A stretch of DNA of 64,000 nt from a virus. The DNA lies in the IMG/VR virus record IMGVR_UViG_3300029349_000001, positions 64,001-128,000 of that record. One strand, 5' to 3'. This document shows, piece after piece, positions 1 through 64,000 of the stretch. Numbering within the stretch: position 1 is the stretch's first letter; every line of letters starts with the position of its first letter. The notes beneath the pieces were generated by a model, which saw only the letters and a program-made list of their open reading frames with translations, made no database searches and had not been told where the DNA came from. A program made the position numbers and the translations under genes.

Positions 1-1767
1 ATTAGACCAGATATTACTCCGCCGCCTACCAGCGGTATTCTAACCGTGATGAATGCTATCAGTGGACTGCAAGCGTTATTTACTAAATGTTCTACTGGTC
101 ATCTAATTATTAAGTGCGACAACACCGACATGCTTAATGTATCTGGTGTTATGGTTAAGGATATGTCTTTTAATAAATCCGAGGATAATTGGGTATATAG
201 TGCAGATTATAATATAACCATGGAATATTATGAACCAGGACAAGCGGGTGGCTTTGCTGTACAAAATACTAGCGATTCTTGGTCAATAGAACCATTAGAA
301 GACTATGTATATAGTTCTTTTACTACGTTGGTTAACACCAAACCAGAAACCCATAATCCTCAATTAAAACCCAATCCTATTCCGGGAGGATCGTCTACTG
401 GTGGAGGTTCCAATTTAGGTGGTGCTGCTGGGTCCACTACACTCAAAATTATAAACGTTCCACAATATAGAATATCTAGAAGGTTATCCGCTGTTGGGCT
501 ACCGGTTTCATCAGCAGTATCATCTGCAACAGCGCCTTGTGTTAGCGGGGCTGGTAACAGAGCATATGCAGAAGCTCGTAAATGGGTGGAATCAAGACTC
601 GAATATACCTTCGAAGGCACTAAGGTTAATAACAATACATCCGGATCTAGTGGTCTAGCTCATGTTATGGTGAGCCCAAGTATCGGTAATTTTAAAGACA
701 CATTTTTATATAATCATATTCGTAGTATAAACTTTAGTGTTACAGATGGATCTTATGAAGTTAATGATACATGGCTTGCTATGCCAACTGGTATTAAGTA
801 TGTAGAAGACTATAGTATTGAAGCTTCGACAGACGAGAAATATGTTAAGACCGTAAGAGTTCAAGGAAATATTAAAGGTCTTTATATGTCGTCTTTTGAG
901 GTGATGAAAGGCAGTGGTGGAGCCGGATTGCCGCCAACAGGAGCCGGATATCTTAATATTGTTCCCAACTCTGGAAGATTAACAGGATCACTACCAGGAG
1001 CCGGTAATATACTCGATCTTGATAATACAGCAGGGTCTCAACCTACTTTTTACAGCAATCCTTATCAGAACGCAAGTAGTGGGTGGATTTTTGATATTAA
1101 GCCATATGTTTATCGTAGAGCTTCATTAGCAGTATATAATAATATTCACGACAGAAATCAGAACTACGTATCTCCAGCTACCAATCCGCCACCACCCCCA
1201 AACAATCCAATGTACTGCCATGAGTCATTACTAAATGCTATTCCTGTAAGTACAACAGAAGGACACGACCCAAGAAAAGGCACAATAAGCTATAGCTATG
1301 AATTCAATAATAAGTTTAATTTAATTACTGGAGTAATATCAGAAAATATTACCCTTAATGAAACTGGTCCAACAGACGTATTTAGTGAAGCATTTGTAAT
1401 AGGTCGTCAACTTGGGCCAGTTATTCAATCACTAGGCACAAAAACCTCCACAAGAAAAGATCTCACAATAGAAGTTGTGGTAGTTCCTCCGTCGTCAATC
1501 GAAGGTCTAATAATGACCAATAACCAGTGTCCATTGTGGACAGGCGGTTCGGTGTATAGTCGTATACAAGGAATAGTTGATGGATTAAAACCATTTGGTG
1601 CTAGAAGTAACACCTATTTTGGTAATTTGCAAAGAGGTCAGCTACCAGGACAAGTATATTTATCTCAGGACAATCATTCATGGAATCCAACAGAAGGAAG
1701 ATATTCTAGGTCTGTTAGTTGGGTATATCAACAATGCTCAACCGATAAGTTTTATCTAGATCACTAA
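1..1767 (+). CDS. Putative virion structural protein (probably 5'-partial)
   Basis: ORF 46..1767; the frame is open back to base 1. S/T/G/N-rich, first of a run of giant co-oriented ORFs. No recognisable catalytic motif. Confidence 0.6.
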   Translation: MRPDITPPPTSGILTVMNAISGLQALFTKCSTGHLIIKCDNTDMLNVSGVMVKDMSFNKSEDNWVYSADYNITMEYYEPGQAGGFAVQNTSDSWSIEPLEDYVYSSFTTLVNTKPETHNPQLKPNPIPGGSSTGGGSNLGGAAGSTTLKIINVPQYRISRRLSAVGLPVSSAVSSATAPCVSGAGNRAYAEARKWVESRLEYTFEGTKVNNNTSGSSGLAHVMVSPSIGNFKDTFLYNHIRSINFSVTDGSYEVNDTWLAMPTGIKYVEDYSIEASTDEKYVKTVRVQGNIKGLYMSSFEVMKGSGGAGLPPTGAGYLNIVPNSGRLTGSLPGAGNILDLDNTAGSQPTFYSNPYQNASSGWIFDIKPYVYRRASLAVYNNIHDRNQNYVSPATNPPPPPNNPMYCHESLLNAIPVSTTEGHDPRKGTISYSYEFNNKFNLITGVISENITLNETGPTDVFSEAFVIGRQLGPVIQSLGTKTSTRKDLTIEVVVVPPSSIEGLIMTNNQCPLWTGGSVYSRIQGIVDGLKPFGARSNTYFGNLQRGQLPGQVYLSQDNHSWNPTEGRYSRSVSWVYQQCSTDKFYLDH

Positions 1768-1769
1768 TT

Positions 1770-4700
1770 ATGGCCACATCATGCACAAGCAATAAAACAA
1801 TTATACCAGCTCAGACACTATTTTTGGGAGCTAGTGTTGCGGATTTTAGTTTAAATATGGGTTGGGGAGGACAAGCTTCTCAACTTAGTGTCACACTGGT
1901 GGAAGACGGTAATCCGTTTATGTGTAGAAATCCTCTTGGAAGTTCTGGAGGTAGTTTGGTTGATCCTATTGTTGTAAATGGTGGTTCGTTTGATGCCGAT
2001 AACCACTACCATACCTGTAATAGCGATACCTCATGTTATATGGACGAGAAAGGAATGACGTTTGATCCTAATAGAAATCCTCCTTCTCAAGAAAGAATTG
2101 TTCCAGGAAAGGTATACTATGCTTGGACTGGTAATGGCTTTGTTTCTAGATATTGGAGACATCAAGATCCAGGATTTTTTGGAAATAAAAGCTCTATAGC
2201 TATCGATGGTACCTATGATGTTAATTCTTATAATAACTCTAAAGGCTTTGATATTATCAATACGCCAGTATTTTTTAAAATAGGAGAGTTCAGTTTTAGC
2301 GGTATTGTTCAGTCGTGGGAGAAAGACGCTGGTAGTGGAGGATTGACTTACAGAGTTAATATCGAGAGTATAGATTCTCTTTTAAGCAATTCTTATATGA
2401 TATTAGGAGGATATGCGGGTTCGGTATTTTCAAAACTAAACGGTGCTATATATGGAGGTCCTAAAAATTATACCGGATCAGGATTAACATATAATGGTAA
2501 AATAGTAGAAGGAAATTTAGCTAATGTATTTAATGTTTATGGTTTTTTGGAGTCTATGGGCTTTGAAGGTTTTGGTGCTTCTTATAGAAATGAGAACGGA
2601 ATTAGTGCAAAGTCTGTTATAGACGCACTTTCTGTTTTAACCTCCTCTGATTCCACAGGAACGGACCCTGCTTTTGCTTTAGTGCAAGAACAGAAGAAAG
2701 CATTTTCTCCATTTGGACGTATAATTCTTAAAACAGCACAAGAAAATGATACCTATACCAGAATGAGTCCTTCTCATGCATATAGTATGGGTTTGATACC
2801 TCCTACTCTTGATCTTGATGGAATTGAACGATGTCATTTTACATTAGATTTATCAGAAATGCCGATTCCTCCTAATGACTATCGTATTACAGACAATGTA
2901 TTAAGTATTATGGATTTTATATCTAATGTATGCGAGGCAACTGGAGTTGACTTTTATTTTGATATGTTGGTAGTACCATATAATAATAAGCCTTTGAATA
3001 TGATTAAAGTTAGAACGGTTAATAGAAGAGTACAACCAGAGCCAAGACAAATAGAAAGAACTATAAGAAACTTTGCAGATAATGGATTCCCTATGTCTGC
3101 CGCTAATATAGGAAAAGAAAAAAGCGATAGTTCTCCAAGAGTTCTCTATATTGGAGGAAAGCAGCAAAGGCTCTATCAAGCAAAAAGTTATAGGCTGGGC
3201 TTTGCTAGAGCTAATTATGTATGGAATCCTGTTAGTAAAACATTCGTAGATTTTACATCTTATGATTTTGGTAAAATCAGAACTCCTTGTGGTTTTTCTA
3301 CTCGTAATACCACTTTGTCTACAAATATTAATGGGGCAGATTTTACTGATTTATTTGATACAGATGAGACTATCAAGCAAAACATAACAGGGCTGGCTTT
3401 TGATGCTAACGACACAGACTGGGCCGACCCTAACCTATCTGGCAATGCTTTGTCTGGTAATTATGGAAAAACCAAATCTGTCAAAAGACAATCTACTAGC
3501 ACATTCAATAGATTCTTTCCACTATTTCAAGATGTAATATGTCCATTTTTTGGTTTCCAAATGAGTGAAACCATACCTCCCAACACCTCTACTACAGAAA
3601 ATAATGATTTTAGAATAGTCAGGCCCGTTTATCTAGATACATGGACCGGTCAGATAGTGTTTGTTATTAGTATGTCCGACCTACCAACGAACCTCAATGT
3701 GCCATTAACTTCTCTATACAACAAGAATCAGTTAATTATTACCGAAACAGAGATGCGTGCTGCTATGGAAGGTATTGATTCTTATATGACCTATGGACTA
3801 GGAAAGATATTTAAACCAGATTTGATACTAATGCTAGCACAGGCTTATGCCAGTAGAGGTGTGGCAATGACGGGGGTTGGTGAGGAGAATGAGGGGTTTT
3901 TAAAATTTCCTAGTTTATCTCAAGCCTTTAATATCAGTAATGAGGTCGGTGCTCCGGGAGCAGCAACTCCACAACCAACTAGTAACGATATCAATTTTGA
4001 TTTATTCTTAAATCCTAATTTAGTCAAAGATCTAAATACACTAGTTGGATTCATACAGGATATTGGTAATACTTATTATGGCAAGCAGTATCTTGTCAGA
4101 GTTCCAGAATTAGCGGCATATAGAGATTACCAGTACAGCAATTTTCAGATACCTGTTGGAGATCAAACCATTTCTGTTTTTAAGGGAAGTGGTAAAATAC
4201 AATATAATTATGAACCCATTAATGAAGGAGCATGGGAAGAGCCGGGCAATGTTATAGATGACAGTATTCTGGTTGGTAGTCCAAAATATTATATGCTTTG
4301 TGAGGAAGATGGGCGAATCGGCCCAGTCCTAGGATATAATGCTTCTGATTCTTTTGATTATGTGTCTAGGGCTCTTTGTGGACTAAGCGTAATAGCACAA
4401 GCAGCATATTACGAACAAGGATATTCAGTATCTACTCCTGGTGGAGACAGATGGCGAAACGGTGCTTTGAGATATGATATGAAAGTGTTGGTAGACGCGG
4501 CTCGTGCTGGCGCATGTAACGATAATAAGTTTTATTTCTTGTCTTTGGATCTAAGCTCTATTAGCTCTGATGAATATGTGGTGGTTGATTCTCCGGTTGC
4601 TTTGCGTGGACCTTACGATGCTAGTGTTGGTGCTTTTGGTCCAGCGATTAATCCCATAGAAAAATCTAAAAAACTATATACCAAAGCATCTGTTCATGAG

Positions 4701-7700
4701 GATATTATATATTTAAAGCCTAGAACAATGGAGGAGCCTAGGGTTTTAGTTACCACATCCAATGGATTAAGTTTGGCCACCACGAGTTATTCGTATCAGA
4801 CAGACCCCAACAGGACAGTAATATCTAATATAGCCATAGAGGATTTACTATTATATCTAAAGTCTGTGCCTAATGGTAGCTATGATAATAATTTTATTAG
4901 ATTTATGGCTCATTATATGAGTCCCATAATTGGTAGCGCAACACTACTTGTCAACGGATATACTTCATCAAATAGTGTTCAGCACGCTATGCTGGCGCCA
5001 AAAGCGGCACATCCGTATTTTGCAGGTATCCCCGTTAGATCTAATCAACATACCTATGGCCCATGGACTAATTATCCAGAACTTATTAAGAATAATATAT
5101 TTCCAGGCATAGAGGATGATGCAGCTTCTCGTGCAGTAGAAAATTTGATTGGAGGCGTAAAAGTAGAAGTACAAGAAGAGTACGTTCCATGGAACTATGG
5201 TAGCGTATCTCTCCTAGATAGTGTTGTCCTTGGAGAAATTCAAGCAAATAGTAGTTATCAGCAAATTACGGAAACGGCTAGAATAGATACAATAGGACTA
5301 CCTATTCTGGGTCTTGGATCTCCGTTTGTATATAGTAACTCCACACCAGCACAAGGATCGATTATCATAAATAACCAAGTATTTACTCCAAGAGTAGTTA
5401 ACCTACCATATGTACAAAAAAGATATCAAGCCAACTCCAATCCGCTAGAAAATATACCGATTATCGGTGAACTAGTAGTTGCTCCGAATATTCCGTCTAG
5501 ATCCGAAACTACCACTAATTTATCTTATAATATTATAGTATTAGATGCCGCCTATGCCAATTCTTTAGCTCCTATCGTTAGCAACATACAGTGCAGCATT
5601 AGTCCTCAACAAGTTCGGACCACATATAATTTTAGAACCCACACTAGAAAACTAGGATTATTTAACAAAGAAAATGCTGACAGGATCAAAAAATTCGCCA
5701 TGTCGAATATTAAGAGAAACAAAGAGCTTGCTACACAGACCAATAAACTGACAAATAAAATCAACAAAGAAACTCAAGGAAGACTCAATAGCATCAAAAA
5801 TAGTGGTGGTTCTTATGGATCCAAAAATTTAAGATCTGGCCTATATGGAACTAGTCCTACAGAAGTTATATGTGGTAGAGCTTATTCGTTTTTAAGCATA
5901 CCTGGTGTTACGAGAAAAGGTCTGCAAACTTTGCGAGATCAAATGAAGTCCAATAAACAAAGACCCGGATCTAATCCGTCTTCTACCGACACAGCTTCAG
6001 TAGATCCTTACAGTCTTTCTATGTCATATGGAAAAGATCCTGGAGACAATAGCGCAGAGGCGGGATTATATTCTTCTACTGATAATTCGATTAAAGAATT
6101 TGCAGATACTACAAATCCAGCCAGGACCTCTATTAGAAATAGCAGATGGTCAACATTCGTGGGACTATATGAATCAAGAGAAGCACCAGCGGACTTATTA
6201 CCAGAATATGCACAAAAATCAGCTATGAGTTTAGATGGAATTTTTTCTCCAGTGTCATTCTATCCGACTAAATTTTATAGCACTTATCCACTTCAAAAAT
6301 ATCAGAGACACCAGTGTCCATATTGTGATAATACGGGCATAATCAAAGATCAGGCATATGCGAATGCTGGCACAATAAGTACGGTTTCATACCAGTGCCC
6401 ATATTGTGTAAGTAAAAAAGATGGACTGTCCACTACCGCTACAACAACAGCATCGGCACAGTCTTTAGAAATACTACCTCCATATATAGTTACGAATAGA
6501 AAAGATATTAATATCATAACAGAATTTGGTTCCTCATCCTCTGTTAGTAGTGCTTCTAGCACTAGTAGCTCAAGTAGTAGTGGTGGAAGCGGACAGGAAA
6601 TAGCAATTAATCTTGTGAGCCTACAACCTATAGTGGTTCCGTATGGTGAGTTCAGAAACTATAACGCTGGAGAAAAAGACAAATGTAGACATAGTATTGA
6701 GGTTATAGCCCATGGAGAAACTCCTCCACAAAAGGGATGGAGTATAAATACTCGTTGTAATTTAGGTAAATTTATTAAATCTGACGGCAATATGCAGCAA
6801 AATAGCGAACTGGGAACAGGATACAATGCCGACTATTTTCATAAAGACTTATTGAATGCAGACAATAAAAATAAGTTAAATAATCAAAGGTTTTTTGGTC
6901 TTAGGGGTCCTATAGTATATCATGCTTGGGGGTATGATCTGGAAGGATTCCCAGTGCCAAATGCTGCTGATGAACCAAAGCTAGTGGATGAACACGGAAA
7001 TCCGAAACGTTTTATTCTAAAAGCAACGGTTGAGAGCACCGCTTCTGTAAAATTTAAAGAACTAAAAAACAAGGAAATGTTTGTATTAGCAGATGAATAT
7101 GTTGCTTCGGTCCCGTTGTGGAAACAAAACTACTACTATAAAGTGCCTAATATGTCTGTTACTAAAAGCAATAATACTATAGTTAAAATGACAGATGATA
7201 CCAACGTATACAAATGTAAACTAGAAAATAATATGGAGCACTATGGCTCTTTCACAGACGATGGTGGCGCAGTTGGCTTGGGCGACATTATCAGCAAAAC
7301 ACAAAACTGGGAAAATAATAAGTGGACAGAAAAGAAAAAACTTAAAGAATTTTATAGAAACTGGGCAGAACATCCAAATCTATGGAAAGTTGGACCGATA
7401 GATCTAAGATGGGACGAGAATCGTCAAGTATGGACAACCAAATCTTCTGACGCCATGACTATTTATAAAATGGTTTATGTAACACTAGAAGAAGACCTTA
7501 CAAAGTCTCAGGATTACGACGAAACACATCCAGCAAGAGGATTCTTAGATGATCTAGAATACTCATCTGAAAAACTCCCAGCCAATTCTAGAAGATTGGT
7601 GTTTGTGAAGGATAGGGGCGGATATACCGCTCCTAGAGGCGCCAAATTATTATGTCGTTATGATAAAGATAGTGGCTTTTATGAACCTGTAAGTAAGCAA

Positions 7701-7907
7701 ACATTCGTAGTAGGAGGTATCGTTGGTTCCGGCAATTCTGCTACCATAGAGATGTCATATATTCAAGGACGCAAAAAAAGTGAGGTTGTACCCACATCAA
7801 GTATAACTTTCGAAGATCCGTTCGGTTTTTCTCCTAGAACTGGACAGAAAGGATTATTTACATTTATTAACGGCTTATGGACACTAACTGCCGCTAAACC
7901 AGCATAG
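1770..7907 (+). CDS. Giant (2045 aa) putative tail/baseplate protein
   Basis: Long ORF tightly packed with its neighbours; beta-rich composition; internal CPYCDNTG...CPYC zinc-finger-like insert. Structural role is inferred. Confidence 0.6.
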   Translation: MATSCTSNKTIIPAQTLFLGASVADFSLNMGWGGQASQLSVTLVEDGNPFMCRNPLGSSGGSLVDPIVVNGGSFDADNHYHTCNSDTSCYMDEKGMTFDPNRNPPSQERIVPGKVYYAWTGNGFVSRYWRHQDPGFFGNKSSIAIDGTYDVNSYNNSKGFDIINTPVFFKIGEFSFSGIVQSWEKDAGSGGLTYRVNIESIDSLLSNSYMILGGYAGSVFSKLNGAIYGGPKNYTGSGLTYNGKIVEGNLANVFNVYGFLESMGFEGFGASYRNENGISAKSVIDALSVLTSSDSTGTDPAFALVQEQKKAFSPFGRIILKTAQENDTYTRMSPSHAYSMGLIPPTLDLDGIERCHFTLDLSEMPIPPNDYRITDNVLSIMDFISNVCEATGVDFYFDMLVVPYNNKPLNMIKVRTVNRRVQPEPRQIERTIRNFADNGFPMSAANIGKEKSDSSPRVLYIGGKQQRLYQAKSYRLGFARANYVWNPVSKTFVDFTSYDFGKIRTPCGFSTRNTTLSTNINGADFTDLFDTDETIKQNITGLAFDANDTDWADPNLSGNALSGNYGKTKSVKRQSTSTFNRFFPLFQDVICPFFGFQMSETIPPNTSTTENNDFRIVRPVYLDTWTGQIVFVISMSDLPTNLNVPLTSLYNKNQLIITETEMRAAMEGIDSYMTYGLGKIFKPDLILMLAQAYASRGVAMTGVGEENEGFLKFPSLSQAFNISNEVGAPGAATPQPTSNDINFDLFLNPNLVKDLNTLVGFIQDIGNTYYGKQYLVRVPELAAYRDYQYSNFQIPVGDQTISVFKGSGKIQYNYEPINEGAWEEPGNVIDDSILVGSPKYYMLCEEDGRIGPVLGYNASDSFDYVSRALCGLSVIAQAAYYEQGYSVSTPGGDRWRNGALRYDMKVLVDAARAGACNDNKFYFLSLDLSSISSDEYVVVDSPVALRGPYDASVGAFGPAINPIEKSKKLYTKASVHEDIIYLKPRTMEEPRVLVTTSNGLSLATTSYSYQTDPNRTVISNIAIEDLLLYLKSVPNGSYDNNFIRFMAHYMSPIIGSATLLVNGYTSSNSVQHAMLAPKAAHPYFAGIPVRSNQHTYGPWTNYPELIKNNIFPGIEDDAASRAVENLIGGVKVEVQEEYVPWNYGSVSLLDSVVLGEIQANSSYQQITETARIDTIGLPILGLGSPFVYSNSTPAQGSIIINNQVFTPRVVNLPYVQKRYQANSNPLENIPIIGELVVAPNIPSRSETTTNLSYNIIVLDAAYANSLAPIVSNIQCSISPQQVRTTYNFRTHTRKLGLFNKENADRIKKFAMSNIKRNKELATQTNKLTNKINKETQGRLNSIKNSGGSYGSKNLRSGLYGTSPTEVICGRAYSFLSIPGVTRKGLQTLRDQMKSNKQRPGSNPSSTDTASVDPYSLSMSYGKDPGDNSAEAGLYSSTDNSIKEFADTTNPARTSIRNSRWSTFVGLYESREAPADLLPEYAQKSAMSLDGIFSPVSFYPTKFYSTYPLQKYQRHQCPYCDNTGIIKDQAYANAGTISTVSYQCPYCVSKKDGLSTTATTTASAQSLEILPPYIVTNRKDINIITEFGSSSSVSSASSTSSSSSSGGSGQEIAINLVSLQPIVVPYGEFRNYNAGEKDKCRHSIEVIAHGETPPQKGWSINTRCNLGKFIKSDGNMQQNSELGTGYNADYFHKDLLNADNKNKLNNQRFFGLRGPIVYHAWGYDLEGFPVPNAADEPKLVDEHGNPKRFILKATVESTASVKFKELKNKEMFVLADEYVASVPLWKQNYYYKVPNMSVTKSNNTIVKMTDDTNVYKCKLENNMEHYGSFTDDGGAVGLGDIISKTQNWENNKWTEKKKLKEFYRNWAEHPNLWKVGPIDLRWDENRQVWTTKSSDAMTIYKMVYVTLEEDLTKSQDYDETHPARGFLDDLEYSSEKLPANSRRLVFVKDRGGYTAPRGAKLLCRYDKDSGFYEPVSKQTFVVGGIVGSGNSATIEMSYIQGRKKSEVVPTSSITFEDPFGFSPRTGQKGLFTFINGLWTLTAAKPA

Positions 7908-7911
7908 ACAT

Positions 7912-10900
7912 ATGTATCCTATTAATACCAAAAACAACTGCACTATTTACAGTAATTCTTTTTTGAATGATTTAGACGATCATGCAATAGAAGATATATT
8001 GTTAGACACTAGGTTGCAATCTGGAGGAACTGAGGGAAATAATTCAGAATATGGCGCTAGACTGAAGTACAAATTGCAATCAGAAACATCCAGTATTGTC
8101 TGCAAAATAACAGATATGCGTAGTTTACTGACTACCTATACTCCATCAACTTCTCCTAATTATAATTGGCTACCAGCAATTATTAATCATGATAATTATA
8201 TACAAAATAAAGAGATATTAGCTGGCACTGTAATTGGCAACAAGGTTTTGGGTATAGAAAACTTTATTAAAATTCAAAATCCAAAATTCAAAAATTGGTC
8301 TATATTAGATGATGGTAATTCTCCCAACACAGATGGTTCCTCTATATCCATAGATTGGGTTATCAATTCAAATCTAACCTCTATAGAACCGGAATATGGT
8401 GTTTTGTATTGGTATAAAAAAAACGAACCAACAGCAACTAATACTACACAATACCCAATAGACAAGCTGCCCTCACGAACTATTGTCTCGCCAGTTAGCA
8501 ACATTGTGAGCAATGATACCAATAGTACTGTTTTGGCAACACCCCAAGATAAACTTATTAAGATAGATAATAATATATTAAAATTTGTAGATAAAAGTCC
8601 AGTATCTTGGAATTCTGGTACTGATCCAGTTTTTGATTATGGAACAAAAGACAATCAAAATTTATCTAAGTCTACTATTGATATATCTGGAGCTAGAAAT
8701 AATGCCGCTATTAGATTTTATGCTATAAATAGTCAAAATTTTCTAAACAATCAACAAAACTTACTATTTCCAGATTATCAAATTTGGATAGCAGACGGAG
8801 AATTTTATAGCTATTTTAATAGCGCCAGAGAAAAACATGATTTTCAAACGCATAGACCAACTAAATGGCCATCTAGATCGTATATATCTCCGGGGATGTA
8901 TCATGTATATAGGGCTATTTATAATGCTCTAACTGTTGATCGCGTCAAAAGTTTAACAACGATAGGCACAGTATGCTATGCGGAAAAATTAAGGAAATTA
9001 TGTTGCATACTAGCTACTAGTCCTTTGATTGATAGAGTAACTATAAATTGTTTGTATAATGCTAGTATTAAAGATCAAGTTAATACTTATCTAAATGCTC
9101 CAGCTTCTAGCTCAACTAATGAAGAGGTAAGAGCGCTACTGGATATTATAAATGTGATCACTAAAGAGTTAAGTAATCTAACGGATAAAATAGAAAATCA
9201 AACCAATAATAATAATTATATACGCACTCCATCACAGCTATACAAAAAACTTAAGTCTAAATATTCTGCTAATTTACGGATAGAACCTCAACAAATCAAA
9301 AAGATCAAATTTAATAAAACTCTGCCCAATGGCGCCCACGCATACTTTGATTTGAATCACAAAACCTTCTGTCCCAAAAATACAAGACCATCCACAGAGA
9401 GATTTCCTTCTTATATTTATAATAAATTTGAATATACAGTAGGTGATATTGTTATTAAGAATAGTTTAGACATTAACAACAATAAACTTAAATCTCAGTC
9501 ATTACGGGTTTTTTCAAATGCTGATGACACAACTATTCGTAAAGATGTTCCGTGGGATATTACCAGATTGGCCACTAATGAAAAAATAAGACTAAATTTA
9601 GGTCCAGACATAGTTTTGCCATTTACGCCAGACAACGGAGAAATGATACTAAGCTACGACTTAGACTTATTGGGGGATTTAGACTGTTTTTGGCAGTTAG
9701 TGGATGGACCGGAGTGTTTTAGATTTAGTCATTTTGCAAAAAACGGACGAATAGACTTTATAAAGCGAAATAAAATTTCAACAGATTCTCGACCTAACTT
9801 TTATGTAAAAAAACCTGGAGTATACACGGTAAGATGTCAAATTACTAAATCCTCTACTTTAAAAGCATCCGACACTATAAGACTTTATATTGGCGTACCG
9901 AATCCGGACGTACCTCCTAGAACAGCAGCAGACAATACTGATACTGTTACGAATAAATATAATCCTCTATGTTCTAATCTTAGGCAATTTGCCGTTAATA
10001 AATATGGATTATTCTGGGTTATTGATAGTGATGTTTATACAATAGCGCAATCTAATCGACAGATTATCACAGATACCACAGCCTCTGAAAGATTATTAAA
10101 TCAAAAACTTGGTCTGGATTTTGAACCACAAGTAGTAAGAAATGCGGATGTTGTTTTTAAATTCGAAACATTGACCACTACAGTTAAGTTACATTCTGTT
10201 ACTATAGAAAACATGAGAGATTCTTTAGATTCAACCAGCCAATGTAAAAGCTTTTATCAAGATAAATTGGTTAGACAAAGAGATACTAGGATTACAAATA
10301 TTAACACATTCGTTGCTAGATATATCAGACAAGACCGAGGCGGAGATATATTAACTTTTTATGGTAGAGGTTATGACAATGACGGCAGAGAGGTTAGATT
10401 CAGTGAAGAATTTAGCTTCCCCTATCTGTCCACAGTATTGGCACCAGGGATAAGGTCTTATGGCGGCTATTCTAATAATGTAGTTAATACTATTGGTGTA
10501 GAAATTCCATTTCATCCAGTATATGAAGGTTCTTCTTCCAGAACGTTATCTCTTTATAAATTACCAAATGGTAATTGGGGTGGAGGATCCGATGTTAATC
10601 CGATAATGGCTAAAAAGCCTTATATAATGCCACGAATGATTGACAGAAACAACATGAGTGACAATAATCCCAATACTACACTTAAATGTAGTATGATGGA
10701 TATTCCTGTCAGCGGATATACAACACTAAATAAAGGGTTTTTTCATCCTAATTCTGGATGGTTTCCCGGCAGTACTAGTCAGACCTATCCTTCTGTGTTA
10801 CAAAATATAGGTGATAGTGCCTATAGTTCTTTATCTTCTCATGGCAAGAATATCACATCTGTACACAGATATAAAGTATATAGATATAAATCTTACTATT

Positions 10901-13900
10901 TTAGTGGTAATGGAATTTTTGATATGAGAGGCATGACTCTTGGAAATAATACTTCACATAATACATACTTAAGTCGTATATTAATTAAAGACGCATCAGA
11001 ATCCTCTTCTTTTCTCTTTGATCACAATTCTAATCAAGGATATAGAAATGTAAATGGTGTTTCTTATAGATCTCAAGAATCAATAGATGACTTATATATA
11101 GACCGCTGCACAGATAATGAAACAGAAGAGAGTTTTGTTTGCGAACCACAATTAGATAATCTTGCTGGTGATTGTTATCCTGGTATTGCTACTTCTATGT
11201 ATTCTTTGCCAGAAGGTGGAGGTATTAATAATTTGTTTATAGAGGATCTAGAAATTAAAATTAATTTTTTGAACTATCCTAATCCTAAAAATATGATTTT
11301 AGCTCTGGAAATTTTTAATCCCACTTTGCCAGCACTACCAGAATTTAATAAGATTTTTATATCTAACGATAAGCAAACAACAGGCGTAGCAGATTTGGAT
11401 ACTTATATATCCGCCATAAATACTATGAATACGTCAACTGATGAACGGTCGAGAATTATATACTTATATAACCAAGAATCTATAGAGAACTATAATTTAA
11501 ATTTTAATTTATTATTCAGTGACAACTATAAGCATCAAGCGGTTTTTGACGACTCCAATAAATATGATCAATATTTAAGCCATTTGAATAAACCTATACA
11601 TTCTGATACTCCGATTAGATCTACTCTGTCTTCTAATAATTACTCAGATAGACAGTCAGCGAAATATAAAAAAGCAATAAACAACAATCTACTCCCGGTA
11701 TCCTCTGCTTCGCTAGCCAAGTTTAAAAATATTCCATTAAAAGATACGTCTTTTATTTTGAAAGTAATAATACTAGGTACAGAAGAAAATGCTTTAGCTA
11801 TGGATAATGTAGTTAATAATTCTGAGTTGTCTGGATTAACATCTTTTGAGACAACACGTAAAAGTAATACAATAGCTAATAGTATTTGTTCTTGGGATCT
11901 CATAGTACATACTAACAAAACACCCAAGTTCCATAATAAAAATCCAAGAGGTCATTTAGACTATGATAATAATAGTAATTCTGTAATCAAAGGCTATAAT
12001 TTTATTGGTGATTTTACGAATAAAACATATTTGATTCCAAAAGTTAATTTAAATGCTCCTTATCAGTATTTAGCTAATATTAATTATTATTGTAGATATA
12101 TTAATGACGACGAATTATCTAAACCATTAACATATCAAGAATTAAGATTTCCATTCGTATTTTTTTCGTGGACTCCGTTTTTTACGCTAGCGGGAGCTAT
12201 GTTTGCAGCATGGGAAATATCGCAAGCTTTTAGTCGAGGCGGACGTAGTGACCCTTTAGTAAGCTTCTTATATGATCTTAGATTTCAAAGAATGCAGGAA
12301 GAGTTAGAGCGTAATTATTTTCAGCCTGGATATGAGGCAGTTGCTCAAGGATACGCAGACAAAGCTCTAGTTCTTTTAACTAAAGACGATGTATCTTGGT
12401 ACAAGATGGAGGTTCCTATAAATAGGTACGAACACTCCGATATTCTAAAGCTCAAAAGATATAATTATATTAAACTAAGTTCTAGTACAGCCAAGCCTCT
12501 ATCTATGCTAAAATTTAGCCTTGTTACAGAGGACAAGCAACTAACAGGACCGGCGGAGATCAAATATACTTTTTCTACAAATATAGGACTCTCAGGACTA
12601 GAGAAGACAGTACCGAATCCATCGGACTCAAATAGCACTATAACATTAAAATTTGACGAAGGAGACGTGGTTGAATTAACTGGACAAACCACAGCCGCCA
12701 ATAATGGTTTATATGTGGTAAAAACCGGAGCATGGGTGAGATTTCCGGATACAAGAGATATTAGATTTTTAGTAAATAATAGATATGGCAATAGTACCAA
12801 CACCAATAACCTGACCTCGGCAAATATCACTGCCAAAAAAATTATCAAAATTAAGGGAGCCAGAGCCTTTCATTTTTTCGATATTAATGATTCAGTATCT
12901 ATGTCTGCTAATTTCCAACAAGAGAATCCCGTTTCTTCAACAATATCAGATAAATATTTAATTAATATTACAGATAGTGTTTATACAATACTAGTGCTAA
13001 ACGCTGGTCTTTCTAGTCTATCAGAAGGATACGTATATAAAAATACAAACAATACTCTTTTAGTATATAGTAGTAATGAAACTATTAATGACGATTCCAC
13101 TATAGGCAAATGGGGCCTTGCTAAGTCTACCGAAGAATTAGGAAATAGACTAGTTAGTAAAATAGGCCATTCGGCAATGGGTGAGGGCAATTATGGATAT
13201 GGTACTCCATATGTGGATCCAGACACATACTCTTCACTATCATATGACTCTAATCATATTAAACAAGTATATGACACGATGGATAATACAGCAAATGACG
13301 CCTATAAATATAATAAGATTTTCTTAGAATCTAATGGCACTAATACAACTATAGACTTTGATCCCGATACAGACTCACCCGCACAATTATGCAAATATTA
13401 TCCATTTAGTATAAATGACTATGATTATGCCAAAGACACAGCGGGATATCAACAAATTTTAGCCAGTGAAACCAACGCAGAGGATAAAGCAAACCTGAAT
13501 ATAGATTTAGTAGGCTCCATTTTACAACCAGATAAACAAAGCTATTATTTTATGGATCTTAAATCAGAAAAATTTAGCAATGTTGCTGAAGCTGGTTATT
13601 TATATATAGAAAACGATTACATTAAATATAAACCAACACAAAAACTATCTACTGCACAAAGAAATTCTATTCAACAAAGAATTGATTTTATTTCTACTAC
13701 AGGGATACCACCTGCTGATTTGCCAACTACGTCTATTTCCAATATAGATAATATTCCGGATCTATTAACAGTATACAGTACTACAGCTGAAGAATTAAAT
13801 GTTTGTCAATATCCTAATTTCAGTAATACTGGCAGCGCATGTAAAAAACAACAATCCAAACTGAAGTTATTGCAACTGTGTGACGAAAGGGCCAAACTGC

Positions 13901-14823
13901 TCAAGATTTTAGAGAATGATGATATGTCATCTCCTAATGTATTACCAATATATGAAATTATTTATAATACTATACCACAAAATGGACAAGCGGGCGTTCC
14001 TCCAAAAATTAGTATAGAGTATAGAACCAAAGACTATTTTTGGTTTAATATTGATGCTAATCAAAGCTGTTCTTGGGCCTCCGAAGCAATGCCTAGAATT
14101 TTATATCAAACAGAATATAGATGTTCTCCTATAGTCGAGTTTTATCAATATCCTGAATGCAATTCGGTTTGTTTATTTGAGGAGGTCAAAGGAGGAGCCG
14201 ATTTTGATATGTTAACAGAAAATGGTATACAAATCTTACAAAATAAAAAAGTAGAGGAAGAAAAAGCAAAATATCCGCAAGTTACAAATTGGGGCTTAGA
14301 TACTGAAACATTTCACGACAGAGTAGAGAAAAAATTCTTTTTATCATGCGGAGAAAATTTTAGAGATACATTATTAACAGTCAGAGAGAGATATTTATAT
14401 CCAAAAATTGATGCAACCCAAAGATTTGGCGCTGTTAAAGATGTATTTAATTTAGACAATACCGATAGCATAAAAATGAAATTTAGAATTATACCAAGAA
14501 AACTTAAAACTATTGATCCTATTTTTCAGAGATATGTTTATGACTACAATGGAAATTTGGCCAAGGATATTATACCACCTCCAGGCGGCCCTATGTTTAA
14601 TGGCTTGTCTATTTGGAGATGTATAGACTTTAATAGGAATTCTCCTAATTTGGGTAAGATGGTTGATCCGCCACTATTCTTCAAGGTACAAAATGAAATG
14701 ATTTTTAGGGCATATTTTGGTAGTACAGACGGCATCGAAATTAAAAATTCTCCTATATCAGAAGCTAAAGAATTTTGGGAATGGATACCGTATGAATATT
14801 TTGATGGACCAATTATAGAGTAA
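7912..14823 (+). CDS. Giant (2303 aa) putative virion/tail protein with PKD-like and proprotein-convertase P-domain-like segments
   Basis: FWQLVDGP...KKPGVYTVRCQIT is PKD/Ig-like; IEDLEIKINF...NMILALE...ICSWDLIV is P-domain-like. Confidence 0.55.
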   Translation: MYPINTKNNCTIYSNSFLNDLDDHAIEDILLDTRLQSGGTEGNNSEYGARLKYKLQSETSSIVCKITDMRSLLTTYTPSTSPNYNWLPAIINHDNYIQNKEILAGTVIGNKVLGIENFIKIQNPKFKNWSILDDGNSPNTDGSSISIDWVINSNLTSIEPEYGVLYWYKKNEPTATNTTQYPIDKLPSRTIVSPVSNIVSNDTNSTVLATPQDKLIKIDNNILKFVDKSPVSWNSGTDPVFDYGTKDNQNLSKSTIDISGARNNAAIRFYAINSQNFLNNQQNLLFPDYQIWIADGEFYSYFNSAREKHDFQTHRPTKWPSRSYISPGMYHVYRAIYNALTVDRVKSLTTIGTVCYAEKLRKLCCILATSPLIDRVTINCLYNASIKDQVNTYLNAPASSSTNEEVRALLDIINVITKELSNLTDKIENQTNNNNYIRTPSQLYKKLKSKYSANLRIEPQQIKKIKFNKTLPNGAHAYFDLNHKTFCPKNTRPSTERFPSYIYNKFEYTVGDIVIKNSLDINNNKLKSQSLRVFSNADDTTIRKDVPWDITRLATNEKIRLNLGPDIVLPFTPDNGEMILSYDLDLLGDLDCFWQLVDGPECFRFSHFAKNGRIDFIKRNKISTDSRPNFYVKKPGVYTVRCQITKSSTLKASDTIRLYIGVPNPDVPPRTAADNTDTVTNKYNPLCSNLRQFAVNKYGLFWVIDSDVYTIAQSNRQIITDTTASERLLNQKLGLDFEPQVVRNADVVFKFETLTTTVKLHSVTIENMRDSLDSTSQCKSFYQDKLVRQRDTRITNINTFVARYIRQDRGGDILTFYGRGYDNDGREVRFSEEFSFPYLSTVLAPGIRSYGGYSNNVVNTIGVEIPFHPVYEGSSSRTLSLYKLPNGNWGGGSDVNPIMAKKPYIMPRMIDRNNMSDNNPNTTLKCSMMDIPVSGYTTLNKGFFHPNSGWFPGSTSQTYPSVLQNIGDSAYSSLSSHGKNITSVHRYKVYRYKSYYFSGNGIFDMRGMTLGNNTSHNTYLSRILIKDASESSSFLFDHNSNQGYRNVNGVSYRSQESIDDLYIDRCTDNETEESFVCEPQLDNLAGDCYPGIATSMYSLPEGGGINNLFIEDLEIKINFLNYPNPKNMILALEIFNPTLPALPEFNKIFISNDKQTTGVADLDTYISAINTMNTSTDERSRIIYLYNQESIENYNLNFNLLFSDNYKHQAVFDDSNKYDQYLSHLNKPIHSDTPIRSTLSSNNYSDRQSAKYKKAINNNLLPVSSASLAKFKNIPLKDTSFILKVIILGTEENALAMDNVVNNSELSGLTSFETTRKSNTIANSICSWDLIVHTNKTPKFHNKNPRGHLDYDNNSNSVIKGYNFIGDFTNKTYLIPKVNLNAPYQYLANINYYCRYINDDELSKPLTYQELRFPFVFFSWTPFFTLAGAMFAAWEISQAFSRGGRSDPLVSFLYDLRFQRMQEELERNYFQPGYEAVAQGYADKALVLLTKDDVSWYKMEVPINRYEHSDILKLKRYNYIKLSSSTAKPLSMLKFSLVTEDKQLTGPAEIKYTFSTNIGLSGLEKTVPNPSDSNSTITLKFDEGDVVELTGQTTAANNGLYVVKTGAWVRFPDTRDIRFLVNNRYGNSTNTNNLTSANITAKKIIKIKGARAFHFFDINDSVSMSANFQQENPVSSTISDKYLINITDSVYTILVLNAGLSSLSEGYVYKNTNNTLLVYSSNETINDDSTIGKWGLAKSTEELGNRLVSKIGHSAMGEGNYGYGTPYVDPDTYSSLSYDSNHIKQVYDTMDNTANDAYKYNKIFLESNGTNTTIDFDPDTDSPAQLCKYYPFSINDYDYAKDTAGYQQILASETNAEDKANLNIDLVGSILQPDKQSYYFMDLKSEKFSNVAEAGYLYIENDYIKYKPTQKLSTAQRNSIQQRIDFISTTGIPPADLPTTSISNIDNIPDLLTVYSTTAEELNVCQYPNFSNTGSACKKQQSKLKLLQLCDERAKLLKILENDDMSSPNVLPIYEIIYNTIPQNGQAGVPPKISIEYRTKDYFWFNIDANQSCSWASEAMPRILYQTEYRCSPIVEFYQYPECNSVCLFEEVKGGADFDMLTENGIQILQNKKVEEEKAKYPQVTNWGLDTETFHDRVEKKFFLSCGENFRDTLLTVRERYLYPKIDATQRFGAVKDVFNLDNTDSIKMKFRIIPRKLKTIDPIFQRYVYDYNGNLAKDIIPPPGGPMFNGLSIWRCIDFNRNSPNLGKMVDPPLFFKVQNEMIFRAYFGSTDGIEIKNSPISEAKEFWEWIPYEYFDGPIIE

Positions 14824-14837
14824 ACATAGGATAAATT

Positions 14838-17027
14838 ATGTCTATAGGTAGTGTAGTAGATCAAGAATCGTTATTTTATTTTTTTGACCCATCTGCGGTA
14901 GATGGAGATAAAATAGATATATTTATTAATAATCAACCAATTAAAAGTATTGATCTTACATCTGAACTTAATACACAGCCATTTAAAGTTGCAGAATATA
15001 GCATTATAGGCAACAATACTCTCAAGATAAAAGCCACTTCTACTGGAGAAAGCGGCAACTGTACATTTGCATATTATATTGAAAAAAATCAAGATATTAT
15101 TGTATATGGATTTTATGAATTAGTATTAGACGAAGAGATTTCTTTGGATTACGAATATTCTCCAAGTAGTCCTATACCAACTCCTACTAGTACAAGAACC
15201 CCCACACCCACCGTTTCTATTTCTAATACCCCGACAAACACACAATCTGTAACACCCACATGCACTAACACACCCACTCCTTTAGAAGATACTCCAACTC
15301 CCACCCCAACCTCAACTTCAGAACCAACTCAAACACCAACTCCGACTGCGACTACTACCAATACTCCTACGCTTACTCCTACAATAACTGCAACGAATAC
15401 AAATACGCCAACAAATACACCATCACCTACTGTATCTCCAAGTATCGGCTCCACCTGTTCTGTACTAGTAATGGCTGTTTGTTATTTACATTCTATTAAT
15501 CAGCCTAGCTCTGTTATTGCTTCAATGTTATCTGTTAATGAGTCAGTAGTATCTGAAATTATTCAACAAAGTTATCCGTGTATACCTATTAAGCCATCGC
15601 CCACTCCTACGCCTACACAAACACGCACTCCAACTCCTACTCGTAGTGCTACTCCAACAAGTACTCTCACACCAACCAAAACATCTATGGCGACAAGAAC
15701 GCCAGATCCTACTAGAACACCAGACCCTACAGGAACACCAGAACCAACTAGTAGCAGAACACCCACACCAGAACCTACAGTTTCTCCCACCAATACTGTA
15801 ACACCCACACCAACTATTACCGCCACGCCAACAGCTACAGAAACTCCAACACTAACCCCATCCCCAACCGTCACACCATCTAAAGGTTCAAGACCACCAC
15901 AATATAGAAGAAAAGGAAAGGGACTACCATGTGATCCATATGTAGTGCCGGGTAGTGAACTAACGGATATGAATATCTTAAGATTGAATCCTAAAGTTGC
16001 AGGTAAGCTAAAGTACGAAAAGAAGTTCGTTGGAGATATGAAAGAGGGAGGTATCGTTGTATCTATTGTCAAGCCTGGAGGAGAGATTGTTATGGTGGAT
16101 ACTGGTATTACAGCCACCCCTACTGTTACTCCTACGAATACTCCAACTACAACACCTACTACAACTGTTACTAAAACACCCACTCGAACTAGTACGCCTA
16201 CACCGACTAGTACTGTGACACCAACACCTTCTATTACTAGTACTATTACTCCTACACAAACACCTACTATAAGCCCCACTCAAACAAGTACAGTAACTCC
16301 TACAGAAACACCCACACTAACACCAACCACCACTCCAAGTCTTTCTTTAAGTCCATCGAGTCATCCAGCCCAACTTCTAGATAATGTTCAGAAAAATGCT
16401 ATCGAATGGTTATTAAGTAAAAACTTCATAGACTGGGAGATTATAGAACTTATAGGCATATCTTTTAATACATATCAATATTATATGTACTTAAGACAAT
16501 TTAAAGATACTCCTGTTCCCACATCTTCTATGACGCCCACACCAACACCAACTAGTGAACCAACCCCAACTCCTACAAAAACATCTACTCAAACACCAAC
16601 CGTTACCAAAACATTAACGCCGACTAATACTGTTACTAAAACGCCTACTGGTACTATGACGAGAACACCGGAGCCAACTTCTAGCACAACTCCTACGTCT
16701 ACGCCAGAGCCAACAGTAACTATGACCCCGACTGTAACACCCACACCAGAACCAACACCCACAAATACAATGACGCCTACGATTACTCCTTCTATTACAG
16801 CATCTCCAGATAATTGTGCTAATTATGTATTTCCTGGAGATATTATCATGGTGTATTGTTCTGGTGATTGTCCACCTCCTCGACTAGAGCCTGAAGGAGA
16901 AGGTGCGGAAGGAGAAGCAGGAAGCGGAGAATGTAAAGACACAGACCCATTGTGTCCCAGAAAACCAGATTATAAGTGCGAAACCAGAATAGAGATATCA
17001 ATAGACTTTACTAAGACATGTGAGTAA
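14838..17027 (+). CDS. Thr/Pro-repeat (mucin-like) protein with small embedded globular modules
   Basis: Four long TPTP tracts separated by short folded segments; Cys-rich C-terminus. Confidence 0.75.
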   Translation: MSIGSVVDQESLFYFFDPSAVDGDKIDIFINNQPIKSIDLTSELNTQPFKVAEYSIIGNNTLKIKATSTGESGNCTFAYYIEKNQDIIVYGFYELVLDEEISLDYEYSPSSPIPTPTSTRTPTPTVSISNTPTNTQSVTPTCTNTPTPLEDTPTPTPTSTSEPTQTPTPTATTTNTPTLTPTITATNTNTPTNTPSPTVSPSIGSTCSVLVMAVCYLHSINQPSSVIASMLSVNESVVSEIIQQSYPCIPIKPSPTPTPTQTRTPTPTRSATPTSTLTPTKTSMATRTPDPTRTPDPTGTPEPTSSRTPTPEPTVSPTNTVTPTPTITATPTATETPTLTPSPTVTPSKGSRPPQYRRKGKGLPCDPYVVPGSELTDMNILRLNPKVAGKLKYEKKFVGDMKEGGIVVSIVKPGGEIVMVDTGITATPTVTPTNTPTTTPTTTVTKTPTRTSTPTPTSTVTPTPSITSTITPTQTPTISPTQTSTVTPTETPTLTPTTTPSLSLSPSSHPAQLLDNVQKNAIEWLLSKNFIDWEIIELIGISFNTYQYYMYLRQFKDTPVPTSSMTPTPTPTSEPTPTPTKTSTQTPTVTKTLTPTNTVTKTPTGTMTRTPEPTSSTTPTSTPEPTVTMTPTVTPTPEPTPTNTMTPTITPSITASPDNCANYVFPGDIIMVYCSGDCPPPRLEPEGEGAEGEAGSGECKDTDPLCPRKPDYKCETRIEISIDFTKTCE
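15170..16800 (+). repeat. Low-complexity Thr-Pro coding repeats (interrupted)
   Basis: Degenerate ACNCCN repeats, including an 18-nt-period TRTPDP/TGTPEP unit near 15692-15745. Confidence 0.8.
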
Positions 17028-17030
17028 ATT

Positions 17031-17399
17031 ATGGAAATGACTAATAAATTATGTGTGTTTACAACCCATAACTGGATCAATTTTGAATGCATCAACTGCG
17101 GGCTTAAAATAACAGCCACAGAAAAACAGGATACTATGCCCATTATGCCATGTAAAGAAATATTACATAAAAAAGATAGATCTCAAGACGAATATATTGA
17201 TCAGATGCTTGAATGGTTCAAAGACAACCCCAACCTTGCAGATAAAGAGACTATTCGTAATAGACTCAATATCTGTGAAGGCTGTGAGTTCTTTCAGAAT
17301 GATACCTGTACAAAGTGTGGTTGCTTAATGATGCGCAATAAAAACTTTGTTGGTAAGATTTTGAAACAGGATGCTTCTTGTCCAGAGAATAAGTGGTAG
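17031..17399 (+). CDS. Cys-rich zinc-binding phage protein (DUF6171-like)
   Basis: RLNICEGCEFF..TCTKCGCLM...CPENKW pattern plus N-terminal CINCG. Confidence 0.6.
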   Translation: MEMTNKLCVFTTHNWINFECINCGLKITATEKQDTMPIMPCKEILHKKDRSQDEYIDQMLEWFKDNPNLADKETIRNRLNICEGCEFFQNDTCTKCGCLMMRNKNFVGKILKQDASCPENKW

Positions 17400-17400
17400 A

Positions 17401-17739
17401 TTATTTACCGGTCGAAGCGGCGTTGGGTTGCCACTTATGCCAGCCTTTGTTGGGTAAATAATTTTTCCCATCATCGTCTTTACGCTTAGGGAATAGTGTT
17501 CCACCCTTCTTGTGCTGACCAAATGCTAGTACCGCACCACATTCATTGCAACGTAGTTCGTAGTAGTCATTGCCCTCTACGCTACGCACAACAAATCTTA
17601 GATTGGTACTACCACACAGACCACACTTCTCTTCTGAGAAAATTTCCTGAATTAGAGCTAGTTCTTTAAAAATTTCTTTTTGGCCAGAACCCTCTAGTTC
17701 AAATTGGAGCTTATCGTTTGCCTTATAAACTACTTTCAT
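17401..17739 (-). CDS. Zn-ribbon phage protein
   Basis: CGLCGS...CNECGA. Confidence 0.7.
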   Translation of the reverse strand: MKVVYKANDKLQFELEGSGQKEIFKELALIQEIFSEEKCGLCGSTNLRFVVRSVEGNDYYELRCNECGAVLAFGQHKKGGTLFPKRKDDDGKNYLPNKGWHKWQPNAASTGK

Positions 17740-17742
17740 ATA

Positions 17743-18477
17743 TTATTTCCATTCGTTAGAGTACCCAATTAATGTTTCTGGTATGGTCAACATATTCTGT
17801 TGATAGCCAGATAATACCCTAATAATAGAAACAGCACCATCATGTGACAAGCCATAAATATTTTTAGAATCTAAATTATTGTTTTCTAGTAATTTGCTTA
17901 CATTTATATTTAATCTACTAGAGAGAGTATCAATAAAATTGATCTGATTATTGGTGATTTTATTAACGCTGTCAGCATCTGGATGGTCATCAATATCCTT
18001 GGCGATTTCTTCGGCCGCAACCACTTTCCTAAGTTTTAATGCTCGTCTTAAAGCACGACCCTCTGCTCTGGTTTCTGCAACAGCCACGGGATGATTACGA
18101 TAAATCTTATCACAATTACCCCAATAAACGTCCGCAGCGCCGCTAACCGACCTATATTTTAAATTTTCGTCGTTGGAGTCAACACTTTTTAATACGTACG
18201 ATATGGTGTGAACCACCGTGGCTCGTTTTTCATTGTTTGGTTCTGGAGTTTGAACCACATCTGTTTTAGCCTCTGTTACGCAGCAGTCTAGGGCTATTTC
18301 AAAAATACGTCTTAATCCATCGGTTGTAGGATTACCGGCTATTTTTTCGTCATCTGAGAGCAATGACAACACATGGTCCGTCCACCCAATATCATTTGGT
18401 GATACTTTGACCGATTCGACAGCAACGTTTTCTACAGCACTCACTTCAACAACCTCTTTTTTTGTATTTTTGGCCAT
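17743..18477 (-). CDS. Putative Rad52/Sak-like ssDNA-annealing protein
   Basis: RATVVHTI...SGAADV...AVAETRAEGRALRRAL resembles the Rad52-fold core. Confidence 0.5.
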   Translation of the reverse strand: MAKNTKKEVVEVSAVENVAVESVKVSPNDIGWTDHVLSLLSDDEKIAGNPTTDGLRRIFEIALDCCVTEAKTDVVQTPEPNNEKRATVVHTISYVLKSVDSNDENLKYRSVSGAADVYWGNCDKIYRNHPVAVAETRAEGRALRRALKLRKVVAAEEIAKDIDDHPDADSVNKITNNQINFIDTLSSRLNINVSKLLENNNLDSKNIYGLSHDGAVSIIRVLSGYQQNMLTIPETLIGYSNEWK

Positions 18478-18479
18478 AT

Positions 18480-19274
18480 TTAATCCTCTATAGTAATAAT
18501 CCTTTGGTCGGGTGATGGAAACTTATGTTTAATATTATTGATTTGTTCTAGTAACTTAGAATATATGATCTTGGCTCTGGTTTTTGAGTAGTCCTTAGTT
18601 TGTTTGATTCTTATCAAGACCAAACCTTTGCCTAAGATTAGACCCTGCTTTTTCTGATCATAAGATATGTTTTTATTTAGACAGTCTTGACCCCATACAG
18701 GCTCAAAGTGAGATGGTCCGTCAACTTCGATTGCCGTATTTATACTAGGTAAAAACAGGTCAATCTGCAACTTGGTATTTGTCAAAATCTGCTCTTTATG
18801 AAAGTCTACTTTGAACCCGTCTGTTAACAAACACTCCAATAAGAAATTTTCTAATTTCGATCCTTGCTTACTCGCAACCCTAACAGCATGATTAGCTTTT
18901 TGTAAAATATTTTCTTTTGTTACAACGTCTAATTCTTCCCATGCTGTTTTGGCCTTTTGTTTACGTTCATTAAGTTCATCATCAGATAAAGTTTCCCAAG
19001 ACTTCATAACACCTAGTCCGATTCTGTCTTTCGTTTCTTGTTGTCTCTCTTTGCCTAGAGTCGGATGTTTGTGCTTGCCAGTTTTTAAAGCATTTTTTTG
19101 AGCAGCTGATTTGTCTCTGATAGTTATTCCAAGCTTCTTAGCATCTCTTAATACTTTATTAGCATAAGTACCTTGTTGAGAGGCTATGTCTGCAAAACTC
19201 ATATTCTTTTTTACATATAGGTCATTAAGCAAATTCTTTTTTTCACTATCCGACAACAAACTATATTGTTTCAT
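18480..19274 (-). CDS. Vsr/DUF559-like endonuclease with N-terminal HTH and NUMOD-like repeats
   Basis: SKLE...IDLFLP...AIEVDGPSHF...DQKKQ...LIRI; N-terminal MSFADIA HTH. Start taken at MKQY (ORF track 19286). Confidence 0.7.
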   Translation of the reverse strand: MKQYSLLSDSEKKNLLNDLYVKKNMSFADIASQQGTYANKVLRDAKKLGITIRDKSAAQKNALKTGKHKHPTLGKERQQETKDRIGLGVMKSWETLSDDELNERKQKAKTAWEELDVVTKENILQKANHAVRVASKQGSKLENFLLECLLTDGFKVDFHKEQILTNTKLQIDLFLPSINTAIEVDGPSHFEPVWGQDCLNKNISYDQKKQGLILGKGLVLIRIKQTKDYSKTRAKIIYSKLLEQINNIKHKFPSPDQRIITIED

Positions 19275-19719
19275 ATAAATCACCATAAATTAATTTTTGA
19301 CATACTATTGGTTCATAACTAAAAAACTGACTATACATTTTAGCAATATCTGTATTAGCACTAAAAATTCTATTAATTACTTTAGGACTGAATAATTCCT
19401 TAAGATAAGTATAATCATAAACCTTTTCTGCCCAAGGAATATTCTGTGCATAGTAGGTCAGTCCCTGCTTTTGGACAAATCTTGAGCTAAAAATCAATGA
19501 GTCTAAGTCTAGTGCTACAATATGAGCAGGAAAATGAGAGGCGTGGCTAATATGTAGAACCGGTACCATCTTAGTATCTATAGCATCACATCCACTAGTA
19601 AAAATAGCTATATTATTGAGTGGTCTGTTTCTAATAAAGTCGGATACTAAGCTTATGATATCATGACTAAAAATATCGTTTTTTAATTGCTTAATAATAA
19701 ATCCTAGATTGTGTTGCAT
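19261..19719 (-). CDS. Hypothetical protein (possibly GT-B N-terminal-like)
   Basis: In-operon ORF in the glyco cluster. Confidence 0.5.
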   Translation of the reverse strand: MQHNLGFIIKQLKNDIFSHDIISLVSDFIRNRPLNNIAIFTSGCDAIDTKMVPVLHISHASHFPAHIVALDLDSLIFSSRFVQKQGLTYYAQNIPWAEKVYDYTYLKELFSPKVINRIFSANTDIAKMYSQFFSYEPIVCQKLIYGDLYETI

Positions 19720-19723
19720 AATA

Positions 19724-20416
19724 TTAAACTTTTAGTATGGTTGATAAAAATTGTTCCACTGTGATATGTTCTATATTAGTGTCTATTGTCAAGGCCCCAT
19801 CAGACCCAACTTGTAAAACACCGCAGCCTACAGCATGTGCTTCTGCGACATATTCATTGGTAAGATTAAGGTATTGCGTCGAAGTATTCAATATGTCATT
19901 TTTTTCAGATTCTGTAGTATTTCCTAAATTATATGGATTCGGATTTGCTCCATCAAACATAACTACATTATTCTGTTCACAAAATTTGATAAGTTCTGGT
20001 GTGATATTATAGTTGCTATTCAGAAAAGTACATATATTATATCGAATATTATTGTCTTTATCTTTTTTAGAATAAAAGTCTATATTGTTAAGAATGTGTG
20101 GTACTCTTATGGCATTTGGAACCACAGCATCCTTTTGGGTTACTATGTTATGACACAAATCTAAAATTGGATGAGAGAAATTTTGGTCATGATATATATA
20201 AATATTATATGTTTTATGGTATTCTTCGATAAAAGATGCTATGGCGTTAGTTAGGCCAGAAACATAAAACAAATAGTCTTTTTCTGATTGATGTAAACAA
20301 CCTATCTTGTATACATCAGAAGTGATATTAATGAGTTTAATTTGTGGATTCGATGTTTTATGCAAATAAGACGCTATTGTCTTACTAAGCTTCGAATTAT
20401 TATCTTGTATAATCAT
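19724..20416 (-). CDS. Glycosyltransferase-like protein (degenerate GT-B)
   Basis: DILNTS...YVAEAHAVGCGV resembles the GT-B EAxxxG motif. Confidence 0.5.
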   Translation of the reverse strand: MIIQDNNSKLSKTIASYLHKTSNPQIKLINITSDVYKIGCLHQSEKDYLFYVSGLTNAIASFIEEYHKTYNIYIYHDQNFSHPILDLCHNIVTQKDAVVPNAIRVPHILNNIDFYSKKDKDNNIRYNICTFLNSNYNITPELIKFCEQNNVVMFDGANPNPYNLGNTTESEKNDILNTSTQYLNLTNEYVAEAHAVGCGVLQVGSDGALTIDTNIEHITVEQFLSTILKV

Positions 20417-21084
20417 ATGAAAACCTTGGCTTTTGGAATATCTCTCACGTTATTTATCTTCATAAAGTTTTTCTTATCTGCTGTTTGTACATTAAAATGA
20501 ATTTTCTGTTCTATTAACAGATTGATGATTTCAAATAGATACATCTGTGAGATTCTTTGTTTGTCTATGTTCTTAATAGCGCTTATTGCATCAGGATTGA
20601 ACATAACACATTCTGTCCACTTATTTGGTAAATCAAAGAATAAGTATTCTATAGAAGATTCGCCAATATAGCCTATATCAAAATTGGTTTTGGGTTTATT
20701 AATACAATATATTTGTGACGTATGGCTTTGTCCAGGTTTGGCTTTGAATGGGTTGTTTTTAAACAGTACGCCATTCGTTATCACCAACAAATTCTTTGTA
20801 TGTTGGAGTTGATCTAAAAAAATAGATAATGAGGCGCCGTGATTCGTATTTGCATAATCTGGATTATATACTATATTAATATTTTTGGTATTGCTATAGA
20901 GTTTGAGAATTTTATCATGTTCAAAACCCGACACTATAGTAATAGTATTGTGATTATTATATTTTTTAATTTCATTGATTTGATATTCTATGACAGAAAT
21001 TGATTGTTTAATTTTAAGTAGGGCTTTTGATCCTATAGATTTCATTCCCTTGGTAATTTCCGGCGCTATAATTAAAATATCCAT
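20413..21084 (-). CDS. Sugar-nucleotidyltransferase-like (LicC/NTP_transf_3) protein
   Basis: KGMKSIGSKALL, IVSGFEHDKI, VYNPDYANTN..SL, GVLF; the Gly-rich loop is degenerate. Confidence 0.65.
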   Translation of the reverse strand: MDILIIAPEITKGMKSIGSKALLKIKQSISVIEYQINEIKKYNNHNTITIVSGFEHDKILKLYSNTKNINIVYNPDYANTNHGASLSIFLDQLQHTKNLLVITNGVLFKNNPFKAKPGQSHTSQIYCINKPKTNFDIGYIGESSIEYLFFDLPNKWTECVMFNPDAISAIKNIDKQRISQMYLFEIINLLIEQKIHFNVQTADKKNFMKINNVRDIPKAKVFI

Positions 21085-21088
21085 AATT

Positions 21089-21829
21089 TTAGTACTGATG
21101 AATTAATATATGTTCTATGTTTTTTGTGACGCCTTCAGAAATTAGTTGCTCATTTTCTTTACATAGTTGACGGAAGTTATCAAAAGCTATAAACAGACCG
21201 TCCAAAGAAAAATATGGGGTTCTACACAACATATGGGCTTTGGGTTTTGTGATAGTCATAATTTCGTTAATATCTGCTATCTGCTTGTCTAGATCGTGCA
21301 TGTTATTACTATCGACTATCCAAGCATATTGTGATTGGTTTTTATTTTTGTTCGTGTCAAAGACTATGTTCAAAGCTTTTTCTCTAGGCTCTTCTTGTAA
21401 GAAATTATGTAGTTTCCATTCGCAGATATCTGATAATTGATCCTTTAATACATCAATAATTTTCGCCGTATTATTACTAGCAAATAAAATGAGAGAAAGA
21501 TATTTAGGCTTAATAGGCATCAACTTCATTTGCTTTACTATATCAGGAATAGTATCTTCTGTGGCGAAGATAGTAATATAGTATGGTATTTCGCATCTTT
21601 TGTAGATTTCGCTGGTAAGTTTATCAATACCACCTATCTCTTGTTTATTTTTATCGTATGTTACAAGATCGAATCCGTACAAGCATCTGTAGTCTTCTAT
21701 GATATTAAAGCCGTCATTGTCAATCTTGGTTGTATAGAATGGTTTAATTCTATTGATGATGTTCATTGTACATGGTTCTTCGGCATTTGCTAGATCTGCG
21801 AAAATGCATTTTTGACATAATGTCTTCAT
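21089..21829 (-). CDS. Hypothetical protein with N-terminal Cys cluster
   Basis: CQKCIF..C..C; in-operon ORF. Confidence 0.55.
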   Translation of the reverse strand: MKTLCQKCIFADLANAEEPCTMNIINRIKPFYTTKIDNDGFNIIEDYRCLYGFDLVTYDKNKQEIGGIDKLTSEIYKRCEIPYYITIFATEDTIPDIVKQMKLMPIKPKYLSLILFASNNTAKIIDVLKDQLSDICEWKLHNFLQEEPREKALNIVFDTNKNKNQSQYAWIVDSNNMHDLDKQIADINEIMTITKPKAHMLCRTPYFSLDGLFIAFDNFRQLCKENEQLISEGVTKNIEHILIHQY

Positions 21830-22251
21830 ATTGAGTTTCTCTTGAGAGTTATTGCTATAGTAGTATTTTGTGGATTTTTATTGATTTTAACAATAGAATA
21901 GGTATTGTTATATTTTTCTATAATATTTTTGATGTCAATTAATCCGATGCTATTATGAATTTTCTCGATAGCTTGAGACATTGCAGCAGAGTCTATCATT
22001 TTGTTAACATATCCATTAGATAAAGTTAACATATCGAGAATTTCTATAACACAGATACCTGTTTGTGGTCTAATTTTATTTAATAGCTGTACTATTATTG
22101 TTTCGCATAAATTATATGCTAATACATTTAATTCTGCGAATCGCAATACATCCACAGAATAATCTGGTATATTATTTATTTCATTAATATGTATATTTTG
22201 AAAACCAGTTTGATCAGCATTTTGTATTTTAATATTGATTATTTTATTCAT
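21826..22251 (-). CDS. Hypothetical protein, weak SAM-methyltransferase-like fragment
   Basis: IPDYSVDVL...LLNKIRPQTG resembles DxSVDxI...LKPGG; no SAM-binding motif I. Confidence 0.4.
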   Translation of the reverse strand: MNKIINIKIQNADQTGFQNIHINEINNIPDYSVDVLRFAELNVLAYNLCETIIVQLLNKIRPQTGICVIEILDMLTLSNGYVNKMIDSAAMSQAIEKIHNSIGLIDIKNIIEKYNNTYSIVKINKNPQNTTIAITLKRNSI

Positions 22252-23093
22252 AATTTGTTTCTTTGCGTTTTAATTAGTTTATCAAGTTCTTTAACCATGC
22301 TAATATCACTGTCATAAATATTGTGTTGAGTTTTATTGGGTCTATCTAATATTTGACCTATTGTAGAGTTTATGGTAGAGAAATTAGAGACAATTTCTAG
22401 ATCCAAATACTTATTTTTCTGTGTAGTAATTGTATGACACCCAAGCAAGCCACACACTATGCTATCATAGATATAGTCTATTGATATAGCTACTCTATAT
22501 TTTGATATTTCTGTCATTAAGTCTCTTAGACTTTGAAAGTCTTTATAAGATATCATTCTAGCATTAGGGTATTGGCTTTTGATAGACTGGTACAGTAAGG
22601 CGGTTTGCCTGAGATTATTTGGATTTAAAACCACAACAGATTCTGTTTTGTTAATATTAGTATTTATATTCTCTGGGAATCCATAGTTGATAATATTATT
22701 ATATCCAACAGCCCAGTTTTCTGCAATGTTAATATCAAAAAACACCTTTTGTGTATCTGTTAAATATCTAGCTAATAAAAACTTGTCTTCTTTTTTAATA
22801 TTGCTTATAGGATTACTATGAACTAATAACATTGAAGGTATATTCAATGATTTGATTTTAGCCTGATGTTGAGAGTACGATACTGGATCGGATGCTATAC
22901 AAAAATCATATGTTATGGAGTCAAAGTCTATTTCGTCTGTAGAACCATATACGAATACATTATGATTTAATAGCGAACATACAACGTCGTCAAACATAGA
23001 TCCTGTTTTGAAATATATAATATTAGCAGGATTTTGCTGAATTTTATTGTATATCGAGTCAATGACTGAAAATGTTACTGTATTATTTTGCAT
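22248..23093 (-). CDS. Degenerate GT-B glycosyltransferase-like protein
   Basis: YDFCI, IINYGF, SKYRVAI...GLLGCHTITT layout. Confidence 0.45.
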   Translation of the reverse strand: MQNNTVTFSVIDSIYNKIQQNPANIIYFKTGSMFDDVVCSLLNHNVFVYGSTDEIDFDSITYDFCIASDPVSYSQHQAKIKSLNIPSMLLVHSNPISNIKKEDKFLLARYLTDTQKVFFDINIAENWAVGYNNIINYGFPENINTNINKTESVVVLNPNNLRQTALLYQSIKSQYPNARMISYKDFQSLRDLMTEISKYRVAISIDYIYDSIVCGLLGCHTITTQKNKYLDLEIVSNFSTINSTIGQILDRPNKTQHNIYDSDISMVKELDKLIKTQRNKL

Positions 23094-24088
23094 ACTAGAT
23101 CCGATAGTGATTTATTGGTGTTTTTGCTTCTGTGTACAGAGGTATTATTTACAGACTGTAATAGAGTTTTAGATATACTTTCTGTCGTTAGTGAATTTTG
23201 CTTAAGCTGTATATCATCTATACTTAAAATTGGGATAATCGGCATCTGGGTATAGGATACATCTTTGTGTGTGACATATGCTATGCTATTTTGTTTACAG
23301 TATTTTTCATACATAACATACTTAGTATATGCATTTAGCGACAAGTAGCAATTTAGATTATTAAGAAATCTAATCGAATCCATATGATTACAATTATTAA
23401 ACATAAAGATGATTTTATCATAGTTTGTAATCTTTAAAGACTGTTTAATATCAGCATAAAAAGATTCTAACTCAGATTTTTCTTTATCCGTAGCCGTTAT
23501 CAGAATGCACAGAGATACATCGTCATTAGCCCTAAAAGTTGTGAGAAAAGCCTGTATTAATTTATGTATAACACCACTTTCCTTTGAATATAATCCTATA
23601 AATCCAAATTTATACAGGTGGTCGTAGGAGCCAATATTGTATCTTTCTTTATTACATTGATTGAGGATAAGCGGCGACTGTTGCTCGTATATTTCTACAT
23701 TGGTGTTTTTGTTTTGAATTTGTTCTTTTGTTTTGATATCGTCTACTAGTATAGATGCGTAATGAGATAGTATATCTGTGTTTGTATATTGGATGTAGGG
23801 ACTCACAAAAGGTATGATAATATTAGGAGCATAATAATTTATAGCAAGAAAATCTATGGGTAAATTTTGTATAACGCCATCTAGTTGTCCAACTCCGTCT
23901 AAAGAAGAGGCCGTATTTAGTAGGATACTACTTGTATCAAATATGTCGTTGGAATCAACAGGTATATGCTTTGCAATAATGTTTAGATGCTCGACCTGAG
24001 ATAATTCATGTATGTTTCTTAGTGCTGCTTGACCAACATAATTGGGTTGCTGATATGGGCCGAGATATAGTATGTTTTTCTTATTCAT
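23075..24088 (-). CDS. GT4-like glycosyltransferase (degenerate)
   Basis: NILYLGPY, YKFGFIG...LIQAFLTTF..DDVSLCI; the E-x7-E motif is absent. Confidence 0.6.
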   Translation of the reverse strand: MNKKNILYLGPYQQPNYVGQAALRNIHELSQVEHLNIIAKHIPVDSNDIFDTSSILLNTASSLDGVGQLDGVIQNLPIDFLAINYYAPNIIIPFVSPYIQYTNTDILSHYASILVDDIKTKEQIQNKNTNVEIYEQQSPLILNQCNKERYNIGSYDHLYKFGFIGLYSKESGVIHKLIQAFLTTFRANDDVSLCILITATDKEKSELESFYADIKQSLKITNYDKIIFMFNNCNHMDSIRFLNNLNCYLSLNAYTKYVMYEKYCKQNSIAYVTHKDVSYTQMPIIPILSIDDIQLKQNSLTTESISKTLLQSVNNTSVHRSKNTNKSLSDLVCKIIQ

Positions 24089-24093
24089 ATATG

Positions 24094-25758
24094 TTATTTA
24101 TTGTCTTTGATATTAGCATACTCAATATAATCATCATTAAATTTAAGTTTATTAACTCTTGCGTATTCTGCTTGATTATTATTGTCTATAAGAGTATTAA
24201 AATATTCTATAATGTCTTTAGCATTATAACCAGCGATACTCATACCATTAATAGTAAATCCGTAGTCCGCTTGCTTCAACATATCTAAAACATTTTTATC
24301 TAAAGCATAGGCATGTTTTAAATATTTATCAAATATAAATTGAACCATATCTATGTTAGAAATATTAGCCGGTATAGAGGCTGTATCGATCTTTGGTAGG
24401 ATCTGTGGAGGATCGTCCCATTTTGAAACATAGGTATCAGATAGTTTATCTAGATAAGTCTCCCACTTGAGAGCTATATTATCCCAATTATAGTGTTGCT
24501 CTGTAAGAGTGCGTGTTTTTGTTGATATCTCATTTTTATTAGATGAATGATAAAACTTTACAATATATTCAATTAAGCTCCTATTGTCAGGATAGGTTCG
24601 AATAGCTTGAGTTTCCAGTTCCTTAAAATAGCTTGCAATAGGTATAGGATATGCTTCTAGTTTATCAACAACATCACACATAGCACTATAATTGACGGTT
24701 GCTATTGGCACACCACAAGCAGCGGCTTCTACTTGCGGCATACCGAAACCTTCGCAAATAGAATATTGTACATATAGGTCAAAAGTATTGTAGATTAAAG
24801 ATAGGTCGTTTGTGGATACCCCATGAGTTACAGAAGACAACGCCATACTTTTTTCTAGACATCGTGGACATACCTTGGTTGGTCCAGTAAATACGTTGGC
24901 CTGAATAAAGTTGCATTTTTTACAAACATATGAGAATAGTACTCTATTAATACAACCATATTCTTTTAGAATTTGTGGCAAGTCCCAACCAGCATCTGGA
25001 TAACTAGTATGCATATACAAATATATATTATTGCGTATGTCATCGCTGATATTTTTATCTTGTAGAATTGTGCCAATAACATTAAAAAGTTCTGGAATCA
25101 GTTTGCGTTTCTGATTTCTCATAACAGAACCTATAATAAATGCATTTTCTGGCACACCCAAAGCCTTGCGTATATCAGACTTTTCTGTTGCTGAGTATGG
25201 TTTGAAAGTGGTTAAGTCTACGCCGGGAGAGGCGGTGTCTATATAATTAACCGATCCAGCAGTTTGCTTTTTTAAAACTTTGGCTCCCCAGTCAGAATAA
25301 GTAAAAATAGCATCAGCAGAAAGAAAGGTATCAATCCATTCTTCTTGTTGTGGCTCAGAGTCTACTGTTGGCATCAGCACCCAATGCACAAACTTTCTTA
25401 ATGGTGACCATCTTTGATAAGAATTCATCCAGTAGTCACGAACATCAATTACTACATCGGGCTTGAAATCTAGTAATACTTTTTCAAATCTCCAACGACC
25501 AAATTGGTTATCTGGTCTAGACATATATTCTTTGTATCTGGCGTCTTCGGACCTAACACCGTTGGCATAATATCTCCATTTGATAGCAGTATCTCTAGGA
25601 TCATTTACAAAACCATAAGAAGCAAATTCCGCTATTTCATACTTGTTAGTCTTATGTAACCTAGACAGAACCTCTTTTGCATAAACGCCAAATCCAGAGC
25701 TTAAAAAACTGGCTTCGGAACACATTAATACTTTGAGTTTTCTTTTATCTGTTGCCAT
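24094..25758 (-). CDS. GT4 family glycosyltransferase with CxxC-CxxC insert
   Basis: SGFGVY, PGVD, RNQKRK and intact EGFGMPQVE-AAACG motif. Confidence 0.85.
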   Translation of the reverse strand: MATDKRKLKVLMCSEASFLSSGFGVYAKEVLSRLHKTNKYEIAEFASYGFVNDPRDTAIKWRYYANGVRSEDARYKEYMSRPDNQFGRWRFEKVLLDFKPDVVIDVRDYWMNSYQRWSPLRKFVHWVLMPTVDSEPQQEEWIDTFLSADAIFTYSDWGAKVLKKQTAGSVNYIDTASPGVDLTTFKPYSATEKSDIRKALGVPENAFIIGSVMRNQKRKLIPELFNVIGTILQDKNISDDIRNNIYLYMHTSYPDAGWDLPQILKEYGCINRVLFSYVCKKCNFIQANVFTGPTKVCPRCLEKSMALSSVTHGVSTNDLSLIYNTFDLYVQYSICEGFGMPQVEAAACGVPIATVNYSAMCDVVDKLEAYPIPIASYFKELETQAIRTYPDNRSLIEYIVKFYHSSNKNEISTKTRTLTEQHYNWDNIALKWETYLDKLSDTYVSKWDDPPQILPKIDTASIPANISNIDMVQFIFDKYLKHAYALDKNVLDMLKQADYGFTINGMSIAGYNAKDIIEYFNTLIDNNNQAEYARVNKLKFNDDYIEYANIKDNK

Positions 25759-25788
25759 AATTATATGTTGTTGATATTGGAAGAGATA

Positions 25789-25815
25789 TAAAAAAGGGGG
25801 TCGTTTATGACCCCC
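25789..25815 (-). terminator. Rho-independent terminator after ssb
   Basis: Minus strand GGGGGTC-ATAAAC-GACCCCC followed by a T-run. Confidence 0.85.
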
Positions 25816-25845
25816 AGTTTTATTTGGTCTTATAAGACTCTACTA

Positions 25846-26223
25846 CTAAAACGCCACAGTTTCCTTGCTGTCGCCCGTCTTAGATGTTGCTCTCGATAGC
25901 TTTGTAATCTTCGAGAAATTATTCACCCTGACCTTGAGGGTGTTATGCTTAACGCCGTCCTTTTCCCAAGAATCATTCCTTAAAGATCCTTCGATAAGTA
26001 CTAGATCACCCTTCTTAAAGGATTCACCAATTACTTCGGCACCAGAATCCCAAGCTTCACAATTGATAAAGGAAGTAATCTTATCCTTTTCGCCATTGTT
26101 CTTGGTATATTCACGAGAAGTAGCAACGGTAAAATTAACCACTGATGTCTGCTTATCTCCGCTACCAACCACTCGTAGTTCTGGATCTCGTGCAAGATTA
26201 CCCTTTAATAGTACAATATTCAT
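25846..26223 (-). CDS. ssb: Single-stranded DNA-binding protein
   Basis: NIVLLKGNLARDPELR, FINCEAW, KGDLVLIEGSLRNDSW; tail ends in VAF. Confidence 0.95.
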   Translation of the reverse strand: MNIVLLKGNLARDPELRVVGSGDKQTSVVNFTVATSREYTKNNGEKDKITSFINCEAWDSGAEVIGESFKKGDLVLIEGSLRNDSWEKDGVKHNTLKVRVNNFSKITKLSRATSKTGDSKETVAF

Positions 26224-26273
26224 AGCTAATCATCTCCATAAAAATGTTTAAAATACCAAACCGTCACAGTACT

Positions 26274-26301
26274 ATTATATGAATCGGGCCTGTGGTGTCA
26301 A
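26274..26301 (-). promoter_or_regulatory. Sigma70-type promoter of ssb
   Basis: Minus strand TTGACA-16 nt-TATAAT (perfect hexamers). Confidence 0.8.
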
Positions 26302-27920
26302 GTCATAGGCTCAAAACACTTTGATACAACCAGACCGTCTCCTGTTTTCGTTTTATCGCCAAAAAATACAAGAATATTTCCTTCAAATAGATGGTGCTTA
26401 TACTCAGCCAATTGTTCTGGAAACATTATCAATGAGTCTAATATTCCTACAGAATCTTCGATGCTGATAAATGCCATTTCTTGTCCTGGGTTTTTTCCTC
26501 TTTTAGTTTTGATAAAATTAACCGAAGAAATTTCACCAGCAATAATAACGTTTTTGTTATATGCAGAAGTTTTAAATGTTTTGCAGTCGGTGTTTGTCAT
26601 TGTCGTGTCGTATGTATCTAGTTTAGAACAGGACAATGCAACCCCGAGCAAACCGTTTTCAGAGTCTGAAATCCACTCTATCTTATCTGTTAAAGAAAAT
26701 GGAGGATGTTGTATTGTATGTATTAGATTATTAATTGCTTCTTTTCTTTTTGTTGTAAGCTTAAGGGTGGCAACGCCATCTAATAACATCTGTTCCAGAT
26801 TTTTGTAGTTTTTGACTAGTCTTAGTTCATTGAGTTTTTCTAATTCTTTTGCTGTTAATGCTGATAGAATATCTAATTCCAACAACATTTCCGTGCGAGT
26901 CTTTTTACTAAAATCTACAGCACCACAAGAAATTAGTGATTTAGCTGCGGCAGAGTTGATATTTAGTAAAATATCTATGAGAATATCATACCAAGACAGA
27001 GCATACAAATCTTTACCAGAACAAATACCTAATAGTTTTTTATATACTGAAGCTCCGACAGCCTTTATGTCCGTTAGGCCAAAATATATCTCTTTGTCTT
27101 TGATGTAAAAGAATTCATTTAAATTACGTAAGTCTGGTATTCTGATACTAATACCCATGCTATTAGCATTTCTAACTAATTCTTTAATTTCTTGCTGTGG
27201 ATCAATTTTATCTTTAGCATATCTGAGATATGAAGCAAAAAATATCCTTGGAAAATGTGCTTTGGCATAGGCTGATAAATACGCATTAACCGCATAAGAC
27301 ACAGCATGACTAGCGTTGAACAAATATCTCTGACTCTTTTCGATCCATCCGAATATCTGTTCTGCTTCATCCGTGGTAACAATACTCAGTTTAGCACACC
27401 CGTCGATAAATTGCTTTTTAACCTTGGCCATTTTATCGGCTTGTTTTTTGCCGATAGCTTTTCTTAGTTCATCAGCATCTTGAAGATTGAATCCGGCAAC
27501 AGACTTAGCAATACCCATCGCCTGTTCTTGATAAACCATCTCTCCGTATGTTTCCTTAAGAATAGGCTCTAACGCAGGATGGAAGTAGTCAATAGCCTCT
27601 AATCCGTTTTTTCTGTCTATATAATGATGAGATACGCTCTTTCCATCTCGATAAGCTTCCAAACATCCCGGCCTTAAGATAGAAATTAGTGCAGATAATT
27701 GTTCTATATTTTCCGGTTTGAGTTTTTTTGCCATAGATTGGCCCAGCCTTGATTCTAGCTGGAAACATCCCTTGGTATTGCCTTCTGATATCAACTCCCA
27801 TGTTCTAGAACAAGACAGATTGATATTAGCAATATTAGGATCAAAAATAATTTTGGGAGTTGTTGAATGTTCCGATATAGGAAATTTACAACCACAATCA
27901 AATGTAAAATAACTTGACAT
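26298..27920 (-). CDS. dnaE: DNA polymerase III alpha, C-terminal half (fingers/HhH/OB)
   Basis: GCFQLES, LRPG, ETYG..VYQEQ, ADELRKAIGKK, FNASHAVSY, OB-fold MAFISIED. Confidence 0.92.
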   Translation of the reverse strand: MSSYFTFDCGCKFPISEHSTTPKIIFDPNIANINLSCSRTWELISEGNTKGCFQLESRLGQSMAKKLKPENIEQLSALISILRPGCLEAYRDGKSVSHHYIDRKNGLEAIDYFHPALEPILKETYGEMVYQEQAMGIAKSVAGFNLQDADELRKAIGKKQADKMAKVKKQFIDGCAKLSIVTTDEAEQIFGWIEKSQRYLFNASHAVSYAVNAYLSAYAKAHFPRIFFASYLRYAKDKIDPQQEIKELVRNANSMGISIRIPDLRNLNEFFYIKDKEIYFGLTDIKAVGASVYKKLLGICSGKDLYALSWYDILIDILLNINSAAAKSLISCGAVDFSKKTRTEMLLELDILSALTAKELEKLNELRLVKNYKNLEQMLLDGVATLKLTTKRKEAINNLIHTIQHPPFSLTDKIEWISDSENGLLGVALSCSKLDTYDTTMTNTDCKTFKTSAYNKNVIIAGEISSVNFIKTKRGKNPGQEMAFISIEDSVGILDSLIMFPEQLAEYKHHLFEGNILVFFGDKTKTGDGLVVSKCFEPMT

Positions 27921-27925
27921 ACAAT

Positions 27926-28621
27926 TTAGTTCGTGGCGAATGATCCTCTAAATTTAACCTTTTTACCTAAATTCCTGTGCAGTCTTAAGAATCTAATAAG
28001 AATATCGGCAGTATCTCTAACGTCCTTTAAGGCGTCGTGAGCACCCTCTTTTGATATTCCCAAATAGTCTCTTAGGTTATCTAATGTATAGTTTTTAAGT
28101 TCGTTGTTAGATTCAAACCAGTAGAATATAACATTCATTACATCAACAACGTCTCTAGGATAAAATAGTGAAGACCTACCTTCTTTATTGAGGTTGTTAT
28201 ACTTCTTACTAAGCCTCTCGATAATACGAAGATCAAATCTATTAATATTGTATCCTGCTGCAATTGGGGCAGTAAAACAGGATCGCTTATCGGATCTAAT
28301 ATGATACTTTTCTAGATAAGACAAGAATAATTTCCAAGATTGTTGCTGAGGCGTATAAGAATGCCACATTTTTAATATGTCATCTTGTGAACAACCACGA
28401 ACCTTTGAATGAAATTCTAGTATATCAGAATCAGAATATGTATATGTAGAATCGGCCTCAAGTTTCTCGGGCTTGATACTAACATTGAATTCTGAGTCTG
28501 GTATAATTTCTAGTCTTAATGGATCGACAATAACCGCCGCTATTTGAACTGGACTGCATGAATCCGGATCGGATCCATCGGTTTCCATATCAAACACACA
28601 AAGTTTTTGAAAATTAGGCAT
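27926..28621 (-). CDS. dnaQ: DEDDh 3'-5' exonuclease (Pol III epsilon-like)
   Basis: DMETDG, GYNINRFD, HDALKD. Confidence 0.88.
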   Translation of the reverse strand: MPNFQKLCVFDMETDGSDPDSCSPVQIAAVIVDPLRLEIIPDSEFNVSIKPEKLEADSTYTYSDSDILEFHSKVRGCSQDDILKMWHSYTPQQQSWKLFLSYLEKYHIRSDKRSCFTAPIAAGYNINRFDLRIIERLSKKYNNLNKEGRSSLFYPRDVVDVMNVIFYWFESNNELKNYTLDNLRDYLGISKEGAHDALKDVRDTADILIRFLRLHRNLGKKVKFRGSFATN

Positions 28622-28796
28622 TTACTTGTACCGTTGTATCCTCTGTAAAAAATGACTTAACTGACGAGTTATTTACTTCTTGAGCATTGATAGACTTGCA
28701 GCAACTTACCCTTACTGTTTCTATCTTAACATATTCCATTCCATTGACAAAAAATCTATCATTAACACCAAGTTCATTAAATTTCTTATCTACCAT
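28614..28796 (-). CDS. Small hypothetical protein
   Basis: GGAG SD upstream; overlaps the dnaQ start. Confidence 0.65.
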   Translation of the reverse strand: MVDKKFNELGVNDRFFVNGMEYVKIETVRVSCCKSINAQEVNNSSVKSFFTEDTTVQVNA

Positions 28797-28798
28797 GA

Positions 28799-30676
28799 TT
28801 ATTCTCCATTTTTAAGAAAGTCAGATATCGTCATAATTTTATCTAACATGGCTACGCCAAGGATATCAAACTTAATCCCACCTATCGCTTCTAGGTCTTG
28901 CATTTCCATACCAGCAATAGTTTGTTTATTTTTTGTGTCATAAACCATAGGACACATATCTGATAATCCTTGACTACTGATTAGTACACCAGCCGCATGT
29001 TTCGATTGATTAGACTTAGTTCCTTCCAGACGAATGGCTTGTTCAAACCTTTTGGCTAGAGGACCGGCCAACTCTCCGTCTTCATTAATATAGCACCACT
29101 CCTTGAGTTTGTCAACATTGTTTTCTAAGGCCCAGCGGATTATGGAAGATTCGCCAGTATCATCTTTCATTTCTTGGAGTTCGTCGGCAATTTTTGCTTC
29201 GTCGGGAATATGTTTGGTAATACGATTCATTTCTTCGAAGCTAATATTATCATATGCCCTAAGTACGTCTTTTAAGGCGCCTCGACCTTTCATAGTATTG
29301 AATGTAATCATTTGAGATACCTTATCTCTACCATACTTATTCTTGATATAGTCGATTACTTGTTCTCTCTTATTAATTGGTACGTCTATATCAATATCTG
29401 GCATACTTATTCTATCTTTAGTATTTCTTCCAGCGTTATAGAATCGTTCAAATAATAGATTATATTTAAGCGGATCTATGCTAGTAATACCAATTAAATA
29501 AGATACTAAACAGCCAGCAGCACTACCTCTGCCGGGACCGGGTAACCATCCTTCGTTTCGTACATATTGTACAATATCTTGCACTATCAAAAAGTAACTA
29601 GACAGACCCGCACCCTGTAGAACATCAAGTTCAGATTTTATTCTATCTACATATTTCTGCTGTTCTTCTGTGCTGATATTATTCTGTATTTTTTCTTTCC
29701 ATCCATTTCTACATAATTGTCTCAAGTATTCGTCGGGATTGTAACCCTTCGGACAATCAAAGGATGGCAAATGTGGCTTGTCTAAGATGTCATATTCTTC
29801 GCACATCTCAGCGACTATATTAGTATTCTCTATTTCTGTTTCATTGTGCAAAGCGGATATTTCTTCTTGAGAGGGTATGTGATAGTTGTCCGATAAAAAG
29901 AAGCAATCCATGCCAATTGATTCTTGATTTTGTATTTTGCTATTAATTTTACTCAAAGTTGTTTTGAGATTATTACATAACAAAATCCTCTGATCCATAG
30001 CATCTTCTTTTTCTGCGTAATGAGCATCAGGAGTACATATAACCTTTGTGTTGGTTGACTTCCCTAAATCTCTAATAGCGCCAGTTAAACTAGCCTGTAA
30101 TGCTATATTTTCCTGGTCCATAAGTTGAGCTTCTAGAAATACATTTTCATTACCAAAAATATCTTTAATATTATGGATAAAGTTCGTCCCAAGATTCATA
30201 TAGTCTTTTTTGATTGTATTATTGTCGGTAATAATATTTGCTAGAGTAGAACCTAAGTGTCCTACTACAGCAATCATATTTCCGGTCTCGACTATTGATC
30301 TAAGGGTTTCTATGTCTAGTCTTGGCTTATGATAAAAATATTCTGGCTTATTAGATTCGGAGACTATTCGAATTAAATTCTTCCAGCCCTTATAGTTTTT
30401 AGCAAGTACTATAAAGTGCGATAGTTTGCGATTAGAGGGTTCTTGTATAGACGGATTCTGATCGCATATATAGAGTTCACAACCCAATATAGGCTTGATG
30501 CCCTTCTTGGTCATGTCACTATAGAATTTGACCGCACCGGCAATGTTACCATGATCGGTTAATGCACAAGACTTTGCTTCTATCTTTATGCATCTATTTG
30601 CAATTTGTTGAGTTTTACTTAGTCCATCCAATAGAGAATAGTGTGATTCTCTAAGAATGGACGTGTAAAGGAACAT
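28799..30676 (-). CDS. dnaE: DNA polymerase III alpha, N-terminal half (PHP + palm); true start probably 30695 in another frame
   Basis: HYSLLDG, LTDHGN, GCE, DAHY, GPGRGSAAG, PDIDID, SKHAAG, KFDILG. Confidence 0.92.
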   Translation of the reverse strand: MFLYTSILRESHYSLLDGLSKTQQIANRCIKIEAKSCALTDHGNIAGAVKFYSDMTKKGIKPILGCELYICDQNPSIQEPSNRKLSHFIVLAKNYKGWKNLIRIVSESNKPEYFYHKPRLDIETLRSIVETGNMIAVVGHLGSTLANIITDNNTIKKDYMNLGTNFIHNIKDIFGNENVFLEAQLMDQENIALQASLTGAIRDLGKSTNTKVICTPDAHYAEKEDAMDQRILLCNNLKTTLSKINSKIQNQESIGMDCFFLSDNYHIPSQEEISALHNETEIENTNIVAEMCEEYDILDKPHLPSFDCPKGYNPDEYLRQLCRNGWKEKIQNNISTEEQQKYVDRIKSELDVLQGAGLSSYFLIVQDIVQYVRNEGWLPGPGRGSAAGCLVSYLIGITSIDPLKYNLLFERFYNAGRNTKDRISMPDIDIDVPINKREQVIDYIKNKYGRDKVSQMITFNTMKGRGALKDVLRAYDNISFEEMNRITKHIPDEAKIADELQEMKDDTGESSIIRWALENNVDKLKEWCYINEDGELAGPLAKRFEQAIRLEGTKSNQSKHAAGVLISSQGLSDMCPMVYDTKNKQTIAGMEMQDLEAIGGIKFDILGVAMLDKIMTISDFLKNGE

Positions 30677-30695
30677 ATTTCCTATTCACGCCCAT
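30632..30695 (-). other. Out-of-frame 5' segment of dnaE (MGVNRKYVPLHVHS-stop) with 10-nt insert and hairpin; candidate recoding site
   Basis: SD AAGGAG at 30705-30710, ATG at 30695, TCT-TAG-AGAA-TCA, inverted repeat TAGAGAAT/ATTCTCTA. Confidence 0.7.
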
Positions 30696-30711
30696 CTATT
30701 TTGTCTCCTTA

Positions 30712-31755
30712 TTAAGTGGTGCTTCCTGGAGCCTTATATTGTCCAAATGCATGGTTCTTATTTTTATACTGGTTTGTTACAGTATTGATTCCGTACAGTT
30801 CTATTTCATGTTTAATTTGTTCACATTTGGTCATAGTGGAACCAGTACCACAAGTCTGACCATCTCTATATTCTGTTAGTGGCTGCACATGCGTATTGTC
30901 AAATGTGGTTTTGCCAAAATGACATAACTTGTTACACATCCAGCTTTTATTTAATTTGGGGCGTTTTGATTTTTTGATTATTTCAAATTTGTGTCTCAAC
31001 ATATTCTCAGTTTCGGCCAAGTCTTTTTTATCAAAACAGATGGAAAATGGACCGCCATCATTAATAAAATATATGGAAAAAATGATATGATCTATATGTG
31101 GATATAGATGACTAATAGCATAATGATATATTCTTAACTGAGGATCTCTTTCTAGCTTTTCTTGTGTCTTTTCTTCGCCGGTAGCCCAGTCTAATCGCCT
31201 GCCGGTCTTCCAGTCGATCACTTCTATGGTATTATCGTTGATCAGCGTGATCAAGTCAATAGTACCTTTTAGTGCAAGATTGCCCGAAATCTTACCGTCT
31301 GCCGTATCATATTCATAGGCAGACCACGGCTTCTTAATCTCGAAATCAAAGTGTTGTTCTGGACAAAGAATATTTCTTTTTCTTGGATCAAACATACCAT
31401 CATTAAATTCTATCGCTTTATAGACCCAATTATGGCAGTCTTTATAGTCTTTCAACGACCACTTATGATGTGGACTGTGAGTGGAATAGTAATTATATAC
31501 TTTTTCGATAATAGTATTTAAAGAGTAATTATTTACATCTAATTCGCCAACCACATCATCGATGACAATATTTTGATTATCTTGTTGTGCCTTTTTAATT
31601 ACAGCTAATATTTCTAGCACCTTGTGCGTAATAGTGCCTTTATCAGCCTTTTGTCCAGAAGGAGATCTCCAGCCTAGCACGTATTCTAAGTAATATTGTT
31701 GCTCGCACATTGAGTGCGTATTAAAGCTAGAAGATCTAAAATAAGTAATAATCAT
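30712..31755 (-). CDS. PD-(D/E)XK RecB/Cas4-like nuclease
   Basis: GTITHKVLE, GTIDL, IDWKTG, QLRIY; one N-terminal Cys plus C-terminal CNKLC..C. Confidence 0.85.
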   Translation of the reverse strand: MIITYFRSSSFNTHSMCEQQYYLEYVLGWRSPSGQKADKGTITHKVLEILAVIKKAQQDNQNIVIDDVVGELDVNNYSLNTIIEKVYNYYSTHSPHHKWSLKDYKDCHNWVYKAIEFNDGMFDPRKRNILCPEQHFDFEIKKPWSAYEYDTADGKISGNLALKGTIDLITLINDNTIEVIDWKTGRRLDWATGEEKTQEKLERDPQLRIYHYAISHLYPHIDHIIFSIYFINDGGPFSICFDKKDLAETENMLRHKFEIIKKSKRPKLNKSWMCNKLCHFGKTTFDNTHVQPLTEYRDGQTCGTGSTMTKCEQIKHEIELYGINTVTNQYKNKNHAFGQYKAPGSTT

Positions 31756-32477
31756 TTATTGCCTAAGTATAGTTTAAGAATATTTTGTAATTCAACACAC
31801 TGATCATAGATACTCATATTATCATTTTCGATGATATGATTAAAGTTTTGCCAATCGTATCGATTTTTATCTAAAATAATTTCGCTCATATGTTCCGAAT
31901 TGTCGTATTTTCGTGTGAGCCTAATAACCACGCCATTATACTGCTTAATAGCATCTACTTCGTTCGGAAACCTACAGTCCGTAATAATAGCTATATGTGG
32001 CTTTTCTTTATCAATTTTCTTTAGAGTAGCTTCTGCCCAAACATTAGTTTTAAGCTTTCTAAATAGGTCAGTACCTATTAATTGCATAGCATCTCTAGCT
32101 GTTAATTTTTTGCCATCCCATTCCAGATCTGTTAACTCATTCTTATCTTCATCAGAGCCATAACACTGATTATATGTCATGCCCAAAATATCCATACAAA
32201 TATTTTGTTTAAGAATGTCAGCAAAATTATATATCTTAATAACCGGATCTAAAATTTGAAAAGCCTTTTGTATATTCCAGTCGGTAGTAGAACGACTACA
32301 AGGATCAAATACTCCTTTATAGTTAGCATCTCCACACAAATCAGAAATTTCTATTTGTCCTTTCCAATTAATCCAGGCTTTAGAGGAAACGCCAGACTCG
32401 ACCATCATAAGCGAATAAATGAAGTTTCCGCTGGTAGATTTGCCCGATTGCTTCTTGCCAGATATGCCTATAATCAT
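31752..32477 (-). CDS. Deoxynucleoside monophosphate kinase (T4 gp1-like)
   Basis: GKKQSGKST, FADILK, RDAMQLIGTD, ITDCRFPNE. Confidence 0.88.
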   Translation of the reverse strand: MIIGISGKKQSGKSTSGNFIYSLMMVESGVSSKAWINWKGQIEISDLCGDANYKGVFDPCSRSTTDWNIQKAFQILDPVIKIYNFADILKQNICMDILGMTYNQCYGSDEDKNELTDLEWDGKKLTARDAMQLIGTDLFRKLKTNVWAEATLKKIDKEKPHIAIITDCRFPNEVDAIKQYNGVVIRLTRKYDNSEHMSEIILDKNRYDWQNFNHIIENDNMSIYDQCVELQNILKLYLGNK

Positions 32478-32490
32478 ATTATATCTATTC

Positions 32491-33651
32491 CTATATTATA
32501 TTTAGTTTTTTGATATCTTCTACAGACATGGACGCTATATCATTGGCCGGTATATCTATATGAGTAACATTATACGTTTTCTTACATTTCGTATAAATTT
32601 TTTCTCTGGCCTGATATCCTGCTTCGTCGTTATCCATTATTGTTATAATATCCATAGCGCCAGAACAATCAACAATCATTTTTTGACGATCTGTGAATGT
32701 AGTACCGAAGATAGCAATCGCATTATGGATACCCGCTTCCTCCAGCCTCCATACGTTTCCGGGACTCTCTACCAAAATAACCGTATTATTGTTGGTTTTG
32801 ATGTGCTGTTTGGCAGACCAGATGTTGTATACGTTGTCTCCTGACTTAAAGCCAGAACTATGTTTCCATTTGGAATACTTCCATGACTCTATCTCACCAG
32901 GACAATTATGTTTAGGATCATGGTGAGATTTACACTTGCTACATTTCTCAAATAAACTACGACCAGTACAGCCAACTATATATTCGTTATTATCATCAAA
33001 AATTGGTACTACTGCACGATTATGCATTTCTTTGGTCTCATCATAACAGTCGCCAACATAGTATTTAGATAATATAGCCTTACTAAATCCTCTTTCTAGA
33101 AAATATTCAGAAGGTACAGATATCTTGGATAAGAGATAGTCTTTAGAAATCTTAAGTTTATCTTTATCTGAAGATTCTGTAATATATCTAACAGTATTTA
33201 CAAAATCATTCTTGTCTTTAACTTTGGCGTCTATGACCGATAGACTATTGATATCTATCTTATTCCCTAGGAACTGCTGTATAAACTGGATAGCTTCATT
33301 AAAAGAGCAAGTCTTGTCTCCGTTGTTTTGCCAATTATATTTTCTATGAGATAAACATCCTCTAACAAAACCTATAATAGAAGACTTAAATACGTCTTGA
33401 CAGTTGTGTGTACGACATTTCCAATTCCCCCTATAGGAATCTCCAATATGATACACATTACACGCACCGCCATTATCTCCGCCGTGTATGGGACAAGACA
33501 TGGTGGCCATTTTATCATATAGCTTATAATCTATATGTAATACGTCCAACAGTTCTTCTATCCTGTCACAAACAGCATCACTAATAGCCTTAAGATGCTG
33601 CTGATTATACGAAGGGGATTTCGGTTTCATGAGAGCCGTCTGATTCGTCAT
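32491..33651 (-). CDS. dnaG: DNA primase (Zn finger + TOPRIM)
   Basis: CPIHGGDN..WKC..C, RAVVPI, GRS, VESPGN, DNDEAG. Confidence 0.88.
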   Translation of the reverse strand: MTNQTALMKPKSPSYNQQHLKAISDAVCDRIEELLDVLHIDYKLYDKMATMSCPIHGGDNGGACNVYHIGDSYRGNWKCRTHNCQDVFKSSIIGFVRGCLSHRKYNWQNNGDKTCSFNEAIQFIQQFLGNKIDINSLSVIDAKVKDKNDFVNTVRYITESSDKDKLKISKDYLLSKISVPSEYFLERGFSKAILSKYYVGDCYDETKEMHNRAVVPIFDDNNEYIVGCTGRSLFEKCSKCKSHHDPKHNCPGEIESWKYSKWKHSSGFKSGDNVYNIWSAKQHIKTNNNTVILVESPGNVWRLEEAGIHNAIAIFGTTFTDRQKMIVDCSGAMDIITIMDNDEAGYQAREKIYTKCKKTYNVTHIDIPANDIASMSVEDIKKLNII

Positions 33652-35077
33652 CTACTACAAATCCTTCTTTCTTGGTAGAAACATTGTTCATAATCTCTAG
33701 TCTGGTTTTGCCCTCTACTATCTTGGCACACCAGCCTTTCATATAGCAGTTGATATAGTCATTGTCATCTAGTCCCCCGCCGTGTCTGCTAATTAGTGGT
33801 ACTAGTTTTCTGTTCCCGTTAGCCGCACCATCTTCTGCTATTTCCTCATCGGACTTACGCTTAAAAATAGTAAAATTACTACATAGCCAAATAATTCTAT
33901 CTGAACCGCTAGCAGAGTCGGTACTTTCTTTGGTTATGCCGTCTCGATTTAACTGTATAAATGCCACAATTGGAACTTTATATCTAACCGCAAAGTTGTG
34001 TAAACTAGTCATCATAAAGCCTAGAACCTGATACTCTTTGAGATCCTGACTAATACCAGCACTATCCATAAGCTTTAAATAATCATAGAATATAACACAT
34101 TCTTTAGCCGTTCCGTCTTCATTTAGTCCTACGTCCTTAACTAACCATCTTCTCATAATGGCCAACTGATCTTCAAACGGCTTGCCTGCGATACTCTTAT
34201 GATAAATCTTCATGCTCTTTAGTTTTTCAACCGCTGTCATGATTTTATTCTTTTTATCTGCTGATTCGGCAAATTTTCCTGTTTCAATAGAGTTCATATC
34301 TACTTCGCTCATCATAGCTAGAAGTCTATGGATATGATCTTCTCTATTCATTTCGGTATCCATATTTAAAATAGGTATACCTAGAGCAGCTATGTTTTTA
34401 CCCATATTATCAGACATTAGGGTTTTACCAACCTTTGGTCTGGCACCGATAACATTAATGGTCCCCCTTCTTAGGCCACCACCAATAGCTTGATCATATA
34501 TGGGAAACCCTGTAGGAATACCAACTTGGTCTACCTTGTTTTCTTCCAGAAGTTTAATATAGTCATCAATAGATGAAGAAATCTGTTCGGGTCCGCTCTC
34601 TGCATCATTCAGCAATGAGCTAAAATTAAAAATACTATCTTCGGCTATACCAACAATAGATGATATAGATTCATTGCCTGTAACTTCTAATATTTTATTT
34701 TGCGTAGTTTCTAACTGCTTACGCAAAAGTCGGGCTATTTCTAATTTGCGTATCTTTGCTGCAAATTTTCTAACATTGTCTACATTTACTGGAAAATCTA
34801 TAATAGCCTTAAGATGCTGCGCTTCTTCTTTCTTGTTTAGAATATGACTGATATCTAATTCTTGAGCAGCAGAATAGATTGATGCAACGTCCAGCGATTG
34901 TTTGTTATCTTTTTCGCAGATATGCTTTATACATTTATATAAGATAGCATTACTATCAACAGTAAAAGACGACTCTTGGATAATATCTACAACATCCAAA
35001 AACGCATCTTCACCATATCTACATATACCAGCTAAAACTGCCCTTTCGGCAGAAGGATCACATAAAATATTTGGCAT
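33605..35077 (-). CDS. dnaB: Replicative DNA helicase
   Basis: AERAVL, GIPTGF, GARPKVGKT, DYLKL, QLNR. Confidence 0.93.
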   Translation of the reverse strand: MPNILCDPSAERAVLAGICRYGEDAFLDVVDIIQESSFTVDSNAILYKCIKHICEKDNKQSLDVASIYSAAQELDISHILNKKEEAQHLKAIIDFPVNVDNVRKFAAKIRKLEIARLLRKQLETTQNKILEVTGNESISSIVGIAEDSIFNFSSLLNDAESGPEQISSSIDDYIKLLEENKVDQVGIPTGFPIYDQAIGGGLRRGTINVIGARPKVGKTLMSDNMGKNIAALGIPILNMDTEMNREDHIHRLLAMMSEVDMNSIETGKFAESADKKNKIMTAVEKLKSMKIYHKSIAGKPFEDQLAIMRRWLVKDVGLNEDGTAKECVIFYDYLKLMDSAGISQDLKEYQVLGFMMTSLHNFAVRYKVPIVAFIQLNRDGITKESTDSASGSDRIIWLCSNFTIFKRKSDEEIAEDGAANGNRKLVPLISRHGGGLDDNDYINCYMKGWCAKIVEGKTRLEIMNNVSTKKEGFVVDDESDGSHETEIPFV

Positions 35078-35079
35078 TC

Positions 35080-35472
35080 TTACCCCTGAGTAGATGAGCA
35101 GTTATTGCATTTGTATCGTGACGGATCGTAGACGAGTCCAGGATTAACCTGTTCAGACCTACCGCAGACTCTACATTTTACTGTGATCGGGTCAAAATGT
35201 CTAGTCCTCGGTATTGGCGGATTCTTAGACAGTTTCTTATCTATCGCAGCATCGTCCTTAAACATATACATTTCTTGCATAGCCAAAAACTTATTGGTAC
35301 TTTGTGGCTGTTCTGGCTCTTTTTTCTTTTTGGTTTTTTTAGCTTTTGTGGTCTTTTTAGGCTTTTCTGTAACACTATCGTCGCCGCTCTCGTCTTTGGG
35401 CAAAAGCGCTTGAAGTACAGATATGATGTCTTTGATTTTTTGTGGGTCGTTTAATAGTTCTTTAGGATCCAT
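35080..35472 (-). CDS. Hypothetical protein with C-terminal Zn finger
   Basis: CRVCG...CNNC. Confidence 0.65.
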   Translation of the reverse strand: MDPKELLNDPQKIKDIISVLQALLPKDESGDDSVTEKPKKTTKAKKTKKKKEPEQPQSTNKFLAMQEMYMFKDDAAIDKKLSKNPPIPRTRHFDPITVKCRVCGRSEQVNPGLVYDPSRYKCNNCSSTQG

Positions 35473-35947
35473 GTTTCACCTTTGTTTTATGAACAGACAC
35501 TAATATATCCGATAGATTTTTTATTCCATTAGCTATATATGATAATCTATCCATGCGCTGTTTTGCATATTTCTTTATAGAGTTTAGATTACTTGCTCTT
35601 TCATTATGCTTAATAGCTTGCATTGATTTTTCTATATAGCCATATCCTTTATAGTTATTAATTTCATCAGCTATTACTTCTTTGATTGTTTCTTCTGCCC
35701 AGTTATGTCTAGCAGTTTCTCTATTGGATGTTCTTTGTACATGCAAAGAGAATTGTGCTAATCTTAGAGAAATTTGAATACAGTCTTCTGGTGATAGTTT
35801 TTCTATCTGTGATCTATCCATATTTAGATAACCATTCAATTCATCAGAAGATAACGACCCATTATATTTGGGAAGTCCGATAGACTGTTCATATTCGTCT
35901 AGAATCGAATCCCACTTTTCTAATTCTTCTTTGGCTGTTTTATGCAT
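35462..35947 (-). CDS. Helical hypothetical protein (possible recombination mediator)
   Basis: Start at MHKT overlaps the upstream stop; lies between recA and dnaB. Function is inferred. Confidence 0.5.
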   Translation of the reverse strand: MHKTAKEELEKWDSILDEYEQSIGLPKYNGSLSSDELNGYLNMDRSQIEKLSPEDCIQISLRLAQFSLHVQRTSNRETARHNWAEETIKEVIADEINNYKGYGYIEKSMQAIKHNERASNLNSIKKYAKQRMDRLSYIANGIKNLSDILVSVHKTKVKHGS

Positions 35948-36344
35948 TGCTAATAAGTTCCTTCCACTCGTTTGTTGTATCAAAAGGTAGTGCTATATAA
36001 GATATTCCATTATTGACACACCAATTTTGCTTATCTTCGTCTCTTTTTTTGCTCTTAACGAAACCCATTACATTCTGATGATAAAATTGTACAAACTTAT
36101 AATGCTGTTCGCCATGAACCTCAATACATTTTTTAATCAGTGGTAGATAAAAATCTAGGTATAAAGTTTCGCTACGTCTAACAGGAATTGGAACTTCTTC
36201 TAATACCTGTAGAGTTGGATATATTTCATGTATTAAGGATCTAGCTAGTAAATGTAAATCTGACTTATTTTGTAGTCTGCTATTAGAGATACAACCAGTA
36301 ATAGACCAAGAAACTTTATTATTGTCTAGGTCTTTAATAATCAT
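35940..36344 (-). CDS. Vsr/DUF559-like small endonuclease
   Basis: LYLDFYLP, IEVHGEQHY, RDEDKQNWC. Confidence 0.75.
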   Translation of the reverse strand: MIIKDLDNNKVSWSITGCISNSRLQNKSDLHLLARSLIHEIYPTLQVLEEVPIPVRRSETLYLDFYLPLIKKCIEVHGEQHYKFVQFYHQNVMGFVKSKKRDEDKQNWCVNNGISYIALPFDTTNEWKELISNA

Positions 36345-37360
36345 GTTTTAATGCCCATAGTATCTTTAACAGATTTGACCAAATTATCATACGCAGCAGA
36401 ATTCTCTAATAGATACGCTCTTACTTTTTCTACTCCCTGGAATTTAGGGCTATCTTTTTCGGACGTTAGTGTATACCAAGCACCACCCTTATTGATAATA
36501 CCTATATCTGATGCTATATTGATAATTTCTGTATATTTATCTATGCCTTGGCCATATCTAATATAACTGGTAGTTGTAGCGCCCGGAGGCCCCAATGCAG
36601 AACACACCACTTGCCACTCTACTTCCTGTCCTATTTGCGTACCATCTGCTCCAGTTGTCCACGGTTTAAAAGTTTTGGCTCGGAGCTTGATGTCAGTTTG
36701 ATAGGCGATTGCCTGACCACTCTTTTCCTTAAACTCTGCACCATAACCAGTTGGATTGCCCATTAAGTGAGTAATACCAATAACAATATTCTTATTAACC
36801 GGAATAACGTTGGCAACTTTACGACAAAACTTAGCTAATAACTTAGCCCCGTCTGCTCTTTGCATCTTATCCATATCACTTGTAATTTCTGCTTCTGTAC
36901 ATAGTGCAGAATATGAGTCTATGATTAGTACGCATCCCGGTTCTTGATTAATAATTTTTTCAGCTATCTGTAGATATTCTTCTGCGTGTAATATTTTACC
37001 TTGTTGACTACCTATTACATGAAATCTATCTAGGTCTAATCCCTTGATACCTTCTAGGTCACGCTTTTTAATTCTACCTTCAATATTTAGGTAATACACT
37101 TCTCTAGGTGCCTTAAGATTACCTTTATATTCTGGTCTTTGTGCTGTTGCCGCAAAGTCTAATGATGTAACAGTTTTACCACACTTGGGTTGTCCAGTTA
37201 ATACCACAAAACTTCCCTCTGGCACACCACCGCTCAAGATCATATCAAGAGATGGACTTACCGGTATAACCACCACTTTTCTATCAACGATAGAATTACC
37301 GGACAAAATTATGTCGTCGCCAAAATCTTTCTTTACTTCTGTTTTTATACTACTACTCAT
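36341..37360 (-). CDS. recA: RecA/UvsX-like recombinase
   Basis: SLDMILSGGVP, GQPKCGKT, IIDS, GAWY. Confidence 0.9.
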   Translation of the reverse strand: MSSSIKTEVKKDFGDDIILSGNSIVDRKVVVIPVSPSLDMILSGGVPEGSFVVLTGQPKCGKTVTSLDFAATAQRPEYKGNLKAPREVYYLNIEGRIKKRDLEGIKGLDLDRFHVIGSQQGKILHAEEYLQIAEKIINQEPGCVLIIDSYSALCTEAEITSDMDKMQRADGAKLLAKFCRKVANVIPVNKNIVIGITHLMGNPTGYGAEFKEKSGQAIAYQTDIKLRAKTFKPWTTGADGTQIGQEVEWQVVCSALGPPGATTTSYIRYGQGIDKYTEIINIASDIGIINKGGAWYTLTSEKDSPKFQGVEKVRAYLLENSAAYDNLVKSVKDTMGIKT

Positions 37361-37775
37361 TATCTAATTCCTTGAGCTTTGAGATGATGCCTTTTTTATT
37401 TGGTATTGTAGTTTTATATTTTACATTATCAGATCGATTTAATTGTATAGATAATGTCTTGTTTTCTGCATCTACAATCTTTTGATATCTGTCTATGATA
37501 GGTAGAAGGTGCGGCGCTCGCAAGGAATATATTTTGGCTGCGTCCTTATCTTTTAATGCCAACACAATAGCTTTCGATGAATATTTTTTAAGTAGTTTAT
37601 GTGCTGATGATATTTGATTTCTAAAATATACAGCCCACTCATCAGATACCCAGAACCTAAAATGTAAATCTTTTTTATTCCTTATGGCCTGATGTTCACA
37701 GATAATTTCAGTTATATATTGAGCCGCAGATACTTCCTTGTCATTGGAGTACTTTGATATATAGGTATCAGCCAT
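37353..37775 (-). CDS. Hypothetical protein
   Basis: In-operon ORF overlapping the recA start. Confidence 0.65.
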   Translation of the reverse strand: MADTYISKYSNDKEVSAAQYITEIICEHQAIRNKKDLHFRFWVSDEWAVYFRNQISSAHKLLKKYSSKAIVLALKDKDAAKIYSLRAPHLLPIIDRYQKIVDAENKTLSIQLNRSDNVKYKTTIPNKKGIISKLKELDNE

Positions 37776-37789
37776 AATTAATTGAGTAG

Positions 37790-38092
37790 TCAGCCTCTGG
37801 GTCTAAAGATATTGGTATTGTTATTTTGCTTATTAGTTTTCTTGGCTACTTCATCAGACAAAAAGGATGCTTCTTTAGTCATTATTGCAACACCCTTATT
37901 TCTTTTGCCTGCTGTTTCAGAAATCATCAGCTTACTAATTCTACTAGCCTTTTCTTCTGTGGTTTCTGCCAAAGCCGCACTGACAGACTCTTCTGATATA
38001 TTAAGTTCTTTGGCTATGTCGGCCACTGGAACATTTTTGTGATTAAGCCACTGTATAGCATAAGATGTGGTGTTTGATATTTTTTTTGACAT
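37790..38092 (-). CDS. HTH-domain protein
   Basis: AIQWL..KNVPVADIAKELNISEESV. Confidence 0.65.
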   Translation of the reverse strand: MSKKISNTTSYAIQWLNHKNVPVADIAKELNISEESVSAALAETTEEKASRISKLMISETAGKRNKGVAIMTKEASFLSDEVAKKTNKQNNNTNIFRPRG

Positions 38093-38481
38093 TAAACCAT
38101 CTCCCGATTGATGTTATTATAGATAGACATATTTTGTGTTTGTAAAAATGTTAAATACATTTCAAATAAATTATGGCTAGTTTCTTTAAATTTGACTTGA
38201 GGTTCGTTGGACTTATTCACAAGATTCTTTTTAGAATTAACATTGCCATATATGTTATATGGATTATACAACATATTATTCTCATCTATTCTTACAAAGA
38301 ATTTCCATCTATTCTGAAGATGTAGCTTCTTTGCATATACATACTCAGAATCGTTATCTAGTGTGCTATTACCAGCACTATCTAGACGTGACGAGTTTTT
38401 CTTAATAGTATAGAAAATGTTCTTTTCAGTTTTGGCTTTACTATTTATGGCAAAAATTGCGTTAGATAGGTCTTCATGCAT
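38092..38481 (-). CDS. Hypothetical protein, paralog of 39201..39608
   Basis: YAKK..FFVR..LYNP..FEMYLTFLQTQN..RE shared pattern. Confidence 0.65.
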   Translation of the reverse strand: MHEDLSNAIFAINSKAKTEKNIFYTIKKNSSRLDSAGNSTLDNDSEYVYAKKLHLQNRWKFFVRIDENNMLYNPYNIYGNVNSKKNLVNKSNEPQVKFKETSHNLFEMYLTFLQTQNMSIYNNINREMV

Positions 38482-38869
38482 TGGGGTTGTCCTTTGTGTC
38501 TTGAGTCTTATCGTCTGTTTTATTGATTGTATCTATAATAGCTTCTTTTATAAAAGCAAAAAATGAATCTACATAATCACCGTATAGTACTCCTGTTGGC
38601 ACAGGAATGTGATAGTTTTGTTCGAACATACCTTTTGACCCAACATACTCACCCTTCTCATTCTGCTCTAACACATTAGCATTAACTTTGATTAATATTT
38701 CGTGAGGGGCTGTTGTAAGCTTGGATTGATCCTCAAAAATTTCTCCATATTGAGAAGAGGCCATTTTCAGTACATCCTTAATGTCGTCAGGATGTAGATT
38801 TTTCATATTCTCAACAAGCTGTATATATTCTTCGCTTAGTTCTTCGTTTGGTTCTGTCATTTTGGCCAC
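38474..38869 (-). CDS. Hypothetical protein
   Basis: In-operon ORF. Confidence 0.6.
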   Translation of the reverse strand: MAKMTEPNEELSEEYIQLVENMKNLHPDDIKDVLKMASSQYGEIFEDQSKLTTAPHEILIKVNANVLEQNEKGEYVGSKGMFEQNYHIPVPTGVLYGDYVDSFFAFIKEAIIDTINKTDDKTQDTKDNPNA

Positions 38870-39201
38870 TGTATTTTTGGTTGTTTTTTAAGTCTACTCA
38901 TACCCTTGGGTAGTTGCTTTGCTAAGTCTTGGTCTTTATAAGCGTTGTGCTTGTGATGTAGATGGTCTTTTTCGTCTTGACTTAGCCTGTCTCTATTTCT
39001 ATTAGCTAAGTCTCCCAACTTAAGTTCTCCGTCAGACTTAATCACAGAACCAGATATGTTAGTTAGGTCATCAGCATAGGAACGATGTGTGTGTTTGTTT
39101 CCACAAGATACACAAACCTGAGTATCAGAGTATTGGGCAAAGGTTAGAAACAGTTCAAATTTATGACTACATTTGTCGCAAATAAACGTATAACTCGGCA
39201 T
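38857..39201 (-). CDS. FmdB-type zinc-ribbon protein
   Basis: MPSYTFICDKCSHKFE...CVSCG. Confidence 0.8.
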   Translation of the reverse strand: MPSYTFICDKCSHKFELFLTFAQYSDTQVCVSCGNKHTHRSYADDLTNISGSVIKSDGELKLGDLANRNRDRLSQDEKDHLHHKHNAYKDQDLAKQLPKGMSRLKKQPKIQWPK

Positions 39202-39608
39202 CAGCCAACCTCTCGCTGTGTTTTAGTAAAGAGTTTTCTATTATTGGTTTTTAGAAATGTCACATACTGATTGAATATGGTTTCCGGTACTTGCATAAAA
39301 ACATCTGTGGTTTTACATACTTTATTGACTGCACTATATGGCTGCTTATCCTTAACAGATGAATGAAGTTCAAAAGGGTCATGAAGCTTTTTATTTGGGG
39401 CGCTTCTAACAAAAAATGCAAAATTATCTGGATCGGACATATTACGAGCTAGCTTATTCTTTATTTTTTTTGCATAGGTCTGATCTGTTTCTTTTAAGGT
39501 TTGAAAGTTATCTTCTTCGTCCTTAAATTCGGCATGATCCGAGGTAGTAAAATAATAAGCATCAGCAGATTTATGCTTTATGCTAAAGTCATTAATGTCT
39601 ATTTTCAT
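39201..39608 (-). CDS. Hypothetical protein, paralog of 38092..38481
   Basis: YAKK..FFVR..LHDP..FNQYVTFLKTNN..RE. Confidence 0.65.
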   Translation of the reverse strand: MKIDINDFSIKHKSADAYYFTTSDHAEFKDEEDNFQTLKETDQTYAKKIKNKLARNMSDPDNFAFFVRSAPNKKLHDPFELHSSVKDKQPYSAVNKVCKTTDVFMQVPETIFNQYVTFLKTNNRKLFTKTQREVG

Positions 39609-40197
39609 TTCTAAGGTGTCCTATAAATGGCTCCCATTCCACATAGGAAGCGTGAGATATACCTATAGTAATCAAGTCCTTGTGCCAAGGCAAGTACAAA
39701 GTAGAATACTTGGGCTGTACTGGCTCTTTTAATAACGCCATATTAGCTTCTTCTGGCGTCTTATTGGCCTTCTTTGCGTTGCATTTAACGCAAGCTGTTA
39801 CTATATTTGTCCAGTTTGTAGATAGTTTCTTATTTCCTATGTGTCTAGATTTAGGTACCACATGATCGTATGTTAATTGATTTTGTGCATATTGCACTCC
39901 ACAATATTGACAAGTGAAATTATCTCTAATAAATAAATTTTTTCTAGAGAAATTAATATTTCTTTTATATACATCAAAATAATGACTTGTTTTTGCTACG
40001 GCGGGAATTGGATACTGTTGCCCACCAGAGCATTTAATAAAGTCATCTTTATAATGTGCTAAAATTTCAATAGAGTACTCAGTATCTGTCTCATACTTTA
40101 AAGACCATACAATAGCCCTCTGCCATGAGATGATACGAAGCGGTGAAAAATCAGCATTTAATAATAAACATCTACGATGATTCGTTTTGTCTTTCAT
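39592..40197 (-). CDS. HNH endonuclease (McrA-like)
   Basis: LLLNADFSPL, RDNFTCQYCG, DHVVP, NIVTACVKCNAKK. Confidence 0.9.
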   Translation of the reverse strand: MKDKTNHRRCLLLNADFSPLRIISWQRAIVWSLKYETDTEYSIEILAHYKDDFIKCSGGQQYPIPAVAKTSHYFDVYKRNINFSRKNLFIRDNFTCQYCGVQYAQNQLTYDHVVPKSRHIGNKKLSTNWTNIVTACVKCNAKKANKTPEEANMALLKEPVQPKYSTLYLPWHKDLITIGISHASYVEWEPFIGHLRNENRH

Positions 40198-40909
40198 AAG
40201 ATTCTAGTCTAGAAATAATTGCTGCTATAATCGGATTTCTGACTATATCAACAGATTCTAGAACAGAAAATCCTATGTTGTCAATGCCATCTAGATATTG
40301 TATCATACTGAGGAAGCCCCCACGTAAATGTCTAGATAGATCCGATTGTCCTATATCGCCAGTCAATACCATTTTACTTTCTCTGCCAAGTCTGGTCAAT
40401 AACATTTTAAGTTGATCATACGAAGCATTCTGACATTCATCCGCTACAATAAAACTATCATGAAAATTTCGACCTCTCATTAGTCCAAGTGGTACTACTT
40501 CAATTCTATTATTGAGTTTTAAACTAGCATATAAAGCAGGAGAAATAAAATGATTAATTTCATCAAGAATAGGTAGAAGATAAGGATGTAGTTTTTCTTC
40601 TGCTGTTCCTGGCAAATATCCAATTTTTTCACCCGCTTCCAATACCGGTCTCGTTATAATAATTTTCTTGACTTTTTCTTCAAGAAGATATTCTAAAGCC
40701 ATACCTATAGCAATATGTGTTTTACCACTACCAGCTAAACCCTGACAAAATGTAATACCATTTTCAGCAATAGTTCTAATATAGTTTTTTTGGTTTTCTG
40801 TTCTAGGTTTTAGCCTATTTCTAAAACCACTATATGGAGTAGCTGCTTCAAGATTATTGGTAACGTCTATAACGGATCTATTTTTCTTTTTTGATTGTTT
40901 TTTTCTCAA
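40172..40909 (-). CDS. phoH: PhoH-family ATPase
   Basis: GLAGSGKT, GYLPG, MRGRNF, DECQN, LTRLG, GDIGQSD. Confidence 0.93.
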   Translation of the reverse strand: MRKKQSKKKNRSVIDVTNNLEAATPYSGFRNRLKPRTENQKNYIRTIAENGITFCQGLAGSGKTHIAIGMALEYLLEEKVKKIIITRPVLEAGEKIGYLPGTAEEKLHPYLLPILDEINHFISPALYASLKLNNRIEVVPLGLMRGRNFHDSFIVADECQNASYDQLKMLLTRLGRESKMVLTGDIGQSDLSRHLRGGFLSMIQYLDGIDNIGFSVLESVDIVRNPIIAAIISRLESYERQNESS

Positions 40910-40938
40910 TTGTGGACCCTTTACTAGTAGAGTTTAAA

Positions 40939-43134
40939 TTAGATCAGACAAGCGCCGCCCGCACAACTAATTTCCTCTATACCAGTCGTATTGTCCTCTG
41001 TTTCCGATAGTTGCGTATAATCAACCTTCTTAAAACTATTGAATAAATCACAATAAATTTTCCAATTATATACATCTTTCATACAATATGTAAGTCTTTT
41101 AACGTCACCATCAAAATACTTACCAGCAAAATTTTTCATCTTGGTTACAAACAATAGCTTATCTTGGCTATCGTTTTCTTTGGCTTGATTCAAAGATACA
41201 TAGTCACATGCCGCCCATAGATTATTATTAAAGGCATTTAATCCTAATTCAATTAATCCAGAACACCATAAGGCAGCATCGCCATATTCTTTTACAATTT
41301 CTCTGCTTGTATAAACAGTTGTAAATGGAGCCTGTGGATAGTCTTTGTCTCCACTTTGAGGAATAAGACTAATACCAGCAAAATATTTTCTATTATCATA
41401 GATATACTTTGTAACTTCATCCCATTCATCTGGTTTTACAGTAACGGTGTTGCTCACATTATGACTAAGATAGTCTTGTGTGCATAATGATCTATTCTTA
41501 CCAGAGTTGACCCAATTCTTCTGTGTTTCTTTTACCACAGCAAGCATCTCTACGGCTGGTAATTGGTTCTTTAATTTAGCTCCATCTGGTACTTCGATTG
41601 GAAACTTAATAACTTCGTCAGTATTGTTGGCAGACCACGAGGATAACTCACAAGCCTGCGGATTTAACTTTTTGAAGTGTTGGTATGGTGCCTCTAAAAT
41701 ATTGGCTTGTACATGGCGAATATAGCGTTTGGCGTGGTGAGGATGGATACCAGAACTTGTACCAAGCATACTACTACTAGTACCTTCTGGCTTTAGGCAT
41801 GTAACTCTAGCAGCTTGATTAATATTGATCTTTTTAGCTAGTTGCTTATTAGTATCAACAGCGATTTTGGCTCCCTTAGTTAAGACCTTTTCTGTTAATA
41901 CAAGATCATGTTTTTCCATGGTTCCCGTAAGAGACACTCCTAATAGGGCTTCTCTATCAAAAATCTTTTCACTAATATCTCCGAGATATGCAAGCTTAGT
42001 AAAACCAGCTTGTAAAGTACCAATAATAGATGCAGCCTTGCATCTTTCATAAAAATCATCTTCATCTGTAACGCTAGAGCAATTAATGGTTGATAGATTA
42101 CATCCTTGCCATCCGCTCTTACCGCTTTCTTCGTCAACTGGCCACATACCAATTTCCACACATGGATTAAAAATCATTTCTGTGGATTCGCTCCAGATAA
42201 ATCCTGGTTCTCCAAACTCCTTGACGCTTTCCATAAGAACTTTAAATTCTTCGAATGTAGTTTCATTCTTGAGAAGAAGCGCCGAGTTATTACTTCTGGC
42301 TCTTTGTGGATTCTCAATATACCAGTTGCCAGTTTTAGCCTTCGCCATTTCTTCATCATCTGGACTAAAAAGTGCTAGACTAGCCGAACGACGAACGCCA
42401 CCACTTAATACAGCATCACTGCTATGCATAACAATATCATATGCATCGATTGGGCGTAGTCTTTTTTGTCCATTGGCTACGCAACGATCTAATAAGGCTC
42501 GAATTTTTTCTAAACCCTTTTGCAGTGGCTCGAAGCCTGGGGCCTTTCCGACACCACTAGCAAGAGAGGAACCCTTGGCTCTAATATTGGAATAATCAAA
42601 AATTACATATGTATTTTTATACGCTTTGAATTCTTCCATCGGCTTGCTAAAATAAGAACTTAATAGTACACCCAAAGCATTAGCCCATCCTTCAATGCTA
42701 TCTTCTATAACATACTTGGATGCTTGGTCGTTATTCTCTACGTTATGTTCTAGGGTTGGCAACTTAGCAACATGGTGCTTTTGTACACTGAATCCAGTGC
42801 CGCTACCACACAATAGTAACCAGAAACACTCTTGGAAAAATCGTAATCTATCACAATAAGAACTTGTGCAGTTGTAGATCTTGGCGTGTCTCTTTAGAAT
42901 TGGATCTCCGCCGAATTGTAATGCTCTCTGAGAACCTAATACCTTTTTCTTGTACATCATATCGTATGCCCACTCGATCTCTTCGGAGATTCCCTTATCG
43001 GCATACATGGTATGCATCATGTTTTTTACTCTTTCTACCGCTTCTTTCCAAGTCTCTCTACGATTTTTATCTTCTAACCAACGAGCATACTTACTAACGA
43101 AAGTATAATTTTGCAATTCTTGTAGAGCCGACAT
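40939..43134 (-). CDS. nrdJ: Class II (adenosylcobalamin) ribonucleotide reductase
   Basis: RRETW, YNC, GGVRRSA, NPCVEI, GCNL, KPEGT, C-terminal CAGGAC; no beta subunit nearby. Confidence 0.88.
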   Translation of the reverse strand: MSALQELQNYTFVSKYARWLEDKNRRETWKEAVERVKNMMHTMYADKGISEEIEWAYDMMYKKKVLGSQRALQFGGDPILKRHAKIYNCTSSYCDRLRFFQECFWLLLCGSGTGFSVQKHHVAKLPTLEHNVENNDQASKYVIEDSIEGWANALGVLLSSYFSKPMEEFKAYKNTYVIFDYSNIRAKGSSLASGVGKAPGFEPLQKGLEKIRALLDRCVANGQKRLRPIDAYDIVMHSSDAVLSGGVRRSASLALFSPDDEEMAKAKTGNWYIENPQRARSNNSALLLKNETTFEEFKVLMESVKEFGEPGFIWSESTEMIFNPCVEIGMWPVDEESGKSGWQGCNLSTINCSSVTDEDDFYERCKAASIIGTLQAGFTKLAYLGDISEKIFDREALLGVSLTGTMEKHDLVLTEKVLTKGAKIAVDTNKQLAKKININQAARVTCLKPEGTSSSMLGTSSGIHPHHAKRYIRHVQANILEAPYQHFKKLNPQACELSSWSANNTDEVIKFPIEVPDGAKLKNQLPAVEMLAVVKETQKNWVNSGKNRSLCTQDYLSHNVSNTVTVKPDEWDEVTKYIYDNRKYFAGISLIPQSGDKDYPQAPFTTVYTSREIVKEYGDAALWCSGLIELGLNAFNNNLWAACDYVSLNQAKENDSQDKLLFVTKMKNFAGKYFDGDVKRLTYCMKDVYNWKIYCDLFNSFKKVDYTQLSETEDNTTGIEEISCAGGACLI

Positions 43135-43250
43135 ATTTTCTCCTTGTACTTAATTAATTGATCTTGAAAGAATGGTGACTAATATTAGAGAGAGATTCGA
43201 TCATTTTTGTGATGTCACCGACAATAAGAGTAATAAAACGTCATCATTGT

Positions 43251-43265
43251 ATACTACAATACACC
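43251..43265 (-). promoter_or_regulatory. GGTGTAT-type putative phage promoter upstream of nrdJ
   Basis: GGTGTATTGTAGTAT; the same core recurs at other gene boundaries. Confidence 0.4.
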
Positions 43266-43721
43266 ACACAAATTTTTAACCCAAGAAAGATCCGGTGTCA
43301 CCCTAATGATTTTGATACCACTATTTTGTGTAAATGTATCAAATATTTTTTGCTCCGCTTCATCAAATAGGACTGTGCCATGATTATTGGACATTATTAC
43401 CGTATCAATACCCTCTTGCCACAAAGCCATAATACAATCGTTACAGCATTGACCAGAAACATATGCTGTTCCGCTATCTGGCCTAACCACACAGTTACTC
43501 AAGGCGTTTCTTTCTGCATGAATCATCCATCTATACTTATCTGGTCTGTGTGTAGGCAGAGCATCATCCTGCATATTTCTGGGAAATCCATTATATCCTA
43601 CGCCTAGTATCCTATGTTTCTTATCTGTAATCACACATCCATGTTGAGTATGAATATCATGACTACGCTGAGAAACAACTTTAGCAAGTCCTAAGAAATA
43701 ATCCGTCCACGCTGGTCTCAT
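43254..43721 (-). CDS. dCMP deaminase
   Basis: WTDYF, GYNG, HAERNA, CNDC. Confidence 0.9.
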   Translation of the reverse strand: MRPAWTDYFLGLAKVVSQRSHDIHTQHGCVITDKKHRILGVGYNGFPRNMQDDALPTHRPDKYRWMIHAERNALSNCVVRPDSGTAYVSGQCCNDCIMALWQEGIDTVIMSNNHGTVLFDEAEQKIFDTFTQNSGIKIIRVTPDLSWVKNLCGVL

Positions 43722-43744
43722 TTTTTCCTCTTGAGTGATAGACT

Positions 43745-43773
43745 ATTCTAACACTCTGACAGAAATAAGTCAA
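43745..43773 (-). promoter_or_regulatory. Sigma70-type promoter of dCMP deaminase
   Basis: Minus strand TTGACT-17 nt-TAGAAT. Confidence 0.7.
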
Positions 43774-43781
43774 GCGTTGGA

Positions 43782-44033
43782 TTACTTGTTCGCTGTGATT
43801 TTATTATAGACTATCAAGGCTATAACAGAACCGACTATGCCCATTAAAATACCCGCTGGAGAAACAGCAGAATATTGTCCTAGTAGGTATAGAATGGCTC
43901 CACCGGTATATGAACCGGCTACACCTAAAGCTATAGTTTGAAGAAAACCAAATCTTTCTTCTCCGGGGACTATAGACTTAGCAATAGACCCTACTAGAAC
44001 GCCATATACACACCATATTAATATACTAAACAT
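43782..44033 (-). CDS. GlsB/YeaQ/YmgE (transglycosylase-associated) membrane protein
   Basis: GSIAKSIVPG..GFLQTIALGVAGSYTGG; three TM segments. Confidence 0.85.
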   Translation of the reverse strand: MFSILIWCVYGVLVGSIAKSIVPGEERFGFLQTIALGVAGSYTGGAILYLLGQYSAVSPAGILMGIVGSVIALIVYNKITANK

Positions 44034-44439
44034 TTGAGGACTCCTCTACTAAGGTAATGATTTCTTCCTCCGTGAGTTCTGGTCCGGTCTCCATAATAGA
44101 ACGCTTAAGTTCTGCACCATAAGTTTTGTAATCTTCTGGAGATAGTTTATTTTTGATAATTTTATTTAATCTCCACATGGTCAATAGATTCTTCTTGATG
44201 CATACTTCGCTAACGGCCTGTTTCATCATTTCTCCCTGTCTGTTTTTACTTAATCCTAGGAGTTTTTTCTTATTGCATTCTTGTATGATGCGAATTAGAG
44301 ATAAAACAATACCAATAATCATAAGAATCAAAATAATACTTTGAGAATTTTGACGCTGTAACGATCTCTTGTCTTCGTCAAGATTCATTTTATTCATTAC
44401 TTTGACGGCGATTTGTTCTAGTTTTTCATTATTAGACAT
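44026..44439 (-). CDS. Single-TM hypothetical protein
   Basis: SIILILMIIGIVLSLIRII hydrophobic segment. Confidence 0.65.
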   Translation of the reverse strand: MSNNEKLEQIAVKVMNKMNLDEDKRSLQRQNSQSIILILMIIGIVLSLIRIIQECNKKKLLGLSKNRQGEMMKQAVSEVCIKKNLLTMWRLNKIIKNKLSPEDYKTYGAELKRSIMETGPELTEEEIITLVEESSNV

Positions 44440-44457
44440 AGTATTAGCCTTTTATGT

Positions 44458-44694
44458 TTATGGTTCGCAATAGCCACAATCTACTTCTTTAATGCCATCA
44501 CCACTCAAATATTTACCTGTGCCTTTACAAACTGGGCAATCTTTTCTTTTGTGTTTGGTGACAATAGGAACGTCTCTAGCCTTGATATGCGCTCCTACTA
44601 TAGTTACTACACCCGTACTGTCTCCGCTATAGTTTTTATTAACACAACCACCGATCAAACAAATAAGCATTAGTGCTATAATATATTTATACAT
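44458..44694 (-). CDS. Putative lipoprotein with DnaJ-type Zn finger
   Basis: Signal peptide ending IGGC; CPVCKGTG...CGYC. Confidence 0.6.
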   Translation of the reverse strand: MYKYIIALMLICLIGGCVNKNYSGDSTGVVTIVGAHIKARDVPIVTKHKRKDCPVCKGTGKYLSGDGIKEVDCGYCEP

Positions 44695-44696
44695 AA

Positions 44697-44882
44697 TTAC
44701 TTTTTCTTCAAAACAGAGTCTAGTTTTTTACGAACCCAAGGAAACTTGGGCTTTGGAGAAACAGGAGAAGGAATATCGTCTATATTTTTAACGTGTGGTT
44801 GCATCATTTTTAATATAGCCAAAATAAAGCTAGTAATAATTTTAATTAGTCTATTTAAAGCAATTTTATCTATAATATTCAT
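44697..44882 (-). CDS. Small hypothetical membrane-associated protein
   Basis: Overlapping in-operon ORF with an amphipathic helix. Confidence 0.55.
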   Translation of the reverse strand: MNIIDKIALNRLIKIITSFILAILKMMQPHVKNIDDIPSPVSPKPKFPWVRKKLDSVLKKK

Positions 44883-45802
44883 AGGTAATCAAATCCGTAG
44901 TCTGGTAATTTTTGTAAAGGAAAACCATCGAATGCACTAAAAGTAAAAGCGCCCCCACCACTCAACATACCCTCTGCCACATCTGCTGTAATCAAGAATG
45001 AACCATCAGGAATCTTACCCCAAGCAGGATGTCCACCACTATTCCATTTGCCCCAACTATTTTGTACTAAAAATAAAGGCTCACTTCCGGTATCATCACA
45101 AGCGATCCATGCCATCGAATGACCCCAACTACCACTGGGTCTAGCGATACCATTAGATTCTCTTACTCTAGAAAATCCATAACCAGAACATACATTAACA
45201 CCATATCCATTAGCTAATGCATCTCTAGCTTCTTCTACGGTACGAATATTGCTAATGGTTTTAATCTTATGTTTGTGGGCTAATTTTCTAACGTCCTCTG
45301 GTACGCCACCACTACCCCACCTATCTCCTATAGAGCTATTATATTTACTTAAATCTATAATGCCGTCATAATTTTGTCTAACTAATACACCGCCTATTTT
45401 GCTAACAAATTCGGCGGCTCTAGAGCAACTCATGCCCTGTCCACTATGACCTCTGCTACCATAGATAGCTTCAGTTGCTCCTCTGGCTATCCATGCTTCT
45501 CTTTCATGGTTAACATGTATTTCTATAGCTCTGGTAATATCTACAGCGTTTCTTGTTCCATGGCTTACGCAATCTCCTGTAGTTTGTCTTTCTTCATAAG
45601 CCAACTTATCAAATCTTAATACTGATTTAAAAGGTGTACTTAACTTACCTTTTCCAGTATTTTTAATCTGAGGACTAGCCTCACCAAAATACGGATATTT
45701 CAGTTTGCTCATTAGTCTTTCTAGATGCTCTGGTTCATCTATGCATCCAGCAAAACCATTAGAATACATATCATATAATGTTTTTGGAGTATATCTAGGC
45801 AT
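44879..45802 (-). CDS. Papain-like (C1) cysteine peptidase
   Basis: QTTGDCVSH (Gln/Cys), GHSM (His), QNSWG (Asn). Confidence 0.85.
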   Translation of the reverse strand: MPRYTPKTLYDMYSNGFAGCIDEPEHLERLMSKLKYPYFGEASPQIKNTGKGKLSTPFKSVLRFDKLAYEERQTTGDCVSHGTRNAVDITRAIEIHVNHEREAWIARGATEAIYGSRGHSGQGMSCSRAAEFVSKIGGVLVRQNYDGIIDLSKYNSSIGDRWGSGGVPEDVRKLAHKHKIKTISNIRTVEEARDALANGYGVNVCSGYGFSRVRESNGIARPSGSWGHSMAWIACDDTGSEPLFLVQNSWGKWNSGGHPAWGKIPDGSFLITADVAEGMLSGGGAFTFSAFDGFPLQKLPDYGFDYL

Positions 45803-45805
45803 TTA

Positions 45806-46288
45806 TTATAGACCTTTAGTTAGCGCCCAAGCAATGGCTTTGAACACATCAACACTACGTTGACGTAATTCGGGTGATAACGCAATGTTATCGTCTCCTA
45901 TATAAGACTTAACAACACCATTGAGTTCTTCTCCTAGATCATCATATTTATCTTTAATATTAAGTTCTAGCATCTTACCGCTTAATTTATTAGCTTCTCT
46001 AATTTCTTCAGTGTTTTTAATCACAGTATCGTCATCATTAATAGATATTAGTTTAGCAAGATCGAGGTACAGTCCGGACAGTTTTCTCATGTCTTCGGCC
46101 TTATCACTATAATCGGACGACTTAACTATCTGAATAATTTTCTCACATTTAGATTGTAGTTCGTCAGATGGTAGAGATACTGATACCGCCTGACTACTAC
46201 TATTAAAATGAGACAATGATGGCTGGAATACACCAACCACCAATAGCAATGCTGCTACTAGCCAGAGCAAACTATTATTTTTATTCAT
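45806..46288 (-). CDS. Secreted/membrane-anchored hypothetical protein
   Basis: N-terminal hydrophobic signal. Confidence 0.6.
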   Translation of the reverse strand: MNKNNSLLWLVAALLLVVGVFQPSLSHFNSSSQAVSVSLPSDELQSKCEKIIQIVKSSDYSDKAEDMRKLSGLYLDLAKLISINDDDTVIKNTEEIREANKLSGKMLELNIKDKYDDLGEELNGVVKSYIGDDNIALSPELRQRSVDVFKAIAWALTKGL

Positions 46289-46674
46289 TTAACTTCCTCT
46301 TTTTTGCCACAAACTGTTGGACTTAAGTATGGAAACATTTGATCTGCAACCTTAATAGCTTCGACACAGCCGCTCTTTTCGGCCAAGTCTCTTGTCTGCT
46401 TCCAAGAAACAATTAGCTTAAAAAAGGTTTCGTCTTTTTCTGCTGTGGCCACAACTTTTGGTACAACTACCGGATCTACTTTTGGTACGCTAACACCACC
46501 CGTTCTTTTGTTAACTAAATCCTTTAGTCCCGAGACCACAGGAGATAGAACGGAAGTTAGGTTGTCCTTGAATAGAATCCATACAACAAGAGCAACACCA
46601 GCATAAAGGGCCAAGTCCATTGGTCCTGTTTTAGCAGCAAATTCTTCAAAACTTTGTGTAAAATTAATATTCAT
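46285..46674 (-). CDS. Single-TM hypothetical protein
   Basis: LALYAGVALVVWILF. Confidence 0.6.
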   Translation of the reverse strand: MNINFTQSFEEFAAKTGPMDLALYAGVALVVWILFKDNLTSVLSPVVSGLKDLVNKRTGGVSVPKVDPVVVPKVVATAEKDETFFKLIVSWKQTRDLAEKSGCVEAIKVADQMFPYLSPTVCGKKEEVK

Positions 46675-46690
46675 ATTATTATCCTCTTTC

Positions 46691-47101
46691 TTATACCTGT
46701 GGGGTTGTTTCTATTTGTGATGTTTTTTTCTTTAAAAATACTCCAGTATTTCTGAATGTTGTTACTAGAGCATCTATAGAAGCACCGACTAGCACCATTA
46801 AAAATGCCTTAACATATTTATGAATCACTGGTTCTAGAATATTTGGCACAACCGGAATGTCAATAACAACAAACACATTATCATAAAATTTATTGAGCAA
46901 ATCCATAGCTAGTGCTTTTTTATCTGGTCCGCTTAGGTCGTTACCTATAGCTTCTATAATTTGAATAATAGATGCTGTGGCGAGCTGTAATACTTTCCAT
47001 GCTTCTGCCATAGCGATACTTTTAACACTATTTAAACTACTCTTAGTACTAAGAATTAGTTTTTCTACTTCTGCTCTTATTAGATCTTGGCTTGTTAACA
47101 T
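46691..47101 (-). CDS. Hypothetical helical protein
   Basis: Start taken at MLTSQD (ORF track 47134). Confidence 0.55.
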   Translation of the reverse strand: MLTSQDLIRAEVEKLILSTKSSLNSVKSIAMAEAWKVLQLATASIIQIIEAIGNDLSGPDKKALAMDLLNKFYDNVFVVIDIPVVPNILEPVIHKYVKAFLMVLVGASIDALVTTFRNTGVFLKKKTSQIETTPQV

Positions 47102-47372
47102 TTTTAGTTTCTCTCTTTTTGGGTTTTGTAGCAACGGGTTCTTCTGTTTCTTTCCAAGTTTTCTTGATTTCTTTTCTACTATTGATATATTTATATAGAA
47201 TAGCTAACTGACCTCCAATTAAAATCATACTTTCTACGCCATGACTAACATCTCGTATAAGATCTTCTTTTTGGCTATTGTCTCCTATTAAGCCTAATAA
47301 GTATAGGCCACTAAAAACAAAACTGACTAAAGTAAACCAAAATTCACTAGTACGATATCCGGGTTTAATCAT
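47049..47372 (-). CDS. Holin-like membrane protein
   Basis: KPGYRTSEFW, two TM segments, basic tail. Confidence 0.55.
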   Translation of the reverse strand: MIKPGYRTSEFWFTLVSFVFSGLYLLGLIGDNSQKEDLIRDVSHGVESMILIGGQLAILYKYINSRKEIKKTWKETEEPVATKPKKRETKNVNKPRSNKSRSRKTNS

Positions 47373-47405
47373 TAATTATATCTCCAAAAGAATGACTACC
47401 ACAGT

Positions 47406-47422
47406 ATTATAGTATATACACC
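47406..47422 (-). promoter_or_regulatory. GGTGTAT-type putative promoter
   Basis: GGTGTATATACTATAAT in the intergenic gap upstream of 47372. Confidence 0.5.
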
Positions 47423-47452
47423 AAATCAAATATGGTAAAATATACAGTGGTT

Positions 47453-49567
47453 TTAATATGAAGGAAAAGAACTAAGATCGGCGGTAGTTATTTGGTAACC
47501 CCCACCCAGTGATGTCATTAGACTGTTGATAATGGACGCATTAGCCCACATAGAGGTTCCTGATCCAGACAGTCCGTAGGTCCATACTGTTAAAAGTACC
47601 GGATTATTAGATCCTGGTATAATCATAAAACATGGATGTCCAGAATCACCAGATACTATTGTTGAAAAGAATGGCGATCTAGTAGAGTTTTGAGGTGCTC
47701 TACATCTAACAGAATTTAAATCAGTAACTAATTCGTTAACCAAACTTTCTTCGTTTTGATTAGTATACAATACTGGAAGTACTGCTAGTTGATTGTATAA
47801 AGATGGTAATTTAGCTCCCCAAGACGCTGGTAGTATACGAGCAAAATTAATGGTGTTAGGAATGTCAGAATCTAATAATCCTATTTCAAAATCTGGATAG
47901 TAATTTTTGTAACCCGTAGCAGTTAATTTCGATGTAATTTGTCTAGTCACTACAGCATTGTCCGGAGTCACAAATCTGATTGACGATCCAGTAGAAAGAG
48001 GATAATGTGCCGCATATAATATGTGTCTAGGAGAAATTAGTGTACCGCATCTAGCAGCACCATGAACAGAATTCCATACTGATACACAAGATAAATCAAC
48101 TATATTATGACTCCAGCAGTTAGTATTTCTGACATATGTGGCTGTGTCATGATTTTTAACAGAAAATATTGCCTTATTTTTTGTTGGAGATAATGCATTA
48201 TCTATTGTATTGGATATGTTTAATGCTAGAGATCCATTAATATAGGATACAAATTCATCTACTGTTGGTTCTGTAGTATTATTTGTTCTTATAGATCTAA
48301 CTATAGACGTTCCTTGAGAAGACGTACCACTTACTGAAACTAAACCATTAGCAACATAAGAAGCAATACCAGAAACATTGGGCGTTGATAAAATATTAGT
48401 ATTAGAAATAGATATATTAACTGGACTTATTTTATTGACTAGACTCGTTGGTTGTATAATATAGTCAGATACTCTAGTAGATCCTGTTCTTCTTGTAATA
48501 TTGGCGTCTTTAGAAACAATAGACTGCGTTGTTCCGGATTGTGTTAATCTGGGCTGTTCTGTTATATCAATATAAAAATCTTTAGCGTCTACTTTTCCAG
48601 CACTAATGGCGAAAGCCATGTCTGTTCCGAAAGCTCCTGTAGATAACGCGGCAACAAAAGTATTATTTCCATATGCCACACCATTAATCGGGAGAGAAGG
48701 AGATATGATAATATTATCCCAATTAATACCATCTTGAGATACTGTACCGCCAGAACACACAAAAGATCCATCTCCAGCACTTATAGTGGTACCTCCACTA
48801 CTATTATTTCTTAGTGTCCAATTAATCCCGTCTGTTGATGTCATTACTCTATTAGTACCACTGGATGAACATGCGACAAACATTCCATTATGGAATACTA
48901 CAGAATACCATGCATTAGCTTGTGGCGCTAATCTAGCTGTCCATGTTGTTCCATTAGTCGATGTGGCTATTCTATTAGTACCACTACTACCTACCGCAAC
49001 ATATATGCCATTACCATATGTTATAGATCTTAATACTCCAACTCCAGTTATAGTAGTTGGTGCTCCCCAAGTAATACCATCAGATGATACAGACGCGCCG
49101 GAGGATCCAATAGCCACAAATACATTATTGCCATAGCACACGGATCTCCATGTCGCCGTCGTGTTTATGTTGGATGGTCTCCAAACCTTACCATCAAAAG
49201 AGTACATTGATCTTGGTAAGCCAGTGGTGGAAGCACTACTAGCAGTAGCCACATAAACGCCATTTCCGTATGCGATAGCGTCCCATGATGATGATGACGG
49301 AGCACTATACAATGACCATATTTGTCCATCTGGTGATACTGCCACTCTTTCGATTGGTAGTTCGTTGTTTTGACTTTCTCTGACAGCTACAAACTGACCA
49401 CCTCCATATACTATCGCTTTAAACCCAGGAGTTCCCACTCCTATATTAAATGTTTTCCATGCAAAGCCGGGTCTGGACCATAAAGCGGTATTATTAGTTA
49501 TAATAGCTTTAACTGGAGATGTGCCGTAGCGTAAATCGGAATTTTGATTTGCAAGTTTTAATAACAT
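47453..49567 (-). CDS. Tail-fibre/adhesin-like protein: beta-propeller repeats plus trypsin-like serine protease
   Basis: Repeats W.SV.YGNG.FVA..S.DG..W; AAHY, PDFEIG, GDSGHP triad motifs. Confidence 0.75.
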   Translation of the reverse strand: MLLKLANQNSDLRYGTSPVKAIITNNTALWSRPGFAWKTFNIGVGTPGFKAIVYGGGQFVAVRESQNNELPIERVAVSPDGQIWSLYSAPSSSSWDAIAYGNGVYVATASSASTTGLPRSMYSFDGKVWRPSNINTTATWRSVCYGNNVFVAIGSSGASVSSDGITWGAPTTITGVGVLRSITYGNGIYVAVGSSGTNRIATSTNGTTWTARLAPQANAWYSVVFHNGMFVACSSSGTNRVMTSTDGINWTLRNNSSGGTTISAGDGSFVCSGGTVSQDGINWDNIIISPSLPINGVAYGNNTFVAALSTGAFGTDMAFAISAGKVDAKDFYIDITEQPRLTQSGTTQSIVSKDANITRRTGSTRVSDYIIQPTSLVNKISPVNISISNTNILSTPNVSGIASYVANGLVSVSGTSSQGTSIVRSIRTNNTTEPTVDEFVSYINGSLALNISNTIDNALSPTKNKAIFSVKNHDTATYVRNTNCWSHNIVDLSCVSVWNSVHGAARCGTLISPRHILYAAHYPLSTGSSIRFVTPDNAVVTRQITSKLTATGYKNYYPDFEIGLLDSDIPNTINFARILPASWGAKLPSLYNQLAVLPVLYTNQNEESLVNELVTDLNSVRCRAPQNSTRSPFFSTIVSGDSGHPCFMIIPGSNNPVLLTVWTYGLSGSGTSMWANASIINSLMTSLGGGYQITTADLSSFPSY

Positions 49568-49569
49568 AA

Positions 49570-49806
49570 TTATGTAATAACATATAATGTTTGAGAATCT
49601 TTTACAGATAAGGCGTCGTATTGTGCCTGTGTTAAAGAAACGATATATTTGATACTGGAGCTTGTTACCACACTACCCAAAAGATCAGATACGGACACTT
49701 TTTTAGTTGTAGCGCCACCAGCGGGGTCATCCATCAATACTAATATATCATCTGAACTAAGTGTGCCACTACCTTCTGGTAGTTCATTAATTCTTTTAAT
49801 AGTCAT
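49570..49806 (-). CDS. Small tail-fibre-associated protein
   Basis: RINELP...TKKVSVSDL and LTQAQYDAL..KDSQTLYVI, motifs common in phage fibre proteins. Confidence 0.6.
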   Translation of the reverse strand: MTIKRINELPEGSGTLSSDDILVLMDDPAGGATTKKVSVSDLLGSVVTSSSIKYIVSLTQAQYDALSVKDSQTLYVIT

Positions 49807-49807
49807 A

Positions 49808-50029
49808 TTATCCCCCTATAAGTGTTTGACCACTAGAAATTTGTACTAATATTCCATTATAATATCTATTTCCGTATTTGGATTGAATATCAGAGATAGT
49901 GGGAGTATTTTTAACAAAAAGATTATTTGTAGAAAACGATCCTGTTGCAGTTGTAGAAAGCACAGAGGAACCATTTTTGAGTGGTTCGCTAGATTTGGCG
50001 GTTGTTATGTCTGTAAAGGGTCTGGGCAT
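49808..50029 (-). CDS. Small hypothetical (virion?) protein
   Basis: GGAG SD before MPRP; shares a module with the N-terminus of 50286..52529. Confidence 0.55.
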   Translation of the reverse strand: MPRPFTDITTAKSSEPLKNGSSVLSTTATGSFSTNNLFVKNTPTISDIQSKYGNRYYNGILVQISSGQTLIGG

Positions 50030-50043
50030 ATTTATCTCCAATA

Positions 50044-50283
50044 TTATGGAAGGTATTTTTCACTATTTAATAAAAGATTATTGTCTAGGTCTAGAATACG
50101 TATTTTATATACACCGGTTATATTTGTTAGCACATTAACAATATCATTGGGCATACTAGTATCATTTAGTCCTAATAAAACAGTAGACAGACTGGAACTA
50201 TCTATAGCAATATTATCTATAGAATAAAGCTCTACTATATAATCATATATGTTTAAGGTTTGCTGTAGAGTAAAATTTATCAT
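50044..50283 (-). CDS. Hypothetical protein
   Basis: Start at MINF, directly after the upstream stop. Confidence 0.5.
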   Translation of the reverse strand: MINFTLQQTLNIYDYIVELYSIDNIAIDSSSLSTVLLGLNDTSMPNDIVNVLTNITGVYKIRILDLDNNLLLNSEKYLP

Positions 50284-50285
50284 AT

Positions 50286-52529
50286 TTATACCGGCATACC
50301 GTCTCCTGTAGGCGTTAGTTGTACGCAGGTCGGGGCTGTGTTGCTCTGTGTAGCATACAACCAATATCCAGCATTTAAGCCACCACCCTTATAATAGGCA
50401 GCTTTATACCATTCATTTTCAGATAACATAAAAAATGTAGCATTATTTTGTCTAATGATAGTAGTTTGAGTCATATCGTAAGCACCATTCTCTGTTGATC
50501 CGACAGCGGCTCCTCCGGTGGGCTTACCATTATGCAACCAATTGCAGTATCTGGCGCAGCTCATCCAACTAACAAAATTGACTGGCTTTCTACTCTTATT
50601 AGTCTTGATACTGTATACGTAGCTGCCAGCTGAACCACTACGACTAATGCCTCCTAGCGTATCTAGCGACATATTATTAACATATAAAGAATATGTGTCT
50701 GTTTGAGCTACGGCATTCAAAAATTCTACATATTCATCATTAGTAACTTCGTATGTTCCGACATAGTAAGAATATGGTACACTACCGAATCCATTGTTAT
50801 TAGCTATGTTATTAAGATCTAGCACCAAAACCATATTAGGATATAGTGCAGAAGGAGAGTACGCTCCTATTCTAAATCCAGTGAAACCACTACGAGAATT
50901 TACGTCTGCATATGTTTGAAAAGTAGAAGATAAATATGCTGCATTATATGCTAGATTACCGCCTCTTAATACTTTGTTTGTAGAAGCAATCGTGGTATCT
51001 GTCCATTCCCATACGTTGCCACTCATATCATACGCACCATAATAGCTACTAATACCATTCGTTCCAACAGTACTTACATTACCAGCACAATTATCGTAAT
51101 TAGCACTATTCGTTGTAAAAACCACCTGAGTAGAAGATGTACTTGGTGTTGGAGTTAAAGTTCTAGTAGGTGTGGGAGTCGAAGTTCTTGTACTAGTAAT
51201 TGTGGGTGTTGGTGTGTTGGTTGTGGCGGGAGTATTCGTAGGTGTACTAGCGATAGTGCTGGTAACCGATGGCGTAGGTGTCCCTGTTGGGGTTTGGGTA
51301 TTGGTACTGGTTAGTGTTGGAGTTAATGTTTGGGTTGGTGTTGGAGTTGCTGTATTTGTTGGTGTTTGTGTGGGAGTAGGAGTAGGAGGAGCTACTTGTT
51401 TTATAATAACGCCACTTATTGCACCGAATAAGGGATATGCACCATCTTCGGTTGTGGATGATGTTTGAGATCCTCTAGGTTTTCCGTTATGTAGCCAATT
51501 GCAGTATCTAGCAGCATTAAACCAAGTCATAAAATTTACTGGTTTATTTTGCATATTTGCTTTAGAGGAATAGACATAAAATCCATTTACTCCATTTCGA
51601 AGTATGCCGCCTCTTATGTCCTCACCCATTTCTGCAACATATATTCCGTATGTATCGGACATTCCAACGGCATTTAGAAATTCTACATATTGACTATTAG
51701 TAATTTCGTAACTACTAATTCTATAGTCGTATGAAACAGATCCTAGATTATTATCGTCTGCGGTGTTATTGGCATCATCGACTAGAACAAATCCAGGTAG
51801 ATTCAATGGATTAGAAAAAGTTGCAACTCTAAATCCGATTTTTGAACTTAAAGATGCTGGATTTCCGTGATAAGTGACAATACTTTGTCTTACACTACCA
51901 TCAGGATTTAATGTTGTTGTCCCATCTGTAGATAGTCTAAATTCACTACAAAACCAATCTCCTCCAGCAATACCTCTTAAATTATCAGATATAGAATCGT
52001 TCCACTCCCAAACATTACCATTTTGATCATATGTACCATAAAAACTCGGGCCTCCGTTAGTCCCTACTGTAGTTACATTACCACTACCAGAAGGAACATT
52101 CCAGCTAGCACCACCAGCATAGTTCGCATAATTACCAGAACCGTTTGCTAGACCATCTCCAGTTAATGATGCTTGTACTGGAATAGGAGCAGTATCACTT
52201 TGGGTAGCATATATCCAATAGCCAGCATTAGTACTATCTCCTTTATAGAAGGCAGCTTTGTACCATTCATTTAAAGAAGGAATCCAATATTGAGGACTAT
52301 AACTAGCTGTAGTACCAGTAGATGGTTGACTATCCGATTCTAGAAATTCATAGATAACTTCATTATCAAATCTATTAGCATACTTAATGTTAATAGTATT
52401 AATATTTAAAGATATATTATTTTGACGAACTTGAGATTGCTTGTCTTTTCCGCCGTAATTAACGACTATTGATGATCCATTTTGTATAGGAAGCCCGCTT
52501 CTCGCATAAAATAATATTTCTAAAGACAT
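50286..52529 (-). CDS. Protein with two FGE-sulfatase (C-type lectin fold) domains and a Thr/Pro linker
   Basis: Two sets of EWYKAA, GNVWEW, GFR, YE(I/V)TN, KPVNF.W..AARYCNWLHNG. Confidence 0.85.
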   Translation of the reverse strand: MSLEILFYARSGLPIQNGSSIVVNYGGKDKQSQVRQNNISLNINTINIKYANRFDNEVIYEFLESDSQPSTGTTASYSPQYWIPSLNEWYKAAFYKGDSTNAGYWIYATQSDTAPIPVQASLTGDGLANGSGNYANYAGGASWNVPSGSGNVTTVGTNGGPSFYGTYDQNGNVWEWNDSISDNLRGIAGGDWFCSEFRLSTDGTTTLNPDGSVRQSIVTYHGNPASLSSKIGFRVATFSNPLNLPGFVLVDDANNTADDNNLGSVSYDYRISSYEITNSQYVEFLNAVGMSDTYGIYVAEMGEDIRGGILRNGVNGFYVYSSKANMQNKPVNFMTWFNAARYCNWLHNGKPRGSQTSSTTEDGAYPLFGAISGVIIKQVAPPTPTPTQTPTNTATPTPTQTLTPTLTSTNTQTPTGTPTPSVTSTIASTPTNTPATTNTPTPTITSTRTSTPTPTRTLTPTPSTSSTQVVFTTNSANYDNCAGNVSTVGTNGISSYYGAYDMSGNVWEWTDTTIASTNKVLRGGNLAYNAAYLSSTFQTYADVNSRSGFTGFRIGAYSPSALYPNMVLVLDLNNIANNNGFGSVPYSYYVGTYEVTNDEYVEFLNAVAQTDTYSLYVNNMSLDTLGGISRSGSAGSYVYSIKTNKSRKPVNFVSWMSCARYCNWLHNGKPTGGAAVGSTENGAYDMTQTTIIRQNNATFFMLSENEWYKAAYYKGGGLNAGYWLYATQSNTAPTCVQLTPTGDGMPV
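51130..51390 (-). repeat. Thr-Pro low-complexity linker
   Basis: TPTP tract between the FGE domains. Confidence 0.75.
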
Positions 52530-52532
52530 ACA

Positions 52533-52850
52533 TTATTTTTCTATTCTATCTTCTAGGGCTTCGAGGGTTTTGCCCAACATAGCAATTTGAACTTTAAGTT
52601 CATTCATGACTTCTGTGTTTCTTTGTAAGGCAGAAGCAAATGCTGCTTGTGTTTCTTTATTACTATTTAATCTTTCCATGATAAACTGTCTATCATGAAC
52701 ATAAGGGCTTTGGGTTTCTATCATATGGAGCACCTCTGCTTTGGTGGCCATATTTCTTCCGATAGTTACCCAAAACCCTAGCATTGTGACTATAATGCCA
52801 ATAGCAGTTGTGGCAAGATTTTCCCAGAAATGAATAATAGTATCAGTCAT
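52533..52850 (-). CDS. TM plus coiled-coil protein (holin-like?)
   Basis: N-terminal TM segment, C-terminal heptads; AAGGAG SD. Confidence 0.55.
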   Translation of the reverse strand: MTDTIIHFWENLATTAIGIIVTMLGFWVTIGRNMATKAEVLHMIETQSPYVHDRQFIMERLNSNKETQAAFASALQRNTEVMNELKVQIAMLGKTLEALEDRIEK

Positions 52851-52908
52851 AACCTATGTCTCCTTTATGACATGACCGCACTAACATCAACTGAAAACCC
52901 GACTAGGT

Positions 52909-53403
52909 TCAGTTGGCGGTAGTACCCTTGTAATTATCATTAACTGGCTTCTTGGCTCCGGTTCTATATGTTAGTTCGCCTGGAACTTGTGCTGTTGGAG
53001 TAGCAGCATCGTCCTGACCGAAACTATCTGTAGCAACCGTTGGAGCAACAGAGAACTGACCGTTGTAGATGTTGTAGTTACCAGCTCTAATAGCTGTAGC
53101 AACTCTACGAGTAGATAAGGCTTCAATCTTATGTACGGCTCTACGAGCAGCAGAAGAAGCTTTATTGAGAGGAGCATCTAGTCTTAGAGCTAATGGCTTA
53201 GATGTATTCTTAGCAAAAGCGTTAGCACTAACAGCCTTGTCTGTATCTGTGCCGTCAACAACAACAGAACCCACAACCCCCACGGATGTGGCAGCGTCAC
53301 TTAGACTTTTGCCAACTAAAAGATTGGAGGCGGATCCTACATTGATTGCTGATCCACTATTGTTTTTAACTGGTTGGCCATTAATAGCAGAGTGTGTTGA
53401 CAT
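52909..53403 (-). CDS. Putative virion protein
   Basis: A/T/S/G-rich; GGAG SD. Confidence 0.6.
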   Translation of the reverse strand: MSTHSAINGQPVKNNSGSAINVGSASNLLVGKSLSDAATSVGVVGSVVVDGTDTDKAVSANAFAKNTSKPLALRLDAPLNKASSAARRAVHKIEALSTRRVATAIRAGNYNIYNGQFSVAPTVATDSFGQDDAATPTAQVPGELTYRTGAKKPVNDNYKGTTAN

Positions 53404-53450
53404 TGTTATCTCCAGATTATTTTATGAGTGGTTGAAGAAATATTTCATTC

Positions 53451-53466
53451 AGTATATGGATACACC
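53451..53466 (-). promoter_or_regulatory. GGTGTAT-type putative promoter
   Basis: GGTGTATCCATATACT in an intergenic gap. Confidence 0.45.
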
Positions 53467-53476
53467 AAAATATTGA

Positions 53477-54124
53477 TTAAATATACTTATTGTACAGGTC
53501 TAGGGAAAATTTGTTATTAAATCTAATTCCATGCACTCCGCTTTTAACCACACTAGACATTTGATCACTTTTCCATAAATTACCAGTACAAATACAGGAT
53601 ATACCCGACTTTTTATTTAGATACTCACAAGCAATCAAATTATCAGCAATATCATCAATCATCATGCCGCTAGACGGAGCAATTACGCCGATATCCATAG
53701 TTTTAAGTATTTGACAAATCTTAGCTAGGATTTCATGGTTAAATACCCTATATTCTAAACAATATCTTAGTTCGATATTAGAATCATCACATATTTGTTT
53801 ATTAGTTTTAATATCTTCTCTAATTTTGTCATATCTTCTGTTAACAACGAATCGAGACTGTATAGGTAAATATATAATCGAAACACCACTCTTCACAGTG
53901 TTGCCGACTAAACAATTGCGACTTTTGGTGTCGGATGCACCATAGGGAAAATCTAAAACTGTAGAAAATTTAGTATTGTTAACATTTTCTATAGTCTTAA
54001 CAATAGGTATATGATTGCCGAATACAGAAATTTCACTAATGCCGTGTTTTATTAAAGAATCAATTTCGCTCTTGATTTCTTCATCGGATAGTGATTGATT
54101 ATATATAGCATATTGAGTGTACAT
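53477..54124 (-). CDS. deoC: Deoxyribose-phosphate aldolase-like protein lacking catalytic residues
   Basis: STVLDFPYG..TK layout of DeoC; KTSTG is replaced by APSSG. Confidence 0.65.
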   Translation of the reverse strand: MYTQYAIYNQSLSDEEIKSEIDSLIKHGISEISVFGNHIPIVKTIENVNNTKFSTVLDFPYGASDTKSRNCLVGNTVKSGVSIIYLPIQSRFVVNRRYDKIREDIKTNKQICDDSNIELRYCLEYRVFNHEILAKICQILKTMDIGVIAPSSGMMIDDIADNLIACEYLNKKSGISCICTGNLWKSDQMSSVVKSGVHGIRFNNKFSLDLYNKYI

Positions 54125-54813
54125 TATTTCCTTTTGATATAAGTTTTGAGAAAATCTATGTTAGGAAATTTTTTAGTACCAAGTATACCATCAGCAAAAC
54201 CATAATCAACAGCTTCTTGGGCTGTTAATATCCAATCGCATTTATTTGATAGCTGAGACACAATGTGCTTTTTGGCCATCATTTTTTTCCAATTTTTTTC
54301 TTGACATATACTACTATTCATACACCTATCAGTGAATATATCCACCATCTTATCGCATTCTCTTTCATTCCATTGTATGCTACTAGCAGCCGCCTTGCTG
54401 TGTTCACCATCTAATGTGAACGAACCATAATGTATCATAACATTTGTATTGGGCATGAGAATTCTCAAATCCGCCGACTGCAATACAACACTACTAGAGG
54501 ACTCCGCTTTTGCATAGGCCAATATAATAGTTTTGGCCTTAGATGCTTTGATAGAGTCATACATACCTAAACAATCTTGCCAATCCCCTCCAGGCAAATG
54601 CATATGAATAATAATCGGCTCTAGAGACAAAAGATTGAGATATCTCAAATTTTTTTCTAACATGATACCAGATCTATAATCTACGCCGCCTTCTTCTGGA
54701 CCATCAATATATGAATGTAAATAAATTTCTCTATTTAGTGGATCCACATCATAGTTATGTATACTATATAATAGTTCGTTTTCGGGATTTACTTGTTTAG
54801 TCATGTGAGCCAC
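54124..54813 (-). CDS. clpP: ClpP-like protease
   Basis: REIYL, PGG, AES(S), MIH, DWILTAQEAVDYGFAD. Confidence 0.85.
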   Translation of the reverse strand: MAHMTKQVNPENELLYSIHNYDVDPLNREIYLHSYIDGPEEGGVDYRSGIMLEKNLRYLNLLSLEPIIIHMHLPGGDWQDCLGMYDSIKASKAKTIILAYAKAESSSSVVLQSADLRILMPNTNVMIHYGSFTLDGEHSKAAASSIQWNERECDKMVDIFTDRCMNSSICQEKNWKKMMAKKHIVSQLSNKCDWILTAQEAVDYGFADGILGTKKFPNIDFLKTYIKRK

Positions 54814-55228
54814 TCTTTGATAAATATTTATATACTTTGTTTGTAATATTACGCATTACTACAGAATCACTAAAAGCCTTGCCAACACTGATTCTAAAAC
54901 GATATCTGGTAAACACATCTAAAGATTCCACTCCGTCAATTTTTTCAATGATTGTAGCAATTTTTTCTGTGATATCAAAATTTGTATGTCCTGTCCAAAA
55001 ATTAAAAATTTTACCACTAGCAGTATATTCTGTAACAGGTATAATGCCCATTGGTGTTGCCATTACTCGTATGTTCTGTTGTGTACTTGGTGGAGGCAGA
55101 TCTGCTTCATCTATATAATCGCCGTCGCTTTCTTCATCATCTAATAAATTTTGCACAGCCTCTTCGTCTACGCCAAAAGGATCTCTCCATTTTTCCCACA
55201 TGACTAAATTTTCGGCTTGGTTGTTCAT
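54797..55228 (-). CDS. Hypothetical protein
   Basis: HTNFDIT..IDGVESLDVFTRY; start taken at MNNQ. Confidence 0.6.
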   Translation of the reverse strand: MNNQAENLVMWEKWRDPFGVDEEAVQNLLDDEESDGDYIDEADLPPPSTQQNIRVMATPMGIIPVTEYTASGKIFNFWTGHTNFDITEKIATIIEKIDGVESLDVFTRYRFRISVGKAFSDSVVMRNITNKVYKYLSKSGSHD

Positions 55229-55319
55229 AGTGTTTCCATTCGTAAACAGGTGTCTGTATATAGGAATACCCCGTTGCACACACATATTATAGGTCGGAAA
55301 GGGCTAGAAATAAAGATAA

Positions 55320-55766
55320 CTATCTCTTTGTAGAAAATACGGCCATTGGTCTAATCAATGGCATCTTAGATAGTTGTTTTAGAGACTGCTTTTTTTCGGC
55401 TTTGTGATGAGTATATAATATAGACCAAAAATTTAGCACATTTTCGATTAATAGTTTTTGATGAGGATTAGTCTCGTTTTCATACTGATTTTTTAAAATA
55501 TTGATGATTTCTTTTTTAAGTAGGCCATCATTAATACATAATAGCATTTCAGCAAATCTTTCTGCTTCAATTGCTATGTCGTCAATATTTGAGTCATCAA
55601 CATCTACTTTAGGTAACAAACAATGAATTAGGATACCGTCATCTTTGTTTAAAGTAAAACTCAAAAATCCAGCACTAAGATCTATAGCATTGGTTTCATT
55701 ATCTTTAGTTATCTGTACAGGCTTTTTGAAAAGACGTTTCCAGATATTGCGAATATAATTAAACAT
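55320..55766 (-). CDS. Hypothetical protein
   Basis: In-operon ORF. Confidence 0.6.
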   Translation of the reverse strand: MFNYIRNIWKRLFKKPVQITKDNETNAIDLSAGFLSFTLNKDDGILIHCLLPKVDVDDSNIDDIAIEAERFAEMLLCINDGLLKKEIINILKNQYENETNPHQKLLIENVLNFWSILYTHHKAEKKQSLKQLSKMPLIRPMAVFSTKR

Positions 55767-55770
55767 GATG

Positions 55771-56115
55771 TTACAAAAGATTAATAATTTTTTGAAGATG
55801 TGGGAAAGCAGATATATCTAAATCTATCATATCTACAAAACTTAGTAGTGGATTGGAATATCCAAATGGCAAGATATAATAATAACAAACATTAATGCTG
55901 TCATTATATATTTGACAATCTGCTATTTTAAATAGATCCTCCTGATACGCAATACCAACATCATCACAAATCTTTTTAATAGATTGAGAGACAGGTTGTT
56001 CTGGCCCTATTTCTCCTGATGGTATGTCTTTGGTGCTGTTGGCTATCAATACCTTTGGTCTAGGATCATTTTTTCTAAAAAGCAGAATATATAATCGAAT
56101 ATTAGACTGTATCAT
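55771..56115 (-). CDS. Degenerate Nudix-fold-like protein
   Basis: KVLI..IPSGEIGPEQ...KKICDDVGI has Nudix box layout without REuxEE. Confidence 0.45.
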   Translation of the reverse strand: MIQSNIRLYILLFRKNDPRPKVLIANSTKDIPSGEIGPEQPVSQSIKKICDDVGIAYQEDLFKIADCQIYNDSINVCYYYILPFGYSNPLLSFVDMIDLDISAFPHLQKIINLL

Positions 56116-56692
56116 AGGTTTGAATAATAGAAATTCCTCTTTTAATATTCTGTCGAACAGCCTCTCTAGATATATTAAACTGTTTGCCTATTTCAGAAAG
56201 TGTCATATCATCATAATAATACATCTTAATTTGTTCTTTTTGCTTTTCTGACAAAAGTTCATTATTAAGCATTTCTTCAAGGTTGTTTTGAAGAATGGTT
56301 TTATATTCGTTGTCCATTAAAATATCTATAGGTTGCTGCTGCTTAGAGTCTTCAACATCTAAAGATATTTCTTCGTCATCCTTCATAGCAAAAATAGATT
56401 GTACTTTTGTACTAGACTTATATTTATTGGTGATATATGTTTTGATCGCCCATATAGCACACTGATTTCGATAAGAGTACTTAGTTTTTTTCATTCCTGT
56501 CTTACCCACTCTAGTTTCATCATATCTCCAATCAGCATACATAATGGCAGTAGCCACATCTGAAATGGCCTCTTCGTTCATAAGCATTTCTTTAGATAGT
56601 CCATTATAGAACTTTGGAGCAAACTTAGAAATGGTCTTTTTGGCTAGGGAGATATATGAGTCTAGAGAATCAAACTGTTTTGTTGTTGTCAT
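56102..56692 (-). CDS. Phage RNA polymerase sigma factor (sigma70 family)
   Basis: Region 2-like RYDETR..YSY..WAI; region 4 LSEKQ..YY..MTLSEIG...SREAVRQ. Confidence 0.85.
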   Translation of the reverse strand: MTTTKQFDSLDSYISLAKKTISKFAPKFYNGLSKEMLMNEEAISDVATAIMYADWRYDETRVGKTGMKKTKYSYRNQCAIWAIKTYITNKYKSSTKVQSIFAMKDDEEISLDVEDSKQQQPIDILMDNEYKTILQNNLEEMLNNELLSEKQKEQIKMYYYDDMTLSEIGKQFNISREAVRQNIKRGISIIQTYDTV

Positions 56693-56734
56693 TATCCTTG
56701 GTCCTTTATGTCCTTAAAAATTATAGAATCGAAA

Positions 56735-57397
56735 CTATTTTGTCAACTTTTTCCATTGCTTGGGATCTGGTCTATCTTCATCTCCACGCTTTGCGGGCTT
56801 ATAGTCCTTGCCTTCTCTTTCTTTTTTCTTTCTGATGTTTTCCCATAGGCCGGGTTTAGATCCGGCATCACTGGTATCGTCATTTTCGTCTGCGTACATG
56901 ACAAAATCGTGGATAGACCGCAATTGATCGTCAACAACGGCGATTTTACCCTGTAGCCACGTTTCTGTCAAATTTTTTCTAACTGTTTCGTTAGATTCTA
57001 CTTGAGATAGTATCGCATCAACATGAGTCTTAATAGCCTTCAATGAACTCAAACTCATACCCATTAGATCGTTCTTATATTCATCAAACTCTTCCATTAC
57101 TTCTTCGGTTTCGGTTTCAGCATCGTCGTCCTTTTCTTCCATATGATCTAATGCAAGCGCTAGTTGATCTTTTGTCTTTTTGAGAATCTCATCGGCTTTC
57201 CATGTTGGGCCAGAATTAGTAGTTCTATAAGATACAATATAGCCCATATCATAAGGTAGTTGCTGTATATCCTCTATAACTCCTTCACTACCATAATGAG
57301 TACATTCTGTATTAATATTTTTGATTCTATCTCCTACCTTCATCATAGATGAAATAGCAAACTGTATACCATTTAATATTGAAAAAATTCTATCCAT
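56735..57397 (-). CDS. Modular hypothetical phage protein
   Basis: SH3-like N-terminal part, acidic linker, WLQGKI helix, basic PGLWENIR tail. Confidence 0.6.
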   Translation of the reverse strand: MDRIFSILNGIQFAISSMMKVGDRIKNINTECTHYGSEGVIEDIQQLPYDMGYIVSYRTTNSGPTWKADEILKKTKDQLALALDHMEEKDDDAETETEEVMEEFDEYKNDLMGMSLSSLKAIKTHVDAILSQVESNETVRKNLTETWLQGKIAVVDDQLRSIHDFVMYADENDDTSDAGSKPGLWENIRKKKEREGKDYKPAKRGDEDRPDPKQWKKLTK

Positions 57398-58034
57398 GAT
57401 ATTGCTTTTCTAATTTAGAGTATAAAGAGTTATATAAAATATTGGCTAGTTTTATAGATCCTTGATTATCAGACTCGTAGTGAACACCCTGCATCATTCT
57501 ACAACGAGCAGTAATATTGACTATATTATCTAATGCGGTACTAATTTCTAGATTATTAGGATATTGCTTGCGAATAATTTCACAGGCTAAAGATGTATAC
57601 ACCGTATGGCCAGATGGGTAGGCTGGAGTATGATGAGTTTCTGTTGATATTATATTAATTGGAATATTATAATACGGAGCCAAATCATAGGGCCTTGGTC
57701 TATTATAAAAGTATTTAATATTTAATAAAATTGGCCTAATTATTCTATATACAGATCTAAAATAGTCTATAGAGAAACTAATATTTTGTTCTCTTATATA
57801 TTTATATAATAGTGCATTAGCGTCATCGTCTATTTGATATACCAGTAGTTTATCTGCATATGATAGTTTTTTTGTTAGCGAAGAAATTTTTAAGATTTCT
57901 CCCTTGGTAATATCACTATCATTTTCTGGTGGTTTGCCGAGTATGTTTTTCCAGTCGATATCTTTAGCAATATCGGGAATGGGATACTCTAGCTGATAAT
58001 TAACATATACGATATCATTAAGTTTTTTAGACAT
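57390..58034 (-). CDS. PAP2-family acid phosphatase
   Basis: KYFYNRPRP, YPSGH, RMMQGVHYESD. Confidence 0.88.
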   Translation of the reverse strand: MSKKLNDIVYVNYQLEYPIPDIAKDIDWKNILGKPPENDSDITKGEILKISSLTKKLSYADKLLVYQIDDDANALLYKYIREQNISFSIDYFRSVYRIIRPILLNIKYFYNRPRPYDLAPYYNIPINIISTETHHTPAYPSGHTVYTSLACEIIRKQYPNNLEISTALDNIVNITARCRMMQGVHYESDNQGSIKLANILYNSLYSKLEKQYHG

Positions 58035-58626
58035 AAAGACCGAGGAAGTTGTCTAGGCCCATTTGTGATATTTGCTTTAGATAACTTTCGTATGTTTCTA
58101 TGCCATTTTCACTACCCTGTAATAATGGAATCATAGAATTTGCTGTTAATTCATCACCCACAGCTCTTGCTGCTACAATCGTGGCTTTTTCTACAGATGC
58201 AGCTTCTCTTACAGACTGTAAATTATATTGGATCATAGCAACCATATCGTGTCTGGTCCAAGATTGAGGACTAACTATTAATGGCTGATAGTCCACGTCA
58301 AAAAATTCTAATCTTTTAAGATTAATCATTGCGTGTTCGTGTTCTTCTTCCGCATCCTTCTTAATGATAGCGGCGAGTTTCTTATATCCCCATCTATCAA
58401 GATGTACGGCCTGTGCAGATAATGATGTGGTTTGCTGCCAGTGAACATTCAAGGACTGCTTGAGCAAAGAGACTACTTCTTCGGATGAATAGTTAACAAC
58501 CTCTTGTGATTCAGCAGGTTCCTCTGTGGTGATTTCCTCTGAGATCGCTACTGGTTCAATAACTGTTTCATTTGTATTGTCTAGTGGTTGTTCTTGCTCT
58601 TTAATTAAATCTTCGATAGGCTTCAT
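58027..58626 (-). CDS. bfr: Bacterioferritin-like protein with degenerate ferroxidase centre
   Basis: RWGYKKL..EEEHEHA..RL.F, GDELTA, QMGLDNFL; acidic N-terminal extension. Confidence 0.75.
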   Translation of the reverse strand: MKPIEDLIKEQEQPLDNTNETVIEPVAISEEITTEEPAESQEVVNYSSEEVVSLLKQSLNVHWQQTTSLSAQAVHLDRWGYKKLAAIIKKDAEEEHEHAMINLKRLEFFDVDYQPLIVSPQSWTRHDMVAMIQYNLQSVREAASVEKATIVAARAVGDELTANSMIPLLQGSENGIETYESYLKQISQMGLDNFLGLYV

Positions 58627-58662
58627 GATTAACAAGTCTTTCCTTTTAAGAATACTAATACC

Positions 58663-59175
58663 TTACCACGCTTTACAAGACCAATATCTTGCTTTCCATT
58701 TTGGTCCAGGATTATCACAGTTATGTCTGGCCCTAAAGCTTTTTCTGCGTTCTGGAATATTTTTTTTGATTTTCATGTTAGGATCGCCAAAGCGTACAAT
58801 CACCACTTTGCCTTTATCGTTTTTGACATAAACAGCAAATTTTTTGGGACCATCTGAAGTTCTAAACGGCTTATTAAGGGTAACCTTTCGGCCTTTGTGT
58901 TCAGCCGCTATGGTCTTCTCATCTTCTTCATAAACTACATCTGCTTCTACTTCCCATACAAACTCGTTCCACTCATCGTCCCAAGAGCAGTTAGAAGCTA
59001 ATAAATTATCATGGACTTCTTGTAGGAGAGAACCTGATTTTGTTTTTGTTTGTCCTAAACACACAGCCACTCTTTGTTTAGAATCTGGATAGTCCTTTTT
59101 CATGATCTCGCTACCCATGCAGCGAGCAACAAAATCAGTACTTTTTTCATCGTCTTTAGGTGAGGGTATCGGCAT
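58663..59175 (-). CDS. Conserved-type modular phage protein
   Basis: AGGAG SD before MPIP; LNKPFR..KKFAVYV..RFGDPNM..SFRARHNC..YWSC. Confidence 0.7.
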   Translation of the reverse strand: MPIPSPKDDEKSTDFVARCMGSEIMKKDYPDSKQRVAVCLGQTKTKSGSLLQEVHDNLLASNCSWDDEWNEFVWEVEADVVYEEDEKTIAAEHKGRKVTLNKPFRTSDGPKKFAVYVKNDKGKVVIVRFGDPNMKIKKNIPERRKSFRARHNCDNPGPKWKARYWSCKAW

Positions 59176-59197
59176 ATAGTATCTCCTAGTAAAATAG

Positions 59198-60262
59198 CTA
59201 ATTAAGTATACACCCAGAGATAATTTGTGCTGTATTTTGCCACGACAGTAGTTTCGCAGCATCTAAACCAGCACTATTGGTGTTAATCTTATTTTTATAA
59301 ACATGTCTCATATAATCTATAGTTTGATCTATTTGTGATTGGCCTATTTTGGCCCAATTACCTTGGCCAGTAAATGCTTTACCATCATACGCTTTTTCTG
59401 TCTCTGAAATATCTACTAAGTAAGCATTTTGGGGATTGCAAAATTCTGTATGTGCAGAATAAAAGGTTGCAATAGCTGGCTTATTCATGGACATGGTTTC
59501 CAATAATTCCATATTCCATCCTTCGGCTCTGGAAATATAAATACCACAATCGCTTTGTTGAATAAGTCTAGCTAGTTCTTCCTGAGTTTCTGTACCAGGA
59601 ATAACTTTAAGTCTAGGATCTTCACCATATAATTCCTTCCATTTCTGTATTTCTTCCTTCGACGAATATGAGGATTGTTCTGAGGCTACTATCCATAATT
59701 CAACATCTTGTTCTGTGGGAAAAGCTAGCTTAAAAATTTTTGGTAAAATATCGTGTGCTTTTCTAACTTCCCATTTACCTATAGTAATAAAAACATATTT
59801 ATCTTTGGACGGCACATTTGATACTTCAATCTTGTCATCAAAGATGCGTCTATCCACCCCCAAAGGAGCAATATGAATCGGCTGTCTAACTCCATTAGAT
59901 ACTAAGATAGTTTTAGCCCATTCACTAGAGACAAACAACTCATCTGGTACAGACAGGTGCTTTTGTTCCAGTGTGTTTAGGGTATCTAATTCAAAAAATG
60001 GATACGCATAATATCTGCCGTTTCCTATGCGTGATGCTAGGTCAAATTGATGCCATATCTTAAGACATGGTGCTGCTGGATCAAATTCTATGCTCTCATT
60101 TAATAAAGTTAATACAATATCATAATCTTCTTTGTTTGTGACCATTGGATTATGTATCGGAAAATAGTCCACATGAACATATGGTAGTAATGCCTTAAGA
60201 ATATTTAAAGAGGCAATGCCATAGCCAGTAGTATTGATAGGAGCATATAAATTAATAGACAT
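59198..60262 (-). CDS. GT4 glycosyltransferase
   Basis: TGYG, PLGVD, GKWEVRK and intact EGWNMELLE. Confidence 0.88.
   Translation of the reverse strand: MSINLYAPINTTGYGIASLNILKALLPYVHVDYFPIHNPMVTNKEDYDIVLTLLNESIEFDPAAPCLKIWHQFDLASRIGNGRYYAYPFFELDTLNTLEQKHLSVPDELFVSSEWAKTILVSNGVRQPIHIAPLGVDRRIFDDKIEVSNVPSKDKYVFITIGKWEVRKAHDILPKIFKLAFPTEQDVELWIVASEQSSYSSKEEIQKWKELYGEDPRLKVIPGTETQEELARLIQQSDCGIYISRAEGWNMELLETMSMNKPAIATFYSAHTEFCNPQNAYLVDISETEKAYDGKAFTGQGNWAKIGQSQIDQTIDYMRHVYKNKINTNSAGLDAAKLLSWQNTAQIISGCILN
59201..59214 (-). promoter_or_regulatory. GGTGTAT-type putative promoter
   Basis: GGTGTATACTTAAT, 26 nt upstream of ATG 59175. Confidence 0.4.
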
Positions 60263-60263
60263 A

Positions 60264-61412
60264 TTAAACACCTAAGATTGGATTTTTATTTGAATGAACG
60301 GAACTAACTCTGCAAAACTGACCACACTTTGGCATGTGTTTAATAGACCCTGCACCTATATAACAACAGCATGACCGAATACCACCCAAAAGCTCTTGTA
60401 TCACACACTCAACAGGTCCCTTATAATCAACGACTATTTTGGTGCCTTCTGAAGCTCTATAAGTTTTTATATGGTCTTCATACATCTCTTGAGCATGATG
60501 TGTACTCATACCATAATATGTGAATTTAGTTTTTCTGCTATTTACTAGATTAGACTGATCGCATAGAGAAACTAGATTATCTTTGTATTTATCAATATTA
60601 GCAACAATCTTGTCTACAGACTTATCATGCTCCCATTCTCCATCGCACTCTTCTGACCCGGCAAAATAACCGCCTAGCATCACAAAGTCTGATCCAGCAC
60701 ATAGTGCTTTGCATACATCCCCTACGGTTTTATGTCCTCCATCGGAGCAAATTCTGCCGAGTTTTTTCTCTCCGTTTTGAAGTCCGTGGGCAACATATCC
60801 ATTTTCTAAACAACACGACAATTGCGGCACACCACAGCCTGTTAGGAACCTAGTTGTACACGCGGAGCCTCCACCTATTCCTGCCTTGATGATGTCTACT
60901 CCACCGTATATTAGTAGTTCTTGTGTAGATGATGTATTGGTTACATTGCCAGCCATAATAATCGATTCTGGAAAATGTTCTCTAACCTTCTTACAATATT
61001 TCACAAATACATCCATATGTCCATTTGGTACGTCTATGCATATATTAGGTTGTATGTTGGTTTTGTTTTTAAACTCTATTAAATTATTGATATCTGCTTT
61101 TTTATATCCTATAGATATCCATACATAGTCATGATTATGACTAGAATAGAAGTAATTAATGAGTTCTTCTGTTGTATGGTACTTGTGGAGACAGGTTATC
61201 ATTCTGTGGCGACTAAGAGCATCTGCCATTCTAAAAGAACTAAAACTCATATTGGCACAAATAATCGGTATGCCTGTCCACTCTCTCGGAGAATGATAGA
61301 ACTTAAATGTTCTATCTACATGAATATCAGATCGACTAGTAAGAGTAGATCTTTGTGGCACGATCAATACGTCATTGAAATCTAGTTTTTCTTCGTTTAC
61401 TATTTTTTGCAT
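60264..61412 (-). CDS. guaC: GMP reductase
   Basis: LDFNDVLI, DVPNG, GIGGGSACTTR, SDGG, YGMS, ASEG. Confidence 0.9.
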   Translation of the reverse strand: MQKIVNEEKLDFNDVLIVPQRSTLTSRSDIHVDRTFKFYHSPREWTGIPIICANMSFSSFRMADALSRHRMITCLHKYHTTEELINYFYSSHNHDYVWISIGYKKADINNLIEFKNKTNIQPNICIDVPNGHMDVFVKYCKKVREHFPESIIMAGNVTNTSSTQELLIYGGVDIIKAGIGGGSACTTRFLTGCGVPQLSCCLENGYVAHGLQNGEKKLGRICSDGGHKTVGDVCKALCAGSDFVMLGGYFAGSEECDGEWEHDKSVDKIVANIDKYKDNLVSLCDQSNLVNSRKTKFTYYGMSTHHAQEMYEDHIKTYRASEGTKIVVDYKGPVECVIQELLGGIRSCCCYIGAGSIKHMPKCGQFCRVSSVHSNKNPILGV

Positions 61413-61418
61413 ATCAGA

Positions 61419-61625
61419 TTATTTAATTCCTTTCAAGAACTCATCAGTATCATAACATTTCCAGTTTTTAAAATCATCAAACCCCGTCTCACTGACACAA
61501 ATTTTTGGTCCTGTCATAACACCCCTCCCTTTATATCTCTGTAGTGCTGCGAAAATTGCAGCCAGATGATCGGCGGCATCTATAATAAATTTAATTTGAC
61601 CAGACTTAACATAATATTTAGGCAT
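61419..61625 (-). CDS. Small hypothetical protein
   Basis: In-operon ORF. Confidence 0.6.
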   Translation of the reverse strand: MPKYYVKSGQIKFIIDAADHLAAIFAALQRYKGRGVMTGPKICVSETGFDDFKNWKCYDTDEFLKGIK

Positions 61626-61626
61626 T

Positions 61627-62160
61627 TTATACCGAGAAAAAATACCATCTTTTATAGGTATCTATATTTTCTGAAGAGTTGATATGTGTTAAATATTCTT
61701 TAATGTCGTCCCATGACGAGAAAATGGTTTGATGAGGAATAGTGCCAAACAACCAATCTGGAGCACTATTTTTTCCTTGTTCCATATGAACAATTATGGG
61801 TTTTTTCTGACGATTAGCCCAAAAAATTTCTTCATATGTGCCACACGGATGAATATCTAAATTGAGATTAACAATAAGAAAATCGCTTATATCAACCAAC
61901 CTTAGATCAACTCTCCTGATAACCTTCATCATTTCTGATAGTTCGTCGTATCTCTCTTTTTGTTTTAGCTTGGTTTTAATTACATGAGAGTCGTGATCTT
62001 CCATTCCTGTTGTTGTCGGCTTGGTAATTGGATTAAACACTATAACGCCCATATCTTCTAAAAAGGGCGTAATATTATCTCTCCAAGTAGCTCCTCTGTC
62101 GGCTACCCTATCCATAGCGCCAGCAAGATAAACTCTTTGTTTATTGAGACGATTCAGCAT
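61627..62160 (-). CDS. Nucleoside 2-deoxyribosyltransferase / nucleotide N-hydrolase-like protein
   Basis: VYLAG, FNP, DLRLVDISD, GTYEE, KKPI. Confidence 0.8.
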   Translation of the reverse strand: MLNRLNKQRVYLAGAMDRVADRGATWRDNITPFLEDMGVIVFNPITKPTTTGMEDHDSHVIKTKLKQKERYDELSEMMKVIRRVDLRLVDISDFLIVNLNLDIHPCGTYEEIFWANRQKKPIIVHMEQGKNSAPDWLFGTIPHQTIFSSWDDIKEYLTHINSSENIDTYKRWYFFSV

Positions 62161-62176
62161 TTATAAAACTCCTTAA

Positions 62177-62308
62177 TCAATACCTATCCTTAAACATAAA
62201 AGTAAACATATTATCAGAATGTGGTATATGCTCACCTTTATCTGTAATATCTTTAATCAGTCCAATAATTACGCCAATAATCAAAAATAACAATATAGTG
62301 TAGTTCAT
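62177..62308 (-). CDS. 43-aa single-TM protein (not in ORF track)
   Basis: MNYTILLFLIIGVIIGLIKD...RY-stop; ATGA overlap with the upstream gene and a GGAG SD. Confidence 0.55.
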   Translation of the reverse strand: MNYTILLFLIIGVIIGLIKDITDKGEHIPHSDNMFTFMFKDRY

Positions 62309-63039
62309 ACATCTCCAATCATATGAGTATACTTACGTCTCATATCCATAACTTCTTGAACCATTTGGTTTAATGTATCTGGATTGGATGACCTGCCCGT
62401 TGGGTTGTGATAGTACAGACCGACCGGATGGTTCACCATCTTTATTTTAGCGCCGCCGTCTGCAATACGCAACCACATATCTCCATCAGCCGCACTTAAG
62501 TATTTAGTATCAAACAACCCGAATCGCTCGTGTATGCTCTTTTTCCACAAAGGCATACAGTGAGGAGAATTGTGCATTAACAAGTTACGATTAGTGTGTG
62601 GTAATGCAGCGTATATTTCTGAATAATCATTATCTTCATATTTTTCATTAGCTTTATATGACATATATGTAATACCGTAGACTAAATCTAAGTCCGGATC
62701 TCTGTCAAAAGCCTTTAATAATAATTCAAAACTAAGAGCATTTTTCCTGTCGTCTATATTCCAGTTCCCTATGATCGAAGACCCACACAAACCAATAGCA
62801 TGATTCCAGCCAGCATATAAGCCTGGATCCTCGTCTAATTTATAGTATTTGATATTTGGATATTTTTCGGTTAATGGGATGATATGATCTTTTTCATTTT
62901 CTGGTGAGTTGCAATCCAGAAATACAAACTCTATCTGATCGAATATTGTTTGACGCAACATATCTTCTATGTAGCCTTGAACAAATTTTTCACCTTTATA
63001 ATAAGAACAAAATGATGAACATTTATAGTTTTGTGTCAT
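62305..63039 (-). CDS. GT2 family glycosyltransferase
   Basis: FLDCNS, GLYAGWN, NIDD, DGDMWLR. Confidence 0.88.
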   Translation of the reverse strand: MTQNYKCSSFCSYYKGEKFVQGYIEDMLRQTIFDQIEFVFLDCNSPENEKDHIIPLTEKYPNIKYYKLDEDPGLYAGWNHAIGLCGSSIIGNWNIDDRKNALSFELLLKAFDRDPDLDLVYGITYMSYKANEKYEDNDYSEIYAALPHTNRNLLMHNSPHCMPLWKKSIHERFGLFDTKYLSAADGDMWLRIADGGAKIKMVNHPVGLYYHNPTGRSSNPDTLNQMVQEVMDMRRKYTHMIGDV

Positions 63040-63596
63040 GATAGTATACCTATAGAGTTATATTCTTCGTGTGTTATATGATACTTGTGTTTTTCTAATA
63101 GTGCAATAGCTTTTGAAATCTCTTCGTTGTCAGACAGTATATTGTTTTCAAAAATAATTTTTGTGGGAAGGACTGGGGGATTATCGAAATAATCTAAAAT
63201 GATGACGGCATCGTGTCCTTCTGTGTCTATTTTTAGTAGATCTAATTTTGATATTTGATATTTGGAGACTATCTCTGTTAGTCTTTTAACTTCTATATTC
63301 TGTTCTTTGATCAAAGACATAGGGAGGCCATACTCCATAAGAGTTTTTACCACGGTTGGGTGTTGACTATTAATAGAATTACATCCTCTAATCCAATCTG
63401 GTAGACCATATTGTACTATATCTGAATACTCTACATAGTATGCTGTCGCAGAACCATTGTAGTTGCTAATAGCAATATTCTCTTTTGTGCAATGAGCCGG
63501 TAGTTTGTCATAGTAGAATTTGATTGGTTCAATAAAAATTCCAGGTGTTATTCCTGCTAAGGTATCAAAATCGGATGTTCCTATTTCTATAATCAT
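63036..63596 (-). CDS. FkbM-family methyltransferase
   Basis: IEIG, IEP, AIS, LLKIDTEGHD, IIFE. Confidence 0.88.
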   Translation of the reverse strand: MIIEIGTSDFDTLAGITPGIFIEPIKFYYDKLPAHCTKENIAISNYNGSATAYYVEYSDIVQYGLPDWIRGCNSINSQHPTVVKTLMEYGLPMSLIKEQNIEVKRLTEIVSKYQISKLDLLKIDTEGHDAVIILDYFDNPPVLPTKIIFENNILSDNEEISKAIALLEKHKYHITHEEYNSIGILS

Positions 63597-63604
63597 AATA
63601 TGTT

Positions 63605-64000
63605 TTATCTATAATTGTATATTACTGGTTGTGGGACTGTTCTAGATACAAAGTTTCTATATTTAAAGACCAACGGCTGAAAGATTCTACCAAGGATCTC
63701 ATTCCATTCTATAGGATAGTTAGACCTAACTCCATGTGGCTGAATTCCTCCATGACCATTACCTTCGGAACATTCTTGTGGATGCGTTGCTGGAAATTGT
63801 TTGAGTAATTCTGTTTTTTGCTCTATTAGATTTTTAGCAGATTGATACCATTCTGTTGTTAGTGGTGTTTTAGGCTTACTAATGAATCCTCCACAGCCTA
63901 TGAGTATATTCCAATATTTTTTGTAGTCAATGTGGGCTATTTGGTGATAGCTAAATTCTGGATATCCGCATAGAATAATATTTTCTTTTTCTGTTTCTTG
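63605..64000 (-). CDS. Partial ORF (runs off window), probably a capsular-polysaccharide-synthesis/GT32-like C-terminus
   Basis: Open frame reading ...LIGCGGFISKPKTPLTTEWY...YPIEWNEILGRIF. Confidence 0.5.
   Translation of the reverse strand, partial: QETEKENIILCGYPEFSYHQIAHIDYKKYWNILIGCGGFISKPKTPLTTEWYQSAKNLIEQKTELLKQFPATHPQECSEGNGHGGIQPHGVRSNYPIEWNEILGRIFQPLVFKYRNFVSRTVPQPVIYNYR

Follow-up and report, generated by a model that had tools for sequence, protein, structure and literature searches.

A hairpin-flanked 10-nt gap near the 5′ end of a viral dnaE gene as a probable site of programmed translational bypassing

The window analysed here, a 64,000-nt stretch of viral DNA, carries on its minus strand a gene for the N-terminal half of DnaE (PHP/Pol III alpha), the coding line of which is broken close to its 5′ end (Table 1). 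A short reading frame, ORF1, is closed by a TAG codon (30653-30651), and the coding line is taken up again, +1 relative to ORF1, by ORF2, which encodes the Pol III alpha NTPase/palm domain as well as the remainder of the PHP domain. The start codon of ORF1, ATG 30695, lies 16 nt from the stop of the upstream nuclease gene, and its first three to four codons form an N-terminal extension that is lacking in intact alleles. The original prediction had pointed out the strong Shine-Dalgarno (SD) sequence with 9-nt spacing to ATG 30695, the TAG immediately after TCT, and the UCU take-off and UCA landing codons that flank the insert; all of these were confirmed by coordinates. An SD (AAGGAG, AGGAG or AAGGA) is found in nearly all gap-bearing relatives. 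Intact alleles have no such SD, and their ATG overlaps the stop of the upstream gene. The expectation that dropping 10 nt restores a canonical PHP start was met by the closest intact allele (L272, 82% amino acid identity), which lacks exactly these nucleotides; in the alignment they are the sole interruption of the coding line. In the window, the downstream frame is open through the gap, where it reads RES. As had also been noted, the annotated start at ATG 30676 loses the HxH motif, and the Pfam PHP match of the ORF called from it begins only at residue 11. A scan of the window for tRNAs found none, a megablast search with the region found no match among 50,697 phage records, neither strand of 30400-30900 matched Rfam at E up to 1, and no PHROGs match was obtained for two giant ORFs.

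Table 1. Features at the 5′ end of dnaE in the window
Feature	Position	Strand	Details
PD-(D/E)XK nuclease gene	30712..31755	-	Upstream of dnaE; conserved neighbour, not the homing endonuclease
Shine-Dalgarno sequence	30705..30710	-	AAGGAG, 9 nt ahead of ATG 30695-30693
ORF1	30654..30695	-	14 codons, MGVNRKYVPLHVHS, with the PHP HxH metal-ligand motif
Upstream hairpin, 5′ arm	30687..30695	-	Includes the start codon; in the minimum-free-energy fold
ATG chosen by ORF callers	30674..30676	-	MFLYTSILRES...; probably not the functional start
Upstream hairpin, 3′ arm	30657..30665	-	His-Val-His codons; abuts the take-off codon
Take-off codon	30654..30656	-	TCT (Ser)
Coding gap	30644..30653	-	10 nt: stop TAG 30651-30653, 4 nt, landing triplet TCA 30644-30646
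Take-off hairpin	30632..30653	-	8-bp stem, 6-nt loop, in the minimum-free-energy fold; 5′ arm 30646-30653, loop 30640-30645, 3′ arm 30632-30639
ORF2	28799..30643	-	614 codons plus stop, from CAC 30641-30643 (HYSLLDG...)

The RNA around the gap is predicted to fold into two hairpins, with a free energy of -27.1 kcal/mol (z = -4.29) that none of 200 shuffled sequences attained. The take-off hairpin, the 8-bp stem and 6-nt loop of the original prediction, is present in the minimum-free-energy fold and co-varies among relatives. Its 5′ arm is made up of the stop codon and the gap, its loop holds the resume codon and its 3′ arm is formed by the Tyr-Ser-Leu codons; the take-off codon lies outside this best-supported stem. 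In one fixed register 91.6% of the cells are paired, and the arms co-vary with the synonymous sites of the Ser-Leu codons, including a switch from UAA/CUU to UGA/CUC. Native pairs of arms have a mean energy of -5.44 kcal/mol versus -3.27 kcal/mol for chimeras, and the native mean was not reached in any of 2000 permutations. The resume codon is always located 2-3 nt past the 5′ arm. An alternative AUUCU/AGAAU stem, which includes the take-off codon, had also been suggested. It can indeed form, with 88.6% of cells paired, but covariation is lacking and its pairing is no greater than that of shuffled sequences; it is neither supported nor excluded.

The upstream hairpin, which sequesters the start codon, was absent from the original prediction. 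Its stem comprises 9-10 bp in the window (30695-30687 with 30665-30657), and over 51 distinct sequences the 9-bp helix is 98.9% paired, with one compensatory pair that is GC in 30 rows, AU in 18 and GU in 3. An upper extension predicted in the window fold is not conserved (60% paired). The frequent G.U pairs on the sense strand argue for a structure in the RNA, and for the same reason a DNA-level cruciform was rejected as the origin of the inverted repeats. The gap is also purine-rich and resembles an SD; an SD/anti-SD function could not be distinguished from that of a stem arm.

The interruption is not confined to the window. Of the 80 closest IMG/VR loci, 21 are interrupted, and independent metagenomes yielded about 50 distinct versions with gaps of 8-12 nt. 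The original prediction had proposed comparing the dnaE 5′ ends of relatives, and stop-led gaps with co-varying hairpins do recur there in this number of distinct sequences; since the same architecture is seen in so many sequences of independent origin, its recurrence is far beyond chance. The variant catalogue comprises 48 distinct elements, and the hairpin and codon statistics were computed over 51 distinct sequences. In the catalogue, gaps of 10 and 11 nt are the most frequent (17 each), followed by 9 nt (10), 8 nt (3) and 12 nt (1), and the gap is headed by TAA (26), TAG (20) or TGA (2). These lengths set the downstream frame at +2, 0 and +1, i.e. in all three frames, and every version resumes at the canonical (H/M)(Y/F)SLLDG. 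The 9- and 12-nt forms contain an in-frame stop within the gap, and across the variants 13-14 residues would be made before take-off.

The codons that flank the gap are constrained. The take-off Ser is TCT or TCC (TCY) in all catalogued gap alleles, and the singleton outlier L282 has TCA. At the same Ser, intact alleles use AGT or AGC in 11 of 42 cases, and TCG and TCA as well. In a scan keyed on the upstream hairpin and requiring no stop, a stop codon (TAA, TAG or TGA) followed the Ser codon in 51 of 51 true cassettes. A broader pattern without the stop requirement retrieved, among the matches listed, mostly unrelated DNA. Of the 48 elements, 33 have a Ser codon as landing triplet and the other 15 have ACT, GCT or GCC, and in all of them the middle base is C; in the window, landing on UCA after take-off from UCU is synonymous rather than identical.

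Both parts of the gene are maintained as protein-coding sequence. Among the 51 variants, 82% of the codon differences in ORF1 are synonymous in its own frame versus 9%-15% in the other two, and from the resume codon onward the corresponding values for ORF2 are 81% versus 5%-6%. Selection is thus purifying in the respective frame of each part, as far as the edges of the gap. In ORF1, YxPLHVHS is preserved although five different Leu codons are used, and the H/M-Y/F-S-L codons that precede TTG 30631-30629 are likewise under purifying selection in frame. The bases in the gap, in contrast, evolve as a stem arm and not as codons.

Taken together, the 10 nt are best explained as a site of programmed translational bypassing, a short "stop-hop" by peptidyl-tRNA-Ser on the mRNA of the DnaE N-terminal half. 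In the absence of protein, RNA or read data, a probability of roughly 0.78 is assigned to this reading. Because all three frames occur among the gaps, only a hop yields a single product in every version, and the core of the original prediction, a minimal bypass in which a Ser take-off codon next to a stop is combined with a hairpin and a Ser landing codon, is supported as the one proposal that alone explains all natural variants. Its further claim that bypassing throttles, or gates, synthesis of the polymerase gains no support, as nothing in the analysis shows it. No paper describing this dnaE element was found.

According to the proposed mechanism, ribosomes would start at ATG 30695, synthesize MGVNRKYVPLHVHS and stall when peptidyl-tRNA-Ser occupies UCU in the P site and the A site holds UAG, the base of the take-off hairpin. 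The tRNA would then un-pair, the mRNA would slide by 10 nt and the tRNA would re-pair with UCA at the top of the take-off hairpin. Decoding would resume at CAC, giving a single 628-residue protein with the canonical HVHS-HYSLLDG PHP motif. The 9-nt 3′ arm of the upstream hairpin abuts the take-off codon, and by this geometry the hairpin could re-form only after ∼8-12 nt of mRNA movement; its zipping at the ribosome exit may for this reason both power the forward slide and determine its length. The take-off hairpin may keep the gap out of reach of the anticodon and offer it the landing triplet. Both roles are inferred.

Several observations do not sit easily with bypassing. The landing triplet of 15 of the 48 variants does not encode Ser, and the outlier L282 does not fit the landing rule. 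The UCU to UCA hop of the window would need a tRNA-Ser that reads both codons, or two-of-three pairing, and the landing triplet sits atop a stable stem that must open. The nascent chain of 13-14 residues is too short for a long nascent-peptide signal of the kind required by gene 60, and short peptidyl-tRNAs are prone to drop-off. Finally, synthetic stop-hops have been reported to be inefficient, although the gene concerned here is a replicative polymerase.

Other explanations have to account for the same variants. Were the gap decoded by variant-specific recoding, a +1 shift would be needed for 10 nt, a -1/+2 shift for 8 and 11 nt and readthrough for 9 and 12 nt, and DnaE would gain three to four residues (HVHS-RES-HYS in the window). 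Stop codons in the A site are well known to promote +1 shifts, and the open downstream frame in the window would allow one. Three mechanisms would then be required, however, for cassettes that are almost identical and are set apart by indels of one base; a tRNA on UCU in the P site could not re-pair after a +1 shift (CUU is not cognate), the inserted "codons" do not evolve as codons, and intact homologues never have extra residues between HxHS and xYS. As the gaps place the downstream frame in all three phases, a +1 frameshift is excluded as the general answer, and recoding as a whole appears improbable. Production of two polypeptides is rated no higher. In this case ORF1 would encode a leader or regulatory peptide, or a detached 14-residue fragment, and the polymerase would start at ATG 30676 or TTG 30631-30629, without the HxH ligands. 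Gene callers picked exactly these starts, and the purine-rich gap could pass for an SD. The internal ATG is nevertheless removed from consideration because L003 and L004, which are 98% identical to the window, have ATA in its place (the three relatives L003, L004 and L005, 98%-89% identical, all do, and gene callers fall back in them to an L/MDGLSK start). In the 11-nt forms, the downstream frame offers no start codon ahead of the conserved H/M-Y/F codons, and TTG is replaced by CTG in several variants. The in-frame selection on the codons ahead of TTG, the preservation of YxPLHVHS in ORF1 and the conservation of HxH in the intact homologues examined also speak against two products.

Removal of 8-12 nt at the RNA level, by an unknown micro-intron or a hairpin-guided cut and ligation followed by ordinary translation, would be precise and independent of frame and would fit all variants too, and the two hairpins could guide an RNA enzyme. 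We know of no bacterial or phage mechanism that excises so few nucleotides, however. The region has no Rfam match, and the invariable stop after TCY and the xCy landing triplet are decoding signals for which splicing has no need; this explanation is therefore judged slightly less probable still. Quasi-palindrome template switching would, as the insert does, complete a perfect inverted repeat, but an inactivating indel, a template-switch mutation or an assembly artefact in a decaying gene is scarcely credible given about 50 distinct versions in independent assemblies, purifying selection on both sides and an intact ORF2 of 614 codons. Conservation and covariation remove mutation and assembly error as explanations. 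An alternative genetic code was also rejected, as all three stops occur at the gap site; the flanking ORFs of the replication module (26298-31755) lie close together and are open when read with table 11, and the other frames are rich in stops.

The distribution of the gap suggests mobility. On a dnaE tree of 79 rows, gap alleles are scattered, with 15 label changes, at least 10 of which are forced by well-supported branches. Over 60 nt, starting 6 nt before the HVH codons and spanning the gap, the window is 97% identical to a relative (L059) within a background of 55%-70%. Six relatives (L002, L060, L098, L109, L119 and L123) have an HTH+HNH gene directly upstream, overlapping the new N-terminal extension. 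Its product is an HNH/EndoVII-like endonuclease with an HTH (phrog_3322, 6e-24), and remnants of the gene are found in L122 and L116. The gene is absent from most gap alleles, and no homologue of this endonuclease was found anywhere in the window. Rather than a throttle on polymerase synthesis, the scatter of gap alleles and the HNH gene of six relatives suggest a scar or immunity device of a homing-endonuclease cassette. Such a cassette is inferred to have brought the element and replaced the 5′ end of the gene, with subsequent loss of the endonuclease gene from this phage. The gap would then persist because bypassing preserves replicase function, and it may also have shielded the allele against cleavage.

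A more far-reaching proposal is that the SD, the Leu codons and everything between them, ∼95 nt in all, constitute a self-sufficient, portable bypass module, in which the start-codon hairpin re-zips behind the ribosome and pulls the mRNA, and the gap-arm hairpin sets the length of the hop. It would permit hops of 8-12 nt without a long nascent-peptide signal and would have been spread among phage replicase genes by HNH cassettes. The case for and against such a module is at present evenly balanced. If bypassing is confirmed, the dnaE element would be an independent, minimal and abundant example of it, and models of take-off, sliding and landing could be tested on the ∼50 variants, which differ in gap length, stop, landing triplet and stem sequence. 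The link between a homing-endonuclease cassette and a bypass gap would be repeated, which suggests a general way for a cassette to break its own target within an essential, invariant motif. Annotation is affected in practice, too: the dnaE genes of these phages are given truncated or wrong N termini, in which the HxH ligands are missing.

To our knowledge, programmed bypassing has long been known essentially from T4 gene 60, with later homologous cases, apart from the mitochondrial inserts of one yeast. Streptomyces phages are further candidates. The dnaE element shares with gene 60 a stop directly after the take-off codon and inside the take-off stem-loop, a second, 5′ stem-loop, a landing triplet just 5′ of the resume codon, and a scattered set of alleles in an essential gene of DNA metabolism. 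The T4 gene 60 bypass and its MobA homing-endonuclease element (Manning and Atkins, bioRxiv 10.1101/2022.08.31.505936; Wills et al., bioRxiv 10.1101/2024.12.09.627546) also provide a parallel for the free-standing HNH-type endonuclease gene and for the overlap of its 3′ end with a new N-terminal extension, although this gene is missing from the window and most gap alleles. Pairing of the exiting mRNA has been proposed as a driver of gene 60 bypassing (bioRxiv 10.1101/2024.12.09.627546), and the cases reported in a preprint all lie within the topoisomerase subunit gene. In dnaE, by contrast with the topoisomerase II large-subunit gene of T4, the gap is 8-12 nt rather than 50 nt (20 in one clade), the take-off codon is Ser rather than Gly GGA and lies outside the best-supported stem, the landing triplet is inside the hairpin loop, and the 5′ stem contains the start codon. 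The cassettes have no sequence homology, and the gene 60 feature of a nascent-peptide signal ∼25-30 residues from the P site is not met by the short dnaE chain.

With the programmed +1 frameshifting of the prfB type, the element has in common a stop in the A site after a short leader ORF and SD-like purines nearby, but it has no slippery P-site codon and its resumed frame occurs in all three phases. The mitochondrial "byps" of Magnusiomyces capitatus, 81 sites in many genes read by mitochondrial ribosomes, appear to be bypassed independently of mRNA context at an unused A-site codon (PMC5009743). They too are short non-coding inserts skipped in translation, with take-off and landing codons that often match imperfectly (two-of-three pairing), whereas the dnaE element is a single site in one gene family with a true stop codon and a conserved RNA context. 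In the hop itself the element resembles the synthetic stop-hops of E. coli, in which matched codons flank a stop (Atkins et al., 2016, PMC5009743); in both, peptidyl-tRNA would make a short hop over a stop to a similar codon a few nucleotides downstream, in any frame. By the account of that review, shorter natural counterparts of bypassing had long been expected, short stop-hops had been shown only with synthetic constructs and no natural in-frame stop-hop was known (PMC5009743). Those constructs are engineered and lack dedicated structures, whereas the dnaE element is natural and conserved and has two hairpins under selection.

Most of 120 close homologues of the polymerase begin with the typical M(K)NY(I/V)PLHxHSx(F/Y)SLLDG. 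On alignment with the closest intact allele (protein P0007, locus L272; 82% identity), the coding line of the window differs by exactly 10 nt (30653-30644) and nothing else. Upstream, ∼29 nt extra are present in the window, and these provide a separate stop for the preceding gene, an SD, a new start, and three added codons. The features on which the original prediction of a 10 nt ribosomal hop was built were all found in place, including the 8 bp stem and its 6 nt loop. The replicative DnaE of the window is split into pieces, with genes overlapping or tightly packed; the full order also occurs in the related locus L001, and L002 and L272 agree up to their contig ends. A PHROG search at 1e-5 gave no match for the two giant ORFs of the window.

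Features of the interrupted dnaE locus and of other ORFs in the window
Feature	Position	Strand	Remark
PD-(D/E)XK nuclease gene	31755-30712	minus	end lies 16 nt ahead of ATG 30695
SD AAGGAG	30710-30705	minus	5′ of ATG 30695
ORF1, MGVNRKYVPLHVHS	start ATG 30695, stop TAG 30653-30651	minus	translation
Upstream hairpin	30695-30687 × 30665-30657	minus	start codon and next six bases × His-Val-His codons
Take-off hairpin	30653-30646 × 30639-30632	minus	stop and gap × Tyr-Ser-Leu codons
Caller-listed long ORF, 625 aa	30676-28799	minus	start ATG out of frame with ORF1
DnaE N-half (PHP + palm)	first piece of 26298-30695	minus	
60 aa ORF	28614-28796	minus	without family match
RNase_T/epsilon-like exonuclease	27926-28621	minus	
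DnaE C-half (fingers, HhH, OB domains)	26298-27920	minus	
Giant ORF, 2045 aa	1770-7907	plus	adjoins second giant ORF
Giant ORF, 2303 aa	7912-14823	plus	adjoins first giant ORF

The same interruption, with another sequence, was observed in the homologues P0006 (83% identity) and P0053 (72%), and 21 of the 80 closest IMG/VR loci are interrupted at this point. Two pattern scans yielded a catalogue of 48 distinct elements with gaps of 8 (n = 3), 9 (n = 10), 10 (n = 17), 11 (n = 17), or 12 nt (n = 1). Throughout, the first three gap bases are a stop codon (TAA 26, TAG 20, TGA 2), the preceding codon is TCT or TCC, and the sequence after the gap is (CAY or ATG)(TAY or TTY) TCN YTN YTG GAT GGA. A third scan, keyed on the upstream hairpin only and thus blind to sequence 3′ of it, found the stop directly after the Ser codon in 51 of 51 true cassettes. 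Conserved inserts with covarying hairpins at the dnaE 5′ end, which the original prediction proposed to look for in relatives, are present. The sole outlier is locus L282 (IMGVR_UViG_3300010234_000274, ∼3752-3792, minus strand), with a TCA take-off codon, a TGA stop, 4 nt, and then GAA TAT TCA CTT. It can be read as a 7 nt gap after which Glu takes the resume position, or as a 10 nt gap minus one residue; the xCy landing triplet is absent under either reading.

Synonymy was computed over 51 distinct sequences, each flank in all frames. Within YxPLHVHS, 82% of codon differences are synonymous when read in the ORF1 frame versus 9%–15% in the others; from the resume codon onward, the figures are 81% in the frame of ORF2, the remaining DnaE N-half, versus 5%–6% in the others. 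The first residues after the gap (H or M, then Y or F) vary as they do in intact homologues. Judged by these substitution patterns, both flanks of the gap are translated. A frameshift or readthrough at the stop might connect them in any one variant, but the downstream phase differs with gap length (8/11, 9/12, and 10 nt represent three phases), so no single event of this kind fits all variants, whereas skipping of the gap does. Single-base indels between otherwise near-identical gaps likewise show that the gap does not serve as codons. Translation from an internal start would correspond to the 625 aa ORF, in which MFLYTSILRES precedes HYSLLDG and the match to Pfam PHP does not start until residue 11. 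Its ATG at 30676 is ATA in L003 and L004 (98% identical), and in the 11 nt forms the ORF2 frame has no start codon upstream of the H/M-Y/F residues.

In the upstream hairpin, 98.9% of cells are paired across 51 sequences (slid controls 31%–57%), and one pair alternates between GC, AU, and GU in 30, 18, and 3 rows. The gap arm of the take-off hairpin tracks synonymous Ser-Leu codon choices, giving the arm pairs TCACTA/TAGTGA, TCGTTA/TAACGA, TCGCTA/TAGCGA, TCTCTA/TAGAGA, and TCACTC/TGAGTG; a stop switch from UAA to UGA is accompanied by CUU to CUC in the opposite arm. Native combinations fold at −5.44 kcal/mol versus −3.27 for chimeras, with none of 2000 permutations reaching the native mean. 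The distance from the 5′-arm end to the resume codon is 2–3 nt in all variants, so that gap length follows arm length. Both hairpins are present in the fold of the window's segment (z = −4.29). DNA cruciforms as the basis of both structures were ruled out by frequent G·U pairs, which point to selection on the sense RNA. The purine-rich gap (30644-30653 and relatives; A1 columns 57-67) could pair with any of three segments: the Ser-Leu codons downstream, AUUCY within the His-Ser codons upstream, or the 16S anti-SD tail, the last in several variants (such as locus L013, with a GGTGATC-like run).

The best-supported reading, for which there are no protein or RNA data, is that peptidyl-tRNA-Ser would hop 10 nt from UCU to UCA while UAG occupies the A site. 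All catalogued elements encode the take-off Ser by TCY, whereas 11 of 42 intact alleles have AGY for the same residue, consistent with a requirement for similarity to the xCy landing triplet. Besides the lack of protein and RNA data, the main weak points of the hop are a non-Ser landing triplet in 15 of 48 elements and a nascent chain of only 13–14 residues at take-off. The slide may be driven by the upstream hairpin, an inference that cannot be shown here. Its 3′ arm would adjoin the P-site codon and sit within the ribosome at take-off, so that it could re-form only if the mRNA advanced by roughly the 9 nt of the arm itself (gaps are 8–12 nt). For gene 60 bypassing, the proposed driver is pairing of mRNA as it exits (bioRxiv 10.1101/2024.12.09.627546).

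Gap presence or absence, mapped onto a tree of 79 distinct DnaE N-halves, requires 15 changes, at least 10 of them forced by well-supported branches; the window's small clade (L003, L005, L001) is entirely gap-bearing. L059, from a different clade, is 55%–70% identical to the window around the site and 97% identical over 60 nt, from 6 nt before the HVH codons across the gap. In six relatives, dnaE is separated from the PD-(D/E)XK gene by a gene of 235–250 aa that overlaps the new dnaE start with its 3′ end. The product has an N-terminal HTH and matches HNH/endonuclease VII phage families (phrog_3322, 6e-24; phrog_374, 4e-18). Remnants of this gene are kept in L122 and L116, and no homologue was found anywhere within the window. 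L080 (2450-2545) is gap-free yet retains an SD of the cassette type and the N-terminal extension (MG...), and its fully supported clade also contains L053 and L118, both gap-bearing, which suggests precise loss of the gap. The upstream PD-(D/E)XK gene of L002 (237-2186) encodes 649 aa with an additional LAGLIDADG_3 match and may hold another selfish element, either an intein or an endonuclease insertion.

The element is real and conserved. No Rfam family matches it, and full-text literature searching found no paper linking dnaE or a Pol III alpha gene to bypassing. According to a 2016 review, shorter natural counterparts of gene 60 had long been expected, and no natural in-frame stop-hop was known (PMC5009743). 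Very probably, although experimental data are lacking, it is a new, minimal natural bypass element. The dnaE gap, the endonuclease gene upstream of it in six relatives, and the patchy distribution mirror the MobA/gene 60 element of Manning and Atkins, whose preprint locates that element in the topoisomerase gene only (bioRxiv 10.1101/2022.08.31.505936).
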